From contig CAWGHO010000001.1 in assembly GCA_963822445.1 (NCBI GenBank), positions 1,184,001-1,248,000 of the forward strand: a DNA stretch of 64,000 nucleotides. Direction: 5' to 3'. Below the pieces are notes generated by a model. It was not told the DNA's origin. It worked only from the letters and a program-made list of their open reading frames with translations, and made no database searches. The position numbers and the translations under genes are program-made. Positions within the stretch are counted from its first letter, which is position 1, and the number at the start of each line of letters is the position of its first letter. Source of the stretch: an uncultured Acidobacteriota bacterium (GTDB lineage Bacteria > Acidobacteriota > Thermoanaerobaculia > Gp7-AA8). Shown one piece after another: positions 1-64,000 of the stretch.

Positions 1-3000
1 CCCATTCGCCCGAATGTCCGGCACGTACATCGCCCAACCCAGCACCGGCAGCGCGTGGAACGTTCCCGGCACTTCGGCGCGAAGCGTGTAGCGGATCTCC
101 CAGATGCCCTGCGGCAGGTGATCGGCGAACAGCGCTACCTTGCGATCGCGCAGCTCCTGGTAGACGAACGCCGTGCGTCCGCCCTTCTTCTCCGTCGCCC
201 AGAGCGATTCGCCGGACTGCAGGGCAACCGCCTCGAGGCCGGCGGGCTTGAGGTCTTCGAAGATCAGGTAGCTGTAGTCGTTCTTGGTCTCGACGCTGAT
301 CACCACTTCGACGCGCTCGCCGCTCTTGATCGATTCGCCGTCGCGCAGCGGGACCTTGTCGTACACGACGCCTTTGAGCAGGGTCGGCTTCGGCGCGAGG
401 CGGTAGTAGTCGCGGCGCACGAACAGCTCGTTCCCCGCGGCCTTCACCGGTTCCTCCAACGAAACGAACCGCGCCTCGGCTGAGAAATAAACCGCGCCGG
501 TGCCCGACGTGCGGCGGATGCGGATCTCCTGCATCGTGTCGCGCAGCAGCGCTGCGTCGACGGTGAACTTCTTCGTGTCCGAGCCGGTGCCGAGGACCTG
601 GCCGTTCACGGCGACCTCCCAGGTCACGTCGCCTTTCAACTCGCCGCTGACCTTCAGATAGTCGTTGAGCGCGAGGACGGCGATGGCCGTGTCGCGCGTG
701 TTCGTCCACTGCGCACCGCGGCGATTCTTCACCAGCCAGTTCATGGCCGGCTCGATCAGCTTGTGATCGGGCTGGATGGTGACCAGGGCCTGCAGCGCGA
801 AGGCGGTCGTCTCGATCGGCCCTTCGTGCCAGCGCCACCAGAAGCCGCTCGCGCCCCAGTGCGCCGTGGCCATGGTTTCCGCGGTCGAACCTTCGCCGCG
901 AATGAGCACGGACTGATCGGGAGCCTTGTCGATCTTCACGCCGTCTTCGAGATTGCGGATGAGAGTGTTCGCGCGCTCGGCATTGCCGTAGCGATGGGCG
1001 GTCAGCGCGAGCAGAGCGCGTGAGTAGGCGGTCAGGCGCTCGCGATTCGTCCAGACTTTGTCGAAAGCGCGGCGCTCGGCCTCACTCGCGGTCTTCTTCC
1101 ACGCCGAGAGCGCGTGGAGCATCCAGGTCACATCGTTCCACTGCCCGTCGCGCTCGACGAGCCGCCGCTGCAGATACGCCGCGGCGCGATCGACGGCCTG
1201 CGCGCGCACCGGCAATCCCGCGTCGCGCGCGACCGAGAAGCCCCAGACCACGTACGCGGTCATGAAGTCGTCGGTCGGCCCTTCCTTCCACCATCCCCAG
1301 CCGCCGTCGTCGTGCTGCATGTCGTACAGGCGGGCCATACCCTGCGCGGTCACGGCGTCGAGATTCCTGACCCCGGTCGCCAATCCCGTTTTCGCGACGA
1401 CCGCCGCGGGCAGGAACCGGCTCATCGTCTGTTCGGTGCAGCCGTACGGGAACTCGATGAGGTACGGCAGCGCCTCGATCATCGTGTTCGCCAGGGTCGG
1501 CGTGACGTTGACCACGAGTTGCGTCGCGCGTCTCGCGCGCGGCAGGTCGAGCTTCACCAACGCTTCCGCCGCGCGCAGTTTTCCGGAGCGGGCCACGAGC
1601 TTGTCGATGCCATGCTCGTAAACGAGGAAGGTCTTCTCCATCGCGTCGGCGTGCGTCGTGCCGCGGCCGGTAACGCGCAACGTGGCTGGACCGGCGACGT
1701 CCGCGGTCACCGTCCAATCCGCACGCGCTTCAGCGTGCGGCGGAACGGTGATCGCCGTCCGCGCGGCATCGGCCAGCGTCAGACCCTTCACTTCGATCGA
1801 CGGCGTGACGGTCAGCGGCGCGTCGGTGTTGTTGTTGATCACCGCGGACACGGTGGCCTTGTCGCCGACCACGAAGAATCGCGGCGCCTGCAGACGCACG
1901 ATCAGCGGCAGGTTCGTGCGGGCGGTGTCGGAGCCCATGCCCACCTGCGTACCGGTCGTAACCGCACGAGCGGTAGCCCGCCACGTCGTCAAAGCCTCGG
2001 GGAACTTGACCTTGATCGTGGCCGTGCCGTCGCTGCCGGTGACGACATCCGGTTTCCAGAACGCGGTCGAGCGGAAGTCGCTGCGCACATCCACCTGCAC
2101 CTGCTCCTGACCACGACCGCCTTCCTCCTTCGCCTGCTGGACCGACGTCGCTCTCGTAGTGATGCTCTCTGCGACTGCCATCGGCGGAGCGGCAGGAGCG
2201 GGCGGCGGAGCCGGCATCGACGCCGCGGCGTCCATGGCCAGATTGCCCGTCATCGCGCCGACCTTGGAGAACAGCCCGTCGCGGCGCCGTAGATCGCTCT
2301 CGTTTTCCTGCCGCGCGATCGCATCCGCATCGACGACCTGTCCATCGCGCACGATCAGCTTCACGTAACGCTGCGAGTGCAGCGCCGCGGAAACCTGCAG
2401 CGTCGCGCCGTGGACTTCGCCGAAGAAGAACTGCCGCGGATCGCCAGCCGGATCCTGCTGAATCGCGGTCACCGACTCGTCGGAAACCGAGACCGCGACT
2501 TCCGCCGCGACCGGCTTTCCGTCGATGTCGCGCGTGGTGATGGTGAGCTCGCCCTCATCGCGCGGCCGGTAATCCTCCCGGTCGCTCTTCACCTCCACAT
2601 TGATGAAGTGTTTCACCGGCGGCACGACCACCCGTTCCGTATCGGTGGCCACGTTGCGGTCGAAGATCGAGCTCGCGGTGAGGAAGAAGTTCGGCGAGTG
2701 TCGCTCGTCGGTCGCGAACTCGATCAGCTTCACCGTTCCGTCGAGATGCACGACCTGCGTCTCGATGAGGTCCGTCGCCGATGCGCTGATCGCCACCCAG
2801 CGCCCGCTGGCCGGCGTTACGACGATCGCGGTGACCTTCTCTCCTTCGCGGAACGATTCCTTGTCGACCACGAGATCGAGACCGGCCGTCCGCCAGGCGA
2901 TGTCGGAGGTGCGGCGGTCCGTGACCCACACCGCCGTCTCCGCGGTGACGATGTCGCGTGCACGCGTGGGCCGTTCGGGATCGCGGTCTTCACTGCGCCA

Positions 3001-5466
3001 GCGGACGATGTAGTAACCGGCCGTTTTCGCGGTGAAGGTGAACTCCGCCTCCCCTTGCGCGTTCGTCGAGACTTTCGTCTCCAGGATCTCCTCGTCCCTC
3101 GACTCGAAAACGTCGCGAGCCATCGAGCGGCGCACGACGGTCACCGTTCCCGTCGTCTGCACCGGCTTGTCGTTCGCGTCGATCGCTTTGATGTCGATCG
3201 ACACCTGCTCGCCGGGGCGATGAATCAAGTGCTCGGCGTGCATCATCACGCTGTAGCGCTGCCGGAGAACGCGCACCGTTCCCTCGCCGCGCACTTCGCG
3301 CCGCGAAGCGTCGACGACGCGGGCCTCGATGCGATAGGTGCTGTCCCGCCCGTCGCGCGAAGTCTCGATGCGCAGCGTGGCCCGGCCGGCAGCATCGGTG
3401 GTGAGCGTCTCGCGACGGAGCACGGCCTGTTCACCGCCGGGGTAGTACTGCGAGTCCTGGAAGTACCAGGGATATTCGCGCCACGGATACCAGGGCCGCA
3501 CGAACGGCTGCTGGTAGATGACCGCCTCGACGGTCGCGTTGGCAACAGGACCGCCGAAGTAATACTCGGCCTGAATCTCGGCCTCGATCGTGTCGCCGAG
3601 GCGGTATTGCTTGCCCTCGGGGGTGGAGACGCTGACCTGGAACTCGGGGAGCTTGTACTCCTCGAGCCGGAAGAGCTGGGCCTGGCCGGCGTACTCGTTC
3701 TTCTGCGCCGCGGGACGGAAGGTGATCGTGTACGGACCCAGCGCCATCTCCGACGTCAGCGGAAGCTCAGCCCAGAAACTCCCGAACGCATTCAGCGTCG
3801 CATTCCCCACGGCGACCTTGTCCCCGCGCGGGCCGTTGATCTCGTAATGCAGCACCTGGTTCGCGGGAGTGATCCAGCGGTCGCGCTCGCGGATGCGGGC
3901 GATGATCTTCCACTGCACGGTCTCGTTCGGACGATACGCGGGGCGATCGGTGAATGCGTAGATGCGCCACTGCGCCGCCTGCACGTGCTGGTTCCAGTAG
4001 CGATACGTCGAATGCCAGGCCTGCCGCGATGCGCCGGCCGCTGCGGTGATGTGCACGTTGCCCGAGGCCTTACCTTCGAAGAGGGCCAGGCCGTTGGCGT
4101 TCGTCTGCAGGGTGTGCTTCGTCACCGTGCGATCGAACTGCTGCCACACCGACACCTTCGCGTTCGCGATCGGCTCGCCGGTCATGACGCTGGAGACGAA
4201 GACCTGCATCCGCTGACCGGCCATGTGCACGAGGATGTGTGCGTCGGTGACGAGCAGCAGCTGGCGTGCGGAGTCGCCGGCCCCATTGGCTGTGACGATA
4301 TACGCGCCCGGCGCGAGCCGCGGCTCGAGGCGGATCGCTTCATTGCCCGGTGTGTACTGCCCGCGATCGGGAGGGGTGAACGTCCAGCGGCGAACGGCGG
4401 TCTTGCCGGCGAGGCTGATGTCCTGCGTCCACTCGCGATTCGGCTTCACGTCGAGATCGGCAGTCAGGTCGACGGCGTAGATCGCGAGCTCGATGCTCTT
4501 GACGTTGCGCCACGACACGACGATCTGCTGTTCGGAATCCGGCAGGAACGTGCCGGTAACAGCCACGCCCACTTCCGGTTGGGTGATGGTTTTGATCGCG
4601 GCCTGGGCCTCGTCATGCCATTGCGTTTCGCTCGGCTTGAACTCGTTGACGATGCGGCGGTAGTACTCGAGCGCGCGCTCGTAGTCCGCGCGGTACTCGA
4701 TCTCACCGGTGCTCATGACCGCGATCGCACCCGTGTTTGCCAGCTGCTGCGCCGCGGCGAACAAAGCGTCGTCGTACCACTCTGTTTTCTTGCCGAGGGC
4801 GATGATCGCTTCGAGATGTTCAATGGCGCGCTCGATGCTCTCCGGCCGCCCCTCGGACATCAGCGCCGTGGCGAGATTGAAGCGAAAGCGCGCGCGGTCT
4901 TCGTCGGTTCTGGCGATGCTGATCGCGTTGACCAGCACTTCCCGCGGAATCGACGACGCCATGTACGGCTGCTCGGTGAGCTTGCGCACGATCGCGAGAT
5001 AGCGCGCGCGTGCGGCTTCGATCTGATCGCTGCCCGCCCAGTAATCGAGCGCGGCCACGTAGTAGCGGAGGCCGGTGTAGAAATCGCGGCCGCGCCGCTC
5101 GTGATAGTGGAAATCCCCCAGCGACTCATTGGCCTCGGCCCAAACGAGATCGTGGGTCGTTTCGGCGGCGATCGCCTCGAGTTCCTTTCGCGGTTCCTCG
5201 CGGCCTTCGCGGTTGTCCCGCTCCGCGCGCCAGGCCGTATCGGCCAGCCGCATCCGGACCCAGCGGCGTTCGTCCGGCAGCAGATCGAGCTTCGCCGCCT
5301 CCTCGTAAATCGCGTGGGCGCGGCTGAACGACTTCTCCGCGTAATACCGCTCCGCCTCACGCTTCAGGGCGTCGTACGGAGTCTCATTCGCCGGCGGTGG
5401 AACGGCGGCGGCGACGGAGAGGATGAGTGCGGCAGCGATTGCGAAAACGAAGATCTTCCGAAACAT
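1..5466 (-). CDS. Bacterial alpha-2-macroglobulin family protein (MG domains + thioester domain); 3' end runs off the window start
   Basis: Absent from the ORF track because there is no stop in the window. ATG at 5464-5466 gives signal peptide MFRKIFVFAIAAALILSVAAA. In-frame PYLIEFPYGCTEQTMSRFLP carries the CxEQ thioester motif (codons at 1429-1440). The window-edge residues FHALPVLGWAMYVPDIRANG resemble the A2M C-terminus. Confidence 0.92.
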   Translation of the reverse strand, partial: MFRKIFVFAIAAALILSVAAAVPPPANETPYDALKREAERYYAEKSFSRAHAIYEEAAKLDLLPDERRWVRMRLADTAWRAERDNREGREEPRKELEAIAAETTHDLVWAEANESLGDFHYHERRGRDFYTGLRYYVAALDYWAGSDQIEAARARYLAIVRKLTEQPYMASSIPREVLVNAISIARTDEDRARFRFNLATALMSEGRPESIERAIEHLEAIIALGKKTEWYDDALFAAAQQLANTGAIAVMSTGEIEYRADYERALEYYRRIVNEFKPSETQWHDEAQAAIKTITQPEVGVAVTGTFLPDSEQQIVVSWRNVKSIELAIYAVDLTADLDVKPNREWTQDISLAGKTAVRRWTFTPPDRGQYTPGNEAIRLEPRLAPGAYIVTANGAGDSARQLLLVTDAHILVHMAGQRMQVFVSSVMTGEPIANAKVSVWQQFDRTVTKHTLQTNANGLALFEGKASGNVHITAAAGASRQAWHSTYRYWNQHVQAAQWRIYAFTDRPAYRPNETVQWKIIARIRERDRWITPANQVLHYEINGPRGDKVAVGNATLNAFGSFWAELPLTSEMALGPYTITFRPAAQKNEYAGQAQLFRLEEYKLPEFQVSVSTPEGKQYRLGDTIEAEIQAEYYFGGPVANATVEAVIYQQPFVRPWYPWREYPWYFQDSQYYPGGEQAVLRRETLTTDAAGRATLRIETSRDGRDSTYRIEARVVDASRREVRGEGTVRVLRQRYSVMMHAEHLIHRPGEQVSIDIKAIDANDKPVQTTGTVTVVRRSMARDVFESRDEEILETKVSTNAQGEAEFTFTAKTAGYYIVRWRSEDRDPERPTRARDIVTAETAVWVTDRRTSDIAWRTAGLDLVVDKESFREGEKVTAIVVTPASGRWVAISASATDLIETQVVHLDGTVKLIEFATDERHSPNFFLTASSIFDRNVATDTERVVVPPVKHFINVEVKSDREDYRPRDEGELTITTRDIDGKPVAAEVAVSVSDESVTAIQQDPAGDPRQFFFGEVHGATLQVSAALHSQRYVKLIVRDGQVVDADAIARQENESDLRRRDGLFSKVGAMTGNLAMDAAASMPAPPPAPAAPPMAVAESITTRATSVQQAKEEGGRGQEQVQVDVRSDFRSTAFWKPDVVTGSDGTATIKVKFPEALTTWRATARAVTTGTQVGMGSDTARTNLPLIVRLQAPRFFVVGDKATVSAVINNNTDAPLTVTPSIEVKGLTLADAARTAITVPPHAEARADWTVTADVAGPATLRVTGRGTTHADAMEKTFLVYEHGIDKLVARSGKLRAAEALVKLDLPRARRATQLVVNVTPTLANTMIEALPYLIEFPYGCTEQTMSRFLPAAVVAKTGLATGVRNLDAVTAQGMARLYDMQHDDGGWGWWKEGPTDDFMTAYVVWGFSVARDAGLPVRAQAVDRAAAYLQRRLVERDGQWNDVTWMLHALSAWKKTASEAERRAFDKVWTNRERLTAYSRALLALTAHRYGNAERANTLIRNLEDGVKIDKAPDQSVLIRGEGSTAETMATAHWGASGFWWRWHEGPIETTAFALQALVTIQPDHKLIEPAMNWLVKNRRGAQWTNTRDTAIAVLALNDYLKVSGELKGDVTWEVAVNGQVLGTGSDTKKFTVDAALLRDTMQEIRIRRTSGTGAVYFSAEARFVSLEEPVKAAGNELFVRRDYYRLAPKPTLLKGVVYDKVPLRDGESIKSGERVEVVISVETKNDYSYLIFEDLKPAGLEAVALQSGESLWATEKKGGRTAFVYQELRDRKVALFADHLPQGIWEIRYTLRAEVPGTFHALPVLGWAMYVPDIRANG

Positions 5467-5512
5467 GACGGTCGATTAGACCGCGAAAGGTTGGGAAAGG
5501 TAACCGGGGCCT

Positions 5513-5562
5513 GGGGAGCGCCGCCGTCCACGGCGGCTGTTCCGCCGGCGTCCCGCGCCGGC
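5513..5562. repeat. REP-like GC-rich palindromic element
   Basis: GGGAGCGCCGCCGTCCACGGCGGC...GCCGGCGTCCCGCGCCGGC: two short hairpins with a GGGAG foot, similar to the elements at 22369 and 30585. Confidence 0.45.
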
Positions 5563-5582
5563 CCTCCGCTATCATTTAGGCC

Positions 5583-6446
5583 ATGCACAATTCGCCGATG
5601 CACTTCACGCCGCCGCCGCGTCGCGTTCCGGCCTCCATGGCCCTGCTCAACGTCTTCAACGGGTTCGCGCAGATCGGCTGGTTCGTGTTCGGCTTCGGGA
5701 TGATTTTCTTCTGGGCATTCGCCGGAAATGCCGACTTTTCGGTGGTCACGTTCCGCGGTGACATCGCCACCACGTCCGGCAAGGTCGTGAGCGTCGAAGA
5801 GACCGGCGCATCGGAGAACGAGCAGCCCGTCAAAGCGCATCACTATCAATATTCGGTGGCCGGCGAGTGGCTGAAGGGAACGTCGTACACCACCGGCGGC
5901 GGTCCGAACGTTGGAGAGGAAGTCGTCGTCGAGTACGCGTCGTCGAATCCGCTCCGGTCGCGCATCGAAGGCATGCGCCGCGCGCAGTTCGGGCCGTGGG
6001 CGATCATCGTCTCGATCTTTCCGCTGATCGGATTCCTGATCCTCTACTTCGGCGGCATCAAAGGCGGCTTCAAACGCACGCGCCTTCTGCGCAACGGCGT
6101 CTTCACCCACGGCAAACTGGTGGGGAAGGAGCCGACGAACATGACCGTGAACGATCGCCGCGTGTATGAGCTGACGTTCGAGTTCACCTCGCGCGACGGC
6201 CGCCGTTGCGAAGCCACCTCGCGCACGAGCGACCCGACCCGGCTCGAAGACGAGCAGCAGGAGCCGCTGCTGTACGACCCCGAAGATCCGTCACGCGCGT
6301 ACCTCCTCGACGAAGCCCCGGGCCGGCCGGAGATCGACAGCCTGGGCGAGTTCAGAGGACGCCCCGTCGCCGCCGCGCTGTCGCTGATTCTGCCGGCGAT
6401 CGTCATCGGCGCGCACGTCGCGTACTTTTACTTCAAGCTCCGCTAG
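5583..6446 (+). CDS. Membrane protein, DUF3592-like
   Basis: TM helix, beta-rich segment (YQYSVAG...VVVEY), TM helix, second beta-rich segment (LLYDPEDPSRA), TM helix. Confidence 0.65.
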   Translation: MHNSPMHFTPPPRRVPASMALLNVFNGFAQIGWFVFGFGMIFFWAFAGNADFSVVTFRGDIATTSGKVVSVEETGASENEQPVKAHHYQYSVAGEWLKGTSYTTGGGPNVGEEVVVEYASSNPLRSRIEGMRRAQFGPWAIIVSIFPLIGFLILYFGGIKGGFKRTRLLRNGVFTHGKLVGKEPTNMTVNDRRVYELTFEFTSRDGRRCEATSRTSDPTRLEDEQQEPLLYDPEDPSRAYLLDEAPGRPEIDSLGEFRGRPVAAALSLILPAIVIGAHVAYFYFKLR

Positions 6447-7748
6447 ATGAGCCCATCCCTCGCCCGTCGCCTCGGCCCGTTCGACGCGACGATGATCGTG
6501 ATGGGCGGGATCATCGGCTCGGGCATCTTCATCAATCCGTACGTCGTCGCGCGGCAGGTGCACTCCATCGCCCTGATCCTCGGCGTGTGGGCCGCCGGCG
6601 GCGTGATCGCGCTTCTCGGCGCGTTCGTGTACGCGGAGCTCGCGGCGTTGCGCCCTGAAGTCGGCGGCCAGTACGCCTACCTGCGCGATGCCTGGCATCC
6701 GTCCGTGGCCTTTCTGTATGGCTGGGCGCTTCTCCTCGTCGTGCAGAGCGGCGGCATGGCCGCGGTGGCCGTCGCATTCGCGCATTACGCGAAGCAGTTG
6801 ACGGCGATCGCCGCACCGGACTGGGTGATCGCCGTGGTCACGCTCGCGGTGCTCACGATCATCAACTGCTTCGGCGTGCGAAGCGGCTCGAATACGCAAA
6901 CGGTGCTGATGCTGCTCAAGCTCGCGGCGATCGTGATGCTGATCGGCGTGGGGCTTACGGCAGACTTTCAACCGCAGACTGGAGATGTGACCCCTTCTGC
7001 CGCACCAACGCTTCTGGCGTTCGCCGCGGCGATGACGCCGGTGATGTTCGCGTACGGCGGATGGCAGACCGCCAGTTTCATGTCCGGCGAATTGCGGCAG
7101 CCGCGGCGCGATCTGGCCATCGGCCTGATCGTCGGCGTGATCGGCGTGATCGCGGTCTACCTGCTCGTGAACATGGCATACCTGCGCGCACTCGGCGTCG
7201 ACGGACTCGCGAGCATCACCACTCCCGCCTCGGCGACGATGCGTTTCGCCTGGGGCGAGCGTGGGGCGATGCTCATCGCCGCGGGCATCGCCATCTCCAC
7301 GCTCGGCTTCCTGAGCCAGGGGATGCTCACCGCGCCGCGCGTCTATTACGCGATGGCCGAGGATGGGCTGTTCTTCAAGGCGGTGGCAAAGGTGCATCCG
7401 AAGACGCAGGTGCCGGTTCTCGCCATCGCGTTGCAAGGCGTCGTCGCGGTGGTGATTGCACTGTCCGGGACGTACGAGCAGATCCTGAGCTACGTCGTGT
7501 CCGTCGACTTCATCTTCTTCGGCCTGACCGGCGCCGCGCTGTTCGTGTTCCGCAAGCGCCTCGGCCCCGGCGCGTTCAAGACGCCCGGACATCCGGTGAC
7601 CACGGCCATCTTCACCATCGCCTGCTGGGTGATCGTGATCGGGACTTTTGCCCGATCGCCGATCAACAGCGCGATCGGGTTGGGGATCCTCGCCGCGGGA
7701 TTACCGGCGTATTGGTTCTGGAGGAGCGGGAGGTCCCGGGGTAACTAG
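6447..7748 (+). CDS. APC-family amino acid permease
   Basis: GGIIGSGIF, AELAA...P..GG.Y.YL and FAYGGW motifs; about 12 hydrophobic segments. Confidence 0.93.
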   Translation: MSPSLARRLGPFDATMIVMGGIIGSGIFINPYVVARQVHSIALILGVWAAGGVIALLGAFVYAELAALRPEVGGQYAYLRDAWHPSVAFLYGWALLLVVQSGGMAAVAVAFAHYAKQLTAIAAPDWVIAVVTLAVLTIINCFGVRSGSNTQTVLMLLKLAAIVMLIGVGLTADFQPQTGDVTPSAAPTLLAFAAAMTPVMFAYGGWQTASFMSGELRQPRRDLAIGLIVGVIGVIAVYLLVNMAYLRALGVDGLASITTPASATMRFAWGERGAMLIAAGIAISTLGFLSQGMLTAPRVYYAMAEDGLFFKAVAKVHPKTQVPVLAIALQGVVAVVIALSGTYEQILSYVVSVDFIFFGLTGAALFVFRKRLGPGAFKTPGHPVTTAIFTIACWVIVIGTFARSPINSAIGLGILAAGLPAYWFWRSGRSRGN

Positions 7749-8017
7749 GTCTTTTTGCGGGCACGTCTGACAGTCTTAGGCGAAATCCGGTCAAACACGT
7801 CAGGCTCAACATCAGGGACTTTTGCCAGCACGCCCTCGAATTTTCGACGACTCGCGCGCTTCGCTCTGTTGGCGAGGTACTCCTCTGTCATCAACGCCGA
7901 CATCTTTTCCGCTACGGCCGAGGTGATGAGTTGGTTGATGGACACGCCCTCCCGCTCAGCGAGCTCACCGAGCTTCTGATGGAGGGATTCCGGCAAACGT
8001 AAACTCAACGCTCCCAT
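7745..8017 (-). CDS. RHH/HicB-like antitoxin
   Basis: MGALSLRLPESLHQKL...EGVSINQLI ribbon-helix-helix signature. The start overlaps the end of the PIN gene. Confidence 0.85.
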   Translation of the reverse strand: MGALSLRLPESLHQKLGELAEREGVSINQLITSAVAEKMSALMTEEYLANRAKRASRRKFEGVLAKVPDVEPDVFDRISPKTVRRARKKT

Positions 8018-8433
8018 TTCGCTTCTCTCAAGTTCTGAAGAAAGACTGCAGGTGTCCACACTTGTACCCCAAACTGCTCTGAGCCTCTGAAATCTCTTAC
8101 GTTGTGAGTCACGACAGCGTTGCAACCAGCGGCAACAGCTAACTCCAATACCAGATCGTCGTTCGGATCGCGCAGATACGGCCTCCAGAGAAAGAAAATC
8201 TCCTGCCACATGGAGGCGTCGCACACGTAGTCGATGAGGTCATGAATGTCCTGTTCGCTGATCGGCGATTCCGCGACGTGCCGAAGCAACACACTTTCAT
8301 ACTCAAGAACAAGCGATACCGAAATGGCGATATCAAAAGTGCCCCTGCCGATTCGCGACAGAAGCTCGAACGATGCACCCCGCCGCGACCGCATGGCCGC
8401 GACGAGCACATTTGTGTCCAGCACTACCTTCAC
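8005..8433 (-). CDS. PIN-domain toxin of a toxin-antitoxin pair
   Basis: VVLDTNVLVAA, LEYE, RDPNDD..LELAV and VVTHNVRDF PIN motifs; region is visibly more AT-rich than its flanks. Confidence 0.9.
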   Translation of the reverse strand: MKVVLDTNVLVAAMRSRRGASFELLSRIGRGTFDIAISVSLVLEYESVLLRHVAESPISEQDIHDLIDYVCDASMWQEIFFLWRPYLRDPNDDLVLELAVAAGCNAVVTHNVRDFRGSEQFGVQVWTPAVFLQNLREAKWER

Positions 8434-8443
8434 ACTTGATCGA

Positions 8444-8469
8444 TGGTACTACTGGCGGTACCACGGTAC
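8444..8469. promoter_or_regulatory. Putative TA operator
   Basis: TGGTAC-N8-GTACCA palindrome (8444-8463) and three GGTAC copies (8445, 8457, 8465), 11-36 bp upstream of the toxin GTG. Confidence 0.5.
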
Positions 8470-8480
8470 AACCACGCGCT

Positions 8481-8852
8481 CTATCCGAGCTCCTGTCCGA
8501 ACGTGATCCGGTGCCCGTCCGGCGTGCGGATCCCGAACTCGCGCATCCCCCAATTCTTGTCGGCCGGTTTCGATAGAAAATCGACGCCGTGCGGGGTCAG
8601 CTCTTCGTACAGCTCATCCAATCCTTCCACGGTCAGGTAGACGAACCAGGAGTGGTTGCCAGTGTCGCCCGCGGGCACCTCGTCGGCGCATTCACCGAGC
8701 ATCACCCGGTAGCCGTCTCGCGACAGAAAGCTCCAGCCATCCGATTCATCGCCGAAGTCGCGTTTAAAACCCAGCACGTCCATGTAGAACTGCGTCGATT
8801 TCCGGAGATTCTGCACTGCGAGAACGCTTCGCGAAGCGACGATTCGAGCCAT
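8481..8852 (-). CDS. VOC/glyoxalase family protein
   Basis: FY..VLGF and WGMREF.IRTPDGHRI motifs. Confidence 0.88.
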   Translation of the reverse strand: MARIVASRSVLAVQNLRKSTQFYMDVLGFKRDFGDESDGWSFLSRDGYRVMLGECADEVPAGDTGNHSWFVYLTVEGLDELYEELTPHGVDFLSKPADKNWGMREFGIRTPDGHRITFGQELG

Positions 8853-8853
8853 A

Positions 8854-10134
8854 TCAACGACCTCCCGGTTGCCAGACCTCATTCGGACGCCCTTCCTCCC
8901 ACGGTTTGTACGCCAGCGCGAAGGGGATTCGCTCTGCGATCGGCGGATGGGAGTAGCGCCAGAACTCGATGAATGGATGCGGACTCGGATCGCGCTTCGA
9001 GTTCTCGGCGAGCTTCACGAATGCGCGGGCCATCGGCTCGTTGAGATGGGTCAGCTCCAGCGAGAAAACGTCCGCCTCGCGCTCGAGATATCGGGAGAAC
9101 GCCGCCGCGATCGGTGAGCTGAGAAACGTACCGACGAACAGGATCAGCAGCAGCCACGGCAACGAAGCCGGATCTCCCGGACTGGCAACGCCCCAACGCG
9201 AGCCCCACCGGCGCAGGCCGCGGTCATAAATCTGCTGGGCCAGGAAAAACCCGAAGAAGGAGAGGACCACGGAAAACGCCAGGCCTTTCCACATGTGATT
9301 GAGGACGTAATGGCCCATCTCGTGGCCCATCACCGAAAGGACCTCATCCTCGGTCATCTCCGCGAGCAGCGTGTCCCACATGACGATCCGCTTCGTCGGC
9401 CCGATGCCGTTCACGTAAGCGTTCAGGGTCTTGGTCTGCTTCGACTTGTCGACCTCGTACACGCGGCCGCCCTCGATGCCGGCGCGCGACGCGAGGTCGA
9501 GCAGTTTCTGGCGCAGTTGCTCGTTCTTCAGCGTCTCGAAATCGTTGAAGATCGGATCGAGGATCACCGGCTGGATGACCACGATCAGCAGGATCAGCGG
9601 AATCGATCCCAGCCACATCGGCAGCCACCACTGCTTGAAGCGGCGGATGGCCAGTAGCGCCAGCGCGCCGACGAGCGCGCCGATGATCATGCCGACGCCG
9701 AGCTCCTTGAGCTGATCGAGCATCCACGCGCCGAAGGTCTGGTCGGTCAGGTCGAATTGATGGGGAACGACGAAGCCGGAGTAGTACGACAGCGGAAAAT
9801 CGATCACGGCGATGACGACGCTCAGAAGGGCGATGTACACCATGGCCATGACGAACGGCTTCTTCGTCACGCGCGCCGCCGTGTCGCGAATCTTCCGCGA
9901 CGCCGTCGTGATCAGCAGCAGGGCCATGATTCCGATGCCCCAGGCCGTGCCGACGAAGTACAGAACGTCCCGAATGCGGCTGTGGCGGACCATCTCGTCG
10001 GTGATCTGCACCTCGAAGCGCTTGTCGTCCTGTGGCGGCGGGGGTTGCCGCTGTTGAGCGGCCACGGAAACGACGACCGCGGCGGTTACGGCGACGGCGG
10101 CGAAGGCGAGCGCGGCTCGGAGAAGGGTCCGCAT
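8854..10134 (-). CDS. M48 family (Ste24-like) zinc metallopeptidase
   Basis: HEMGH, NAYVNG...KRIV..DTLL, E.EAD and SHPP...RI motifs. Start chosen at MRTLLR, which has a TGcTATCCT box 7 nt upstream. Confidence 0.9.
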   Translation of the reverse strand: MRTLLRAALAFAAVAVTAAVVVSVAAQQRQPPPPQDDKRFEVQITDEMVRHSRIRDVLYFVGTAWGIGIMALLLITTASRKIRDTAARVTKKPFVMAMVYIALLSVVIAVIDFPLSYYSGFVVPHQFDLTDQTFGAWMLDQLKELGVGMIIGALVGALALLAIRRFKQWWLPMWLGSIPLILLIVVIQPVILDPIFNDFETLKNEQLRQKLLDLASRAGIEGGRVYEVDKSKQTKTLNAYVNGIGPTKRIVMWDTLLAEMTEDEVLSVMGHEMGHYVLNHMWKGLAFSVVLSFFGFFLAQQIYDRGLRRWGSRWGVASPGDPASLPWLLLILFVGTFLSSPIAAAFSRYLEREADVFSLELTHLNEPMARAFVKLAENSKRDPSPHPFIEFWRYSHPPIAERIPFALAYKPWEEGRPNEVWQPGGR

Positions 10135-10171
10135 GCCGGGCAGGATAGCAATTTGCACTGCCAGCTCATCC

Positions 10172-10621
10172 ATGGACGTCGATAAAGAAAAGGTCTCCCA
10201 ACTGCTCAACAAGATCCTGGAAACGGAACTGGCCGGCGCCGTGCGGTACACCCATTACTCGCTGATGGTTTACGGCTACAACCGCATCCCCATCGTCTCC
10301 TGGCTGCGCGAGCAGGCCAACGAGTCGCTGATGCACGCCCAGGCCGCCGGCGAGATGATCACCTCTCTCGGCGATCACCCCTCCCTCGGCATCGGCCCGC
10401 TGCTCGAAACGCACAAGCACGACATCGGCGACATCCTCCGGGAGTCGCTCGAGCACGAGCGCGCGGGCATTGCGTCGTACCGGAACCTCCTCGCGGAAGT
10501 GGAAGGCAAGTCGGTGTGGCTCGAGGAGTACGCGCGGACGATGATCGCCCAGGAAGAGACGCACGCGTACGAAGTCGAGAAGATGCTGCGCAAGCCGGGC
10601 GAGTTGAAGACCAACGTATGA
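10172..10621 (+). CDS. Bacterioferritin-like / ferritin-like protein
   Basis: Di-iron ligand pattern: ETELAG..RY, E..H (ESLMHA), EHE, EETH. Confidence 0.85.
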   Translation: MDVDKEKVSQLLNKILETELAGAVRYTHYSLMVYGYNRIPIVSWLREQANESLMHAQAAGEMITSLGDHPSLGIGPLLETHKHDIGDILRESLEHERAGIASYRNLLAEVEGKSVWLEEYARTMIAQEETHAYEVEKMLRKPGELKTNV

Positions 10622-10625
10622 TCCG

Positions 10626-11681
10626 GTGATGCGTTTCCGGTCTCTCGCCGCTCTCCTGCTGATGGCGGCCGCGTCGTACGGCGCGCCGCCATCGCCTGCT
10701 CCGAAAAACATCATCCTGCTCATCGCCGACGGCGCGGGGCCGGTGCATTTCACGCTCGCCAAACAGAGGCGCGGCGCGGACTTCAACGTCGGCCGCATGC
10801 CGGTGGTCGGACTGGCCACCACGCACTCCCCCGAGCGCTACGTGACTGATTCCGCGTCGGCGGGCACGTCGATCGCGACCGGTGTGAAAGTGAACATCGG
10901 CGCGGTCAGCCTCAGCCCTGACGGGAAGCCGCTGACGACCGTGCTCGAGGCAGCCGAGCGGCGCGGAATGGTCACGGGCATCGTCACCACAGCGCAGTTC
11001 TGGGACGCGACGGCAGCTGCGTTTGCCGCGCACGCAAAGGAGCGTTACGAAGACGCGCCGTCGATCATCAGCCAGATGCTGCGCAGCGGCGCCGAAGTCA
11101 TCGCCGGTGCTGGGCTGAAAGCGATCAGCGAAGCGGCGCTGTCGCATGTCGGCGCGGACGCGAGGCAACAGGGCTACACCATCGTCAGCACGCGGCGGGA
11201 GCTCGAAGCGGCGCCCGCGATTGGCCGCGTCCTCGGCGTCTTTCCCGAGCAACCGCGCGACGTCGAGTTTCCCGACGCTCCGCTGCCGGTGCTCACGAAA
11301 TGGGCAATCGATCGCTTGAAAGGACACGCTGGCGGGTTCTTTCTGATGATCGAGAACGAAGGTACCGACAGCGCCAGCCATCAGAACTTTCTCCCCGACG
11401 TGCAGGCCAGTCTCAACTCCTTCGACCTCTCCGTCGGAGTCGCGCTCGACTTCGCGGCCGCATCCGGCAACACGCTGGTAGTCGTCACCGCCGACCACGA
11501 AACCGGCGGCCTGCGACTCAACGAGACCAAAGCCGGACGCCCGCGTCCGGAGTGGTCGACCACCGATCACACCGCGTCGGCCGTCCCCGTGTTCGCATTC
11601 GGTCCCGGCTCGGCGACGTTCGCCGGGTTTTACGACAACACGGATGTCGGGAAGAAGCTGTTGAGCTTCGTGAAGCCGTAG
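10626..11681 (+). CDS. Alkaline phosphatase
   Basis: NIILLIADG, VTDSAS (catalytic Ser), DAT.AAF.AH and VTADHETGG motifs; signal peptide. Confidence 0.9.
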   Translation: MMRFRSLAALLLMAAASYGAPPSPAPKNIILLIADGAGPVHFTLAKQRRGADFNVGRMPVVGLATTHSPERYVTDSASAGTSIATGVKVNIGAVSLSPDGKPLTTVLEAAERRGMVTGIVTTAQFWDATAAAFAAHAKERYEDAPSIISQMLRSGAEVIAGAGLKAISEAALSHVGADARQQGYTIVSTRRELEAAPAIGRVLGVFPEQPRDVEFPDAPLPVLTKWAIDRLKGHAGGFFLMIENEGTDSASHQNFLPDVQASLNSFDLSVGVALDFAAASGNTLVVVTADHETGGLRLNETKAGRPRPEWSTTDHTASAVPVFAFGPGSATFAGFYDNTDVGKKLLSFVKP

Positions 11682-11684
11682 CGG

Positions 11685-13283
11685 CTACGCGTGAATCGGC
11701 GTCGCGCCGCGCTGCGCGTCATGCGACGTACGCGCGTCCACGATCACCGGCAGCGTGACGATGAACGTCGCGCCGCGGCCGAGGCCGTCACTTTCGGCTT
11801 TGATGTCGCCGTGGTGGAGCTCGACGATGTGCCGCGCGATCGCCAGCCCGAGGCCCAGACCGCTGCGCTCGTTGGAATGCTCGGCCTGGCGGAGGCGGTC
11901 GAAGACGTACGGGAGAAACGACGGATCGATCCCCTCCCCTTCGTCCTTCACGCGGATCTTCAGCGTCCCGTTCTGCCGTTCAAGACGCAGATCGACGTGC
12001 TTGCCGGCGCCGGTGAACTTGATCGCGTTCGAGAGCAGATTGCCGATGACCTGCTGCATGCGGTTCGGATCGGCGGCGACCATCGTCGCGCGATCGTCGA
12101 GGTCCCAGGTCAGTTTCACGTCGCGTGCGGACGCGGCCGGCCGCGCCGTCGTGAGCGCGGCCTCGATGACATCGCCGATGCGGGTCGGCTTGAGATCGAC
12201 CTGGAACTTACCGAGGACCATGCGCGAGACGTCGAGCATGTCGTCGATGAGGCGGGCCTGGAGACGCGCGCTCGATTCGATGGTCTGCAGCGCTTCGTGT
12301 AACTCTTCGGGCTCGAAGTGTCCGGTGCGCAGGAACTGCACCCAGCCGAGGATGGAGGTCATGGGCGTGCGCAGCTCGTGGGAGAGCGTGGCCAGGAAGT
12401 TGTCCTTCGCCCGATTCTGAGCCTCGGCCTCCTGATACCGCCGCTCCGCCTCGGCTGCCTGCGCCGCGGCGCGCTTTTCAGTGACGTCGCGGAAGGTGAT
12501 TACTGATCCGAGGAGATCGCCGCTCTCCTCGCGCATCGGCGATGCGCAGAACTCGACCGGGAAACTCGTGCCGTCCGCGCGGAAGAACGTGTCCTGGATC
12601 TCGTCGTACGCCGAGTCGCCGTGCACGACCGCGTGCAGCCGGCAGCGTTTGACGTCGCAGGTCAGCACTCCCGGAAAGACGGGGTGAACCAGCGAGTGCA
12701 TGTCGTTGCCTTTGATCTCTTCGACGGTGCGGCCGATCATCCGCGCCGCCGCCGGATTGACGAACGTGGTCGAACCTTCCAGGCCTACGCCAAACACCCC
12801 TTCGGCCGCCGCGCGCAGGATCAGCTCGTTCTGCCTGATCAGCCGCGAGAGCTCGTGCGCCTGCCGCTTGAATGCCTCGCGTTTGCGGAACAGCTCCACG
12901 AACACGTTGACCTTCGAGCGAAGGATCTCCGGGTGGAAAGGCTTGAAGATGTAGTCGACCGCGCCGAGCTCGTAGCCGCGGAAGACGTTCGTCTCGCTGC
13001 GGCTGAGTGCGGTGAGAAAGATGATCGGCGTGTCGCGGGAGCGGTCGCGCTGGCGGATGAGATTCGCAGTCTCGAATCCGTCCAGATCGGGCATCTGCAC
13101 ATCAAGGAGCACGACCGCGAAGTCCATCTGCAGCAGGTGCTTGAGCGCCTTCGCTCCGGAATCGGCCTGAACGGTGTTCAACCCCAGGTCGCTCAGGATC
13201 GACTCCAGAGCGAGGAGGTTGTTCGGCTGGTCGTCGACCAGCAGGATGTTCACGCGTTCGTCGTTCCCTGGCAGCGGCGTCAT
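11685..13283 (-). CDS. Hybrid sensor histidine kinase (REC-PAS-HisKA-HATPase)
   Basis: ILLVDD...LLDVQMP receiver domain, PAS domain, SHELRTP H-box, NLLSNAIKF and GLGLGL. Confidence 0.92.
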   Translation of the reverse strand: MTPLPGNDERVNILLVDDQPNNLLALESILSDLGLNTVQADSGAKALKHLLQMDFAVVLLDVQMPDLDGFETANLIRQRDRSRDTPIIFLTALSRSETNVFRGYELGAVDYIFKPFHPEILRSKVNVFVELFRKREAFKRQAHELSRLIRQNELILRAAAEGVFGVGLEGSTTFVNPAAARMIGRTVEEIKGNDMHSLVHPVFPGVLTCDVKRCRLHAVVHGDSAYDEIQDTFFRADGTSFPVEFCASPMREESGDLLGSVITFRDVTEKRAAAQAAEAERRYQEAEAQNRAKDNFLATLSHELRTPMTSILGWVQFLRTGHFEPEELHEALQTIESSARLQARLIDDMLDVSRMVLGKFQVDLKPTRIGDVIEAALTTARPAASARDVKLTWDLDDRATMVAADPNRMQQVIGNLLSNAIKFTGAGKHVDLRLERQNGTLKIRVKDEGEGIDPSFLPYVFDRLRQAEHSNERSGLGLGLAIARHIVELHHGDIKAESDGLGRGATFIVTLPVIVDARTSHDAQRGATPIHA

Positions 13284-13389
13284 CGGCTGCTCCGGCAATC
13301 GACGGTGCACTGGAGATCCCGCGTCTTCGCGCGGGATAAATTGAACTGTTCGTCTGTCATTGAAGTTCCGTCATCGGCTGCTCCGGCAA
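13278..13389. repeat. 21-bp direct repeat flanking a 70-bp insert with a hairpin
   Basis: CGTCATCGGCTGCTCCGGCAA at 13278-13298 and 13369-13389; internal hairpin ATCCCGCG-N6-CGCGGGAT at 13316-13337. Confidence 0.85.
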
Positions 13390-13940
13390 AGCTCGACGAG
13401 GAAGGGCCCGATGCGTTCGAGAGGCAAAATCCGATCCACGCGACCGGCAGCAATGGCAGCCTCGGGCATGGCCGGCGATTCGGCCGTCTTGGGGTCCTGG
13501 GCAATCACGAATCCGCCGCGCTGCTTGATGCGTCCTGCGCCGCGCGTCCCGTCGCTGTTCGCGCCCGTCAGAATGACTCCGATCACCGACTGCCCATAGG
13601 CATCGGCGGCTGACTCGAACAGCACGTCGATCGACGGCCGGGAGTACGCCACGGCGGCATCGACGGAGAGACTGAGCTCGCCATGTTCCGCGGTGCGCTC
13701 GACGAGCAGGTGATAGTTCGCCGGCGCAAGATACACATGCCCCGGCTGCAACCACTGCTTGTCATCCGCATCGACGACGCTCAGCGACGAGTGACGCCGG
13801 AAGTACGCCGGCAACGCTTCGCTCGACGTTTTGTAGCGATGCTGCGCGACGACGATCGGCACGCAGAATTCCTTGGGAAGTGACTCGAGGATGATGTGCA
13901 ACGCGCGCATCCCGCCCATTGAGCAGCCGATGGCGATCAA
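13371..13940 (-). CDS. cheB: CheB-type methylesterase (catalytic domain only)
   Basis: IGCSMGG, VAQH, APANYHL, RPSIDVLFES, ILTGANSDG and AQDP..A...MP. The true start may be the ATG at 14025 (overlapping the cheR stop) with a 1-nt indel. Confidence 0.9.
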   Translation of the reverse strand: MIAIGCSMGGMRALHIILESLPKEFCVPIVVAQHRYKTSSEALPAYFRRHSSLSVVDADDKQWLQPGHVYLAPANYHLLVERTAEHGELSLSVDAAVAYSRPSIDVLFESAADAYGQSVIGVILTGANSDGTRGAGRIKQRGGFVIAQDPKTAESPAMPEAAIAAGRVDRILPLERIGPFLVELCRSSR

Positions 13941-14024
13941 TTCGTACGTGCGCAGTGCCTCGCGCGTGACCCGGCCGTCTCGCCAGGAGCGAATACCGGG
14001 AGGAGAGTTGCGGTGCGGCCGCCA

Positions 14025-14879
14025 TCACCTCACCCTCCGGTACAGCTTCTCTTCCGCGTCGACGACCTCGTAGCTGTCGGCCACGCCGGTGTATTTGATC
14101 GACTCCTTCTTGCCGAGGCCGAGGATGCCGAACATCTCCATCGACTGGAGGAAGAGCTCCTGCACGCGCTCCTGCAGGGCGTTGTTGAAGTAGATCAACA
14201 CGTTCCTGCAGAAGATGACGTTGAAGTGATTGAACGACGCGTCGGTCACGAGGTTGTGCTGCGCGAAGACCACGTTCTCGCGCAGTGACGGGCGGAAGAT
14301 CGCGTAGTCGTAGCGGGCGGTGTAGTAGTCGGAGAACGTTCCCGTACCGCCGCCGGTGATGTAGTTCGAGGTGTTCTCCTGCATCGTCGACAGCGGAAAG
14401 ATGCCGGACTTGGCTTTCTGCAGGACGGCCTCGTTGATGTCGGTCGCATAAATCCGGCACCGGTCGTAGAGGCCCTCTTCCTGGAGAAGAATGGCCATCG
14501 AGTAGACCTCTTCGCCGGTCGAACAGCCGGCGTGCCAGATCCGGACGAACGGATAGGTGCGGAGGATGGGGACGACCTTCGTGCGGAAGGCGAAGTAGAA
14601 GGTCGGGTCGCGGAACATCGCCGTCGTGTTGACGGAGAGGTCGAGAAGCAGGCGCTCCATGACTCCGGAGTCATGCAGCACTTTCTCGATGAGCCCCGAG
14701 ACGGTGCTCAGCCCCTCGGCATAAACGCGCTTCCAGATCCGGCGGCGCAGGGAGGGCAGGGAGTAATCGCGGAAGTCGAAGCCGTAGTGGCGGTAAATGC
14801 CCTCCGTCAGAAGGCGAACTTCGATCTCCTCCAGTTCCGCCCGGGTCTGTTCATCGTTGATGGCGGCGGGATTCGACAT
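14025..14879 (-). CDS. cheR: CheR-type protein-glutamate methyltransferase
   Basis: GFDFRDY, MFRDP, RIWHAGCSTGEEVYS, ATDI and IFCRNVLIYF. Confidence 0.95.
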   Translation of the reverse strand: MSNPAAINDEQTRAELEEIEVRLLTEGIYRHYGFDFRDYSLPSLRRRIWKRVYAEGLSTVSGLIEKVLHDSGVMERLLLDLSVNTTAMFRDPTFYFAFRTKVVPILRTYPFVRIWHAGCSTGEEVYSMAILLQEEGLYDRCRIYATDINEAVLQKAKSGIFPLSTMQENTSNYITGGGTGTFSDYYTARYDYAIFRPSLRENVVFAQHNLVTDASFNHFNVIFCRNVLIYFNNALQERVQELFLQSMEMFGILGLGKKESIKYTGVADSYEVVDAEEKLYRRVR

Positions 14880-14917
14880 GTTGCTTCACACTGCTACAGA
14901 GCAAACGGCAGGCCGTC

Positions 14918-14954
14918 CACGCGCGCGGCGGCGGGGGCCGCCGCCGCGCGCGTG
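14918..14954. terminator. Perfect 17-bp GC hairpin (terminator or RNA-stability element)
   Basis: CACGCGCGCGGCGGCGG-GGG-CCGCCGCCGCGCGCGTG, 4 nt downstream of the hybrid kinase stop; no U-tract. Confidence 0.55.
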
Positions 14955-14958
14955 AACC

Positions 14959-17900
14959 TTACCGGTACAACCAGACCCGGAGCAGGCTTACCAGCTGCTG
15001 CGCGTCAATCGGCTTGGTGATGTAGTCGCTCGCCCCTGCCTCCATGCACTTCTCGCGATCGCCCTTCATCGCTTTCGCGGTCAGCGCGATCATCGGCAGG
15101 TTCTTGTATTCGTCCATGCCCCGGATCCGGCGCATCGCTTCGTAGCCATCCATCTCCGGCATCATCACGTCCATCAGCACGACGTCGATGTCTGCGTTCT
15201 GATTCAGCGCGTCGATGCCTTCCTGGCCGCTCTCCGCGTACAGCACCTTCATCTTGTGGCGCTCGAGCAGCGATGTCAGCGCGTAGATGTTGCGCATGTC
15301 GTCGTCGACGATGAGCGCCTTCTTACCGGCCAGCACGGGATCGGACTCGTGCAGTTGCTCGAGCATCTTCCGCTTCTGCTCCGGCAGGTTTTCCTCGACG
15401 CGGTGCAGGAACAGCGCGGTCTCGTCGAGCAGGCGATCCGGCGAGCGGACGTCCTTGACGATGATCGCGTCGGCCATCCGCTTGAGCTCCGTCTCTTCCT
15501 TCCGCGACAGATCGCGGCCGGTGTAGACGACGATCGGCGTGTCGGTGAATTTCCAGCTCGGTCTTCATCCGGTTGATGAAGTCGAAGCCGTTCATGTCCG
15601 GCAGGCCGAGGTCAAGGACCATGCAGTCGAAGCGGCGCTCGCGCAGCAGCTGCAGCGCCTCCTCGCCCGTTCCGACGGCGGTGATCTCGACGTCGCCTTC
15701 GCCGATCAGCTCCACGATCGCGTTCCGCTGGGCTTCGTTGTCTTCAATGACCAGCAGCGACTTGTTCGGCCGCTCGAGGAAGCCCTGGATCTTCGCGAAC
15801 GCGTCGTCCAGCGCGTCTTTCGTGACCGGCTTCTGCATCTGCGCGAATGCGCCGAGGCGCAGGCCGCGCGCCGCCTTCTTCGTCGCGCGGAGATGATGTG
15901 CACCGGGATGTGCCGCGTGACCCGATCGTGCTTGAGACGATCGAGCACCGTCCACCCTTCCATGTCCGGCAGCTCGAATGTCGAGCGTGATGGCGTCGGG
16001 GCGGATAGCGCTCGGCAAGCTGCAATGCTGTTTCGCCGCGCGTCGCGACGATGCCTTTGAAGCCCTTCTCGTGCGCCATGTCGAGGAGGATTCGGGCAAA
16101 CGCGACGTCGTCTTCGACGATGAGCACCGTGCGATCGCCCTTCCACGATGTTGTCGCGATCGTCCGGCACCTGCTCTTCGATCGATGACCAGTTGCTCCT
16201 CACGTTCAGCGCCGCGCGCCTCGCGAGACTCGCGGTCCGGCGAGGTCTCGGCATTGAAGGTCGGGAACGTCAGCGGCAACGGGCGCTCGTCGGTGTTCCG
16301 GTCGCGGTCCCTATCACGGCGCGCGATCGGGGCCACATACGTCTGCGGCAGGTAGAGCGTGAACGTCGATCCGACGCCCTGCTCGGCTTTCCACGCGGAT
16401 CTCGCCGCCGAGCAGTCTCGCGATCTCGCGGCTGATCGACAGTCCCAGTCCGGTGCCGCCGAACTTGCGCGTCGTCGACGCGTCGGCCTGCTGGAAGGCC
16501 TCGAAGATGATCCGCTGCTTCTCTTCGGCGATGCCGATGCCCGTGTCGGTGACGCTGAACGCGACCACGCCCGGTGCACGGTCGAGCACGTCATGTCCGT
16601 GAGTCCAGCCCGACAGCGCCGTCTCCATCTTCAACGTCACGCCACCCTTTTCGGTGAACTTGAAGGCGTTGCCGAGGAGGTTCTTGAGCACCTGCTGCAG
16701 GCGCGTCGGATCGGTGTGGATGGTGTGAGGAAGGTTCTCGGACTGCTGGATGGTGAAGTCGAGATTCTTGTCGTTGGCGACCTGGCGGAAGGTCCGCTCG
16801 GTCAGCTCGCCGACCTCCCGGAACGCTACGTCCTGTAGCGCGACGGTCATCATTCCGCGACTCGATCTTCGACAGGTCGAGGATGTCGTTGATCAGCGTG
16901 AGCAGGTCCTGACCCGAGCCGTGAATCGTCTTCGCGAACTCGACCTGCTTCTCGGTGAGGTTCTGATCCGGGTTGTCCGACAGCAGCTTGGCCAGGATGA
17001 GCAGCGAGTTGAGCGGCGTGCGCAGCTCGTGGGACATGTTCGCCAGGAACTCGCTCTTGTACTTCGAGGTGAGCGCGAGCTGGCGGGCTTTCTCTTCGAG
17101 CTGCCGCTTGGCCTGTTCGACCTCGCGGTTCTTCTGCTCGACCTCTTCGTTCTGCGCGGTGAGGAGGCGGGCCTTCTCTTCGAGCTCTTCGTTCGTCTGC
17201 TGCAGTTCTTCCTGCTGTTGCTTGAGCAACTCTTCCGAGGCCTGCAGCGATTTGGCCTGGGACTCGAGACGCTTGTTGGTCTCGGTGAGCTCTTCCTGCT
17301 GCGTCTGCAGCTCTTCGGCGAGCGACTGCGACTGGACGAGCAGCTCTTCCGTCCGCATGTTCGCCTGGATGGTGTTGAGCACGACGCCGATCGACTCGGT
17401 GAGCTGATCGAGCAGCGACTGGTACGTCTCGGTGAACCGCTGGAAGGAGGCCAGCTCCATCACCGCCAGCACCTGGCCTTCGAAGACGATCGGCAGGACG
17501 ATGATGTTCAACGGCTTGGATTCGCCGAGGCCGGAGTTGATCTGCACGTAGTCTTCAGGCGCGTCCGTGATGAGAATGCGCTGCTTCTCGAACGCGGCCT
17601 GTCCGACCAGCGACTCGCCGATGCGGAACTCCTTGTTGAGATGCTTGCGCTCCTTGAACGCGTACGACGCCGCAAGCTTGAGGCGCGGCTCCGATCCGCT
17701 CGAATCCATGACGTAGAACACGCCGTGCGCGGCACTGACCACCGGCGCGAGCTCGCTGAGGATCATCTGCGAGACGTTGGTCAGGCTCTTCTGCCCCTGC
17801 ATCATCCGCGTGAACTTGGCGAGGTTCGTCTTGAGCCAGTCCTGCTCGGCGTTGCGCGACGTGGTCTCGCGCAGGTTGACGATCATCGAGTTGATGTTGT

Positions 17901-20900
17901 CTTTCAGGGCCGCGACTTCACCCTGCGCCTGCACGGTGATGTTCCGCGTCAGGTCGCCCTTGGTCACGGCCGTGGCGACGTCGGCGATGGCGCGCACCTG
18001 CGTGGTGAGATTCGCGGCGAGCTGGTTGACGTTGTCGGTGAGGTCTTTCCACGTTCCCGCGGCGCCCGGCACGTTTGCCTGACCGCCGAGGCGTCCTTCG
18101 ACACCGACCTCGCGCGCAACCGTGGTGACCTGATCGGCGAATGTAGCGAGCGTCTCGATCATGTCGTTGATCGTGTCGCCCAGCTCCGCGATCTCGCCTC
18201 GTGCTTCGACGGCGAGCTTCTGCTTCAGATTTCCTTTGGCGATCGCCGTCACGACCCGGGCGATACCGCGCACCTGACTGGTCAGGTTCGCGGCCATCAT
18301 GTTGACGTTGTCGGTGAGGTCCTTCCACGTGCCGGCCACGCCCTTGACCTGGGCCTGACCGCCGAGCTTCCCTTCCGTGCCGACTTCGCGAGCGACGCGC
18401 GTGACTTCCGAAGCGAAGGAGTTGAGCTGATCGACCATCGTGTTGATGGTGTCCTTCAGCTCGAGGATCTCGCCCTTGACGTCGACGGTGATCTTCTTCG
18501 ACAGATCGCCGTTCGCGACGGCCGTCGTCACCTGGGCGATGTTGCGCACCTGGTTGGTGAGGTTGGACGCCATCATGTTGACGTTGTCCGTCAAGTCTTT
18601 CCACGTACCGGAGACTCCCCTCACCTGGGCCTGACCGCCAAGCCGGCCTTCGGTACCGACCTCGCGGGCCACGCGCGTGACTTCCGAGGCGAAGGAGTTC
18701 AGCTGATCGACCATCGTGTTGATGGTGTTCTTCAGCTCGAGGATCTCGCCGCGCACATCGACGGTGATCTTCTTCGACAGATCACCGAGTGCGACGGCGG
18801 TAGTCACTTCGGCGATGTTGCGCACCTGCGCGGTGAGGTTCGAGGCCATGGAGTTGACCGAGTCGGTCAAGTCTTTCCACGTACCGGAGACGCCTTTGAC
18901 TTCGGCCTGACCGCCCAGCCGCCCTTCCGTGCCGACCTCGCGAGCAACGCGCGTGACCTCCGCCGCGAACGAGTTGAGCTGGTCGACCATCGTGTTGATG
19001 GTGATCTTCAGCTCGAGAATCTCGCCGCTGACTTCGACGGTGATCTTCTTCGACAGATCGCCGTTCGCGACGGCGGTGGTGACCTGGGCGATGTTGCGCA
19101 CCTGATTGGTCAGGTTCGACGCCATCATGTTGACGTTGTCGGTGAGGTCCTTCCAGGTACCGGCCACGCCTTTGACCTGCGCCTGGCCGCCCAGCTTTCC
19201 TTCGACGCCGACTTCGCGCGCGACGCGCGTGACTTCCGAGGCGAAGGAGTTGAGCTGATCCACCATCGAGTTGATGGTGTTCTTCAGCTCGAGGACCTCG
19301 CCTTTGACGTCGACGGTGATCTTCTTCGAGAGATCGCCGTTCGCGACGGCGGTTGTGACGTCGGCGATGCTGCGCACCTGCGCGGTGAGGTTCGCGGCCA
19401 TGTAGTTGACCGAGTCGGTCAAGTCTTTCCACGTGCCGGAGACTCCCTGCACGTCGGCCTGGCCGCCGAGCTTTCCTTCCGTACCGACTTCGCGCGCCAC
19501 GCGCGTGACTTCGGCAGCGAACGAGCGGAGCTGATCGACCATCGTGTTGATGGTGTTCTTCAGCTCGAGGATCTCGCCTTTGACCTCGACGGTGATCTTC
19601 TTCGACAGGTCGCCGTTTGCGACGGCCGTCGTGACCTCGGCGATGTTGCGCACCTGGCCGGTGAGGTTCGAGGCCATGTAGTTGACCGAGTCGGTCAGAT
19701 CCTTCCACGTGCCGGCGACGCCCTTCACTTCGGCCTGGCCGCCGAGCATGCCTTCCGTGCCGACCTCGCGCGACACGCGCGTGACTTCCGATGCGAAGGC
19801 CGAAAGCTGATCGACCATCGTGTTGATCGTTTCTTTGATCTGCAGGATCTCGCCGCGGACGTCGACCGTGATCTTGCGTGTCAGATCGCCGCTGGCGATT
19901 GCCGTCGCGACGCCGGAGACGTCACGCAACTGGACGGTGAGGTTTGAGGCCATGGAGTTGACCGAGTCGGTGAGGTCTTTCCACGTACCGGCGACGCCTT
20001 TGACCTCGGCCTGCACGCCGAGCTTCCCTTCCGTTCCGACTTCCCGCGCGACGCGCGTCACTTCGGCGGCGAAGGAGTTGAGCTGATCGACCATCGTGTT
20101 GATGGTGTTCTTCAGCTCGAGGATCTCGCCGCGCACTTCGACGGTGATCTTGCGCGACAGATCGCCGAGTGCGACGGCCGTCGTCACCTCGGCGATGTTT
20201 CGCACCTGCGCGGTCAGGTTGCCGGCCATGGCGTTGACCGAGTCGGTCAGGTCCTTCCACGTTCCTGCAACGCCAGGCACTTCTGCCTGACCGCCGAGCT
20301 GTCCTTCCGAGCCGACCTCGCGAGCGACGCGCGTGACTTCCGACGCGAACGCGCTGAGCTGATCGACCATCGTGTTGATGGTGTTCTTCAGCTCGAGGAT
20401 CTCGCCGCGGACATCGACGGTGATCTTCTTCGACAGATCGCCCATGGCGACGGCGGTGGTGACGTCGGCGATGTTTCGCACCTGCGCGGTGAGGTTGCCG
20501 GCCATCGAGTTGACCGAGTCGGTGAGGTCTTTCCACGTGCCGGCCACGCCTTTGACTTCGGCCTGGCCGCCCAGTTTTCCTTCCGTTCCGACTTCGCGGG
20601 CGACGCGCGTGACTTCCGAGGCGAAGGAGTTGAGCTGATCGACCATCGTATTGATGGTGTTCTTCAGCTCGAGGATCTCACCGCGGACTTCGACGGTGAT
20701 CTTCTTCGAGAGGTCGCCCATGGCGACCGCGGTCGTGACCTCAGCGATGTTGCGCACCTGGTTGGTGAGGTTCGAGGCCATCGCGTTGACCGAGTCGGTG
20801 AGGTCTTTCCACGTGCCTGCGACACCGGGCACTTCGGCCTGGCCGCCGAGGCGTCCTTCCGTGCCGACTTCGCGGGCGACGCGCGTGACTTCCGACGCGA

Positions 20901-22206
20901 ACGCGCGGAGCTGATCGACCATCGTGTTGATGGTGTTCTTCAACTCGAGGACTTCGCCGAGCGCTTCCGCGGTGATCTTCTTCGACAGATCGCCGTTCGC
21001 GACGGCGGTCGTGACCTCGGCGATGTTGCGGACCTGACTGGTGAGGTTCGCGGCCATGTAGTTGACCGAGTCCGTCAAGTCTTTCCACGTACCGGAGACG
21101 CCCTGCACTTCCGCCTGGCCGCCGAGTTTTCCTTCCGTACCGACTTCGCGAGCGACGCGGGTGACTTCCGAGGCGAAGGAGCGGAGCTGGTCGACCATCG
21201 TGTTGATGGTTTCCTTCAGCTCGAGGATCTCGCCGCGCGCTTCGACGGTGATCTGTTTGGAGAGATCGCCGTTCGCGACGGCGGTGGTGACCGCGGCGAT
21301 GTTGCGAACCTGATTGGTGAGGTTCGCGGCCATGTAATTCACGGAATCCGTCAAGTCTCTCCACGTACCGGAGACACCCTGCACATCTGCCTGACCGCCC
21401 AGCTTTCCTTCCGAACCGACTTCGCGGGCAACACGGGTGACTTCCGAGGCGAAGGAGCGGAGCTGATCGACCATGACGTTGATGGTGTTCTTCAGCTCGA
21501 GGATCTCGCCGCGCACTTCGACGGTGATCTTCTTGGAGAGGTCGCCGGTAGCGACGGCCGTCGTGACTTCGGCGATGTTGCGGACCTGGGAGGTGAGGTT
21601 CGCAGCCATGAAGTTGACCGAGTCCGTCAAGTCTTTCCACGTACCGGAGACGCCCTTGACGTCGGCCTGGCCGCCCAGCTTTCCTTCGGTGCCGACTTCG
21701 CGAGCGACGCGCGTGACTTCCGACGCGAACGAGGCCAGCTGCGTGACCATCGTGTTGACTGTTTTCGCCGTCCGCAGAAACTCACCCTTGAGCGGCCGGC
21801 CGTCGAACTCGATGGCCATGGTCCGGGTGAGATCGCCCTTCGCGACCGCGCCGATGACGCGCGCGATCTCGTTGGTGGGCTGGACGAGGTCGGTGACCAG
21901 GTTGTTGACCGCGTCGGCCATGACCGCCCACTGGCCGTTGGCCGCGGGAGCCTTCAGCCGCTCGTTCAGCTTTCCCTCTTTGCCGACGACCGTCGAGATG
22001 CGCTCGATCTCGGATGAGGTCCGCTCGTTGAGCTCGAGGATGTCGTTGAGAGTGTCGGAAATTTTTCCCTGAACGCCGGTGAAGTCGACGGGCATCCGCA
22101 CGCGGAAATCGCCCTTCTTCATCGACGTGAGAGTGCGCAGCAACAGCCGGTCGAAGTCCTTCGGGCCAAGCTCAGTGGCCTTGTCGACGCCAATGCCCGT
22201 GGTCAT
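14959..22206 (-). CDS. Giant poly-HAMP hybrid histidine kinase (HAMP array-GAF-coiled coil-HisKA-HATPase-3xREC), broken by several frameshifts in its 3' part
   Basis: 14 copies of GTW(K/R)DLTD(S/N)VN, then GAF and SHELRTPLN. The HATPase (16314-16853) and receiver fragments (15744-16127, 15323-16594 C-part, 14959-15477) lie in shifting frames; frameshifts near 16855, 16385, 16140, 15860-16005 and 15545. Confidence 0.88.
17930..21930 (-). repeat. Intragenic 276-bp (92-aa) tandem repeat, about 14-15 units
   Basis: The TWKDLT codons recur every 276 nt from about 18048 to about 21636 (13 x 276). Boundaries approximate. Confidence 0.92.
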
Positions 22207-22368
22207 ACGCGGGTTCTCCTCCGAGGTGAGGTAATCAATTGTGCTGAAACGGATTAGCAGGCTGGACGGTCCCTCGCGGACGAGGGCTGATTCAGTCTTG
22301 GGAGGGGGGTGAATGCAAGTGAAGTGCCGTTATGGTTGAGTGTGGTTTCGGGCGAATCGGATGCCGAA

Positions 22369-22466
22369 GGAGGGCGGCCGCCCCGGCCGCCCTCGCTGGG
22401 CACCTTGCCCGGCGATTAGCACCGGGCGAGGCGCCCGGTGCGAGGCGAGCGAGGCGCTCGCCCTCC
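22369..22466. repeat. REP/REPIN-like inverted pair
   Basis: GGAGGGCGGCCGCCCCGGCCGCCCTCGC ... GCGAGGCGAGCGAGGCGCTCGCCCTCC; each arm is itself a short hairpin. Confidence 0.55.
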
Positions 22467-22478
22467 GAGACGGTTCGG

Positions 22479-25400
22479 TCAGCGAACCGGTACGGCCCGC
22501 ACCGGTATCACCACCCGGAACGTGCTCCCCTCCCCCTCCTCACTCTCCACCTCCACCACCCCGCCGTGCAGCTCGGTGAAGCGCTTCACCACGGAGAGGC
22601 CGAGGCCTGTGCCTTGGGGGCGGCGGGTGCCGGGTGGGTGGATCTGGCGGAACTCGTCGAAGATCGCGTGCTGGTCCTCGGGGGCGATGCCGATGCCGTG
22701 ATCGATGACCGACACGGCGATGGAGTCGGTGCGGATTGGCGACTCCATCGCCGGCAGGAGGCGGGCGACGATCTGCACCTTCGAGCGATCGGGCGAAAAC
22801 TTCACGGCATTCGAGACGAGGTTGTAGAGCACCTGTTTGAACTTGATGCCGTCGACCACGATCATCCCGATGTCCGGTGAGAGATCGAACTCGAGATCGA
22901 TGCCGCGCGGGATGGTGATGCCCTTGAGCACGCGCGCCACGCTGTCGAGCGTCTCGCGCAGAACCACCGGCTCGAGGTCGAGACTCATCTTCCCCGCCTC
23001 GATCTTCGCCAGGTCGAGGATGTCGTTGATGAGCGTCAGCAGATGCTCGCCGGAAACGGAGATGTTGTTGAGGAAGCGCATCTGCCGCTCGGTGAACGTC
23101 GCTTTCTCGCCGTCGCGCAGCAGCACGCCGGCGAAACCGATGATCGCGTTAAGGGGCGTGCGCAGTTCGTGGGAAACGTTCGCCAGGAAGATGCTCTTGG
23201 CCTGATTCGCCGACTCGGCCTCGATCAACGCCGCCTCGATGTCGCGCGTGCGGGCGGCGACGACGTCCTCCAGCTCCTTCTCGCGGCGTTTGCTCACGTA
23301 CACGCGGCGCTGCTGGAGCAACCACACCAGCGAGACGAGCAGCAGAAGGATCAGCAGCGGGAACCAGAGCGTCTGCACGAACTTCCGCTCGACCTTCATG
23401 GCCAGCGATGCGCCCTGGCGGTTCCAGGCGCCGTCCGCGTTCGCGGCGATCACCTGAAAGCGGTACTCGCCGGGCGGCACGCCTGTGTAGAACGCGACGC
23501 GGCGCTGGCCGGGATCGACCCAGTCCCGGTCGAATCCCTCCAGCCTGTAGCGAAATTTGACTTTCATCGGCGACGCGTAGGTCAGCGCGGCGTAACGGAA
23601 TTCGATGTGTTGCGTGTCCGGCGGGATGACCAGCTTCGTCGAAACCGGCACTTCACGCCCATCGACGATGGCCGCTTCGAGACGAACGGGCGGCGGCCGC
23701 GGATTTCTGAGCGCCGCGTCGCGCGGCGCGATCGTCGCCACGCCATCGACCGTTGAAAACCAGAGCCGCCCGTCGCGCGAGCGCATGGCCGCTGGATACG
23801 TGCTGCCGTTGCACTCCACGCTGCGGACACCGTCGCCTGCTCCGTAGACTTCCGAGGTTACGCGGGTGCGTTTGCCGGCGGCGACTTCCTCGAGCTCGCG
23901 CGCGGTGACGCTCCAGATGCCCCGTCCGCCGCCGAACCAGAACCGGCCGCTCGCGTCCTCGAGCAACTGCATGACCTTGTCGCTGAAGAGTCCCGAGTCG
24001 ACGGTGTAGCGCGTGAAGCGGCCGTCCTTCATGCGGATCAACCCCGCGCTGTCGGTGCCGATCCAGACCGTGCCCGCCGCATCTACATGCAGCGCAAGAA
24101 CATGTGAGTCGGGCAACCCTTCCGCCTCCGTCCAGGTCGTGAACCTGCCGTTCTGATGACGAGCGATGCCGCGGCCGTCGGTACCGATCCAGATGCTGCC
24201 GTCGGGCGCGGCAGCGAATGCCTGCACGAAGGTCGCGTTCCATCGCGGGCCGGGCAGGAGCCTTTCGAACTTCCCGTTGGTGTATCGCGTGAGGCCGCGA
24301 TCGGTGCCGATCCACAGCTGCCCTTCCCTGTCGAAGAAAAGCGCGCGAACGGTGCGGCTGGAAAGTCCGTCCGCTTCTCCGAACGTCGTCACGCGCCCGT
24401 TGGCGAAGCGATTCAATCCCGTCGGCGTGCCTACCCACATCGCCCCGTCCGGCGCCTCCGCGAGACTGAGCACGTAGTCGTTCGTGAGTCCATCCTTCGT
24501 GGTGAAGGTCGTCTTCTCCCGGCCGGTGAACCGCGTGAGACCGTTCGCGGTGCCGATCCAGATGTTGCCCGCGCGGTCTTCGAGCACCGTGCGCGCGTAC
24601 GAATCGACCAATCCTTCCGGTCTACCCACCGTGACGAACTTGCCGCGGGTCAGGCACTCCAGGCCACCGTTCGTGCCGACCCAGATGTTCTTTTCGACGT
24701 CCTCGAACAGCGAGCGGACGGAGTTGTTGAGGAGCCCTTCACCGGTGGTGAAGCGATCGACCTCGCCGCCGGCGATCCGAAAGAGACCGTTGCTGTACGT
24801 CCCGATCCACAGCGTGCCGTCGGAATCGTGCAACAGCGCCGTGACCTGCTCTTCGGGGATTCCCTCGATGCGCTGGACGTCGGCGGCGATCCGATGCAGA
24901 CCCTGATTCGTTCCGGTCCAGACCGTGCCGTCGCGATCGGCGAGGATCGCGTAAACCGACGCGGTCGAAAGCTGCGGCGCAACCGGCGCGACCACGCCGT
25001 TGCGCAGCACGAGCAGTCCGCTGCCGCGCGTTCCGACCCACAACGCGCCGTCGGGCGCGATGGTGAGCGACAGAACGGAGATGTCCGGGATGACCGGCTT
25101 CTCCACGCGGCCGTTGCGATACGCGCACAGCCCCGCCGAAGTCCCGATCCACACCGTCCCATCCCCCGCCTCGGCCAGCGCCGCCACGATGTCGCTCGGC
25201 AGGCCTTCCTCCATCCCGAGAACGCGAACCTTTCCATCGCGCAGCGAGCCCGCACCGCCGCCGTTCGTGCCCGCCCACAACGTTCCGTCGCGGCTCTTCA
25301 TCAGCGCGAGCACGGTGTCGCGGCGCAATGCGGGCAGGTTCTTCTTGTCGAAACGGGTGAAGGTCTCGCCGTTGAATCGCGCCAGACCTTCGTACGTGGC

Positions 25401-25577
25401 GACCCAGATGTAGCCGTCGCTGGTCTGCAGGATTCCGCGCACGACGCTGTTCGGAAGTCCGTCCTCGAGCTTCCACGAGCTTCGCGCGTACTGGCTGATG
25501 GCGCGGTCGGCTTCCAGCGCGTGCGCGGACGACGACGCGAGCGCAACCACGACTACGGCGGCAGCCAGCTTACGCAA
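22479..25577 (-). CDS. Sensor histidine kinase with Reg_prop beta-propeller and Y_Y_Y domains
   Basis: Repeated DG.lWiGT..GL, YRLEGFD..W...YT..PPG.Y.F.V, TM helix, SHELRTPLN and GTGLGL. Confidence 0.92.
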   Translation of the reverse strand: MRKLAAAVVVVALASSSAHALEADRAISQYARSSWKLEDGLPNSVVRGILQTSDGYIWVATYEGLARFNGETFTRFDKKNLPALRRDTVLALMKSRDGTLWAGTNGGGAGSLRDGKVRVLGMEEGLPSDIVAALAEAGDGTVWIGTSAGLCAYRNGRVEKPVIPDISVLSLTIAPDGALWVGTRGSGLLVLRNGVVAPVAPQLSTASVYAILADRDGTVWTGTNQGLHRIAADVQRIEGIPEEQVTALLHDSDGTLWIGTYSNGLFRIAGGEVDRFTTGEGLLNNSVRSLFEDVEKNIWVGTNGGLECLTRGKFVTVGRPEGLVDSYARTVLEDRAGNIWIGTANGLTRFTGREKTTFTTKDGLTNDYVLSLAEAPDGAMWVGTPTGLNRFANGRVTTFGEADGLSSRTVRALFFDREGQLWIGTDRGLTRYTNGKFERLLPGPRWNATFVQAFAAAPDGSIWIGTDGRGIARHQNGRFTTWTEAEGLPDSHVLALHVDAAGTVWIGTDSAGLIRMKDGRFTRYTVDSGLFSDKVMQLLEDASGRFWFGGGRGIWSVTARELEEVAAGKRTRVTSEVYGAGDGVRSVECNGSTYPAAMRSRDGRLWFSTVDGVATIAPRDAALRNPRPPPVRLEAAIVDGREVPVSTKLVIPPDTQHIEFRYAALTYASPMKVKFRYRLEGFDRDWVDPGQRRVAFYTGVPPGEYRFQVIAANADGAWNRQGASLAMKVERKFVQTLWFPLLILLLLVSLVWLLQQRRVYVSKRREKELEDVVAARTRDIEAALIEAESANQAKSIFLANVSHELRTPLNAIIGFAGVLLRDGEKATFTERQMRFLNNISVSGEHLLTLINDILDLAKIEAGKMSLDLEPVVLRETLDSVARVLKGITIPRGIDLEFDLSPDIGMIVVDGIKFKQVLYNLVSNAVKFSPDRSKVQIVARLLPAMESPIRTDSIAVSVIDHGIGIAPEDQHAIFDEFRQIHPPGTRRPQGTGLGLSVVKRFTELHGGVVEVESEEGEGSTFRVVIPVRAVPVR

Positions 25578-25625
25578 CGTTTGAATTCCTCGGACCTGCG
25601 GATGGGGCGCGGAGATTCTACTCGT

Positions 25626-26852
<1,227 letters not shown>

Positions 26853-26870
26853 GAGTCACGCGCTCCGCGC

Positions 26871-26903
26871 GGATTGAGGATTGAGGATTGAGGATTGAGG
26901 ATT
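26871..26903. repeat. Heptamer tandem repeat (GGATTGA)x4 plus a partial copy
   Basis: ggattga ggattga ggattga ggattga ggatt between the two permease genes; encodes mini-ORF MNPQSSILNPQSARSA (26856-26906, minus strand). Confidence 0.85.
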
Positions 26904-28155
26904 CATTCGTATCTCAAAGCCTCGATCGGATCCAACCGCGATGCCGTCAGCGCCGGCGCGAATCCCGAGAAGATTCCGGTCAGGGTCGACACGAACAGAC
27001 CGGTGATCACCAGCCCGACCGAGAACTTCAGCGGGAACGACGGGAACGCTGCCGCGACCGCGGCGCAGAGCAGCCAGGAGAGAGTCAGTCCGATGACGCC
27101 GCCGACGAGGCAGATCGAGACCGCTTCGATCAGGAACTGCAGAAGGATCGTGCGGCGCCGCGCGCCGACGGCCTTGCGCGTGCCGATCTCGCGCGTCCGC
27201 TCTTTCACGCTGACGTAGGTGATGTTCATGATCCCGATCGCGCCGACGAACAAGCGCCAGGCCGGTCACGAAAAGGCCGGCCACGGCGATGCCGCTCTTG
27301 ATCGGATCGATCGTGCTGCGCAGCGCCTGCTGCTCGTTGATGGAGAAGTCGTTCTTCTGCTCCGGGCGAAGACCGCGCACGCGGCGCATCGCCCCGGTCA
27401 ACTCGTCCGTCGCCGCTCCCATCCGGTTCTTGTCGCGAACCTTCACGCGGATCGACGTATCGAGTCGCGAGCTGAATGCTTTCTGAAATGCCGGCAACGG
27501 CACGACGGCATACGTGTCGAAGCTGAACAGCCCGAGAAACGTCCCCTGCTTCGCGTAAACGCCGATGACCTTGAACGGCGTGCCGCTGATCATCACCGTC
27601 TTGTCGAGGGGGCGCTCGTTCGGGAAGAGTGCTTCGGCGACGTCGAATCCGAGGATCACTACGTTGCGGCCGGAGCGCGCTTCGGGCTCGTTGAAGAAAC
27701 GCCCCTCGCGGAACGACGACGTCGACGTGACCAGAAACTCGTCGGTCGTCCCCTGCGTGAACACGCCGCGCACTTCGTTGTCCGCGTACTTCACGCTGCG
27801 CATGGTGTTGATCGTCGGCACGGCGATCATCAGCTCGGAGTTCGGCGTCGCGTCGATGATCCGCTGCAGGTCCTGCGCGTACCGCGACTGCATCGTCCGG
27901 CGGTTGCGGTAGTTCCACCAGTCGTCGACGTGTCGACCACGGCCATTTCTCGACGTAGAGGATGTCATCGCCGATCACGGCCAGACTGCGCTCGAACCCC
28001 GTTTCGATCCCGCCGATCGCCGAGCCCATGAGCGTGACGGCGATGATGCCGATGATCACGCCGAGGGCCGTGAGCGCCGAGCGCATCTTGTGCGCACGGA
28101 TGACCAGCGCCGCGATGCGGAAGGATTCGGTGATCTCGGTGAGGAGGTCGATCAT
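26903..28155 (-). CDS. MacB/FtsX-type ABC transporter permease (two frameshifts)
   Basis: MIDLLTEITESFRIA...KMRSALTALG, frame switch near 27930 (VDDWWNYRNR), second switch near 27255 (FVGAIGIMNI...DPIEALRYE). Confidence 0.85.
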
Positions 28156-28156
28156 G

Positions 28157-28263
28157 GGTTGCTGAGTTGCTAGGTTGCTGGGTTGCTGAGTGCTCCGCTT
28201 GTGCGTGAGTCGTGGCTCTCGGCGCAGCACCGAGCAACCCAGCAACCTAGCAACCCAGCAACC
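28157..28263. repeat. Inverted arrays of octamer repeats (GGTTGCTG / CAGCAACC) forming a ~38-bp stem
   Basis: Four GGTTGCT(G/A)-type copies followed by four (C/T)AGCAACC-type copies; fills the whole adaptor-permease spacer. Confidence 0.85.
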
Positions 28264-29594
28264 TAAGTTTTCGCTTTCTCCACCTTCTCCAACGCCACCT
28301 TCATCCCGTCCTTCAGCTTCCTGGAAATGGCCGTGTACGAGCCGGAGACGATCTCGTCGCCGCTCTTGATGCCGGACTTGATCTCGATGAAGGTGTCGTC
28401 GGCGATGCCGGTCTCGACTTTCTGCATCTTCACGATGTCGCCGTTTTTCACGAAGACGACTCGCTGCAGTTTGAGGCGCTGGGCGCGTTCTTTCTGTTTC
28501 TCCAGCGTTTCGTTGGCGACGTCGGCGCGGTTGTCGTCCTTGTCCCGCGCGGCCTGGGCCACGCGCTGCCGCTCCAGCTCCTCGGGCGAGAGATCGGTAT
28601 CGGTGCTGCGCACGGTCACGCTCTGAATCGGCACGGCGATCACGTTCTTCACCGTGGCGGTCTCGATGTCCGCGGTCGTGCTCATGCCCGGGCGGAGTCG
28701 CACGGAGCGATCGGGGATGCTGATCTTGACCTCGAAATTCGTGACCTCTTCCTGCGTGCCGGCGTTGCGGGTGAGCGCGGTGCTGGCGATCTCGCGCACG
28801 ACGCCGCGGATCTCGCGGTCGGGATAGGCATCGACGCTGATGCGCGCCGAATCGCCGACCTTCACGTCGACGACGTCGTTCTCGTTGACGTTGACCCGCG
28901 CTTCCATGTGATCGAGATCGGCGATGCGCATGACTTCCGTGCCGGCGAACTGGCTCGTGCCGACGACGCGCTCGCCGACGCGGCTGGTCAGCGAACTGAT
29001 GGTGCCGTTCGCCGGCGCGTAAATGACGGTCTTCGACAGCGATTCATTGATCTGCCGCAACGCTCCCTCGGCCTGCTGGATCTGGAACCGCGCCGAGTCC
29101 AGCGCCGCTTTCGCGCCGTCGTACGCGGTCTTCGCGGCGTTGAGCTCGGATGCGGAGGTGAGTCCGCCTTCGTGGAGCTTCTGGATGCGCCGGTATTCGT
29201 TCTCGAACTTTTCGAGCTCCGCGCGATTGCGAACGCTTGCCGACCGCGCGCCGTTGAGCGCGGCCATCGACGACTCGACCTGCGCGCGATAGGTATCGGG
29301 CTTGATGCGCAGCAACATCTGTCCGCGCTGCACGACCTGCCCTTCCTTGACCGTGATCTCGACGATCTCGCCGGACACTTCCGGCGCGATCTTCACCTCG
29401 ACCTCCGGCTGGATCTTCCCCGTCGCCGTCACGACCTCGGTGAGGTTGGTGACGAAGGCCTTGTCCGTCGTCACGAGGACAGGCTTTTCCTTCTTGCGCG
29501 ATGCCGCCACCGCGGCGACGACGCCGGCGAGCAGGACGATCACACCAATGATCCAGTACAGCTTTTTCCGCGAACGTCTCGGACCTTCAGCCAT
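28263..29594 (-). CDS. Efflux periplasmic adaptor subunit (MacA/HlyD-like)
   Basis: ATGKIQPE.EVKIAPEVSGEI..I.VKEG..V..GQ.L lipoyl half-motif, coiled coil, IYAP.NG and LRPGMS. Confidence 0.92.
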   Translation of the reverse strand: MAEGPRRSRKKLYWIIGVIVLLAGVVAAVAASRKKEKPVLVTTDKAFVTNLTEVVTATGKIQPEVEVKIAPEVSGEIVEITVKEGQVVQRGQMLLRIKPDTYRAQVESSMAALNGARSASVRNRAELEKFENEYRRIQKLHEGGLTSASELNAAKTAYDGAKAALDSARFQIQQAEGALRQINESLSKTVIYAPANGTISSLTSRVGERVVGTSQFAGTEVMRIADLDHMEARVNVNENDVVDVKVGDSARISVDAYPDREIRGVVREIASTALTRNAGTQEEVTNFEVKISIPDRSVRLRPGMSTTADIETATVKNVIAVPIQSVTVRSTDTDLSPEELERQRVAQAARDKDDNRADVANETLEKQKERAQRLKLQRVVFVKNGDIVKMQKVETGIADDTFIEIKSGIKSGDEIVSGSYTAISRKLKDGMKVALEKVEKAKT

Positions 29595-29673
29595 GTCGAT
29601 GACTCCGTAACGGCATTATCTGTTTTGAGCATACGAGGACCGCGGGAAAACGTTCCAGACTAGACTTATTCGC

Positions 29674-30582
29674 ATGATCCTGGCGGCGATTGCGACCTGG
29701 CTGACTCTGGCGCCAGTGCTCGTCCCGCGGCAGGAAGTGGCGGTCGCGGCGGTCAACGGGAAGGTCTACCTGATCGGCGGGATCGCCGCGGATCAATCCA
29801 TCCTCGATTCCGTCGAGGAGTACGACCCGGCCACGAATTCCTGGCGCTTCATCGCGCCGCTGCCACGGCCGCGGCATCACACGGCGGCGACGGTCGTCGG
29901 AACGGACATCTACGTGATCGGCGGTTTCGGTCCGTTCGGCTTCCAGCCCGAGCGCAACGTGTATCGATACGAGTCGCGGTCGGGCCAATGGTCGGAAGTT
30001 GCGCCGTTGCCGGTATCGCGCGGCGCTCTCGCGGCGGTGACGATCGAGGGGAAGATCTACGCGGTCGGTGGCGTCCCGGGTTCCGGTCGCGATCTGACGA
30101 TGTACGACCCGACTACGAACACGTGGACATCGCGGGCGTCGATGCCCACCGGGCGCGAGCACCTTTCCGCGGCGACGATCGACGGGAAGTTGTACGTGGC
30201 GGGCGGACGGCTTGGCGCGAATACGGATGCGTTCGAGCGATACGACCCCGTCACGAACACGTGGACGGTGTTGCCACCGCTTCCGACCGCGCGCGGCGGA
30301 CTCGCGGCGGCGGCTGTCGGGTCCCGGATTTACGTGTTTGGCGGGGAAGGCAATCCATCAACGGCGACGGGCGTGTTCGAAGAGAACGAATCGTTCGATG
30401 TGGTCAGCGGGACGTGGCGAGCCGAGGTGCCGATGGCCTTTCCGCGACATGGCATCGGCGCGGTGTCGATCGGGAATCGCATCTACATTCCGGGAGGTGC
30501 GCCGGTGCAGGGATTCGGCACGACGAACGTGCACGATGTGCTGGTGATCGACGCGCCGCGGCGAAGGTCAGTGCGGAAGTAG
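29674..30582 (+). CDS. Kelch-repeat protein
   Basis: Six (K/R)IY.iGG...YDP.TN.W...P.P..R repeats; C-terminal PRRRSVRK. Confidence 0.9.
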   Translation: MILAAIATWLTLAPVLVPRQEVAVAAVNGKVYLIGGIAADQSILDSVEEYDPATNSWRFIAPLPRPRHHTAATVVGTDIYVIGGFGPFGFQPERNVYRYESRSGQWSEVAPLPVSRGALAAVTIEGKIYAVGGVPGSGRDLTMYDPTTNTWTSRASMPTGREHLSAATIDGKLYVAGGRLGANTDAFERYDPVTNTWTVLPPLPTARGGLAAAAVGSRIYVFGGEGNPSTATGVFEENESFDVVSGTWRAEVPMAFPRHGIGAVSIGNRIYIPGGAPVQGFGTTNVHDVLVIDAPRRRSVRK

Positions 30583-30584
30583 GA

Positions 30585-30655
30585 GGGGAGCGGCCGTCCC
30601 GGCCGCATGCGCGGGGCATGATGCCCCGCGCGTGCGAGCGGGACGCTCGCTCCCC
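30585..30655. repeat. REP/REPIN-like inverted pair between convergent genes (may act as a bidirectional terminator)
   Basis: GGGGAGCGGCCGTCCCGGCCGCA ... TGCGAGCGGGACGCTCGCTCCCC, with inner hairpin GCGCGGGGCAT-G-ATGCCCCGCGC. Confidence 0.65.
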
Positions 30656-31405
30656 TTACACAACCGCTCCCATGTTCTCCTCGAGGTGCTTCACCTTCGA
30701 GGTCCCCGGAATCGGCAACATCACCGGCGATCGCTCGAGGAGCCATTGCAGCGCCTCGCGCGCCGATACCTTCAGTTTCCCCACCTGCAGCGGATACCAG
30801 GGGATGAAGGCGATGTTCTCGCGCTCGCAGTAATCGAGGACGTTCTCCCACTCACGGTCTTCGAGGTTGTAGCGGTTCTGCACGGACACGACATTGAAGT
30901 GTTTCCGCGCGCGCTCGATCTGCTCGATGGTCACTTCGGAAAGACCGAGGTGGCGGACCTTGCCTTCGCGCTGAAACTCGACCAGCGCGCCGAACTGCTC
31001 CTCCTCGGGGACCTCGTCGTCGATGCGATGCAGTTGAAAGAGATCGATCCGGTCGAGCTTCAGCCGCCGCAGGCTTCCTTCGAGACCTTCGCGCAGCCGC
31101 TCGGGCCGGCAATTCACGACCCACTCGCCCGGACCGGGACGATCGAAGCCGGACTTAGTCGCGATCACCAGCCCATCCGGATACGGATGCAGCGCTTCGG
31201 CGATCAACTCCTCCGAAACGTACGGGCCGTACGACTCCGCGGTGTCGATGAGGTTGACGCCGAGCTCCACCGCGCGGCGCAGGACCGCCAGCGCTTCCTC
31301 GCGATCGCGCGGCGGTCCCCACACCCCTTCACCGGTGATGCGCATGGCGCCGAAACCGAGGCGGCGGACGGGAAGATCGTTGCCGAGGAGAAAGGTGTCG
31401 TTCAC
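30656..31405 (-). CDS. Aldo/keto reductase
   Basis: [44 protein letters not shown] and PIPGTSK..HLEEN. Confidence 0.93.
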
Positions 31406-32622
31406 TTCCGCGGAACTATAACCGTCGCCGTCTTCGTCGCGGCATTGCCCGAGGCATCCTTCACTTCGACAGTGATCGTGTACGTGCGGCCGGGGCCTTT
31501 GCCCCCGCGTTCCGCGCGCAGCTCGATGGTCAGAGATCCGGTGATGTTGATGTCGTTCGCCGTGTCGCCGTCGCCGAGTCCGTTGTCAGGCTCGCTGCTG
31601 GTGACGCTGATGATCCTCGCGACCGGCGCGGGATCGACGTCGTCCATCGCGAAGACGCTCACCGTGACCGGCACCATCTTGTGATTCGGAACACTGAGCA
31701 CTGAAGGCGATGGCGTGACGCTGACGATCACCGGCGCCGTCGTATCAGTCGGGGTCGGATTGATCTGAAGAGCGTAGTGATCCGTGCTGCAGCCACCGAT
31801 CGTGTGCAACTCGTCGTCGTCGAAAACAGCCGCGTAGTTGCCGGCCTGCGGCGGCGCGGGCGCGACCTGCGTCCACGTTCCACCGTTCAGGCGATACACG
31901 CCGGCATCGAGCAGGACGTGAAGGTCGCCGCCGACCACACCGCCCGCGTAAGCGTTGCTCGCGAGCGGCAGGGCCGGGCCGCTGCTCCAGGTGCCGATCA
32001 GCGGATCGAAGACGTCGATGGTGGCGATCGGTGAGACCCCGTCGTTCCCGCCGATGACCCAAAGCTTGCCGCCGTGATTGACCACCACCGGATCGATGCG
32101 TCCGGTCGGCAGGCTGGCGAAGACGAAGAAGGTGTATGGGCCGGGCTGGAATCGCGTGGCAATCGTGGCCGGGCCGAAAAAATCACCGCCGAAAACGTAG
32201 ACGTACGTGCCGAGGGGAATCGTTCCGACGCTGGAGATCGGCAGCGGATAGTTCACGACGTTGAGCGTCCACGAGTCGCCCGTCGCGTTGTAGATGTCGA
32301 CGGACTGCGCGTTCGTCCCGTTGTTCAGATTCTTGCCGCCGAAGAAGTAGACGTTGTCGCCGAGAACAGCATTCGAGTTCAGATTCGTGCGGCCGACGGG
32401 ACGCGGATTCGGTGCATTGGCCGACCAGGTGTTGCCGCTAAGGCTGTACTCGTCGTGGTTTGCGCCGTCGACGAGCACGATGGAGTTGTTGACGATGGCG
32501 ATTCCGGATCCGCCCGCGCATCGCGCGGCGGGCAGCGGCGCGCGCGGCGTCCACCCGGCGGCGCCTGCGCTCACGGCGATCAGGGACACTGAGATCACAC
32601 AGGAAACGAGACTCTTCCGCAT
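31402..32622 (-). CDS. Secreted Kelch-like propeller protein with C-terminal Ig/HYR-like domain
   Basis: Signal peptide [11 protein letters not shown]; vY.FGG repeats; C-terminal DTTAPVI...PNHKMV...[15 protein letters not shown]...DASGN. Confidence 0.75.
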
Positions 32623-32709
32623 TGCTGCTCTCCTTCTCTCCGTAGGACCGTGGGTATGGCTCGACATATTACGTCCGCTGGCGCCGGCCGGATGCATAGA
32701 ATCGAAACG

Positions 32710-34155
32710 ATGTCCGCGGTGCTCGCCCTCGACGCCGGAACCACCAGTTCCCGCGCGCTCGTCTTCGATGAGCGCGGCGGGATCCTCGCGGTCGCACAGC
32801 GGGAGTTCCGGCAGCTCTATCCGCAACCTGGGTGGGTCGAGCACGATGCCGAGGAGATCTGGCGGACGCAGATCGAGGTGGCGGCGGAGGCTGTCGCCGC
32901 GTCAGGCGTGGACATCGGCTCGATCGGGATCACCAACCAGCGCGAGACGACGGTGTTGTGGGATCGCGAGACCGGGAAACCGGTCGCGAACGCGATCGTC
33001 TGGCAGGACCGGCGAACCGCGGAGATGTGCGACGCACTGCGAAGCACGGGGCACGAGGAGCTGATCCGCGCGCGCACCGGATTGGTCATCGACGCGTACT
33101 TCTCCGGCACGAAGCTGCGCTGGCTGCTCGACCGAACTACGGCCGATGTGTCGCGCCTCGCTTTCGGAACGATCGACTCCTGGCTGGTCTGGAACCTGAC
33201 TCGCGGTGCGGCGCATGTCACCGACGTGACCAACGCCTCGCGCACGATGCTGTTCGACATTCATCGCGCGGCCTGGGACGACGAGCTGTTGTCGATCATC
33301 GGCATCCCGCGATCGGTGCTGCCCGAGGTGCGCTCGTCGAGCGGGATGTTCGCGCGGACCGCGGAGGGTCTACCGATTCCGGCCGGCATCCCCATCGCCG
33401 GAATCGCGGGCGATCAACAGGCCGCGCTCTTCGGCCAGCGCTGCACGCGCGCGGGTATGGCCAAGAACACGTACGGAACGGGATCGTTCGTGGTGATGAA
33501 CACCGGCGCGAAACCGGCGATCTCCTCACACGCGCTCCTGACAACGATCGCCTGGCGCCTCGGCAATGAGCCGATGCACTACGCGCTCGAAGGCAGCATC
33601 TTCGTCACCGGCGCGGCCGTGCAGTGGCTGCGCGATCAGTTGCACATCATCAAAACCGCGTGTGATGTCGAAGCGCTGGCCGCGTCAGTCCCCGACACCG
33701 GCGGCGTGGTCGTCGTTCCCGCGTTCACCGGCCTCGGCACACCACACTGGGACCCCTACGCCCGCGGCGCAATCCTCGGCCTGACGCGCGGTTCCTCCGC
33801 CGCGCACATCGCGCGGGCCACGCTGGAGTCGATCGCGCTGCAGACCGCGGACGTCCTGCAGGCGATGCGCGACGACTCCGGAATCGAGCTGACCGAGATG
33901 CGGGTCGACGGCGGCGCGTCGACGAACGATCTGTTGATGCAGATGCAGGCCGATCTCGCCGGCATCCCAGTCGTACGTACGCGCAATCCGGAAGTGACGG
34001 CGCTGGGTGCCGCGTATCTGGCCGGGCTCCCTGCGCCTGACCTGCAGGCCACGCCCGATCGCGTGTTCGAGCCGCGCATGAGCAGCGCGGAACGCGAGGA
34101 GAAGATCGTCGTGTGGCGAAGGGCGGTGGAGCGCACGAAGGGTTGGGCGTCGTAG
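32710..34155 (+). CDS. glpK: Glycerol kinase
   Basis: [48 protein letters not shown] and KNTYGTGSF. Confidence 0.96.
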
Positions 34156-34167
34156 TACCCTCGTTTC

Positions 34168-35745
34168 ATTCGAAAACCACTGCTTTCCCTCCTGTTCTGC
34201 TTCGTCGCGTGGAGTGCCGCGGCCGACGTCATCTTCGCGGTCGTCCCTTCCGTCGGCCGGCCTGAAGGCGGCGAGCGCGTGCGCATCATCGGCACAGGTC
34301 TTCGGGGCCCGGTCCGCGTCCTCTTCGACGTCCGCCAACCGCTACCGGTCGAAGCATTCGTCATCGGGCGGACCGACACGGAAATCGAAATCCTCACGCC
34401 GTCCATCAATTTGCTGGTCGGGCAGCAGCTCGCAGCGACGATTCGCGTCGTCACCGCTGCGGGGACGAATTCTGAGCAACACCTGACGTTGCACGAGGGG
34501 TTCACCTTCCGCAGAGATATCCTCACGCCGCGGATCGTCACGCTCGCTCCCAACTCGGGATCTGTTGTGGGCGGGTTGCGTGTGACGATTTTCGGCGACG
34601 GCTTCCAGGCGCCGGTGCAGGTCATGGTGTTCACCGACGATGCTCCGCTCGGCGCCGAGGCGCGCGTCATGAACGTGCAGTTCGACCAGATCGTGATCGA
34701 GATGCCCTCGGCAAACGACGCGCGCGCCGTCGCAGGCCAACCGATCCACGTCCGCGTGCGGAACATCAACTCGGGCACGGACGCGGTGCTGCGCAACGCG
34801 TTCGTTTACCGGCCGCCCATCGAGATCACGTCCATCTCCCCCACCATCGGTCCGGCTGACGGCGGAACGGAGCTGCACATCACCGGCATCGGCTTCGAGA
34901 ATCCGTCGATCGTGCTCGTGGGCAACATTCCCGCGCTGGTGTTGCGCATCTCCCCGACGCTGATCGTCGCGAGAACGGGGCGTCTGGAAACGACGACCTG
35001 CAGCGACATGACCGCGGCGGTGCGGGTCATCGACATCAACAAGGGCTACTTCGCCGACGGACCTCCGTTCACGTATTCCGTGAGCAGGCCGGTCATCCTC
35101 GACGTTGCGCCACGGATCGCCGAGGTCGGCACGATGGTGGAAGTCGACCTGGTGAATGCCAACGGCATGAACGCGATGGTGAGCCTGGGCGGCGAAACCT
35201 TTTCCGCGCCGATCTCCGGCTCGAAACTGAACTTCTTCGTCCCTGCTTCACTGCCCTTCCACCAGACGCCCTGCACGCTCGAAGGAATCGACGGAACCGG
35301 CCCGGCAGCCTTCGTCGCCGATCTGACCATCACCGATGCCGCGGGATGCACGATCGTCGAACCGTCCGCCATCACGGTGCTGCCCGCGGCTCACACGCTC
35401 TGCACGATTCCGCCCTCCGCCCAAGTGATCGCACCGGACGAAGGACACTGCCTCCGCTTCGGACGAAACAAACCGCGAACGCGAACGATCTCCATCCTTA
35501 ATCGCGACCTCCCCGGCCGCTCGCCTCTGTACGTGACCGGCATGTCCCTCACCGGCCCGGCCGCCGCGGAGTTCGTGCTCGTACGCACATCACCGAATGC
35601 CTTTGCCGAACCCGGCGAGACGATCGACTTCGACGTGACGTTCACAGGCGAGGTAGAAGGCTACCGCGCCGCCAGAGCGACGTTTCACACGAACGATCCG
35701 GAGAGGCCGGTGGTCTCTGTGTGTTTGAGTGGGTTTAGGTACTAG
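34168..35745 (+). CDS. Secreted IPT/TIG-domain protein (start uncertain)
   Basis: Repeated P..G...GG..V.I.G.GF IPT units. An in-frame signal peptide IRKPLLSLLFCFVAWSAAA lies upstream of the track's start (34279) but begins at ATT (34168), not ATG. Confidence 0.75.
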   Translation: MRKPLLSLLFCFVAWSAAADVIFAVVPSVGRPEGGERVRIIGTGLRGPVRVLFDVRQPLPVEAFVIGRTDTEIEILTPSINLLVGQQLAATIRVVTAAGTNSEQHLTLHEGFTFRRDILTPRIVTLAPNSGSVVGGLRVTIFGDGFQAPVQVMVFTDDAPLGAEARVMNVQFDQIVIEMPSANDARAVAGQPIHVRVRNINSGTDAVLRNAFVYRPPIEITSISPTIGPADGGTELHITGIGFENPSIVLVGNIPALVLRISPTLIVARTGRLETTTCSDMTAAVRVIDINKGYFADGPPFTYSVSRPVILDVAPRIAEVGTMVEVDLVNANGMNAMVSLGGETFSAPISGSKLNFFVPASLPFHQTPCTLEGIDGTGPAAFVADLTITDAAGCTIVEPSAITVLPAAHTLCTIPPSAQVIAPDEGHCLRFGRNKPRTRTISILNRDLPGRSPLYVTGMSLTGPAAAEFVLVRTSPNAFAEPGETIDFDVTFTGEVEGYRAARATFHTNDPERPVVSVCLSGFRY

Positions 35746-35831
35746 TTGCGGGGTTGCGGGGTTTCGGGGTTACGAGGGAGTCACCCCACTGCTAACCCCG
35801 TAACCTCGTGACCCCGAAACCCCGTCACCCC
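35745..35831. repeat. Inverted arrays of octamer repeats (GTTNCGGG / CCCGNAAC)
   Basis: GTTGCGGG GTTGCGGG GTTTCGGG GTTACGAG, then AACCCCG TAACCTCG TGACCCCG AAACCCCG TCACCCC. Confidence 0.8.
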
Positions 35832-35864
35832 TGCTACCATCACCAAACACAGAGAGGACAATTC

Positions 35865-37987
<2,123 letters not shown>

Positions 37988-37991
<4 letters not shown>

Positions 37992-39499
37992 CGAACCGTC
38001 ACGCCGGCGCTGAACTCGGTGATGTACATGTCGGGCGCGTCGAGAAACTCGGCTGAGCTGACGAGCGCGGTCACGATCTGCCCGCGCAGGTCTTCGCGGA
38101 TCTCCACCGCGAATGAAAAGTTGTCGCCCGTGGGCAGGCCCGAAGCTGACACATACCGCTGCCCCTCTGCATTTCCGCTCGGATTCAAGGCGGGCGAAAC
38201 GTAAATCCAGACGGACCTCTTCGGCCCAGTCACGCTTCGCGGCGGAAAGGTTCCCCTCACAACGGTCACGGCCCTTTGCGCATCGTAGTAAGCGTCGGTG
38301 ATCGTGGGCCGCGGACGGATCCGCGGATCGGTGTCGGACGACGGACCATCGAGACCCCAATCGATGCCTGTGATTCCGTTCGAATGCATCGAACCGGTGA
38401 ATGACGCGTTTCTGAGATGGGTCGCCAGGGCCAGGCCGAATTCACCGTTGTGCGCGATCTCCGTCGAGCTCACCAGCATGGCGCCGAAGGCCGCGAACAC
38501 GCCGCTCGCTCCGTTGCCGAGGACCTTCGATGACGACAGGTGCGTAATGCCATTCCAGTGGAAGATGCCCGAGCGCCGATTGCCGCTGATCAGGCAATTC
38601 CGCACTTCGACGTAGCCGGCCTCGCGGAACACGCCGACACCGCGCGTATTCGGCCGCGCGATTTTCCCGGTGATGTCCGTGCCGAGGAAGAGGCCGGTCA
38701 GGTGCACGTTCGGACCGCGGTCGCGAATGAGCACCGCGTAATCGGGGAAGTCGTTGATGGCCAGGTCTTCCAGATGCCACGCGCCGAAACACTTCGTGGC
38801 GCCGAACTCGAAGCCGCTGCCGGTGGTGAGCCTGCGTCCGGTGATCTCGAGGCGGCGGTCGCCGGTGATCTGCGCATTCGCGCGCATCTCCACGTTGCAA
38901 CTGGTGATGACCGGGAGAGGCGTCAGCAGCTCGATGGTCGAATACTGCGGAAGGTCGAAGAGGATCCTGCAGGTGCTGTTGTCGCCGCAGTGTTCGTTGC
39001 TCTCGGTGATGACCGTTCGCAGCGTGTCCGGTCCTGAATCGGCGGTCGACCGGACGATGTAGGTCCCGAACGTCGTCGCCCGAACCTGGGCCGTGGCCTG
39101 GCTGAACGTCTTCGGCGGCTCCACCGTCGCTGTTGCCACGGCCGAGAAGTGCATGCCCCGTTGATCGGACGGGAGCTCGATGCTGATCTTCACTCCCTGA
39201 GCAGTCGACGTCACGGGAAGGGACGCGCGCGTGCAACGAACGTCGTTCGCTCCCAGGACGCACTGCCACTCGTCGCTTTCCGGCGCGATGGAGACGCGTC
39301 CGGGCGGCACAGGGATGCGCATGGCCACGTTCCTCCCCGGCTCGCCGCCGGTGTTCCGGATGACCGCGCGATACGTGATGGTCGTACCGGGCGAGACCGG
39401 CCCGCCGGGAGTGATGTCGACGAAGAAGTAGAGGTCGTCGACGGCCAGCGCGGAAAACGTGAGGAGGGAGGACAGAAGGACGAGGAGGACCCGGGACAT
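37988..39499 (-). CDS. Secreted protein with DUF11-like Ig domain and parallel beta-helix repeats
   Basis: Signal peptide; PGTTITY...IRNTG; V.STADSGP.TLR..I; ISGN..SGI and GNGASGV repeats. Confidence 0.7.
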
Positions 39500-39518
39500 G
39501 ACACTGATAATACGGTTC

Positions 39519-40439
39519 ATGCTCGATCAACATCGCTGGCTTCTCTCCGATCGCGTCCGGACGCTCGCTTTCCGGGACGCGATCCACCAGCTGGTCAAGC
39601 CCGGCGACGTCGTAGTCGACCTGGGCAGCGGCTCGGGAATCCTCGCCTTCTTCGCGGCTGAGGCTGGTGCGGCGCGGGTTTACGCGATCGAGAAGCAGCA
39701 CATCGCCGACGTGGCTTCGCTGGTCGCGCGGCACAACCGTTATCACGACCGGGTCGTCCTCCTGCACGAGTACTCCCTGAAAACGACAGTGCCCGAGCGG
39801 GCGAATGTCCTCATCACCGAGACCCTCGGCAACTTCGGTCTCGACGAGCAGATCGCCGGACTGACCATCGACGCGCGCGAGCGCTACCTGATGCCGGACG
39901 CGATCCTCATTCCCCAGCGCGTCGTGCTGTCCGCGGTTCCGGTCGAGCTTCTGGAGATGTTCGAGCGGCACATCGAGTGGTGGGGTGAATCGCGTTACGG
40001 CGTCGATCTCAAACCGCTGCGCACCTTCGCGTCGAACACGGTTTACGCCGCCGACGTCTCCGAGCGGGCGCATCTCGCCGCGCCGGCGACGATGGTCGAC
40101 ATCGATCTCCGAACGATAGAGACGTCCGATGCCGCTGGAAAGGCTGTCTTCATCGCGACCCGCGACGGCGTGCTGCACGGATTTGCAGGCTGGTTTGCCG
40201 CCACGATCGCGCCGGGCATCGTCATCTCCAATCCCGCTCCGCACGACACGCACTGGCAGCAGGCTTTCCTGCCGGTCGAACATCCCGTCGAAATCAAACG
40301 CGGCGACCAGATCGAGCTCGAGTTGCAGACGCACGACGGGCGGGCCTGGCGGTGGCGCGGGCGCGCCGCGGAGCAGGAGTTCGATCAGACCACCTGGCTC
40401 TCCGCGCCTCCGTGCACCCTTCTCGGCGCGCGGGACTAG
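39519..40439 (+). CDS. PRMT-like (protein arginine methyltransferase fold) SAM-dependent methyltransferase
   Basis: VVDLGSGSGIL motif I, VYAIE, double-E loop ITETLGNFGLDE, LHGFAGWF and THW loop (DTHWQQ). Confidence 0.8.
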   Translation: MLDQHRWLLSDRVRTLAFRDAIHQLVKPGDVVVDLGSGSGILAFFAAEAGAARVYAIEKQHIADVASLVARHNRYHDRVVLLHEYSLKTTVPERANVLITETLGNFGLDEQIAGLTIDARERYLMPDAILIPQRVVLSAVPVELLEMFERHIEWWGESRYGVDLKPLRTFASNTVYAADVSERAHLAAPATMVDIDLRTIETSDAAGKAVFIATRDGVLHGFAGWFAATIAPGIVISNPAPHDTHWQQAFLPVEHPVEIKRGDQIELELQTHDGRAWRWRGRAAEQEFDQTTWLSAPPCTLLGARD

Positions 40440-40449
40440 AATTCGCGGC

Positions 40450-41577
40450 ATGTACAGGGCCGCACTGCTTTTCGTCCTTCTCCTTCCCACGTTTGCATTC
40501 GCCCAGGGCCGCCGCGATGGCGACTGGCGTGAGTTTCCCGCGCAGAAAGGGTGCGTCGGCGGCAGCCGCTGCGCCGACAAGCGCTTCCGCATCGCGCTCG
40601 ATGACAGGCCGGTCATCGCCGTGCGATTCAGAGCGCATGATCAAATCGGCGAGACGGCCGGCGGCGTGTTGCGGGTGAAGATCGACGGCGACACGATCCG
40701 CGGCTACCTCGATATCCCCCGCGCCGGCGAGCTGTTCACGATCGACGTGGACGAGCTTCGCGGACGGCAGCTCGTGTTCGAGCCGGTCGCGAATGATGAA
40801 GTCGAGATCTCCGACATCGCGGTCATGTACAGCCGCGAGAATACGATCCGCCGCATCCCCGAGGCTCGTCGGGGCGGGCGGGGCGGCGGCGGACCGGGAT
40901 GGCGCTCGTATCCGAATGCCTCCGGTTGCATCGGCGGCGACGGCTGCCGCCAGAACGGCACCCGCATCACCATCCCTCTCGAAGAAGCCCCGGTCCTCGG
41001 CATCCGCTTTCACGCCCACGACAACGTCGGCAAACGCGCCGACGGCAAGCTGAGCGTGCGCATCGACGACACGACCATCGGCTGGTCGATCGACGTGCAG
41101 CGCAACGGCAAGCGCCATGACGTCGAGGTGGACAACGTCCGCGGCACGCGACTGGTGATCGAGACGGCGAACGACGACGAAGTCGAAGTCAGCGACGTCG
41201 AAGTGCTTTACGGCCGCCGCGGCGGAGTGGGCAGCAATGGCCCGCGCGAGATCGAGCACGAAGGCGGATGCATCGGCGGATCGGAATGCGGCGGCCGCCG
41301 CAATCGCATTCGCGTGGCCCTGCGCGATTACCCCGTCGAATCGATCCGCTTCTACGCCCGCGACGACGTCGGCACCAGGGCCGGCGGCGAGCTCCGCATC
41401 CGCATCGACGAGGAGATCCTCCGCGATTACCTCGACATCCCCCGCGAAGGCCGCACCTTCACCATCGACGGCAAAGGCCTGGTCGGCGAGTACCTGATCA
41501 TCGAGACGACCGAGGATGACGAAGTGGTGATCCGGGACATCAAGGTGAAGTTCGGGACGGGGGAGTACGACGATTAG
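40450..41577 (+). CDS. Secreted hypothetical protein with three tandem ~110-aa domains
   Basis: Signal peptide MYRAALLFVLLLPTFAFA; three copies of GC(V/I)GG..C...RF.A.D..G..A.G.L...ID...D(I/V).R.G...DEV. Confidence 0.8.
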   Translation: MYRAALLFVLLLPTFAFAQGRRDGDWREFPAQKGCVGGSRCADKRFRIALDDRPVIAVRFRAHDQIGETAGGVLRVKIDGDTIRGYLDIPRAGELFTIDVDELRGRQLVFEPVANDEVEISDIAVMYSRENTIRRIPEARRGGRGGGGPGWRSYPNASGCIGGDGCRQNGTRITIPLEEAPVLGIRFHAHDNVGKRADGKLSVRIDDTTIGWSIDVQRNGKRHDVEVDNVRGTRLVIETANDDEVEVSDVEVLYGRRGGVGSNGPREIEHEGGCIGGSECGGRRNRIRVALRDYPVESIRFYARDDVGTRAGGELRIRIDEEILRDYLDIPREGRTFTIDGKGLVGEYLIIETTEDDEVVIRDIKVKFGTGEYDD

Positions 41578-41888
41578 GGGCGCGGAGTTGATTGCGCGTA
41601 TCGCTACGGGCAATCCGGGTACGCGCCTGGATAAATCGCTTTTCCATTCTGGGGCGTGATCGCGTTCTGCAGGTAGGCGACTGAAGCGACAATTCCTTAG
41701 CCAGTTCAGATTGGCTTGAACACGCGCAATGATTGCAACCCCGCTCGCAAGAACCGCCTATACGTGCGACCAAAGGCGGTATGGCAGAGTGCCCATCCTG
41801 CTGCACCCGACCTTCGTAAGGCGCCGGTTTGGGCTGAGTCCCAAGGTGCACGCGTCGTACTTCAGAACAAACCGCACTTCTATACGCA

Positions 41889-41907
41889 GCCTAAATTCGA
41901 GTTATGC
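41889..41907 (+). other. attI-like recombination site
   Basis: GCCTAAA-TTCGA-GTTATGC resembles the attI1 simple site (CCCTAAA-ACAAA-GTTRRRY). GTTATGCCG is the exact complement of CGGCATAAC at 46515. Confidence 0.55.
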
Positions 41908-41948
41908 CGACGAACCGGAGAGTTAGCCAGACGTAAGATAAGCGACGC

Positions 41949-42569
41949 ATGAAATTGATTGCGATACTTGAATCATGGGTCATTCCCGACGGAAGTTACC
42001 CTCCATTCGCTGTCGGAATGCCGGTAAACCTGTCTTTCGAGATGGCAGTGCGACAGATCTCTATCAACGCCGCAGCTGAGGATTCGTTCGAATCGAATGG
42101 AGAGGGCGAGTACTCGTTTGCGGGCCGGGTTCTCGCAAAGTACAACGGTGGCGATCCGCTCGCGGTGGTCGAAGCAAGCGGGTTCCGCTTCTTCCTCGAA
42201 GGCACGCGCGCGCAGGAACTTCGCCCCGGTGAACGCGTTCAGGGACTAGGTTCTTTGGTGGTCGACTACTACATATGGGTCGAATACGTCAACGAACGTC
42301 GTGAGGCGCCGGACCTTTTCTACAACTTGGGCGTTCGCCGTATTCGGCGCGTCCAGATTCCGGATTCTCTCGTCAGCCGTCACGCCACAGGCAAGGCGCT
42401 TCCTGCCCGAGTCGCGCCATCGGAGTTCGGCGCAATCACCGAGTTGCAGACAATGGTCGGACAGGAATTTGACGAAGAGTTCTATCTCCTCGACCTAGAA
42501 ACGACCGATCTAGCAGTGCCGCGGACTTTCTCGGGTGAGCCCCGCGAGTTCCGCCTTGAACGCAGGTGA
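41949..42569 (+). CDS. Hypothetical protein (cassette gene)
   Basis: 206-aa ORF starting 27 nt after GTTAGCC (41922); no recognised motif. Confidence 0.75.
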   Translation: MKLIAILESWVIPDGSYPPFAVGMPVNLSFEMAVRQISINAAAEDSFESNGEGEYSFAGRVLAKYNGGDPLAVVEASGFRFFLEGTRAQELRPGERVQGLGSLVVDYYIWVEYVNERREAPDLFYNLGVRRIRRVQIPDSLVSRHATGKALPARVAPSEFGAITELQTMVGQEFDEEFYLLDLETTDLAVPRTFSGEPREFRLERR

Positions 42570-42624
42570 TCACGGATGAGCGTACTTGTGCGAAAATGCG
42601 TAATGCCAGCTGAGGTTCACACTG

Positions 42625-43002
42625 TTGGATTCCGCCGAGATTGAACGAGCTGTTTGGGTTGCGACAGGCGTCGCGGCAATCACCGCGGCTCTGCTCACAG
42701 TCGTTGTGTATTACCTTCAACAACTTACCGTCGCCACCACCGGCATGCGCGTGCTTGGCAGCGTTGCCGCTTTGCTTCTGTCGTTCGGCGTCTACATCTT
42801 TGCGGCAGTCGTATTTTCTATCGTCATAAACGCACAGTTGCGGCAGACGAGTTCCGAGGGAGCGTTGAGCGTGCCTTGGTCAACTGTCTTCATTCACCCA
42901 GGGCCCTTGCACAAACTGGCACCCCTCTTCGCAATAGCTGCAACTTGGGCAACTCTTGCTTTCGTCGCTAGGCGACACCGTTCGCGAGAAATCGCTGGCT
43001 AA
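42625..43002 (+). CDS. Hypothetical membrane protein (cassette gene)
   Basis: Three hydrophobic segments; stop TAA lies inside the attC R'' box GGCTAAC. Start uncertain (TTG). Confidence 0.6.
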   Translation: MDSAEIERAVWVATGVAAITAALLTVVVYYLQQLTVATTGMRVLGSVAALLLSFGVYIFAAVVFSIVINAQLRQTSSEGALSVPWSTVFIHPGPLHKLAPLFAIAATWATLAFVARRHRSREIAG

Positions 43003-43934
43003 CTGTTGCGTCTCAGGACGTTGTTCCGATCCAGGCGACTGATGGGTGGATTGTAAGAGAGCGCGGTATGCGCTCGGTGGTAGTTGTAGAAGTGAAGGTA
43101 CGGTGCGAGCCAACGGCGCCGTTCCTCGGAGCTGTGGTACGAGAACCGATAGGCCCATTCGCGCAGCAGCGTCTGGATGAACCGCTCCGCTTTACCGTTC
43201 GTCCGTGGTGTGTACGGCCGGATGCGGACGTGAGTGAGGTTCAGGCGGCTGCAGGTATCCCGGAAGTCGCGTGAGATGAAGGCCGATCCGTTGTCGGTCA
43301 TCACCCGCTCGACGATGACATTCCGCTGAGCGAACCACGCCACCGCCCGAGTCAAAAACGAGCTGGCAGTCTCGCTACGCTCATCTGCCAGGACGTCGAC
43401 GTAGGAGAGTCGGGTGAAGTCATCCGTCGCGACGTACACGAACTCGAAGCCCTGCTTCTTTGAGCCAAACGATCGACGCCTGGTGATGCGGTGTCCCACT
43501 CGATTGAACCGTCCCAGGCGCTTGATGTCGATGTGCACCAGTTCCCCCGGACGCTCCTTCTCGTACCGAATTGGCACTGTTGCCGGCTCAAGCTGACGCA
43601 ACCGAGCCAGCCCTGCTGACCGGCAGATCCGCGCTGCTGTCGACGCACTCACGCCCACTGCCTGCGCGATCTGTCGCACAGTCCGCCATTCGCGGCGAAG
43701 ACTCAGAACACGCTGTCGTTTTATGTCGCTCGTGGCCCGGCCCCTGTGCGGTCTGGAGCTCCGATCGTTAAGCGGCTCGACCCTCAGACCACGACGGATC
43801 CACTCCCGCCCTCGCCGGTCACTCATACCGGCGGCCTCCGACGCCTCGCGCACCGACCATCCTTGTTCGCAGACTCGCTTGACCAGCAGTGCTCGACTCA
43901 ACGGGCAGCTTCGCGCATTCTTGTGCACGTCCAT
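42999..43934 (-). CDS. IS481-family transposase
   Basis: MDVHKNAR, YEKERPGELVHIDIK, VMTDNGSAF and RPYTPRTNGKAERFIQTLLREWAY (DDE integrase core). Confidence 0.95.
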   Translation of the reverse strand: MDVHKNARSCPLSRALLVKRVCEQGWSVREASEAAGMSDRRGREWIRRGLRVEPLNDRSSRPHRGRATSDIKRQRVLSLRREWRTVRQIAQAVGVSASTAARICRSAGLARLRQLEPATVPIRYEKERPGELVHIDIKRLGRFNRVGHRITRRRSFGSKKQGFEFVYVATDDFTRLSYVDVLADERSETASSFLTRAVAWFAQRNVIVERVMTDNGSAFISRDFRDTCSRLNLTHVRIRPYTPRTNGKAERFIQTLLREWAYRFSYHSSEERRRWLAPYLHFYNYHRAHTALSYNPPISRLDRNNVLRRNS

Positions 43935-44037
43935 CTGGGTTCCTTCCTGTCAACCTGTTCGTTTGAGAGCTTTCAGATTGACGAAAGTCGCCCGGATGGA
44001 CAACCCGCTTCAAGGAACAACGTCCTGACACATCACA
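43004..44037 (-). mobile_element. IS481-family insertion sequence (1034 bp)
   Basis: TGT...ACA ends; 24-bp IRs with 20/24 identity; 6-bp target duplication GCTAAC (42998-43003, 44038-44043). Confidence 0.93.
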
Positions 44038-44094
44038 GCTAACTACTGCCAGGAGCTGTCGGCGGGCCGTTCGCCGCGCCCGGCGGCCGAGCCG

Positions 44095-45424
44095 CATTCG
44101 CATTAAGTTAAGAGCCGGCGTACCCTAAGTGTATGAATCGACGGGTGGATGAGCGGGAGTGGATTCAGTATCAATGGGACTATCTGGTGGCGCTGCTGGG
44201 TGGCAAGCGGCGCATTGAGCGGCTGGCGTATGAGACCGGTGCATTTACGCGACGGCGGAAGGTCGATAGTCCAAGTGATCTGCTGCGTCTGATCTTCACG
44301 TGGGCGGTTGCCGAACGGTCGTTGCAAGAGACTGCGGCCTTGGCTGCCGAGTCGGAACTGGCGGATCTGAGCGCGCCCGCTCTGCTGGGCCGATTCTCAC
44401 AGGCCGAGGCGTGGCTCGGGGCAGTTCTGGGTGATCTGCTCGCTGCGCGGAGCGCGGTCACCTACCGGGTACCGACGTCCGGTTAATCGATGCCACCTCA
44501 ATCAGTTGCCGTGGCAGCAACAACACCGAGCGCCGGGTCCATCTCGCGCTGGATCTACGTACGAACCGCACCACAGCGGTCGACCTCTCTGACCGGCACG
44601 GAGGCGAGACGCTGGAGCGCTTTGTCTTTCGTCCAGGGGAGATCGTGATTGCCGATCGCGGATATGCGAAGCGTAAGGACGTTGCGCACGTGTCGCGAAG
44701 CGGTGCATGGTTTGTGATCCGGATCGGCTGGACCAACCTGCCGCTCGAGCATCTGGACGGGGAACCTTTCGACCTGATTGGAACGCTTGGCGGCCTCCCT
44801 GAGGCGGCGGCTGCAGAGTTTTCCGTTCAGATTCGTACGGCGAAGGATGCGTTGGTGCCGTGCCCTGGTGGCTGTACGGAAGAGCGAACCAGCCGCCGAG
44901 CGCGCACGGCAGCAGATCCTCGCCGACGCCCGACGGCACGGCAATCCGCAGGTCGACCTGCGCACACTCGAAGCCGCGGGGTGCATATTCGTCATCACCA
45001 ATTTGCCCAACGAGATCTCGCCGAGAGCGTGCTGGAGCTCTATCGCCTACGGTGGCAGATCGAGATCAAGTTCAAGACCCTCAAGTCCGTACTTCACCTC
45101 GGAAACCCGCCGACCCGAAGCGGCGAGCTGCTGAACGTTTATCTCATGGCGAAGCTGATCGTTGCGCTGCTGATCGAGGAGTTCATCTATCAGGCCGAGT
45201 CTATTTCCCCCTGGGGATACCCGCTCGAGGCCAATACAACCGTGGCGGCTGACGCGACTCCTGCTTGAAGCTGTGATCGCCGCAATCCGGCCAGTGCTGT
45301 CGCTGCGACTCCGCTGGAGTCGGCCCCTTCGCTGTTCCCGTCATCTTGCCCAAGCGAATAGAAGTCGACCAAACCAGCGCACGTCGGCACGCTACGTTAC
45401 TGGAGACATAAGTTAATGCGAATG
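44095..45424 (+). mobile_element. IS4-family insertion sequence, IS186/IS421-like (1330 bp)
   Basis: IRs CATTCGCATTAAGTTA / TAAGTTAATGCGAATG (15/16 match); 11-bp target duplication CGGCCGAGCCG (44084-44094, 45425-45435). Confidence 0.9.
44133..45268 (+). pseudogene. IS186-like IS4 transposase, frameshifted (pseudogene or sequencing indels)
   Basis: Fragments GAFTRRRKV...DLLRL, IADRGY, TLEAAG.IFVITNLP and YRLRWQIE..FKTLKS.L.L in different frames; switches near 44470, 44865 and 45020. Confidence 0.82.
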
Positions 45425-45977
45425 CGGCCGAGCCGCCTACCACGTCCCGCGATGCACGGCGTCACGCCGCTTGCAACCGCGTCAACGTCAAATGCGGCAA
45501 GCGGCGTGCCGCGACTGCTCGCTCGCACGTGGGGCCTCGCCGCAGCTCAGGCGATAGACGTTCGTCGAGAAGCACCCTTTCCATGAACGCTTCGTATCTC
45601 GCACGTTGAACGCGTGCGTGGCGCGGCGCCGCGCCCAGGCGACGCGGACGCACGACTTCCAACCGCGCACAATTCGCTCGATGAAATAGACGGAGGTTTG
45701 CGAATCGGTTCGGGCAACATGGCAAAGCGCCAAGCGCCCCATCGGTGGCATCTTCAATCTAGCGCATCTCACGCGATCACCCTACTGTCCGCATGCCATT
45801 CAAACCGCGCAATAGACGGCGACCTCTATCGTTGCGGTGGTCGCTAAGCCAGTGCGTCTATTGGTTATTCGGTCGACGAACACAAAAAGCTTAAGGTGGC
45901 TTTATGGGAGCCCGACCGCGCCTGACTCACGCCGCAGGCCGAGTGTCGGACGATCACATGCTATTCTTGATCTGCCG

Positions 45978-46511
45978 ATGCAGAGCTCGAGAGGCATAGT
46001 TGTACGTGCAGCGACTTGGGTGGTCGCGGCCTTCCTTGCTTCGGGGTTCCAATTTTCAACCTCCGCGCAGGAATCGCAGCGTCTCACGGCAAGCGATGCA
46101 TTCGCCATGTACTCATCGATGCTTGCCGAGATTTCACACGCGTCGCTCGACGACTTTAAAACTGTCATCGGCTTGCTTGAACGAGACGGCTTCCGAAAGG
46201 CGTCCGACAACTCCTGGCGTTTCCGAAACGAAAGCGGCAGCGTCGTCGTCGCCGCGTACCCAGAGCAGGGATCGTACTTTGTCTCGCTTGCGCCCAAGAA
46301 TACAGGTCCGTTCGGCGATGCTGCTCTGGCCGCCCTGATAGCCAAGGCGGAGGCAGTCATGCTCGACAGCGGCGGACAATCCATCGAGATATTGCTTCGC
46401 CGATCGAACCAGCAACGTCTTGGGAAGACCGTCGAGGTCAGCGAGTACATCTACGTCGCCCTGAATGGTGCCATCTGGTGGCGAACGTCACGCGCAATCG
46501 TATGGCGCTAA
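45978..46511 (+). CDS. Hypothetical secreted protein (cassette gene)
   Basis: Signal-peptide-like MQSSRGIVVRAATWVVAAFLASGFQFSTSAQE; stop 5 nt before R'' GCATAAC. Start uncertain. Confidence 0.65.
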   Translation: MQSSRGIVVRAATWVVAAFLASGFQFSTSAQESQRLTASDAFAMYSSMLAEISHASLDDFKTVIGLLERDGFRKASDNSWRFRNESGSVVVAAYPEQGSYFVSLAPKNTGPFGDAALAALIAKAEAVMLDSGGQSIEILLRRSNQQRLGKTVEVSEYIYVALNGAIWWRTSRAIVWR

Positions 46512-46516
46512 ACGCG

Positions 46517-46714
46517 GCATAACTACTGCCAGGAGCTGTCGCGGCCCGGCTTCGGTCCGCCGGCCGAGCCGGCTGCTTTTTCGCCAGAGGGACGGCGTCA
46601 CGGCGGTTGCAGGTCGCCACTCGCTGCATCGCAGTTCATTGGCGGCAACCGCCGCGCCGCTCCGGCTTCGGCGCGCGGGCCCTGGCCGCGCAGCTCAGGC
46701 GATAGACGTTAGCC
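46517..46714 (+). other. attC-like site 2 (intact, 198 bp)
   Basis: GCATAAC-TACT-GCCAGGAGCTG-T-CGCGGCC ... GGCCGCG-CAGCTCAGGC-GATAGAC-GTTAGCC, with a long internal stem (CGGCGGTTGC/GCAACCGCCG). Confidence 0.85.
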
Positions 46715-46813
46715 TGACACCGAGAGAGAGCGCCAGAACTCATACTTTCGAGCGCCGCATCCCGATGACGTACTCGTGACGTAAGTCTCGGCACTCGTGT
46801 AAGATCGTTCGCA

Positions 46814-47038
46814 ATGCCACAAGCCTTCGACACCTCGCCGCGCGCAGCAGCCGTACACGCCCAGCTCTATCGTGACATCGGCCCAGCGAAGCGAGCTGAA
46901 ATCATGGCGGAGCTCAGCGACGCGCTACGAGATCTCGCTGCGGCCGGCGTCCGGCGACGACATCCTGAGTACGATGACGAGCGTGTTCGAAAAGAAGTCC
47001 TCGCGGTCTTCTATGGCCGCGGTCGAACGTCGCTGTGA
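46814..47038 (+). CDS. Small putative antitoxin, MenA1 (Rv0078B)-like
   Basis: 74 aa, DTSP...R......L.....R.L...G.R.RHPE; overlaps the downstream NTase gene (GTGA). Confidence 0.65.
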   Translation: MPQAFDTSPRAAAVHAQLYRDIGPAKRAEIMAELSDALRDLAAAGVRRRHPEYDDERVRKEVLAVFYGRGRTSL

Positions 47039-47592
47039 GCCTCCGAGACGCTTTTCGAAACATGCGAGATGCTCTTGAGGAGCTTGGAATACCGTACATG
47101 GTGACGGGTTCCGTCGCGAGCTCCGTGCACGGTGTTCCGCGAGCTACTCAAGACATCGATGTGATCATCGAGCCGACACGTGACCAGCTAGTTGCGCTCT
47201 TAAACAGGTTTTCCGAACCAATCTACGACGCCGATCGCGACGACGCTTTGGATGCTCTCAATCGACGATCAATGTTCAGCGTGATCGATCGCAGAGGCAT
47301 ATGGAAGATCGACTTCATCGTTCGCAAGCAGCGTCCGTTCAGTAAGAAAGAATTTGACCGACGGGTGAGAATCGATATTCTCGATGTTTTAGTGTATTCG
47401 GCGACACCGGAAGATGTACTCCTTGCAAAGCTCGAGTGGGCGAAATTGGGTGAATCCGAACGCCAGATCCGTGATGCTGCAGGCATCATCGAAATTCAGG
47501 GCGAGAAGCTTGACCGTGAGTATGTGGAGCGGTGGGCCGCAGCCCTGGATATTGAGGATCAATTGCACGCAGCACGAGCAAAGGCAGGCTAA
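47035..47592 (+). CDS. Nucleotidyltransferase-fold protein, MenT1-like putative toxin
   Basis: GSVASSVHGVPRATQDID (GS...DxD), KIDF, EDVLLAKL.W...SERQ.RD; stop inside R'' GGCTAAC. Confidence 0.75.
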   Translation: MSLRDAFRNMRDALEELGIPYMVTGSVASSVHGVPRATQDIDVIIEPTRDQLVALLNRFSEPIYDADRDDALDALNRRSMFSVIDRRGIWKIDFIVRKQRPFSKKEFDRRVRIDILDVLVYSATPEDVLLAKLEWAKLGESERQIRDAAGIIEIQGEKLDREYVERWAAALDIEDQLHAARAKAG

Positions 47593-47767
47593 CTACTGCC
47601 CGAGGCTGTCGGAGAGCCGTCTGCCGCGCCCGGCGCTGAAGCGCCTCGTGAAGCGTTGCTTGCCCGCGGAAGGCCGGCCATCCCTACGCGCCACGGCGCC
47701 GAGGAGCGCGCCACGCAAACCCTACCCACGCGGAACCTCGCCGCATCTCACGCGTTAGACGCTGGAT
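47587..47767 (+). other. attC-like site 3 (terminal, degenerate, 181 bp)
   Basis: GGCTAACTACTGCCCGAGGCTGTCGG ... CGCCGCATCTCACGCGTTAGACGCTGG aligns with the other copies, with GCT in place of the R' GTT. Confidence 0.7.
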
Positions 47768-47819
47768 TGCCCTCGATTCCGATAGCATCGAGCCCCGTAG
47801 CCGTCAGGGAGGGAGAAAG

Positions 47820-48986
47820 ATGACGTACCGCGTTCTTATATTCACCTTGCTCGCGCTCTGCGTGAGCGCAACCGCCGCGTCGCAGCCGGTCGTCGTCGGG
47901 CAAAGCCACCGCCTTCGTTCATCGGTCCTGAACGAAGACCGCACTTACCGCGTTCATCTTCCGGCGAGCTATGGATGGGCGAAGGATCGGCGATATCCGG
48001 TTCTGTACGTGCTCGATGGCGCGACGCATTTTCTGCACACGTCCGGGTCCGCCGGCTATCTCGCGGCGCAGGGCGAGATCCCGGAAATGATCGTGGTTGC
48101 GCTCGACAGCACCGTCCGGATCAGAGACTTCACCCAGTCGGACTGGTCGAGCGCATGGGTTGGAGGAGGGGGCGCGGCGAACTTCAAGCGCTTCCTTTCC
48201 ACCGAGCTCATTCCGAACATCGAGCGCGCTTATCGCACCAACGGGTTCCGCGTGCTGGCCGGCCACTCCGCCGGTGGACAGTTCGTCCTGTACTGCCTCA
48301 CCTCCGAGCCGTCTCTCTTTCAGGCCTACATGGCGTTCAGCCCGAGTCTCGACTGGGACGACAACCTGCCCCAGAAATCGCTGGCCAAATCGTTCGACTC
48401 GACGCGCTCGCTGAAGGCGTTTCTGTACGTCGCGCGATCGGATGATTCCGGCCGCGCATTGGAGGATTACGACCGGCTGGTGGAAACCCTGAAAACGAAA
48501 TCGCCGCAGGGATTCCGCTGGCACAGCCAGCCCTATCCTGACGAAACCCACGGCAGCATTCCTTTGCTCGCACAGATCGATGCCCTTCGCCGACTGTACT
48601 CCGGTTACCGGTTTCACGGAGACCTGGTGTCGAAGGGCCTCGACTTCGCGGAGAAGCATTTCGAAGAGGTCTCCAGGACCGTGGGATGGCCTCTGCCCGT
48701 TCCCGAAAGCGTGATCAACGATTTCGGTTACGACGCGCTGGCGGCGGGGAAAACGGAAGCTGCCATTACTCTCTTCACGCGCAACGTTCTGGCGAATCCG
48801 AATTCCGCCAACGCCTACGACAGTCTGGCGGACGCGTATGAAAAGGCGGAGAACTGGAAAGAAGCGGCAAAAGCAGCAGAGAAAGCCGCCGCTCTGGCTA
48901 TAGAGTTCGACCTTGCCAACCGGGAGTACTTCATTCAGCACGCCGCAAAAATGAAGGCCCGGCTCGAACAGGAATCGAAACCATGA
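47820..48986 (+). CDS. Alpha/beta-hydrolase esterase (IroE/BesA-like) with C-terminal TPR
   Basis: YPVLYVLDG, GHSAGG nucleophile elbow, ETHGS and NPNSANAYDSLADAY TPR; GGAGG RBS. Confidence 0.88.
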   Translation: MTYRVLIFTLLALCVSATAASQPVVVGQSHRLRSSVLNEDRTYRVHLPASYGWAKDRRYPVLYVLDGATHFLHTSGSAGYLAAQGEIPEMIVVALDSTVRIRDFTQSDWSSAWVGGGGAANFKRFLSTELIPNIERAYRTNGFRVLAGHSAGGQFVLYCLTSEPSLFQAYMAFSPSLDWDDNLPQKSLAKSFDSTRSLKAFLYVARSDDSGRALEDYDRLVETLKTKSPQGFRWHSQPYPDETHGSIPLLAQIDALRRLYSGYRFHGDLVSKGLDFAEKHFEEVSRTVGWPLPVPESVINDFGYDALAAGKTEAAITLFTRNVLANPNSANAYDSLADAYEKAENWKEAAKAAEKAAALAIEFDLANREYFIQHAAKMKARLEQESKP

Positions 48987-49357
48987 TCAACGGCTTTCAC
49001 GGCGTTCGCTATCAGGTGAAGGATGTCGCCCGATCGATCGACTTCTACACCGAACATCTCGGCTTCAAACTGGAGCACAAGCAGCTTCCCGCGTTTGCCG
49101 CTCTTTCCCTCGGCGCGCTCCCGCTCCTGCTGAGCGGGCCCGGCGCTTCGGGCTCGCGTCTCGTCAATGGCGAGCCTCAGGAGCCGGGCGGCTGGAATCG
49201 CATCGTTCTTCGCGTTGCCGATCTTTCGTCATTCATCGAGGCCCTAAGCAAGGCCGGTCTCCGGTTTCGAGGCGAAATGCAGGTTGGCCCGGGAGGAAAG
49301 CAGATTCAATTGCTCGACCCCGACGGCAATCCGATCGAGCTATTCGAGCCGGCCTAG
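48983..49357 (+). CDS. VOC/glyoxalase family protein
   Basis: V.DV.RSIDFY..HLGF and DPDGNPIELF. Confidence 0.9.
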   Translation: MINGFHGVRYQVKDVARSIDFYTEHLGFKLEHKQLPAFAALSLGALPLLLSGPGASGSRLVNGEPQEPGGWNRIVLRVADLSSFIEALSKAGLRFRGEMQVGPGGKQIQLLDPDGNPIELFEPA

Positions 49358-51631
49358 GATCTCCTGATACCTGGCCTCCCCTCGCAGCGGCTCGAACGGC
49401 GGCGAGACGCGCATGGCCGACAGCCAGTAATCGCGATTCGCATACGCCTCGTCGAGCAGCGCCGTGGCGCGGGCGCGATCGCCGAGGAGGTACCAGGTGC
49501 CCGCTCGCAAAGCGGGGGTATGGGTGATGCCGGGCGAGGTCGGGCCGAGATCCTCGAGTGTGGCGATGGCCGCGACGCGGTCGCCGGTGCGCGCGTACGC
49601 GTAGGCGAGAAACGACTTCGAGACCGGGAAGTTCCGCGATGCCGAGTAGCGAAGACCCTCGATGGCTTTCGCGTAATCGCCCGAAGCCAGCGCGACGTAG
49701 CCGCGGATGTGCCGCGGATACAGCGCGTTCGGATCGAGCTCGATGGTCTCGTCGATCTGCTTCGTCGCTTCCTCGCGACGCCCGGCGTGCACGAGCGCGA
49801 AGGCGACGTTCGACTGGATCTGCGTCGAGAACGGATCGAGCCGCGCCGCTTCCTGCATCTGTCCGACGCCCTCCTGCGCGCGGCCGACGTTCACGAGGTA
49901 GACGCCATACCAGTGATGGGCGACGGCGTAGTTCGGATTGAGCTCGAGCGCGCGGCGGAACGATCGCTCGGCGGACGGCAGGTCGAGGAGGCAACAGAGA
50001 TTCAGGTATCCGAGGGATGTGTGGGCTTCGGCGAGGCTCTCGTCGAGCTTCAGCGCCTGCCGCGCCGCGGAGACCGCGCGATCGCACGCCTGCCGCCACG
50101 GTGCCGTGCCGAGTTGCATCTGCCCGATGTACGCATCAGCAACGCCGCTGTAGGCGCGGCCATAAGTCGGGTCGGCTTCCAGGGCCTGTTGAAAGAAGCC
50201 GTGCGCCTTCGCCAGCGACTCGGCATCGCGCTTGTTCCAGAAATAGCGGCCCTTGAGATAGAGGTCCGTCGCCGCGCGGCTCTCCGTCGGTGCAGGAGGC
50301 GGCGATGTACGTCCACCGCCTCGCAACGCGCTGGTGACATCGCCGGAGATCTGGCGCTCGATGGCGAGCACGTCGTGCTCGTACTGCCTTCCCCAGAGCC
50401 GCGTGCCGTCGGCGGCGTCCACGAGCTCCGCGTCGACGAGCAGCCGCTTCCCCGAGCGCCGCACCTGCCCGGCCACGATCGCGTCGACGCCGAGCTCCTT
50501 CGCCACCGCCGGAAGCGCTTTGTCCGTGTTCTTGTAGCGAAAGGCCGTCGTTCTCGCGATGACGCGAAGATCGGGCACGCGCGAGAGATCGTTGAGTAAC
50601 GCGTCGGTCACGCCGTCGCTGAGATATTCGAGATTCGCGTCGCCGGTGACGTTCCCGAACGGAATCACCACCAGCGATTTCACGATTCGCGTCGGTGCCC
50701 TGTCCCGAAACAGCAGCGCGACCGCGGTCGCAATCACTGCGGCGGCGATCGCCAACGCCAGAACGCGCGAGCGCTTGCGTTTCGGTTCCGCGGCCGGCTT
50801 CCCCGCCAGCACTTCGCGCAGATCGATCGCGAGATCGCGCGCGGAGTGATAACGATCGTCCGGCTTCTTCGCGAGGCAGCGGCGGACGATGCGGTCGAGA
50901 GCCTCAGGATCGAGTGGCCGAGGCTGTCCGCTGACGATGTTCGAGAGGACGTCGAAGGACGACTCCCCTTCGAACGCCCGCCGCCGCGCGATGGCTTCGT
51001 AGAGGATGCAGCCCGCCGCGAAGATGTCGCTGCGCGCGTCGGCGGTTTTGCCGCGAATCTGTTCGGGCGAGATGTAGCCGGCTGTGCCGACGACGACGCG
51101 CGACTCGGGATCGAGCGGCGTCGTCGCATCGGTCGATCCTGCAATTTGCGGGACCTGCAGCTTCGCCAGACCGAAGTCGAGGATCTTCGCGTAACCGTCC
51201 GCGGTGACCATCACGTTGTCCGGCTTCAGATCGCGATGCACGATCCCCGCGGCGTGCGCCTTGGCCAGCCCCTCGACGACCTGCACGCAATAGCCGAGCA
51301 ATTCGTCGCGCGATACTTCGGGATCGTTGATCAGGTCGCGCAGGCTGCGCCCTTCGATCAGTTCCGAGACCATGTAACTCCGCCCGTCGGCCTCGCCGAA
51401 GCCGTGCACGGTGAGGATGTTCGGATGATTCAGCGCCGACGCCGCCTCGGCCTCCCGCCGGAACCGCGCCACGGCGTCCGCGTCGTTCGCCAGATATGTC
51501 GCGAGCACTTTCACGGCGACGTCGCGGCGCAGCTTCAGGTCGCGGGCGCGATAGACCTCGCCCATTCCTCCCGCGCCGAGGAACGAGACCACTTCGTAGT
51601 CGCCGAGGCGCGTGCCGGGCTCGATGCGCAT
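49340..51631 (-). CDS. Hanks-type Ser/Thr kinase with TolB_N-like and TPR domains
   Basis: LGAGGMGEVY, VAVK, HRDLKPDN, DFGLAK, GTAGYISPE, then YLSDG.T..L...LS TolB-like segment and TPRs. Confidence 0.93.
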   Translation of the reverse strand: MRIEPGTRLGDYEVVSFLGAGGMGEVYRARDLKLRRDVAVKVLATYLANDADAVARFRREAEAASALNHPNILTVHGFGEADGRSYMVSELIEGRSLRDLINDPEVSRDELLGYCVQVVEGLAKAHAAGIVHRDLKPDNVMVTADGYAKILDFGLAKLQVPQIAGSTDATTPLDPESRVVVGTAGYISPEQIRGKTADARSDIFAAGCILYEAIARRRAFEGESSFDVLSNIVSGQPRPLDPEALDRIVRRCLAKKPDDRYHSARDLAIDLREVLAGKPAAEPKRKRSRVLALAIAAAVIATAVALLFRDRAPTRIVKSLVVIPFGNVTGDANLEYLSDGVTDALLNDLSRVPDLRVIARTTAFRYKNTDKALPAVAKELGVDAIVAGQVRRSGKRLLVDAELVDAADGTRLWGRQYEHDVLAIERQISGDVTSALRGGGRTSPPPAPTESRAATDLYLKGRYFWNKRDAESLAKAHGFFQQALEADPTYGRAYSGVADAYIGQMQLGTAPWRQACDRAVSAARQALKLDESLAEAHTSLGYLNLCCLLDLPSAERSFRRALELNPNYAVAHHWYGVYLVNVGRAQEGVGQMQEAARLDPFSTQIQSNVAFALVHAGRREEATKQIDETIELDPNALYPRHIRGYVALASGDYAKAIEGLRYSASRNFPVSKSFLAYAYARTGDRVAAIATLEDLGPTSPGITHTPALRAGTWYLLGDRARATALLDEAYANRDYWLSAMRVSPPFEPLRGEARYQEILGRLE

Positions 51632-51688
51632 GATGTGAGATCGCGATTATGGCGAAACCGGAGCGCCGGACCCAGCATCGAAGGGCGT

Positions 51689-52327
51689 ATGGATGAAGAG
51701 CAACGCCGATTGGTGCGCAAGCATCCGCTGGCGATCCGCTGGTTTCACTGGATCAACTTCCCGCTCCTCGCGCTCATGATCTGGAGCGGGATCCTCATTT
51801 ACTGGGCGTATCCGGCCTACATCACCTTCGACCAGAAACTCTGGCGGGCGCTGGGCATCAACAACCGGCTGGCCGAGGGGATGGCGCTGCATTTCTTCTT
51901 CATGTGGCTGTTCGGCGTGAACGGCGTGCTGTACGTCGCGTACACGATCGTCTCCGGCGAATGGCGCGAGCTCGTTCCGCGCCGCGGTACGTTGCGCGAA
52001 GCGTGGCAGGTCGTGCTGCACGACCTGCGGATCCGCAAGGAACCTCTGCCTCGGAAGAAGTTCAACGGCGCGCAGCAGATCGCCTACACGTCGGTGGTGC
52101 TCATGGGATTCGGCTCGCTGGTGAGCGGCCTGGCGATTTACAGGCCGGTGCAGTTCGCCTGGCTGGCCTGGATGTTCGGCGGATACCAGGGCGCGCGGCT
52201 CGTGCACTTCCTGCTCACCGTCGGTTACGTCCTCTTCTTCATCGTGCACATCGCCCAGGTCGTGCGCGCGGGATGGAACAACTTCCGGGCGATGGTCATC
52301 GGCGTCGAGGTCGTGAATGAGCGATGA
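51689..52327 (+). CDS. Cytochrome b/b6-domain membrane subunit (YdhU-like)
   Basis: IRWFHWIN, LHFFFMW, KFNGAQQIAY and ARLVHF...FFIVH heme-ligand histidines. Confidence 0.85.
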   Translation: MDEEQRRLVRKHPLAIRWFHWINFPLLALMIWSGILIYWAYPAYITFDQKLWRALGINNRLAEGMALHFFFMWLFGVNGVLYVAYTIVSGEWRELVPRRGTLREAWQVVLHDLRIRKEPLPRKKFNGAQQIAYTSVVLMGFGSLVSGLAIYRPVQFAWLAWMFGGYQGARLVHFLLTVGYVLFFIVHIAQVVRAGWNNFRAMVIGVEVVNER

Positions 52328-53046
52328 CGTCGACAAAGAAATCAAGCGTCTGACCCGGCGCGGATTCCTCACCGCCGCGATCGCGGCCGGCGCCGGCTAC
52401 GCGAGCTACAAGTGGCTTCGCACGCGTCCACGCGAAGGCGGCGTGGAATGGCCGATGCGGCGGGTGCTGCAGGCGAATGAAGCGCTGTCCAGCGCCTACT
52501 TCAGCACCGCGCGGCTCAGTCCTCAATTCGATCGCGGCGATATCACCCGCGCCCGCATCAACGGCCGTCTCGGATTGCAGTCGGCTTTCGATCCGGAACA
52601 GTGGCGTCTGAAGATCGAAGGGGCGGCGCAAGCTGTCGCGCTCACGCTGGACGAGATCAAGGCGCTCCCGCGGCACGAGATGATCACCGAGCTGCGATGC
52701 ATCGAGGGCTGGTCGACGATCAACCAGTGGGCGGGCGCGCGGCTGCGCGGATGTGATCGCGAACTACCCGCCGCAGCACGACTCGAAATTCGTCGGCATC
52801 GAGACGCCGGACCGCGCGTACTACGTGGGGCTGGACATCGAGAGCGCCCTCCATCCGCAGACGCTCCTCGCCTACGAAATGAACGGCGCGCCGCTGGCCG
52901 CGCTGCATGGCGCGCCGCTGCGGCTGGCCATCCCGGTGAAGTACGGGATCAAGAACATCAAGCGCATCGGCACGATCCGTTACACGAACGTGCGGCCGGC
53001 CGATTTCTGGGCCGAGCGCGGATACGACTGGTACGCGGGGCATTAG
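52317..53046 (+). CDS. Molybdopterin-dependent oxidoreductase (sulfite oxidase family, MsrP/YedY-like); one frameshift near 52750
   Basis: Tat-like TRRGFL and CIEGWS..QW.G, then HPQTLLAYEMNG.PL...HGAPLRL..PVKYG.KNIK in the next frame. Confidence 0.85.
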
Positions 53047-53105
53047 CGACCTCCCGTCACCGCCTCCCGGCCCCTTTCCATGCTAATGTCGTTGGGGTCC
53101 CAACG

Positions 53106-56015
53106 ATGTCCGCTCCGCTCTCGCGCAGGCTCTATCGCGCGGCTTTGCCGTGGGTGGCGATTGCCGTGCTCATGAGCACGGTCAGTGTCTTCGCCGCGGA
53201 GCGCGGCTTCCCCCTGATCACCGTCTATCCCGCCGAGATGCACAAGGCCGGGCCGCAGACCTTCGACATCGCCCAGGATCCCGAGGGCGTCCTCTATTTC
53301 GGCAACCTGCACGGTCTCGTGATTTACGACGGCGCCTGGTGGCGGCTGCTCGAATTGCCGGACGATCAGGTCGCGCTCTCGCTGGCCACCGACGACAAAG
53401 GCCGCCTGGCCATGGGCCTGGTCAACGACCTCGGATATCTCGCCCGCGACGCCAGCGGCTCCCCCATCTATCGCTCGCTGCTCGAGCAACTTCCCGGCGA
53501 TCAGCGCGAGCTCGGCGACGTCCGCGACGTCTGCACCACGGCGGCCGGCTTTCTGTACGTCGCCGAGCGCAGTCTGATCCTGTGGGACGGCGCGAAAGCA
53601 TCGGTGGCCGCGACGTTCGAAGGCGACTCCGCACCGCGCGGCTGCTCGTCCGAAGGCGGCAACGTTCTCCTCCGCGGACCGAAAGGCATTCATCGTTTCG
53701 ATCCGCGGGCGCGCAAGGTCACGCCGACCGCCGTCACCGATCCCGTGGAGCTGATTCTTCCCCGCGCTGATGGAAAGCTCGTCGCCGTCGTGCGCGACAA
53801 AGGCGTCTTTCTCATCGACGGCGACACGGTCACTCCCTGGTCGCCGGCCGCAACGGCCTGGCTGAAGGGCGACGTCGCCAGCGGCGGCGCACGCCTGCAC
53901 GACGGACGGCTGGTCATCACCTCCCGCCAGCACGGCCTGGCGATCCTCGACGCGAACGGCGAGATCGAACAGATCCTGCGCGACACTGCCGGTTTGCCGG
54001 ACTCGGTCATCACCGAGGCGCTGGTCGACCGGGAGGGGTCGCTGTGGGTGGCCATGGAAGGCCCGATCGTCCGCGTCGACGTCAGCTCGCCGGTCTCGGT
54101 GTTCGATGCGCGCCGCGGCATGAAGGGCGGCGCGATCGACGTGACCCGCTTCAACGGCCGTCTGTACGCCACGACGTCGTACGGACTGCACGCGATCGAC
54201 GCCGACGGCCACGCCCGCGTCATCAAAGGCATCAGAGGAGCGACCTGGCGTCTGCTGCCGTTCGATGACGAGTTGCTCATCGCGAACACCAAAGGCATCT
54301 GGATCATGCGTGCCGACGAGAATCCGAAGCTGATCGTCGAGCGCGATGGCGAGCTCTCCGACTTTTACCGCTCCCGCGTCGATCCGTCGCGGGTCTGGCT
54401 CGCCGAGCGGCACGGCATCTCCGCGCTTCGCCGCACCGCCGCGGGCTGGCAGTACGAGCCGGTGATGAAGGGCATGCCCCAGTACCTGTCGTCCGTGCTC
54501 GAGCACGAGGGTGTGCTCTGGTGCGGCTCGGTATTCAACGGAATCGTCCGCGTGGATGACCCGCGCGGACCCAAGCAGCGCGTGCAGCAGTTCGGCGACG
54601 GGGAAATGAATGTGTTCATCGCCGGCGGCCGGCCGGTGTTCGTCCGCGCGCGCGGCGAGATCGTCGCCATCGGCAACGGCGGCAAGCTCGTCCCCGATCC
54701 CATCCTCGGCCGCATCACCGCCCCGCGCGGATTCTTCGTGCTCGCCGAAGATGCCCGCGGCAATCTGTGGATCAACTCCACACCGCCGCGCGTGATCGAG
54801 CGGACCGCTAACGGGTATGCCGAGGATGGCAAGCCGCTGGTCTCGGTGACGGCGGCGGACATCCAGACGATCCGCGCCCATGCCGACGGCGTGGTCTGGT
54901 TCGCGTCGGACAAAGGCCTTTTCCGCTACGACCCTGCCGCCGCGAAGACTGCCGTGGCCGCGCAACCCGCGCCGATGATCCGCCGCGTCGTGGCCGGTGA
55001 AAACCGCCTGCTCTTCGGCGGCGTCGGAACGGGCGGCGACATCGAGCTTCCCCACAACTTCGGACGCATGCGCCTCGAGTTCGCGCCGGTTTCCTATCGT
55101 CCCGGCGTCGAATACCAGTACCGCCTCGATCCGATCGACGAGGACTGGAGCGAATGGACCGCGCAGCCGTTCATCGACTACACCACCCTCGCCGCGAACA
55201 AATACGTCTTCCGTCTTCGCGCTCGCGGCGCGGGCAACGCGGCGAGCAAGGAAGAGCAGTGGTCGTTCTCCGTGCGCGCGCCCTGGTACAGCACCGGATG
55301 GGCGAAGGCGCTCTGGACGATTCTGGCGATGGCGCTGATCGCGCTGATCACCTGGATGCGCACCGGGACTCTGCGCCGGCAGGCGGAAACGCTTCGCGCG
55401 CGCGTCGCGGAAAAGACGGCGGAGTTGCAGCAGACCGTGAAGCTGCTCGAGCAGGCCAACACGCAGCTCGAGGCGCTTTCGCTCGAGGATGATCTGACCG
55501 GCATCGCCAACCGGCGGTCGTTCGAGCGGGCGCTTTCCGAGGAGTGGAATCGCGCGAAGCGGCACGAGCATTCGCTCGCGCTGATTCTGTTGGATCTCGA
55601 TTACTTCAAAGACCTCAACGATCGCCGCGGACATCCTGCCGGCGACGACTGTCTGCGCCGCGTCGGTGCCTTTCTCGCCGAAACGATCCGCCGCAGCGGC
55701 GAAGTCGTCGCGCGTTACGGCGGCGAGGAGTTCGCGATTCTTCTGCCCGGCGTCGATGCCGAAGGGGCGATTCGCGTCGCTGAGGTATTGCGGGCGGGAA
55801 TCGAGAACCTGGGCGTGCCGTACGGACAAGGCCATCGCCGCGTGACTGCGAGTTGCGGGGTCGCCGCGCTCGTGCCCGTGCAGGAGCTGACCGCGGAGAG
55901 TCTCGTCGCCAGCGCCGATCGTGCGCTGTATGCCGCGAAGCACAGCGGGCGCAATTGCGTCCGCGTCGCCGATGAGACGACCACCGGTACCTGGTTACGT
56001 GATGTGAGTGCATGA
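53106..56015 (+). CDS. Diguanylate cyclase with extracellular beta-propeller and Y_Y_Y sensor
   Basis: Signal peptide, propeller, YQYRL...WS.W, TM helix, D.LTGIANRR, DLDYFK..ND..GH..GD and RYGGEEF. Confidence 0.92.
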   Translation: MSAPLSRRLYRAALPWVAIAVLMSTVSVFAAERGFPLITVYPAEMHKAGPQTFDIAQDPEGVLYFGNLHGLVIYDGAWWRLLELPDDQVALSLATDDKGRLAMGLVNDLGYLARDASGSPIYRSLLEQLPGDQRELGDVRDVCTTAAGFLYVAERSLILWDGAKASVAATFEGDSAPRGCSSEGGNVLLRGPKGIHRFDPRARKVTPTAVTDPVELILPRADGKLVAVVRDKGVFLIDGDTVTPWSPAATAWLKGDVASGGARLHDGRLVITSRQHGLAILDANGEIEQILRDTAGLPDSVITEALVDREGSLWVAMEGPIVRVDVSSPVSVFDARRGMKGGAIDVTRFNGRLYATTSYGLHAIDADGHARVIKGIRGATWRLLPFDDELLIANTKGIWIMRADENPKLIVERDGELSDFYRSRVDPSRVWLAERHGISALRRTAAGWQYEPVMKGMPQYLSSVLEHEGVLWCGSVFNGIVRVDDPRGPKQRVQQFGDGEMNVFIAGGRPVFVRARGEIVAIGNGGKLVPDPILGRITAPRGFFVLAEDARGNLWINSTPPRVIERTANGYAEDGKPLVSVTAADIQTIRAHADGVVWFASDKGLFRYDPAAAKTAVAAQPAPMIRRVVAGENRLLFGGVGTGGDIELPHNFGRMRLEFAPVSYRPGVEYQYRLDPIDEDWSEWTAQPFIDYTTLAANKYVFRLRARGAGNAASKEEQWSFSVRAPWYSTGWAKALWTILAMALIALITWMRTGTLRRQAETLRARVAEKTAELQQTVKLLEQANTQLEALSLEDDLTGIANRRSFERALSEEWNRAKRHEHSLALILLDLDYFKDLNDRRGHPAGDDCLRRVGAFLAETIRRSGEVVARYGGEEFAILLPGVDAEGAIRVAEVLRAGIENLGVPYGQGHRRVTASCGVAALVPVQELTAESLVASADRALYAAKHSGRNCVRVADETTTGTWLRDVSA

Positions 56016-58792
56016 ACGCGAAGACCACTCCCCGTCCGCCGACCACGATGTCCGAGCAGGCCGCGGCGCTGCACGCGAGCCGCGAGGCTTACCGCGTTCT
56101 TTTCACCCACGCGCCGATCGGCCTCTATCGTACGGACAGAGCGGGTGAAGTCATCCTCGCGAATCCCGCGCTGCTGCGGATGCTCGGTTACGAGTCGTTC
56201 GAACAGCTCGCCGCGGCCGACGTGGCCCGCGACGGCTTGCGCGCGGACCGCGATCGCAAGACGTTTCGCGATCTCCTGGCCCGCGGCGGCGTGAAGGACC
56301 TCGAATCGCACTGGTGGACCAACGACGGCGACACGGTCCTCCTCTGCGAGACCGCCAATCCCGTGCTCGGCGAGAAGGGCGAAGTGCTCTGCTACGAAGG
56401 CATCGTCAGCGACGTCAGCGAGCGCAACGCCCTGCGCGAGAACCGCGAGCGTTACGAGCACATCATCGAGAACGCGAACGACATCATCTACCGCGCCGAC
56501 TATCGCGGCCGTTTCACGTACGTGAATCCCGCCGCGGAGCGCATCACCGGCTTCGACGAGAACGAGCTGATCGGGCGGCACTTCCTCGACCTGATCGACA
56601 TCGAGTACCGCGACGTCGCCGACTACTTCTACCGCAGCCAGTTCAACTCCCGCGAGCTGAGCACCTACTTCGAGTTTCCGATGATCACCAAATCGGGGAC
56701 GCGGATCTGGATCGGACAGAACGTTCTCACTCTGCTCGACGGCGACCGCGTAACCGGCTTCGAGGCCGTGGCCCGCGACATCACCGCCGGCAAGCATATG
56801 GAACAGGAGCTGTCCCAGGCGCGGGACGCGGCCATCGAGTCGGCGCGCGCCAAGACGGAGTTCCTGGCGAACGTCAGCCACGAGATCCGCACGCCCCTCA
56901 ACGGCGTCCTGGGCATGACCAACCTCCTCCTGGGCACCTCGATCACGCCCGAGCAGCGCGAATATGCCGAGGCCATTCGCTCGAGCGGACAGTCCCTGCT
57001 TTCGGTCGTCAACGACGTGCTCGATCTCGCACGCGTCGAGTCCGGCAAGCTGACCATCGAAAACCTCGACTTCGATCTCGACGATCTGATCGAGACCGTG
57101 ACCGACGTCTTCGCCGCGCGCGCCGCGGCGAAGCGATTGAAGTTCCGCACGCACATCGCCTCCGACGTTCCGCGATTCCTGCGCGGCGATTCGTATCGCA
57201 TCAATCAGGTCCTTCTGAATCTGGTCGGCAACGCGATCAAGTTCACCGATCGCGGCGAGGTCGTGCTGACGGTCATGCAGGCCGGACGAAAGGATTCCTT
57301 CGCCAGCCTCCGGTTCCTCGTCACGGACACCGGCATCGGGATCGACGCGAATGCGCAGCGGCGGATCTTCACGCCGTTCACCCAGGCCGACGGCACGACG
57401 TCACGCAAGTACGGCGGAAGCGGACTGGGACTCGCGGTCGCGAAACAGCTCACCGAGGCGATGAACGGCGAGATCGGGGTGATGAGCGTGGCCGGCGAAG
57501 GATCGACCTTCTGGTTCGAGCTGCCGCTCATCATGCAGGACACGCCCGGCGAGCGCGCCGCGGCGCGATGGGACCTTCACGACAAACGGGCCCTGCTCGT
57601 CGACGGCAACGACGCGCAGCGGCTCATGGTGGCGCGGCATCTCAGCCCGACGGCGATCACCATCGACGAGGCCATGAGCGCCGGCGACGCGATCGCCGCC
57701 GCGTATCGCCGCAGGTACGACGTGATCATCTTCGACATGCAGTTGCCGGATGACGACGGCATGTCGCTAGCCCGCTCGATCCGCGCCGATCCCGCGCTGG
57801 CAACCACGCGGCTCGTGCTGTTGACCTCGTTCGGCCGCCGCCGCGCGGACGTCATCGCCTTCGAGACCGCCGGCATCGATCGGTTTCTCATGAAGCCCAT
57901 CCGCCGCACGCAATTGTGTGAGACCGTTGCGCGCTTGATCGCCGGAGACGACCAGACCCCGCAAATCCGACACACGACCGTCGAGAGCGCGCCGCCGAAA
58001 TCAGCGCGCGTGCTTCTCGTCGAAGACAACAGCGTCAACCAGCTCGTGGCCCTGGGCCAGCTCCGCAAGCTCGGACACGAATGCGTCATCGCAGCGAGCG
58101 GCGCCGAAGCGCTGGCCGCCCTCCCCGACGGCCATTTCGACGTCGTGCTCATGGACTGCTCGATGCCGGACATGGACGGCTACGAGACCACGCGCCGCAT
58201 GCGTCAGCTCGATTCGGTCGTGCGCGCCGTTCCCATCATCGCCATCACCGCCCACGCCCTCCCCGGCGAGCGCGAGAAGTGTCTCGCTTCGGGCATGAAC
58301 GACTATCTGGCCAAGCCGGTTTCGACCGAACAGCTCGGCGCGATGATCAAGCTCTGGACAAGCAAGGATTCTGCAGCGACAGTCGAAACGCCGGACCTGG
58401 TGATGGAAGAGGATGATCACTTCGTGCTCGATCGCGAACGGGTGAGCTCGTTCATGACCATCGGCCGCACGCAGGAGGGGTTCCTCGAAGGTCTCGTGCG
58501 GACGTTCAAGCAGGACGTGCCGTCCCGTCTCGATGCATTGCGCGCCGCGGCCGCGACGGCAGACACGCACGACCTCGCGCTCGCCGCGCACGCGCTGAAG
58601 AGCTCGTGCGGAACTGTAGGCGCGCGGCGGATGTACGCGGTGGCAGCGACTTTGGAACAGAAAGTTCGGGCCGGAAGGCTCGAAGGCGTGAACGCATCGA
58701 TCGAGCAACTGGCCGCCGAATTTCCGCGCGTGCTCGAGGCGTATACCGGCATTATCCGACGCAGCGGCCAGCATCGCGCTGCGGGCTATTGA
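56012..58792 (+). CDS. Hybrid histidine kinase PAS-PAS-HisKA-HATPase-REC-REC-Hpt
   Basis: SHEIRTPLNG, NLVGNAIKFT, FDMQLP, LMDCSMP and AHALKSS Hpt. Confidence 0.93.
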   Translation: MNAKTTPRPPTTMSEQAAALHASREAYRVLFTHAPIGLYRTDRAGEVILANPALLRMLGYESFEQLAAADVARDGLRADRDRKTFRDLLARGGVKDLESHWWTNDGDTVLLCETANPVLGEKGEVLCYEGIVSDVSERNALRENRERYEHIIENANDIIYRADYRGRFTYVNPAAERITGFDENELIGRHFLDLIDIEYRDVADYFYRSQFNSRELSTYFEFPMITKSGTRIWIGQNVLTLLDGDRVTGFEAVARDITAGKHMEQELSQARDAAIESARAKTEFLANVSHEIRTPLNGVLGMTNLLLGTSITPEQREYAEAIRSSGQSLLSVVNDVLDLARVESGKLTIENLDFDLDDLIETVTDVFAARAAAKRLKFRTHIASDVPRFLRGDSYRINQVLLNLVGNAIKFTDRGEVVLTVMQAGRKDSFASLRFLVTDTGIGIDANAQRRIFTPFTQADGTTSRKYGGSGLGLAVAKQLTEAMNGEIGVMSVAGEGSTFWFELPLIMQDTPGERAAARWDLHDKRALLVDGNDAQRLMVARHLSPTAITIDEAMSAGDAIAAAYRRRYDVIIFDMQLPDDDGMSLARSIRADPALATTRLVLLTSFGRRRADVIAFETAGIDRFLMKPIRRTQLCETVARLIAGDDQTPQIRHTTVESAPPKSARVLLVEDNSVNQLVALGQLRKLGHECVIAASGAEALAALPDGHFDVVLMDCSMPDMDGYETTRRMRQLDSVVRAVPIIAITAHALPGEREKCLASGMNDYLAKPVSTEQLGAMIKLWTSKDSAATVETPDLVMEEDDHFVLDRERVSSFMTIGRTQEGFLEGLVRTFKQDVPSRLDALRAAAATADTHDLALAAHALKSSCGTVGARRMYAVAATLEQKVRAGRLEGVNASIEQLAAEFPRVLEAYTGIIRRSGQHRAAGY

Positions 58793-58812
58793 GTTACCCT
58801 GACCGGCCATTT

Positions 58813-60174
58813 ATGGAACAGCTAGGCATCTACAAATTGATCAGCCGCCTCGGCGCCGGAGGCATGGGCGAGGTGTGGCGCGCGGAAGACACGCGGCTGC
58901 TGCGGCAGGTTGCGGTGAAGATCCTTCCCGATGCGCTGGCGGCCGATCCGGAGTGGAAAGAACGGTTCATGCGCGAGGCCCGGACCATCGCGCAGCTCAA
59001 CCACCCGAACATCGCCACGATCTACAGCATCGAGGAGTACGGCGACACGCTCTTCATCGCCATGGAGCTGGTCGAGGGCGAGCCGCTTTCGAACCTGATC
59101 GCGAATGGGCCGTTGATCCCCGCGGACGCGGTGCGGGTGGCCACCCACGTTTCCGACGCGCTTTCCGAGGCGCATCACAAAGGCATCGTTCACCGCGACA
59201 TCAAGCCGGACAACATCCTGGTCTCGACCCGTTTCATCAAGGTCCTCGACTTCGGCATCGCCAAGCACATCGGAGGGACTTCGGACGCGAATCTGACCCA
59301 AGGCGGGATGGTGGTCGGCACGCCGCACTACATGGCCCCCGAGCAGGCCCTCGGCCGCGCCGTCGACACCCGCACGGACATCTTCTCCCTCGGCGTCGTG
59401 CTGTACGAGATGCTGTCCGGTCAGAAGCCCTTCACCGGCGACGCCGTCACCGCGATCCTGCTGCAGATCGTGATGACCGAGCCGACGGACATCGCCATCG
59501 CCGCTGCGGGGATCAGCCCCGCGCTGGCGAGCATCGTCCGCCGCTGCATGAGCAAGCAGCCGGACAATCGCTTCCAGGATTGCGACGAGCTGCGCAAGGC
59601 GCTCACGAGTGCGCTGCGCGATGAGCGTGGGTCGGCGCGGCAGTCCCAGGTGCCGACGATCTCCGTTCCCAAGGCCGTGAAGCCGGACGCTGCACCGACG
59701 ATCGCTCAGGTTCCGCCGGCGGTGGTGCGCAAGGCGACCGAGCCCGGGCGCACGCCGCAGCCGGAGCCGATTCGCCCGATGGCGACGGCGCCGAAACCAC
59801 CATCCGCCGCGAATGCGTCAGGCAAGCGTGCGCTGGTCGCGGATGACGATCCGGCGACGCGCTATCTCCTGAACAGCGTGCTGGCGCGGTACGAGATCGC
59901 CGTCGACGAGGCCGAGAACGGCGCGGACGCGGTGAAGTACCTCAAGCAGAACGAGTACACGCTGGTGTTCCTCGATCTGCTCATGCCGCGCGTCGATGGC
60001 TGGGGTGTGATCGACTTCCTGCGCTCCCGTCGCGGCGGCCGTGCGCCGCAGCTGTACGTCGTGACCGGTGTGCACAATCAGAAGCTGAGCGCCGCCGATC
60101 AGGATGTGGTGTCGGGGCTGTTGTACAAGCCGATCGATCTCACTCAGGTGGAGCGTCTGGTTCAGGCGGTTTAG
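58813..60174 (+). CDS. Hanks-type Ser/Thr kinase with C-terminal receiver domain
   Basis: LGAGGMGEV, HRDIKPDN, DFGIAK, GTPHYMAPE; Pro-rich linker; ALVADDD...FLDLLMP..DG...KP receiver. Confidence 0.9.
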   Translation: MEQLGIYKLISRLGAGGMGEVWRAEDTRLLRQVAVKILPDALAADPEWKERFMREARTIAQLNHPNIATIYSIEEYGDTLFIAMELVEGEPLSNLIANGPLIPADAVRVATHVSDALSEAHHKGIVHRDIKPDNILVSTRFIKVLDFGIAKHIGGTSDANLTQGGMVVGTPHYMAPEQALGRAVDTRTDIFSLGVVLYEMLSGQKPFTGDAVTAILLQIVMTEPTDIAIAAAGISPALASIVRRCMSKQPDNRFQDCDELRKALTSALRDERGSARQSQVPTISVPKAVKPDAAPTIAQVPPAVVRKATEPGRTPQPEPIRPMATAPKPPSAANASGKRALVADDDPATRYLLNSVLARYEIAVDEAENGADAVKYLKQNEYTLVFLDLLMPRVDGWGVIDFLRSRRGGRAPQLYVVTGVHNQKLSAADQDVVSGLLYKPIDLTQVERLVQAV

Positions 60175-60466
60175 GTTCCTTCGCCTTCTCTCTGACCGCC
60201 TTGAATGCCGCCTCGATCTCGTGCCACGCGCGCTCGAAACCGGTTCTGATCTCCGCCGCGACCGGCGCGCCGTTTTTCTGCAGCCCGACGACGATGTCCT
60301 TGGCCCGCACGAGCGTGTGCCGCAACGTGCCGGTGATCTCGGAAAGATCGCCGCGCGCCGACTCGAGCGATTCCTTCGCACGCTCCTCGAACCTGTCGAC
60401 GTCGATCCCCCAGTCGCGAAGGGAGTCGGTGACTGATTTCTTGTCTTTGTCTTCCTGGTCGGACAT
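60140..60466 (-). CDS. Small hypothetical helical protein
   Basis: MSDQEDKDKK...; TACCCT box 7 nt before ATG; amphipathic composition. Confidence 0.6.
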   Translation of the reverse strand: MSDQEDKDKKSVTDSLRDWGIDVDRFEERAKESLESARGDLSEITGTLRHTLVRAKDIVVGLQKNGAPVAAEIRTGFERAWHEIEAAFKAVREKAKEPKPPEPDAPPE

Positions 60467-60501
60467 GCGAGTTAGGGTATCAGAGGCCACGAACTGCAGC
60501 G

Positions 60502-61653
60502 CTAGAGCACGTCTTCCACTTTGTAGTAGAGGTAGTAGTCGGCGCCGTCGCTGCAGAACCGGACACGACTCTCGCTCGTGGCCACGACCGGAATCGTGCG
60601 CTCGCCGAGCTTGTCGTGCTGATCCGGAAAGTGCCCGAGATCCTCATCCCACAACGTCACGATGAGCGGCATGGTGAATGGCATGAGCTCCCAATTGATC
60701 TGCCAGACATCGCCGTCGTTCATGTCCTTCCTGTTCGGCACCATGATGTTGGGCCCGCCGGCAACGACCTTGACGTCGAGACGGCACTCGTCATCGCCGA
60801 GCCAGTCCTCGGTCGCGCAGCACACCAGACGCAACAACGTCACCTTGAACACGCGCGGCCTGTCGGTGAGCACCAGGATCGGATCCGCCGTTGGCGCACA
60901 TGCCGACTTGGTTCCGTCGCGCAAGACACGCACGCGATACGGACCTGCGAACGGCGCCGTCGCGGGCAGCGCAACCACAACCTCGGCCTCACCCCAACTG
61001 CTGACAGTCAGGTTCTCTGTCTGGTTTCCCTGGCCAGTGAGCGTGACGGTGCCGGTGGCGCTGCCAAACCCGTTTGGCGAGAGGACGGTCCGAAGGGCGA
61101 TGTCATCACCCCAGAATGCGACGGTGGGCGTCACCGTGAAGAGCGGACAACTTGGGTTGGTGACGTCGAAGATCGAGATCGCGCGCGGCGGGCAGGTCTC
61201 GTTCGGCGCCTGGATCCAGTACGGCGGGCCGCCTGCGAGCGGAGCGGCCGGCAGCGTGATGCGGACGCTGGTCAGCGTCCACGACGTCACCGTTGCCTCG
61301 ACCCTTGTCACCGGCGCCATCGCATTCGGGCCGGCCAGCAGCCAGACACTGCCAGGCAGCCCGAAATTCGGCAAGCCGACGACGTCGAGCGTCACGGCGT
61401 CACCCCAGTGCGGGGCCAGCGGACTGACCGTGTAAATCGGGCAGAGCTCACCGCCGAGCTCCAGCAAATCCATCACGCCGGCGAACGCATCTCGATGCCG
61501 GCGCCAGTTCGGAATCACCGTGGCGAGCGTCTTGAGATCTCGATTCGCCCGCTCCAACGCTTTCGACTGCTTCGACTTCGACTGCTTCGACCGCTTCGGC
61601 GCTGACTTTTTGGATGGTTTCCTGGTGGCTTTCATTTCTGGCCCGCCCTTCAT
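60502..61653 (-). CDS. Hypothetical protein with two IPT/TIG-like repeats and an acidic C-terminal beta domain
   Basis: CP.(Y/F)TV.P....WGD...L...(N)FG...G.V.L...V.SW....V...LP twice; C-terminal TEDWLGDDE...LWDED...DKLG. Start may be 61635. Confidence 0.65.
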   Translation of the reverse strand: MKGGPEMKATRKPSKKSAPKRSKQSKSKQSKALERANRDLKTLATVIPNWRRHRDAFAGVMDLLELGGELCPIYTVSPLAPHWGDAVTLDVVGLPNFGLPGSVWLLAGPNAMAPVTRVEATVTSWTLTSVRITLPAAPLAGGPPYWIQAPNETCPPRAISIFDVTNPSCPLFTVTPTVAFWGDDIALRTVLSPNGFGSATGTVTLTGQGNQTENLTVSSWGEAEVVVALPATAPFAGPYRVRVLRDGTKSACAPTADPILVLTDRPRVFKVTLLRLVCCATEDWLGDDECRLDVKVVAGGPNIMVPNRKDMNDGDVWQINWELMPFTMPLIVTLWDEDLGHFPDQHDKLGERTIPVVATSESRVRFCSDGADYYLYYKVEDVL

Positions 61654-61763
61654 TTAAAGGAGTGCCTCGAACGGCTTTTTCCACACCCATCCGGAGATCA
61701 GTCCAAGCGTCTCGACCGAAAGAGGCCGCGCTTGAAGTAGGCTTTTGAACACAGGAGAACGCC

Positions 61764-62255
61764 ATGAACATCACTGAGGTATTGCTCGCCCAACTGGAAC
61801 GGGAGATTGGCGCAACGCGCAAGGGCCTGGAGCGCGTGCCGGAGGGGAAGCCTGATTGGAAACCGCATCCGAAATCGATGCCGCTGGGGTACCTCTCGGC
61901 GCTCATCGCAACCATGTTCGGGTGGATCGAGATGATGGTCCAGAGCGACTACCTCGATCTCGCCAGCGGGAGCAGACCATCGGCAAACACGGGTCCCGAG
62001 CGTCTGGCCCTCTTCGACAAATCTGTCGAGCAGGCGCGCCGCGCGCTGACGAACACCACGGACGATCACCTCATGAAGCCATGGCAACTCCGGGTCGGAG
62101 GGAAGGTCGTGGACGAGAAGCCACGGCACGTCATGATCGCCGATACGTTCTCGCACCTGGCCCATCACCGCGGACAGCTGACGGTTTATCTCCGGCTCAA
62201 CGAGCAGAAGGTTCCTTCGATCTACGGACCGACGGCGGATGAGGGGTGGCAGTAG
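61764..62255 (+). CDS. DinB/DUF664-family protein
   Basis: WKPHPKSM.LG.L and H.AHHRGQLTVYLRL....VPSIYGP; AGGAG RBS. Confidence 0.88.
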   Translation: MNITEVLLAQLEREIGATRKGLERVPEGKPDWKPHPKSMPLGYLSALIATMFGWIEMMVQSDYLDLASGSRPSANTGPERLALFDKSVEQARRALTNTTDDHLMKPWQLRVGGKVVDEKPRHVMIADTFSHLAHHRGQLTVYLRLNEQKVPSIYGPTADEGWQ

Positions 62256-62277
62256 ACGTGCCTGACGCGACCCACTT

Positions 62278-62967
62278 TCACGGTTTGACGCAGACCCGTC
62301 CCGTGTAATCGATCCGGTGCAGCAACGGCCGCGGGCGCAGCCGGTCCAGATACTCGTCCGTCGCTTTCCGCGCCCCACGCCAGTAACCGTAATCGTCGAC
62401 GATCAGCACGCCGCCGCGAACGAGGTGCGGGTAGAGATGCTCGAGCTCGTGCCGCGTCGAGGCGTACCAGTCCGTGTCGAGGCGAAGCAGCGCGAGCGCG
62501 TCGGGCGCGGATTCCGGCAACGTCGTCATGACGTCCCCTTCCACGAAGCGGAAGCGCTCGAAGGGATAGCCGGTCCGGCGGAGATTCGCCGCCACCGCGG
62601 CCCGCGACGCAATGCCCCAGAACGGATCGTCAGCACTGCGCGGGTGCTGCTCCAGAATTTCGGCAGCGGTGCGTCCGCTCATCTCCTGCACGTCCTCGGC
62701 GGTCGGCGCGGTCATGCCGCCGAAGGTGTCGTAGAGCCAGAGATTGCGCGTCGTATCGCCGTGGCGCAGCAGCGTCAGCGCCATCAGCATCAGCGATCCG
62801 CCGCGCCACACACCGCATTCGGCGAAATCGCCCGCGAGCCCGTTCTCCGCGACATAGCGCGTCGCCGACCAGAGCGCGTACATCCGCTCCAGCGAGGTCA
62901 TGGTGTGCTCGCGGCAGAGCTCGTAAAGCTCGAGGAACTCCGGCTCGAGATCGAACTGGTGGCTCAC
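62278..62967 (-). CDS. TylF/MycF/NovP-family O-methyltransferase
   Basis: GDFAECGVWRGGS, LYDTF.G, LLRLDTDWY.ST and GGVLIVDDYG.W.GA.KA.DEY; GTG start overlaps the upstream stop. Confidence 0.9.
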   Translation of the reverse strand: MSHQFDLEPEFLELYELCREHTMTSLERMYALWSATRYVAENGLAGDFAECGVWRGGSLMLMALTLLRHGDTTRNLWLYDTFGGMTAPTAEDVQEMSGRTAAEILEQHPRSADDPFWGIASRAAVAANLRRTGYPFERFRFVEGDVMTTLPESAPDALALLRLDTDWYASTRHELEHLYPHLVRGGVLIVDDYGYWRGARKATDEYLDRLRPRPLLHRIDYTGRVCVKP

Positions 62968-64000
62968 GCGCCGATGATCGTCCGCGGGCCCATTTGTGCG
63001 ACCTCGGAGCGCGGACTGATGAGGAGCCATGGACTGGCGACTTCCGACCGGACGATCTCCGGCAGGATCGGCGTGAGCATCAACATATTGATCCGTGGAT
63101 CTCTGGTAAACGGCTGCCGCAGAATCGCGAGCAACTCCGCATGATCGGGATGCGACGGCGAGGTCACGTCGGCTTTCGCGAAAACGCTCTCGTCGAACGA
63201 GCCGTAATTCGTCAGACGCTGCAGCCAGATGCTGTCGACGCCGAGACGGTCGCCGAGGGCGATGAAGTCGGGAAGCTCGCGGAAGTTGTCGGCCTGGACG
63301 ACGAAGTTGATCTGCAGACGGCGGATCTCCCCGGACGCGCGCATCCGCGCGATCAGCTCCAGGTTTTCCATGAGCACGTTCCACTTGCCGGGGCGGCGCA
63401 GCCGCTCGTAGGTCTCGGCCCGGGCGGCGTCGATGGAGATCGAAAGATTGCCGATCATCTCCGGCAGCTCGGGGAACTCGGCCCATCGCTTCGCGGTGAG
63501 CAGCTGCGCGTTCGTGATCAGGAAGACATACAGCCCCGGAAAGTCGTTCCGGTTCAGCGAGGCCAGGATCTTCCGGTAGTGCGTGCTCGAGAACGCCTCA
63601 CCGCCGCCGGAGATGTAGGTCATGCCGGTCATTTTGCGCAGGAGCGGGAGCAGCACGCGGTCCGCGGACTCGAGGTAGACCCGCTGCTCGTCGGGTCCGG
63701 CCGTGACGATGCCGGTCCGGCACGACGGGCAGGCCAGGTTGCAGGTCTGGTCGTGATTCATCTCCACCATGCCCGGCGACTCTTCGACGACGAGAGTGCG
63801 CTCGGCGATGTAGCGGAGCAGAAGGGGATCGGTGACCTCCGTTTTTTTCGGCAGGGAGCGGCCGGCGATGTACGAGCAGAGCGTGCGGCTGCAGTACTTG
63901 AAATCGCCGTCGTGGATGGAGCGCCGGATCTCCACGGCCGCCTCCGAATTCCAGATCGCCTCGGCAGACGGCGCCTCGACCACGTTGCCGACCGGATAGG
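62964..64000 (-). CDS. Radical SAM protein with N-terminal SPASM-like segment (5' partial)
   Basis: CNLACPSC (CX3CX2C), GGEAF, ITNAQLL and ISIDAA..ETYERLR; upstream GN......IWNS.....IR...C....C. Confidence 0.85.
   Translation of the reverse strand, partial: YPVGNVVEAPSAEAIWNSEAAVEIRRSIHDGDFKYCSRTLCSYIAGRSLPKKTEVTDPLLLRYIAERTLVVEESPGMVEMNHDQTCNLACPSCRTGIVTAGPDEQRVYLESADRVLLPLLRKMTGMTYISGGGEAFSSTHYRKILASLNRNDFPGLYVFLITNAQLLTAKRWAEFPELPEMIGNLSISIDAARAETYERLRRPGKWNVLMENLELIARMRASGEIRRLQINFVVQADNFRELPDFIALGDRLGVDSIWLQRLTNYGSFDESVFAKADVTSPSHPDHAELLAILRQPFTRDPRINMLMLTPILPEIVRSEVASPWLLISPRSEVAQMGPRTIIGA

Follow-up and report, generated by a model that had tools for sequence, protein, structure and literature searches.

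A three-cassette CALIN in an Acidobacteriota genome that carries a large sedentary chromosomal integron

Positions 41902-47761 of the window (the whole 64,000-base stretch of DNA analysed) are a CALIN, with three integron gene cassettes and no integrase alongside. [quoted passage not shown] Three such sites (attC-A, attC-B and attC-C) are present, and a profile search of the 64 kb found no integrase-like match at E<=0.001. The cluster is a real element of an ordinary kind, since an integrase and a store of about 90 cassettes with equally long recombination sites occur in the same genome. It was very probably inserted by the genome's own large sedentary chromosomal integron, from whose pool the cassettes would have come. 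The cluster comprises the following features, in window positions:

41902-41922, + strand: 5' stub of cassette B (21 nt, TTATGCCGACGAACCGGAGAG)
41923-45560, + strand: cassette A, nested in cassette B; two ORFs followed by the IS-interrupted attC-A
41949-42569 and 42625-43002, + strand: ORFs of cassette A (206 and 125 aa)
42997-45566, + strand: attC-A, in three pieces (42997-43003, 44044-44095 and about 45437-45566)
43004-44037, - strand: IS481-family insertion sequence inside the R'' box of attC-A; transposase ORF 42999-43934, - strand
about 44094-45425, + strand: IS4/IS5-like insertion sequence in the attC-A stem; transposase in at least two frames (44133-44486 and 44645-45268)
45561-46708, + strand: remainder of cassette B; ORF 45837-46511 (up to 224 aa, no known family) and attC-B
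46517-46714, + strand: attC-B (198 bp, intact; R'' GCATAAC, R' GTTAGCC)
46709-47761, + strand: cassette C; two overlapping ORFs followed by attC-C
46814-47038 and 47035-47592, + strand: ORFs of cassette C (74 aa; 185 aa, DUF6036 nucleotidyltransferase)
47587-47767, + strand: attC-C (181 bp, decayed; R'' GGCTAAC, R' GCTGGAT)
41922 and 42995: 9-mer pair of cassette A, GTTAGCCAG and CTGGCTAAC, reverse-complementary
41901 and 46515: 9-mer pair of cassette B, GTTATGCCG and R'' CGGCATAAC, exact reverse complements
46708 and 47585: 9-mer pair of cassette C, GTTAGCCTG and CAGGCTAAC, complementary

The content of the cluster is cassette-like. The ORFs are co-oriented, and two stop codons sit in R'' boxes, that of ORF 42625-43002 in attC-A and that of ORF 47035-47592 in attC-C. 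The GC content is 0.54-0.60 (0.55-0.59 in cassette A) against 0.65-0.68 in the flanks. Most of the ORFs have no known family in Pfam, NCBIfam or PADLOC, and neither ORF of cassette A has a match there. The DUF6036 assignment in cassette C comes from a Pfam match of 24.8 bits, with a cut-off of 23.6. Cassette B was absent from the 34 other genomes of the genus that were searched and from metagenome contigs.

All three cassettes have a 5' end complementary to the R'' box of their own attC site, which is the trace of a circular form cut at G|TT. The three 9-mer matches fall exactly on the expected crossover points. The six R-box 9-mers are each unique on the + strand of the window, and the chance expectation for one given 9-mer is about 0.02 in 5 kb of a single strand (our own estimate). 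The original prediction had described these complementary ends together with start and end motifs common to three related elements and with paired inner stems, and every string it quoted was recovered in place. The start motif TAAC..ACTGCC (44040, 46520 and 47590) and the end motif [GC]GCG[AT]TAGACG (45550, 46698 and 47751) occur three times each in the window, only on the + strand. The inner stems lie at 45465/45497 and 46601/46645, and of the four inner-stem 10-mers, three are found once more elsewhere in the window. In an independent repeat search, the three 5' ends formed family D1 (48 nt, with 67-85% identity to the reference copy) and the three 3' ends formed family D2 (35 nt, 71-83%).

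Measured from the R'' 7-mer through the R' 7-mer, attC-A, attC-B and attC-C have 189, 198 and 181 bp. These sizes agree with the predicted range of 181-198 bp, but the first element is non-contiguous, being split by two insertion sequences. attC-A has R'' GGCTAAC and R' GTTCGTC, and its 189 bp leave out the IS elements and count each target duplication once. With the IS elements removed by coordinates, it scores 142.3 bits with the family HMM and has 94% identity to the array site at 2197662-2197846 of contig C2. attC-B scores 179.8 bits and is 95% identical to the array sites C2:2186735 and C2:2126171. Its bottom strand, folded as DNA, reaches -67.4 kcal/mol (z -4.2; none of 200 shuffles was as good), with R and L boxes paired. 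attC-C scores only 47.9 bits, against 100-185 for array members, and its closest match in the genome is 75% identical. In its decay it has lost about 19 nt from the middle, its L box carries mismatches, and the R' triplet is GCT instead of GTT. The minimum-energy fold of its bottom strand (-43.1 kcal/mol) leaves the R boxes unpaired. This final site thus ends in G|CT and not in G|TT. The cluster is probably immobile now and partly dead, because two insertion sequences split attC-A and attC-C has decayed to the GCT triplet; attC-B is the sole intact site, so the cluster is probably frozen in place.

The structure of the family was examined on 88 aligned attC sites. RNAalifold predicts 30 pairs, 16 of them with compensatory changes. 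Paired cells make up 98.3%, compared with 88.6% in shuffles and 25-53% in slid controls, and 230 cells are changed on both sides, compared with 57 in shuffles; none of 500 shuffles reaches the observed paired fraction or the double-changed count. In the core pattern RYYYAAC ... GTTRRRY, the AAC that ends R'' is invariant (88/88). The GTT positions that begin R' are present in 88, 87 and 88 of the 88 sites, and AAC pairs with GTT in the same counts. In 71 of the 88 sites the bottom strand has the greater stability, by a mean of 2.6 kcal/mol, and the minimum-energy fold pairs the triplets in 82 sites on the bottom strand and in 68 on the top strand. This strand bias is as in known attC sites, and the failure of the R boxes to pair on the bottom strand, named beforehand as an observation that would count against attC identity, is thus not what most sites show. 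The spacers of this family have 4 and 7 nt, while the usual asymmetry is roughly 5 and 5-6. The R-spacer-L geometry is close to canonical, and the long branched middle is the unusual part. A C.A mismatch is present in 70 of 88 sites, and a 3-nt GAC bulge lies beside R'. Alignment columns 17-18, opposite column 197, are unpaired in 81 of 88 sites. The L'' arm has an extra base. The original prediction noted that the L boxes, GCCAGGAG and CTCAGGC, are mismatched; they do differ, but the difference is this extra-base asymmetry of the L'' arm, which is usual in attC sites (PMC5027507) and not an anomaly.

The attC lengths range from 174 to 201 bp across 99 sites, with modes at 197-199 and 189-190; the 174-bp minimum comes from attC-C when it is measured to a GTT inside it, and this site really has 181 bp. 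Length and terminal structure exceed the ranges given in print (57-141 bp, VTS of 20-100 nt; PMC5371416 and 10.1101/030866), which describe known sites and are not a functional requirement. A search with the family HMM (nhmmer, E<=1e-3) gave 124 matches in the genome. Of these, 93 (75%) lie in C2:2120556-2226600 and 31 elsewhere, four of the latter in the window. Copies or fragments are present on all three contigs, and about 17 scattered orphan loci in the genome are derived from the large integron. The family occurs in 20 of 24 genomes of the same genus and in one of 16 genomes of other genera, where the match is marginal.

The genome has a single integron integrase, at C2:2118113-2119048. 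It matches TIGR02249 with about 456 bits against a cut-off of 265, in a stop-free frame of 321 aa that covers profile positions 2-313 of 315. The other eight matches have at most 87 bits, and none is in the window. The proposed search of the assembly for IntI-type recombinases yielded one gene above the curated cut-off, on another contig than the window and at least about 650 kb from it by contig coordinates. The assembly consists of three contigs, so that another contig may still be the same chromosome. The array of about 106 kb (C2:2120556-2226600) adjoins this gene, starting 1.5 kb after it, and contains about 87 full-length, co-oriented attC sites. The reading direction of intI is towards the array, and attI follows its stop codon; some non-proteobacterial integrons have this 'inverted' arrangement. 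A cassette-end test used 86 + strand array sites. In it, the six variable bases of R'' are perfectly complementary to the upstream start of their own cassette in 81 of 85 cases, compared with 19 of 85 for the start of the next cassette downstream and 14.7% for random pairs. Three of the four misses coincide with IS copies. Judged from sequence, the predicted IntI of this large sedentary integron is most likely the trans partner of the window cassettes. The expectation that a distant integrase acts in trans on a lineage-specific attC family was borne out to this extent, as the sole integron integrase lies beside an array of the same family.

The junctions of the cluster suggest how it was formed. 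At the left junction, G|TT leads into a cassette-type start, and the G at 41901 is part of the chromosomal target. The G at 41922 belongs to the internal GTT that received cassette A. This internal site, GAG|TTC, fits the published attG consensus 5'-GWT-3'. The remainder of cassette B starts directly after the terminal G of attC-A, and the R'' of cassette B pairs with the start at 41901 and not with the one at 45560. On the right, the cluster stops precisely at the terminal G of attC-C, and the sequence that follows is not cassette-like, unlike that after array sites. The right junction G|CT fits neither GTT nor GWT, a mismatch that is here assumed to result from the decay of attC-C. Four other orphan clusters in the genome also start after a non-attC G. 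The IntI of the resident integron most likely excised the cassettes as circles, which would have inserted via the folded bottom strand of attC at a non-att chromosomal site by the secondary-site or 'attG' route, in which strands cross over at G|TT. Cassettes C and B would have reached the chromosomal site first. Cassette A would then have entered cassette B at the internal GTT, 21 nt from its start. The IS481-family element would subsequently have entered the R'' box of attC-A, and the IS4/IS5-like element its stem, while attC-C also decayed. An empty site and an uninterrupted cassette B were not found, the flank orthologues in the genus being at most 42% identical, so insertion and nesting are argued from the logic of the junctions themselves. 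One public sequencing run, in which only small parts of the stretch are covered, showed no cassette joints.

It is improbable that the cluster is instead a piece of the big array relocated by IS-mediated or homologous rearrangement and not by the integrase. The IS481-family copy of the window is 100% identical to the array copy at C2:2220435-2221464, and Cury et al. (10.1101/030866) report neighbouring IS for 38% of CALINs and propose that IS split integrons. Both insertion sequences are, however, inside attC-A and not at the cluster ends. The left end is exactly G|TT with a start complementary to the R'' of cassette B, and the family HMM found no attC remnant upstream of the cassette B stub. 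The exact right end, with no cassette-like sequence beyond it, also argues against relocation, and the nesting of A in B at a GTT would be hard to obtain by general recombination.

Still less likely is the remnant of a second integron that lost its integrase gene and attI by deletion. CALINs have been proposed to arise, among other ways, by loss of the integrase (10.1101/030866), and the drop in GC content begins some 300 bp before the first cassette, where older foreign DNA may therefore be present. Against this, the window lacks any integrase-like match, as predicted for the neighbourhood of a supposed attI-like site at 41889-41921. That site is not attI-like; it has only a 13-nt cassette-start motif in common with the resident attI region, the left flank being otherwise unlike it, and is really the cassette B stub. 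Pseudogenes of intI were moreover near only 15 of 279 CALINs in the survey of Cury et al. (10.1101/030866). A REP- or MITE-like dispersed family mimicking attC, suggested by the 31 of 124 matches outside the array on all three contigs, is very remote and already contradicted, because the other 93 matches form one co-oriented array 1.5 kb from the sole integron integrase, the cassette ends are complementary (81/85), the AAC/GTT triplets are conserved, the helices covary, and Rfam gave no family match to the region.

The cluster has counterparts among systems already described. Like known CALINs (10.1101/030866), it has at least two attC sites within 4 kb, no near integrase, few cassettes of unknown function, nearby IS, and an IntI elsewhere in the genome. 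It differs in its attC length (181-198 bp against 57-141 bp; PMC5371416), in the nesting of one cassette in another, and in having two of three sites disabled. The resident integron resembles the sedentary chromosomal integron of Vibrio cholerae in its large array, homogeneous lineage-specific attC sites with long branched terminal structures, single adjoining intI and mostly unknown cargo. Its Acidobacteriota host, its sites of about 190-200 bp (VCR sites have 120-129 bp; PMC5371416) and an intI read towards the array set it apart. Insertion at attG sites, with the consensus 5'-GWT-3', gives SALINs and small CALINs (Loot et al., 10.1101/2022.09.11.507474). Here, likewise, insertion outside attI and attC would have needed little more than G|WT, a non-attC G precedes the left junctions in the window and at the four other loci, and the internal site is GAG|TTC. 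In contrast, one target is within another cassette, the right junction is GCT, and the event is deduced in a distant phylum, while the attG results come from experiments with IntI1-3 in E. coli.

This genome adds specialist detail and overturns nothing; published work already covers CALINs, lineage-specific attC families and secondary-site insertion. It is a clean natural example for the little-studied integrons outside Proteobacteria, with a very large chromosomal integron, scattered orphan loci, and a nested cassette recording insertion at a non-att GTT. The default maximum attC size of IntegronFinder is 200 bp. The present sites are at the upper edge of this limit, and such integrons may therefore be under-counted in soil Acidobacteriota. 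A broader proposal is tentative and rather doubtful as a whole. The integrase of this lineage might act on branched-middle attC sites of about 190-200 nt (roughly 40% beyond the range in print) and might insert cassettes at bare GTT, even within a cassette, in its own host, and the IS481-family element might home to attC R boxes (4/4 copies), its stop codon coming from the duplicated target. If true, the GTT insertions would document the 'attG' route in nature outside Proteobacteria, and the IS481-family element would join the IS1111-attC elements and group IIC-attC introns as a third kind of mobile element that targets attC.

The IS481-family element has the features of its family, namely a transposase with leucine-zipper N-terminus and rve domain (Pfam LZ_Tnp_IS481 62.7 bits, rve 52.4, rve_3 52.4), terminal inverted repeats of 24 nt (TGT...ACA; repeat search, I2), and a short target duplication, GCTAAC, at 42998-43003 and 44038-44043. 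The genome has four copies with 99.9-100% identity, and in all four the target duplication has 5-6 bp and is the (N)CTAAC of attC R boxes. The motif G[GC]CTAAC occurs 267 times in the genome, and the element may just recognise (N)CTAAC, which is mostly found in attC R boxes in this GC-rich genome. Members of the IS1111-attC group target attC sites, and all four copies here likewise sit in attC sites; the IS1111-attC transposase is of the DEDD type, in contrast to the rve/DDE transposase of the IS481 family. The IS4/IS5-like element has inverted repeats of 29 nt with 86% complementarity (repeat search, I1) and a 9-11-bp flanking direct repeat GGCCGAGCC(GC) at 44085-44095 and 45426-45436. Its ORF 44645-45268 matches Pfam DDE_Tnp_1 with 42.6 bits, and it is present as a single copy in the genome.

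[quoted passage not shown] The original prediction of an integrase-less cassette array with long attC sites at 41889-47767 describes a real feature and reads it mainly correctly, and the kind is already known. The cluster comprises cassettes A, B and C, with attC sites attC-A, attC-B and attC-C, and two insertion sequences (IS).

Features of the cluster (window coordinates; R''/R' and L''/L' are the paired attC boxes)
41902-41922 and 45561-46708: cassette B, in two parts around cassette A
41923-45560: cassette A, starting at GTTAGCCAG, which matches its own R'' at 42995
43004-44037: IS481-family element inside the R'' box of attC-A, with the target duplication GCTAAC
~44094-45425: IS4/5-like element in attC-A, with a frameshifted transposase and a 9-11-bp duplication
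46709-47761: cassette C, beginning directly after the terminal G of attC-B, its start matching its own R''

A string check of the window found every quoted string in its place. In a motif search of the window, the 5' ends TAAC-TACTGCC (44040, 46520, 47590) and the 3' ends (G/C)GCG(A/T)TAGACG (45550, 46698, 47751) lie on the plus strand only, and an independent repeat search of the window gave the three 5' ends as family D1 and the three 3' ends as family D2. Each R-box 9-mer occurs once on the plus strand of the window. All three related elements are thus present, but the first is not contiguous, as two insertion sequences split attC-A. The lengths, put at 181-198 bp, are 189 bp for attC-A without its IS, 198 bp for attC-B and 181 bp for attC-C.

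A circular cassette cut at G|TT keeps the remainder of its own R' at its 5' end. This cassette-end signature is found in 3/3 cassettes of the window. In the C2 array, the six variable R'' bases are fully complementary to the upstream cassette start in 81/85 cases, compared with 19/85 for the downstream start and 14.7% in random pairs. Of the four misses, three fall at IS copies; the fourth is unexplained.

The R'' of cassette B, CGGCATAAC (46515), does not match GTTCGTCGA, which follows attC-A. It matches GTTATGCCG at 41901, 21 nt upstream of the cassette A start, and by our own estimate that 9-mer would fall by chance within ~40 nt of the left border, and in the right orientation, with a probability of ~1.5e-4. 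On the basis of this match, the simplest reading is that B was present first and that A would then have inserted into it at an internal GAG|TTC.

The left border, TTCGAG|TT, comes after a G outside any attC, and the first cassette likewise comes after such a G in four other orphan clusters of the genome (tgcg|TT, ttag|TT, ttag|TT and ggag|TT). The proposed attI-like site at 41889-41921 is ruled out, since sequence comparison of the left flank with the resident attI region gave no similarity. At the right border the last site, attC-C, ends G|CT and not G|TT, and the sequence beyond it is non-cassette-like. An internal GTTAGAC of attC-C (47754) was considered as the true crossover and dropped, because TAGACG there is the family consensus in the attC alignment and not a target.

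The attC family folds as a paired and covarying structure. RNAalifold on 88 aligned sites (2 from the window and 86 from the array) gave 30 pairs, 16 of them with compensatory changes. Paired cells reach 98.3%, against 88.6% in shuffles and 25-53% in slid controls, and double-change cells number 230 against 57 in shuffles; 0/500 shuffles attain either observed value. For related sequences, shuffling is known to give a generous control, and the slid control and the compensatory-pair count are the firmer evidence. The R box has 7-9 bp with invariant AAC/GTT, a 3-nt GAC bulge adjoins R', and a conserved C.A mismatch lies in the partly paired spacer of 70/88 sites. The middle, of ~140 nt, is branched, and its internal helices covary. 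In the L box, two L''-arm bases stand against one L'-arm base, unpaired in 81/88 sites. The L boxes had been described as mismatched; the extra base on the L'' arm accounts for this, and it sits where extrahelical bases are described in known attC sites (PMC5027507). The bottom strand is the more stable in 71/88 sites, by a mean of 2.6 kcal/mol, and the minimum-energy fold pairs the conserved triplets in 82/88 bottom strands and 68/88 top strands. The attC-B bottom strand has a predicted energy of -67.4 kcal/mol (z -4.2). Rfam gave no credible match on 40000-49500, with two hits at E 0.6 and 0.78.

The genome searched has three contigs (C1-C3), 6.0 Mb and 64% GC. Only one protein in it exceeds the curated cut-off of the NCBIfam integron-integrase model, at 456 bits against 265. 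This is intI at C2:2118113-2119048, an open frame of 321 aa. The eight further matches are ordinary tyrosine recombinases of at most 87 bits, none of them in the window, which bears out the prediction of a distant integrase and no local one. An attC-family HMM built from 82 BLAST seeds gave 124 hits in the genome at E<=1e-3. Of these, 93 lie in a single array, C2:2120556-2226600, with its onset ~1.5 kb past the integrase gene; 86 of its 87 full-length sites are on the plus strand and one is on the minus strand (C2:2205443-2205646). The remaining 31 hits fall in ~17 loci over all three contigs, the window cluster among them. attC-B shares 95% identity with C2:2186735 and C2:2126171, and attC-A, minus its IS, shares 94% with C2:2197662; the best genome match of attC-C is only 75% identical. 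Each of the three window sites resembles a different array sub-type.

The integrase of the C2 integron would excise cassettes from its array and insert them, via the folded attC bottom strand, at chromosomal G|WT sites. Insertion at such sites was shown experimentally for IntI1-3 in E. coli by Loot et al., where it is also proposed as the origin of single-site counterparts (SALINs) and small CALINs (10.1101/2022.09.11.507474). Possible origins named by Cury et al. are secondary-site insertion, integrase loss and IS-mediated splitting (10.1101/030866). Insertion by the integrase most likely made the window cluster. The nesting favours it, as do borders that fall precisely at G|TT, and it is a likely rather than a proven origin because the right border is GCT and no empty-site allele was found.

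In the alignment, attC-C has a ~19-nt deletion, L-box mismatches and the GCT triplet, and by its predicted fold it no longer adopts the recombination form. Of the three sites, one is intact, one is interrupted by IS and one has decayed, so the cluster has probably lost its mobility. The IS481-family element has four copies in the genome at 99.9-100% identity, the others being C2:2203359-2204392, 2211840-2212873 and 2220435-2221468. All four (4/4) lie in attC R boxes and are flanked on either side by (N)CTAAC; three occupy R'', and the fourth is inverted and occupies R'. The genome holds 1126 CTAAC, about three quarters of them outside such boxes, and 267 G[GC]CTAAC. The transposase ORF extends beyond the element, and its stop TAG is built from the duplicated target CTA. 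Among the matches listed for IS481, attC and integron, no title concerned such targeting, and PMC9952335 proved unrelated.

The cassette ORFs are co-oriented, two stop within R'' boxes, and their GC is 0.54-0.60, as against 0.65-0.68 in the flanks. Neither PADLOC nor NCBIfam matched any of the five cassette ORFs, and resistance genes are absent from the cluster. The sole known-family match is a DUF6036 nucleotidyltransferase in cassette C; at 46814-47592 the stop of a 74-aa ORF overlaps the start of the 185-aa nucleotidyltransferase ORF. Toxin-antitoxin-like pairs, a common cargo of chromosomal integrons, typically have this layout. Within 41400-48000, predicted promoters and terminators were no more numerous than in shuffled sequence. 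The ~320 bp of non-coding DNA before the first cassette (41578-41900) already has a GC of 0.55-0.60, and GC is low again at 48200-49400, where the esterase-TPR gene ends and the next small ORF lies. Foreign DNA of greater age, with no recognisable attC, may flank the cluster.

By BLAST, the attC family is present in 20/24 same-genus genomes (19/23 leaving out the unpublished G002) and in 1/16 genomes of other genera from the order and class, where the match is marginal (E 9.6e-4). IntI is above the cut-off in 23/41 genomes (21/39 leaving out the unpublished G002 and G030). Integrons are therefore common in the class and the attC family is specific to the genus, in line with the lineage-specific family that had been proposed. 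Two leads point to a host that probably belongs to Acidobacteriota: the nearest IntI relatives come from Thermoanaerobaculia and Acidobacteria MAGs, at 71% and 66% identity, and a neighbouring kinase groups with proteins from Acidobacteriota. Acidobacteriota integrons have been published before, as has an attC model specific to Acidobacteria (PMC8618304, PMC8352920). Length is the one feature beyond the published ranges quoted, with attC sites of 181-201 bp here compared with 57-141 bp in PMC5371416, and a middle of ~140 nt compared with 20-100 nt in 10.1101/030866. Worth noting are the long attC family, the nesting of one cassette in another and an IS found only in attC R boxes; the cluster would be no surprise to specialists.

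Orthologues of the downstream-flank protein occur in 19/30 other genus genomes at no more than 42% identity, so synteny is too weak to recover the empty site. Uninterrupted cassette B DNA was found in 0/34 other genus genomes, barring a 33-nt chance match, and metagenome contigs gave neither relatives of cassette B in a protein scan nor the exact 22-mer of its stub. Of the words of the stretch, 5% are present in X1, a soil-metagenome run; its six contig pieces carry only parts of the IS481-like element and of an attC-B-like site and contain no joints, and the flank of the attC-B-like piece matches the array copy C2:2126147, not the window locus. An nhmmer search of 80 loci (L035-L114) where other organisms encode IntI relatives found the attC family at none of them; many of these loci may not include the array.

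About 16 further orphan attC loci of the same family, as clusters, single sites and fragments, occur over all three contigs.

Orphan attC loci by contig
C1: 99345-100777, 228364
C2: 54388-55979, 312432, 479961-481139, 492839-493885
C3: 159402-160322, 245514, 373387, 749534, 1171851, 1329705-1336353, 1356218-1357418, 1600605, 1754991

The C2 locus as a whole (C2:2118113-2226600; loci L001, L009-L014) is a very large chromosomal integron with a ~106-kb array. It consists of an intact intI, reading towards the array and not away from it, then on the same strand an attI region (C2:2119049-2119410) of ~350 bp that contains three GTTATG(G/C) motifs, and the array. The array holds at least 12 copies, several in tandem, of a short ~480-bp cassette that has an attC sub-type of its own (AACTCACAGCAGCTG ... 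CAGCTGAGTGAGATGAC) and no convincing ORF in its ~290-bp cargo; examples are C2:2155412, 2162580, 2167058, 2173043, 2177962, 2178443, 2181469, 2181945, 2182426, 2187217, 2215267 and 2223082. Six partial HMM hits within the array (C2:2150395, 2158098, 2164130, 2169102, 2202022 and 2218310) cover only the central attC model (positions ~69-191), without R and L boxes, and may represent either a hairpin module in its own right or what is left of attC sites within cassettes. The array cassettes at C2:2192785 and C2:2121582 have a common 3' end (...TTCACGTGTCTCATTTCGGCCGCCGGCTAAC), and C2:2121582 is the sole array cassette with a mismatch between R'' and the upstream start that is not explained by an IS; together these suggest a duplication or rearrangement within the array.

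Follow-up and report, generated by a model that had tools for sequence, protein, structure and literature searches.

A gene cassette nested in the leader of a second one, at a rare palindromic G|TT site, in an integrase-less cluster of attC sites

Clusters of attC sites lacking an integrase are called CALIN, a term that reportedly goes back to Cury in 2016, and the insertion of cassettes at secondary or attG sites is said to have been described by Francia in 1993, by Recchia and Hall in 1995 and by Loot in 2024. Integrase action at such non-canonical sites is known mostly from experiments with class 1 integrons and, to our knowledge, natural footprints in the large chromosomal integrons of soil bacteria have rarely been resolved to the base. 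According to the passages of PMC12614218 that deal with it, attI consists of two inverted integrase boxes, 4–5 bp apart, and is recombined in double-stranded form. Integrases also place cassettes elsewhere in the genome, at sites for which GWT or GNT suffices (excerpts of bioRxiv 10.1101/2022.09.11.507474 and PMC10127599), and these attG sites are, in the excerpts of the same preprint, broadly unlike attC and attI in sequence and structure.

The locus described here lies in a window of 64,000 nt from the genome of an uncultured Acidobacteriota bacterium living in soil. Its cassette cluster is a CALIN, with three attC sites of one family (two being sufficient for the definition) and no integron integrase nearby, as judged from the 20 surrounding ORFs tested; the sole integron integrase of the genome (456 bits, against a cut-off of 265) is at positions 2118113-2119048 of contig C2. 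An nhmmer model built from 57 resident attC sites was used as the attC profile, and it gave 127 matches genome-wide, 93 of which form one array. This main array (some 93 attC sites, whose 200-nt family is also that of the window sites) is on a different contig from the window cluster, in which the profile matched at 44038-44120, 45424-45567, 46509-46719 and 47581-47768. The identity of the flanking repeats as attC sites is solid, since their 3' 18-mer is matched twice, where 0.04 matches would be expected, and their 5' 21-mer three times, where the expectation is 0.00. At its left end the cluster carries an attI-like core (41890..41903; this and all the features below are on the forward strand, except for one insertion sequence), formed by a CCTAAA box, 5 nt and then G|TT, with the G at 41901; compared by eye, this layout is shared with the main integron, in its attI, and with three more integrase-less clusters of the same genome, at their left ends. 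Three attC sites of one family with the integrase elsewhere in the genome are nothing unusual for a CALIN; what goes beyond an ordinary one is a nested cassette, together with two insertion sequences (IS) within a single attC. We read the locus as a rare natural instance of off-target cassette integration, not as a new type of system.

The crossover G residues (G|TT), read directly, are at 41901, 41922, 45560 and 46708 (J0 to J3), and the limits 41923-45560 that a first, sequence-only reading had assigned to cassette 1 agree with this direct read. The ownership of each cassette start follows from its pairing: the first 9 nt pair perfectly with the cassette's own R'' in 80 of 84 main-array cassettes, the run being exactly 9 nt long in 79 of them, and the 4 exceptions are three cassettes cut by an IS481-family element and one fused cassette. 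This 9-nt rule is simple and testable, and by it cassette ownership can be read like brackets. In the window, complementarity with the own R'' is 9/9 for cassette 1, for the cassette starting at 41901 (cassette B) and for cassette 3, and the three attC sites score 133.1 bits (attC1, IS removed), 188.5 bits (attC_B) and 35.4 bits (attC3).

Cassette 1 (41923..45560) comprises two ORFs, at 41949-42569 (206 aa) and 42625-43002 (125 aa), neither of which matches any Pfam or NCBIfam family, followed by an attC in three pieces. Its start (G at 41922) pairs 9/9 with its own R'' at 42995-43003 and there is an exact G|TT junction at each end, a pattern that random deletion would not produce. The attC1 site (42995..45560) is split by two IS into the pieces 42995-43003, 44044-44095 and 45437-45560 and, after removal of both elements in silico, it is a complete attC (E 1e-42, model positions 4-207 of 215). 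The element in its R'' belongs to the IS481 family (43004..44037, reverse strand; transposase at 42999-43934, scoring 263.3 bits with NF033577, whose cut-off is 224) and is accompanied by a 6-bp duplication, GCTAAC; it has four copies in the genome, all of which (4/4) are within attC R boxes. The other, in the middle of attC1, is a decayed IS4-family element (44096..45423) flanked by an 11–13-bp direct repeat (44083-44095 and 45424-45436); it is the single copy in the genome, its reading frame is split into 44133-44486 and 44645-45268, and the DDE_Tnp_1 and IS4 models match a fragment only. Soil-metagenome contigs bridge this IS4-family insert, joining 44083/44095 to 45445/45446.

Between the attI-like core and cassette 1 there is a stub of 21 nt (S1, 41902..41922), with a start-motif score of 13.0. 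The sequence GTTATGCCG (41901-41909), counted 19 times in 12 million strand-positions, is the exact reverse complement of CGGCATAAC (46515-46523), which is the R'' of attC_B, with 9/9 pairing and a mismatch at position 10. The T at position 5 of the stub start is found in none of the 104 other cassette starts, and its partner ATAAC in just one of 108 R'' boxes, that of attC_B. By the 9-nt rule and this unique T:A variant, the cassette ending in attC_B has its 5' end at 41901-41909 and, since the stub belongs to that attC, cassette 1 lies within cassette B, 21 nt in from the front, in agreement with the earlier proposal of a unit running from 41901 to the attC at 46515-46708. Cassette B, formed by 41902-41922 plus 45561-46708, is the first cassette of the CALIN and adjoins the attI-like core; attC_B (46515..46708) is a full-length site of the resident family, with up to 95% identity to attC sites of the main array. 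Gene B (45978..46511) encodes 177 aa with a hydrophobic N-terminus, signal-peptide-like by eye, and is an orphan: Pfam and NCBIfam searches assigned it to no family and, among 483 candidates, the only relative recovered was the gene itself, with no related locus. One start and one attC enclosing more than one former cassette are also seen in fused cassettes; these, however, lose an attC, whereas here the inner cassette retains a complete attC and exact junctions.

When 41923-45560 is deleted, a perfect 8-bp inverted repeat in the AAC-N6-GTT form is restored, as had been pointed out. The left arm, CGACGAAC (41908..41915), lies within the conserved cassette-start motif, the right arm, GTTCGTCG (45560..45567), is made of the last G of attC1 and the 7 nt past the crossover, and the 6-nt spacer, CGGAGA, corresponds to 41916-41921. 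Taken by itself, the arm 8-mer is common, for the window has 11 where 8.9 would be expected, and 29 of 100 shuffles reach this count; perfect 8-bp palindromes of the AAC-N(3-10)-GTT form are rare, with only 14 in the 6.0-Mb genome, which amounts to 28 of the 132,399 GTT sites on both strands, or about 2e-4. The hairpin of the rejoined palindrome is alike on the two strands (−9.0 and −9.4 kcal/mol). The motif GTTAGSCSGACGAA is present, whole or in part, at the 5' end of most of the 104 cassette starts, and the full left-arm 8-mer is found at the same offset in 3 others, so the left arm is a generic cassette-start motif and not a device special to cassette B.

Of the described insertions, those at secondary or attG sites share with cassette 1 an exact G|TT joint to DNA other than attC or attI, in a recipient that requires little beyond GTT; here the crossover GTT is at 45560-45562, in the rejoined form, outside attC and attI. 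The recipient of cassette 1 differs from attG sites in its place, within the leader of a second cassette and 21 nt from the crossover of the latter, and in being a perfect two-arm palindrome, a word that does not occur in the attG passages of the preprint (bioRxiv 10.1101/2022.09.11.507474). It seems somewhat unlikely to us that the nesting is real and the target was just an ordinary GWT site of the attG type, with the symmetry to the start motif irrelevant. The left arm does have another reason to exist as part of a conserved motif, insertion at GWT or GNT is frequent experimentally according to the same excerpts (bioRxiv 10.1101/2022.09.11.507474; PMC10127599), and the site did not recur at the 104 junctions or in the genomes of the family; yet in this genome only about 2 per 10,000 GTT sites have a perfect 8-bp complement 6 nt away.

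With the simple site of attI the 22-bp site shares inverted AAC/GTT boxes, a short spacer and a cut made in the right box, at its G|TT. It is unlike attI in its perfectly symmetric arms and in its spacer of 6 bp, against 4–5 bp in the attI passages of PMC12614218, and this spacing counts against the explanation proposed below. Moreover, it has no accessory repeats, it travels with the cassette and, in the window searched, it is not beside an integrase gene, lying instead 21 nt downstream of the attI-like core of the cluster. With attC, including internally deleted forms, it shares the order of R'' and R' (AAC and GTT boxes with 8-bp perfect arms) and the position of the cut in R'. On the other hand, it measures 22–24 nt against about 200 nt for the attC sites of this genome, with 6 nt between the arms and no L''/L' boxes, no unpaired central spacer and none of the bulged bases on which strand choice depends, and nhmmer --max with the attC profile, at E up to 100, found nothing in 41560-41925 or 45563-46000. 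By these traits the site does not pass as an attC.

The explanation that we propose, to which we give an even chance, is that the integron integrase inserted cassette 1 at a G|TT 21 nt inside the leader of cassette B. The integrase would be that of the genome, acting neither at attC nor at attI, and the target a double-stranded secondary site resembling attI or attG, with two inverted 8-bp arms 6 bp apart, the right one holding the cut GTT and the left one being the start motif. If nesting is granted, it would be about equally probable that each arm bound one integrase monomer or that it did not. Later, attC1 would have been struck by the IS4-family element, now decayed, and by the IS481-family element, and these insertions would have frozen the arrangement. 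No other nested insert or site of this kind was found at 104 junctions of the genome or in 124 genomes of the family, and this uniqueness counts against the proposed explanation. Of the idea that cassette B carries a landing pad at its front, the nesting, the G|TT junctions and the rare palindrome held, but the left arm proved generic and no second case emerged.

On this reading, the locus is a base-exact natural example of integrase action at a non-canonical site, and it provides a candidate minimal two-arm site. We consider it doubtful, but conceivable, that the perfect 22–24-bp R''-N6-R' palindrome, which lacks L boxes, bulged bases and a variable loop, is a working minimal integrase site. 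It would then be what is left of the attC in a gene-less cassette, or else a leader-borne site derived from the start motif. If it works, cassettes could be stacked inside cassettes and, because both strands fold alike, recombination would be possible in either orientation. An active palindrome would bear on the minimum DNA that an integron integrase needs, on the growth of integrase-less clusters and on cassette fusion; if inactive, the locus would be another off-target insertion, frozen by two insertion sequences.

The region to the right of cassette 1 complicates simple nesting. Segment X (45561..45881), either a long leader of cassette B or the remnant of a gene-less cassette, is bracketed by the 9-bp arms of a perfect inverted repeat (45560-45568 and 45873-45881), with a mismatch after the ninth pair; TCGACGAAC is indeed present at 45873-45881 and complements the sequence at 45560, as the sequence-only reading had noticed. 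The right arm thus pairs better with 45873-45881 (9/9, then mismatch) than with the left arm (8), just as a cassette start does with the R'' that belongs to it; judged from the 329 copies in the genome, a 9-nt partner would turn up by chance within 1.15 kb with a probability of about 0.03. The start score right of J2 is −6.2, the lowest of all 104 starts, with no GAC at positions 9-11 of the start at 45560, as expected if this sequence is internal to cassette B. Segment X ends with DR2 (45864..45881), a second, imperfect start of the cassette-B type (GTTAT...CGACGAAC), which pairs only 7/9 with the R'' of attC_B and has a start-motif score of 4.3, within background; the pattern GTTAT-N(1-8)-CGACGAAC occurs in the genome only at DR2 and at 41901. 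DR2 as a second cassette-B-type start is not explained by a simple nested insertion, and this direct repeat found only twice, together with the inverted repeat of segment X, indicates a more complex history. Three copies of ATAGACG, the heptamer of attC ends, are present in segment X against 0.015 expected, which hints at recombination debris. An attC was sought in segment X by local alignment (28.0, against 28.3 ± 3.1 in 60 shuffles) and by fold (z 0.54), with no signal, and for segment X and the 22-bp site Rfam gave no match. The view that 45561-45881 is a unit of its own, which the sequence-only reading gave as its alternative, can rely on ends that pair 9/9 like those of real cassettes, but no attC, whole or decayed, was detected in it.

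One such history would make segment X, plus the 7 nt at 41916-41922, a gene-less cassette whose recombination site is reduced to R'' and R' with 6 nt between them, forming a perfect 9-bp hairpin in the circular cassette. The start of cassette B (GTTATGCC...GAAC) would originally have continued into 45882, and X, alone or circularized with cassette 1, would have got into B through a crossover within the 8-mer CGACGAAC common to both, brought about either by integrase cutting the top strand at AA|C or by recombination over short homology; had X come alone, cassette 1 would have entered afterwards at the mini site of X. The 9-nt rule would then be exact for all four units, and the insert is in fact flanked by a direct repeat of the 8-mer (41908-41915 and 45874-45881), the wider repeat GTTAT...CGACGAAC being confined to those two places of the genome. 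Collapsed attC sites with the middle deleted are known in this genome (C3:373388-373472 and C2:479962-480074), and X has 312 nt before R'', near the 298–305 nt of a 12-member family of small cassettes. However, X is unrelated to that family and has no copy elsewhere, its start (−6.2, no GAC at positions 9-11) is the least cassette-like of 104, and a non-canonical crossover on the R'' side is required. Furthermore, current models allow only one integrase monomer on a 9-bp stem with a 6-nt loop and neither L box nor bulges, and GTTAT at the end of X would be a coincidence unless homology drove the event. Overall, we regard this history as unlikely.

Even less probable, in our view, is that there was no nesting and the palindrome is coincidental. 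Two related B-type cassettes would once have stood in the array, the first being reduced to the 21-nt stub by a deletion from an internal GTT to its own attC; cassette 1 would follow, then a decayed, attC-less cassette (45561-45864) and the surviving cassette B, beginning at 45864. The stretch 45864-45881 does resemble a cassette-B-type start and has debris-like ATAGACG just upstream, one copy lying, inverted, 2 nt before the G at 45864. A cassette fusion made by deletion is also present in the genome (C2:2191930-2192815, which includes the first 39 nt of another cassette), and fused cassettes that have lost an attC have reportedly been described. Nevertheless, 45864-45872 pairs 7/9 with the R'' of attC_B, a value whose main-array equals are only IS-cut or fused cassettes (4/84), the DR2 motif score of 4.3 equals background, and no attC remnant is detectable in segment X by profile, alignment or fold. 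This scheme calls for several mutations besides the loss of both a duplicate and an attC, and it accounts neither for the perfect palindrome (about 2e-4) nor for the atypical start at 45560.

Coming back to insertion into cassette B, the empty allele joining 41922 to 45561 and the homologous cassettes of gene B that the sequence-only reading had called for were not found in public data, nor was a second copy of the locus, so the former contiguity of 41922 and 45561 is deduced from this one sequence. An assembly artefact, in which repeated attC or IS sequence led to a chimeric join, is very improbable: repeats are present at the locus (the attC sites and the four-copy IS), but the joints 41922/41923 and 45560/45561 are unique on at least one side, and the 6.0-Mb genome is assembled in 3 contigs of 1.6–2.5 Mb each.

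Downstream of cassette B, the cluster ends with cassette 3 (46709..47761), which carries two ORFs, 46814-47038 (74 aa) and 47035-47592 (185 aa), the latter matching in Pfam a DUF6036 nucleotidyltransferase. Its attC3 (about 47584-47761) is the diverged last attC of the cluster, in which GCT replaces GTT at the aligned crossover.

The window belongs to contig C1 of the source genome, which has three contigs, C1 to C3 (G000:C1:1184001-1248000). One integron integrase is encoded in the genome, at C2:2118113-2119048, with an open frame and a TIGR02249 score of 456 bits (cut-off 265). A profile made from 57 copies of the attC of the window gave 127 matches genome-wide at E <= 0.01, 93 of which fall in a main array at C2:2120558-2226598 (92 on the + strand), the remainder being dispersed clusters and fragments. 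The window holds four matches: 44038-44120 and 45424-45567, which are parts of one attC, 46509-46719 and 47581-47768. Since these amount to three attC sites and an integrase is absent from the 20 ORFs examined from 35.8 to 51.6 kb of the window, the locus is an integrase-less attC cluster, and the large chromosomal integron of the genome is located elsewhere.

The G of the G|TT crossovers lies at 41901, 41922, 45560 and 46708. Cassette 1 (41923-45560) carries two ORFs without known family and a site, attC1, interrupted twice, by an IS481-family element (43004-44037; 263 bits on NF033577, whose cut-off is 224; 6-bp duplication GCTAAC) and by a decayed IS4-family element (44096-45423; 11-13-bp repeat on both sides). 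When both were removed in silico, a full-length attC1 was restored (133.1 bits, E 1e-42, covering model positions 4-207). The IS481-family element has four copies in the genome with 99.9-100% identity, the other three being at C2:2203359-2204392, C2:2211840-2212873 and C2:2220435-2221468; all four interrupt an attC R box, at (S)CTAAC and with 5-6 bp duplicated; R'' is affected in three cases and R', with the element in the opposite orientation, in one. It looks like an attC-targeting IS, a preference for which, to our knowledge, the IS481 family is not known. Cassette 3 (46709-47761) is closed by the cluster's last attC, a diverged one with GCT (47761-47763) and not GTT at the aligned crossover, which is compatible with an initial insertion at a GNT site of the chromosome.

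To whom the short stub left of cassette 1 belongs could be read from the pairing of cassette ends. At the 104 junctions that follow an attC, cassettes start with the consensus GTT[A/G]G[G/C]C[G/C]GAC, whose positions 1-11 are strongly conserved, position 5 being G in 104/104, followed by a weaker G/C-A-A. In 80 of the 84 main-array cassettes the first 9 nt pair without mismatch with the 9-nt stretch of the cassette's own attC that ends in AAC, and the uninterrupted run measures exactly 9 nt in 79 cassettes and 10 in one. Of the four exceptions, the IS481-family element interrupts three, and the fourth is a fused cassette. The fourth concerns C2:2191930-2192815 and C2:2120750-2121612, copies of one cassette with 861 nt in common, one of which had its own first 19 nt replaced by the first 39 nt of another cassette, with no GTT at the joint; this copy is a deletion-derived fusion and departs from the 9-nt rule.

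Among 108 R'' boxes (CTAAC 81, CCAAC 22, CGAAC 3, TCAAC 1, ATAAC 1), the sole ATAAC is that of attC_B (46515-46708), the second attC of the cluster. The 9-mer at 41901-41909, which has 19 occurrences in 12 million strand-positions, exactly complements this unique R'', with a mismatch at position 10, and the start-motif score at 41901 is 13.0 (median of true starts, 16.7). We consider it shown that 41901-41922 forms the 5' end of the cassette closed by attC_B, here called cassette B, whose gene B is at 45978-46511. Because the stub belongs to it, and cassettes 1 and 3 also follow the 9-nt rule, cassette 1 lies within cassette B. The sequence-only reading had proposed such a cassette nested in another cassette, and this was borne out: cassette 1 lies 21 nt from the crossover point of B, with exact G|TT at both of its ends. 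Leader length was dropped as a discriminator: the median leader is 91 nt, but 7/47 exceed 400 nt, so that the 436-nt leader is not exceptional.

As had also been claimed, the excision of cassette 1 generates a perfect 8-bp inverted repeat, with the left arm at 41908-41915, a 6-nt spacer at 41916-41921 and the right arm at 45560-45567. Perfect 8-bp AAC-N(3-10)-GTT palindromes number only 14 in the genome, that is, 28 of 132,399 GTT sites, and only one besides this site has an attC within 3 kb. The fold energy of the 22-bp site is -9.0 kcal/mol for the top strand and -9.4 for the bottom strand. In the most economical reading, to which we give about an even chance, attC1 would have recombined with a double-stranded two-arm candidate site in the leader of cassette B, in a single canonical event. 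The sequence right of 45560 has a start-motif score of -6.2, the lowest of 104 starts, which fits internal cassette sequence. The proposed double-stranded use of two arms would agree with how attI, two inverted boxes 4-5 bp apart, is used according to PMC12614218, and insertion in the leader with the genomic sites requiring only GWT at which cassettes insert, as described in bioRxiv 10.1101/2022.09.11.507474 and PMC10127599. Cassette 1 behaves as a secondary-site (attG-type) or attI-type insertion, and by no structural test is the mini-palindrome an attC. The kind of event is known, and the variant is a cassette nested in the leader of another at a perfectly symmetric minimal site. Phrase searches of the literature did not turn up this variant among the matches listed, and it may already be published.

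That the site is a landing pad brought by cassette B itself stood only in part: the two-arm palindrome would lie in the leader of B, but its left arm coincides with the end of the conserved start motif and is not specific to B. The left-arm 8-mer is found at the same offset in three main-array cassettes, and in none of the three does a complementary GTT arm come next. Across the family, the arm-N6-arm motif was present in 4 of 120 other genomes (one of them the unpublished G095) against 1 for the reversed control, none with an attC in the locus examined. Save for IS sequence, no second canonical start was found within 12-45 nt of any other of the 104 junctions; a second start-like motif within 80 nt was seen at 5/104, always at a distance of at least 55 nt or inside an IS. 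Among 124 family genomes a double cassette start occurred in two, this genome and the related G021, the latter without attC nearby. The arrangement AAC-N(4-8)-canonical-start had 12 matches genome-wide and, beyond normal attC ends, no other in integron context.

The stretch right of cassette 1 (45561-45881, segment X) has ends that sit less easily with a single event. The right arm, lengthened to 9 nt (45560-45568), pairs 9/9 with 45873-45881 and then mismatches, while only 8 nt pair with the left arm; the chance of a partner within 1.15 kb is about 0.03, because this 9-mer is fairly common (329 genome copies). Moreover, the genome contains just two instances of GTTAT, 1-8 nt, CGACGAAC, one at 41901 and one at 45864, both on one strand, and therefore an imperfect direct repeat (15 and 18 nt) encloses the spacer, cassette 1 and 45561-45863. 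Both features are taken at face value by the main rival, which we consider unlikely: 45561-45881, together with the 7 nt that precede cassette 1, would be a gene-less cassette, its site collapsed to R''-N6-R', that entered B within the shared 8-mer. The genome does contain collapsed attC sites, but this reading requires a crossover on the R'' side, and by current models the hairpin cannot hold two integrase monomers. The ORF-less cassette with a deleted attC, which the sequence-only reading had offered as its alternative, keeps its paired ends and direct repeat but gained no attC: 45561-45881 gave nothing by local alignment (28.0 vs 28.3 +/- 3.1, 60 shuffles) or fold (z 0.54), the resident-family profile found none in 45561-45881 or 41560-41925 at E <= 100 with all filters off, and an Rfam search for a hidden attC in these stretches had 0 matches at E up to 1.

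From its motif, 45864-45881 resembles a second start of the cassette-B type. A lost tandem B-type cassette, with cassette B beginning at 45864, would account for it but leaves the palindrome to chance, and we regard this history as quite improbable; the second copy pairs 7/9 with the R'' of attC_B and has a start-motif score of 4.3, which is the background level.

Segment X also contains three copies of ATAGACG, the heptamer closing nearly every resident attC just before TT, at 45686-45692 (+), 45812-45818 (+) and 45855-45861 (-), against about 0.015 expected at the genome-wide frequency of 2.3e-5 per position; outside the segment the whole window has only four, two of which are attC ends. They may represent debris of recombination or a binding site. 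Those at 45812 and 45855, upstream of gene B, make up an inverted repeat of 9-10 bp with arms about 36 nt apart. A 77-codon ORF (45614-45847) was not gene-like, and the promoter and terminator scan stayed at shuffle level. The main array on C2 includes 12 near-identical small cassettes (e.g. C2:2155126-2155426), with 298-305 nt before R'' and their own attC variant (AACAACTCACAG...); segment X had no match to this family. attC sites with a deleted centre, in which the 5' and 3' model ends abut over about 85-110 nt in total, are present at C3:373388-373472 and C2:479962-480074.

To look for the empty allele, i.e., cassette B uninterrupted by cassette 1, the 22-mer 41901-41922 was used as a query and had 0 exact matches in metagenome contigs and 0 in genome contigs; the 24-mer ending at 45881 likewise had 0 in metagenome contigs. 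Each of the 10 sequencing runs listed held no more than 0.06 of the sampled words. When four soil-metagenome runs were aligned to 41700-46800 (85% likeness), only attC and IS parts were covered, attributed to other soil organisms, and depth was zero at 41700-42041 and 45804-46487, hence uninformative on the empty allele. The search for homologous cassettes of gene B, which the sequence-only reading had suggested, returned no relative among 184 pattern matches and the protein itself alone among 483 candidates of near length; within these sets gene B is an orphan. At the DNA level, 45561-46515 had a single 33-nt match (E 6.5e-4) in 40 related genomes.

The left-flank gene (40129-41577) was found in 34/34 genus genomes, including the unpublished G002 and G041, and their similarity to the left flank ends by window position 41581. 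The right flank is not syntenic: 19/34 genomes, G041 included, have some match, mostly a glyoxalase gene at other places. In the six relatives examined, the left-flank gene is followed by a variable gap (1.4-3.9 kb in the two read) and then by homologues of the window from 51.7 kb onward, which makes 41.6-51.7 kb a variable stretch. An empty site for the cluster as a whole was not recovered, and the intergenic DNA of the relatives examined is unrelated.

In the main integron (C2:2118113-2119405) the integrase gene and the cassettes are on the same strand, and GTTATGG/GTTATGC motifs are repeated between the integrase gene and the first cassette start at C2:2119405. The attI1 site has accessory direct repeats, of which these motifs are reminiscent. 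When the attI of the main integron (C2:2119390-2119407) and the left ends of several integrase-less clusters (window 41890-41903; C3:161308(-), C3:1337129(-) and C3:1755969(-)) were compared by eye, a common layout was seen, in which a CTAAA/CTAAT-like box is separated by 5 nt from G|TT, after which a canonical cassette start follows; as judged by eye from these sequences, these integrase-less clusters have an attI-like simple site at their left end.
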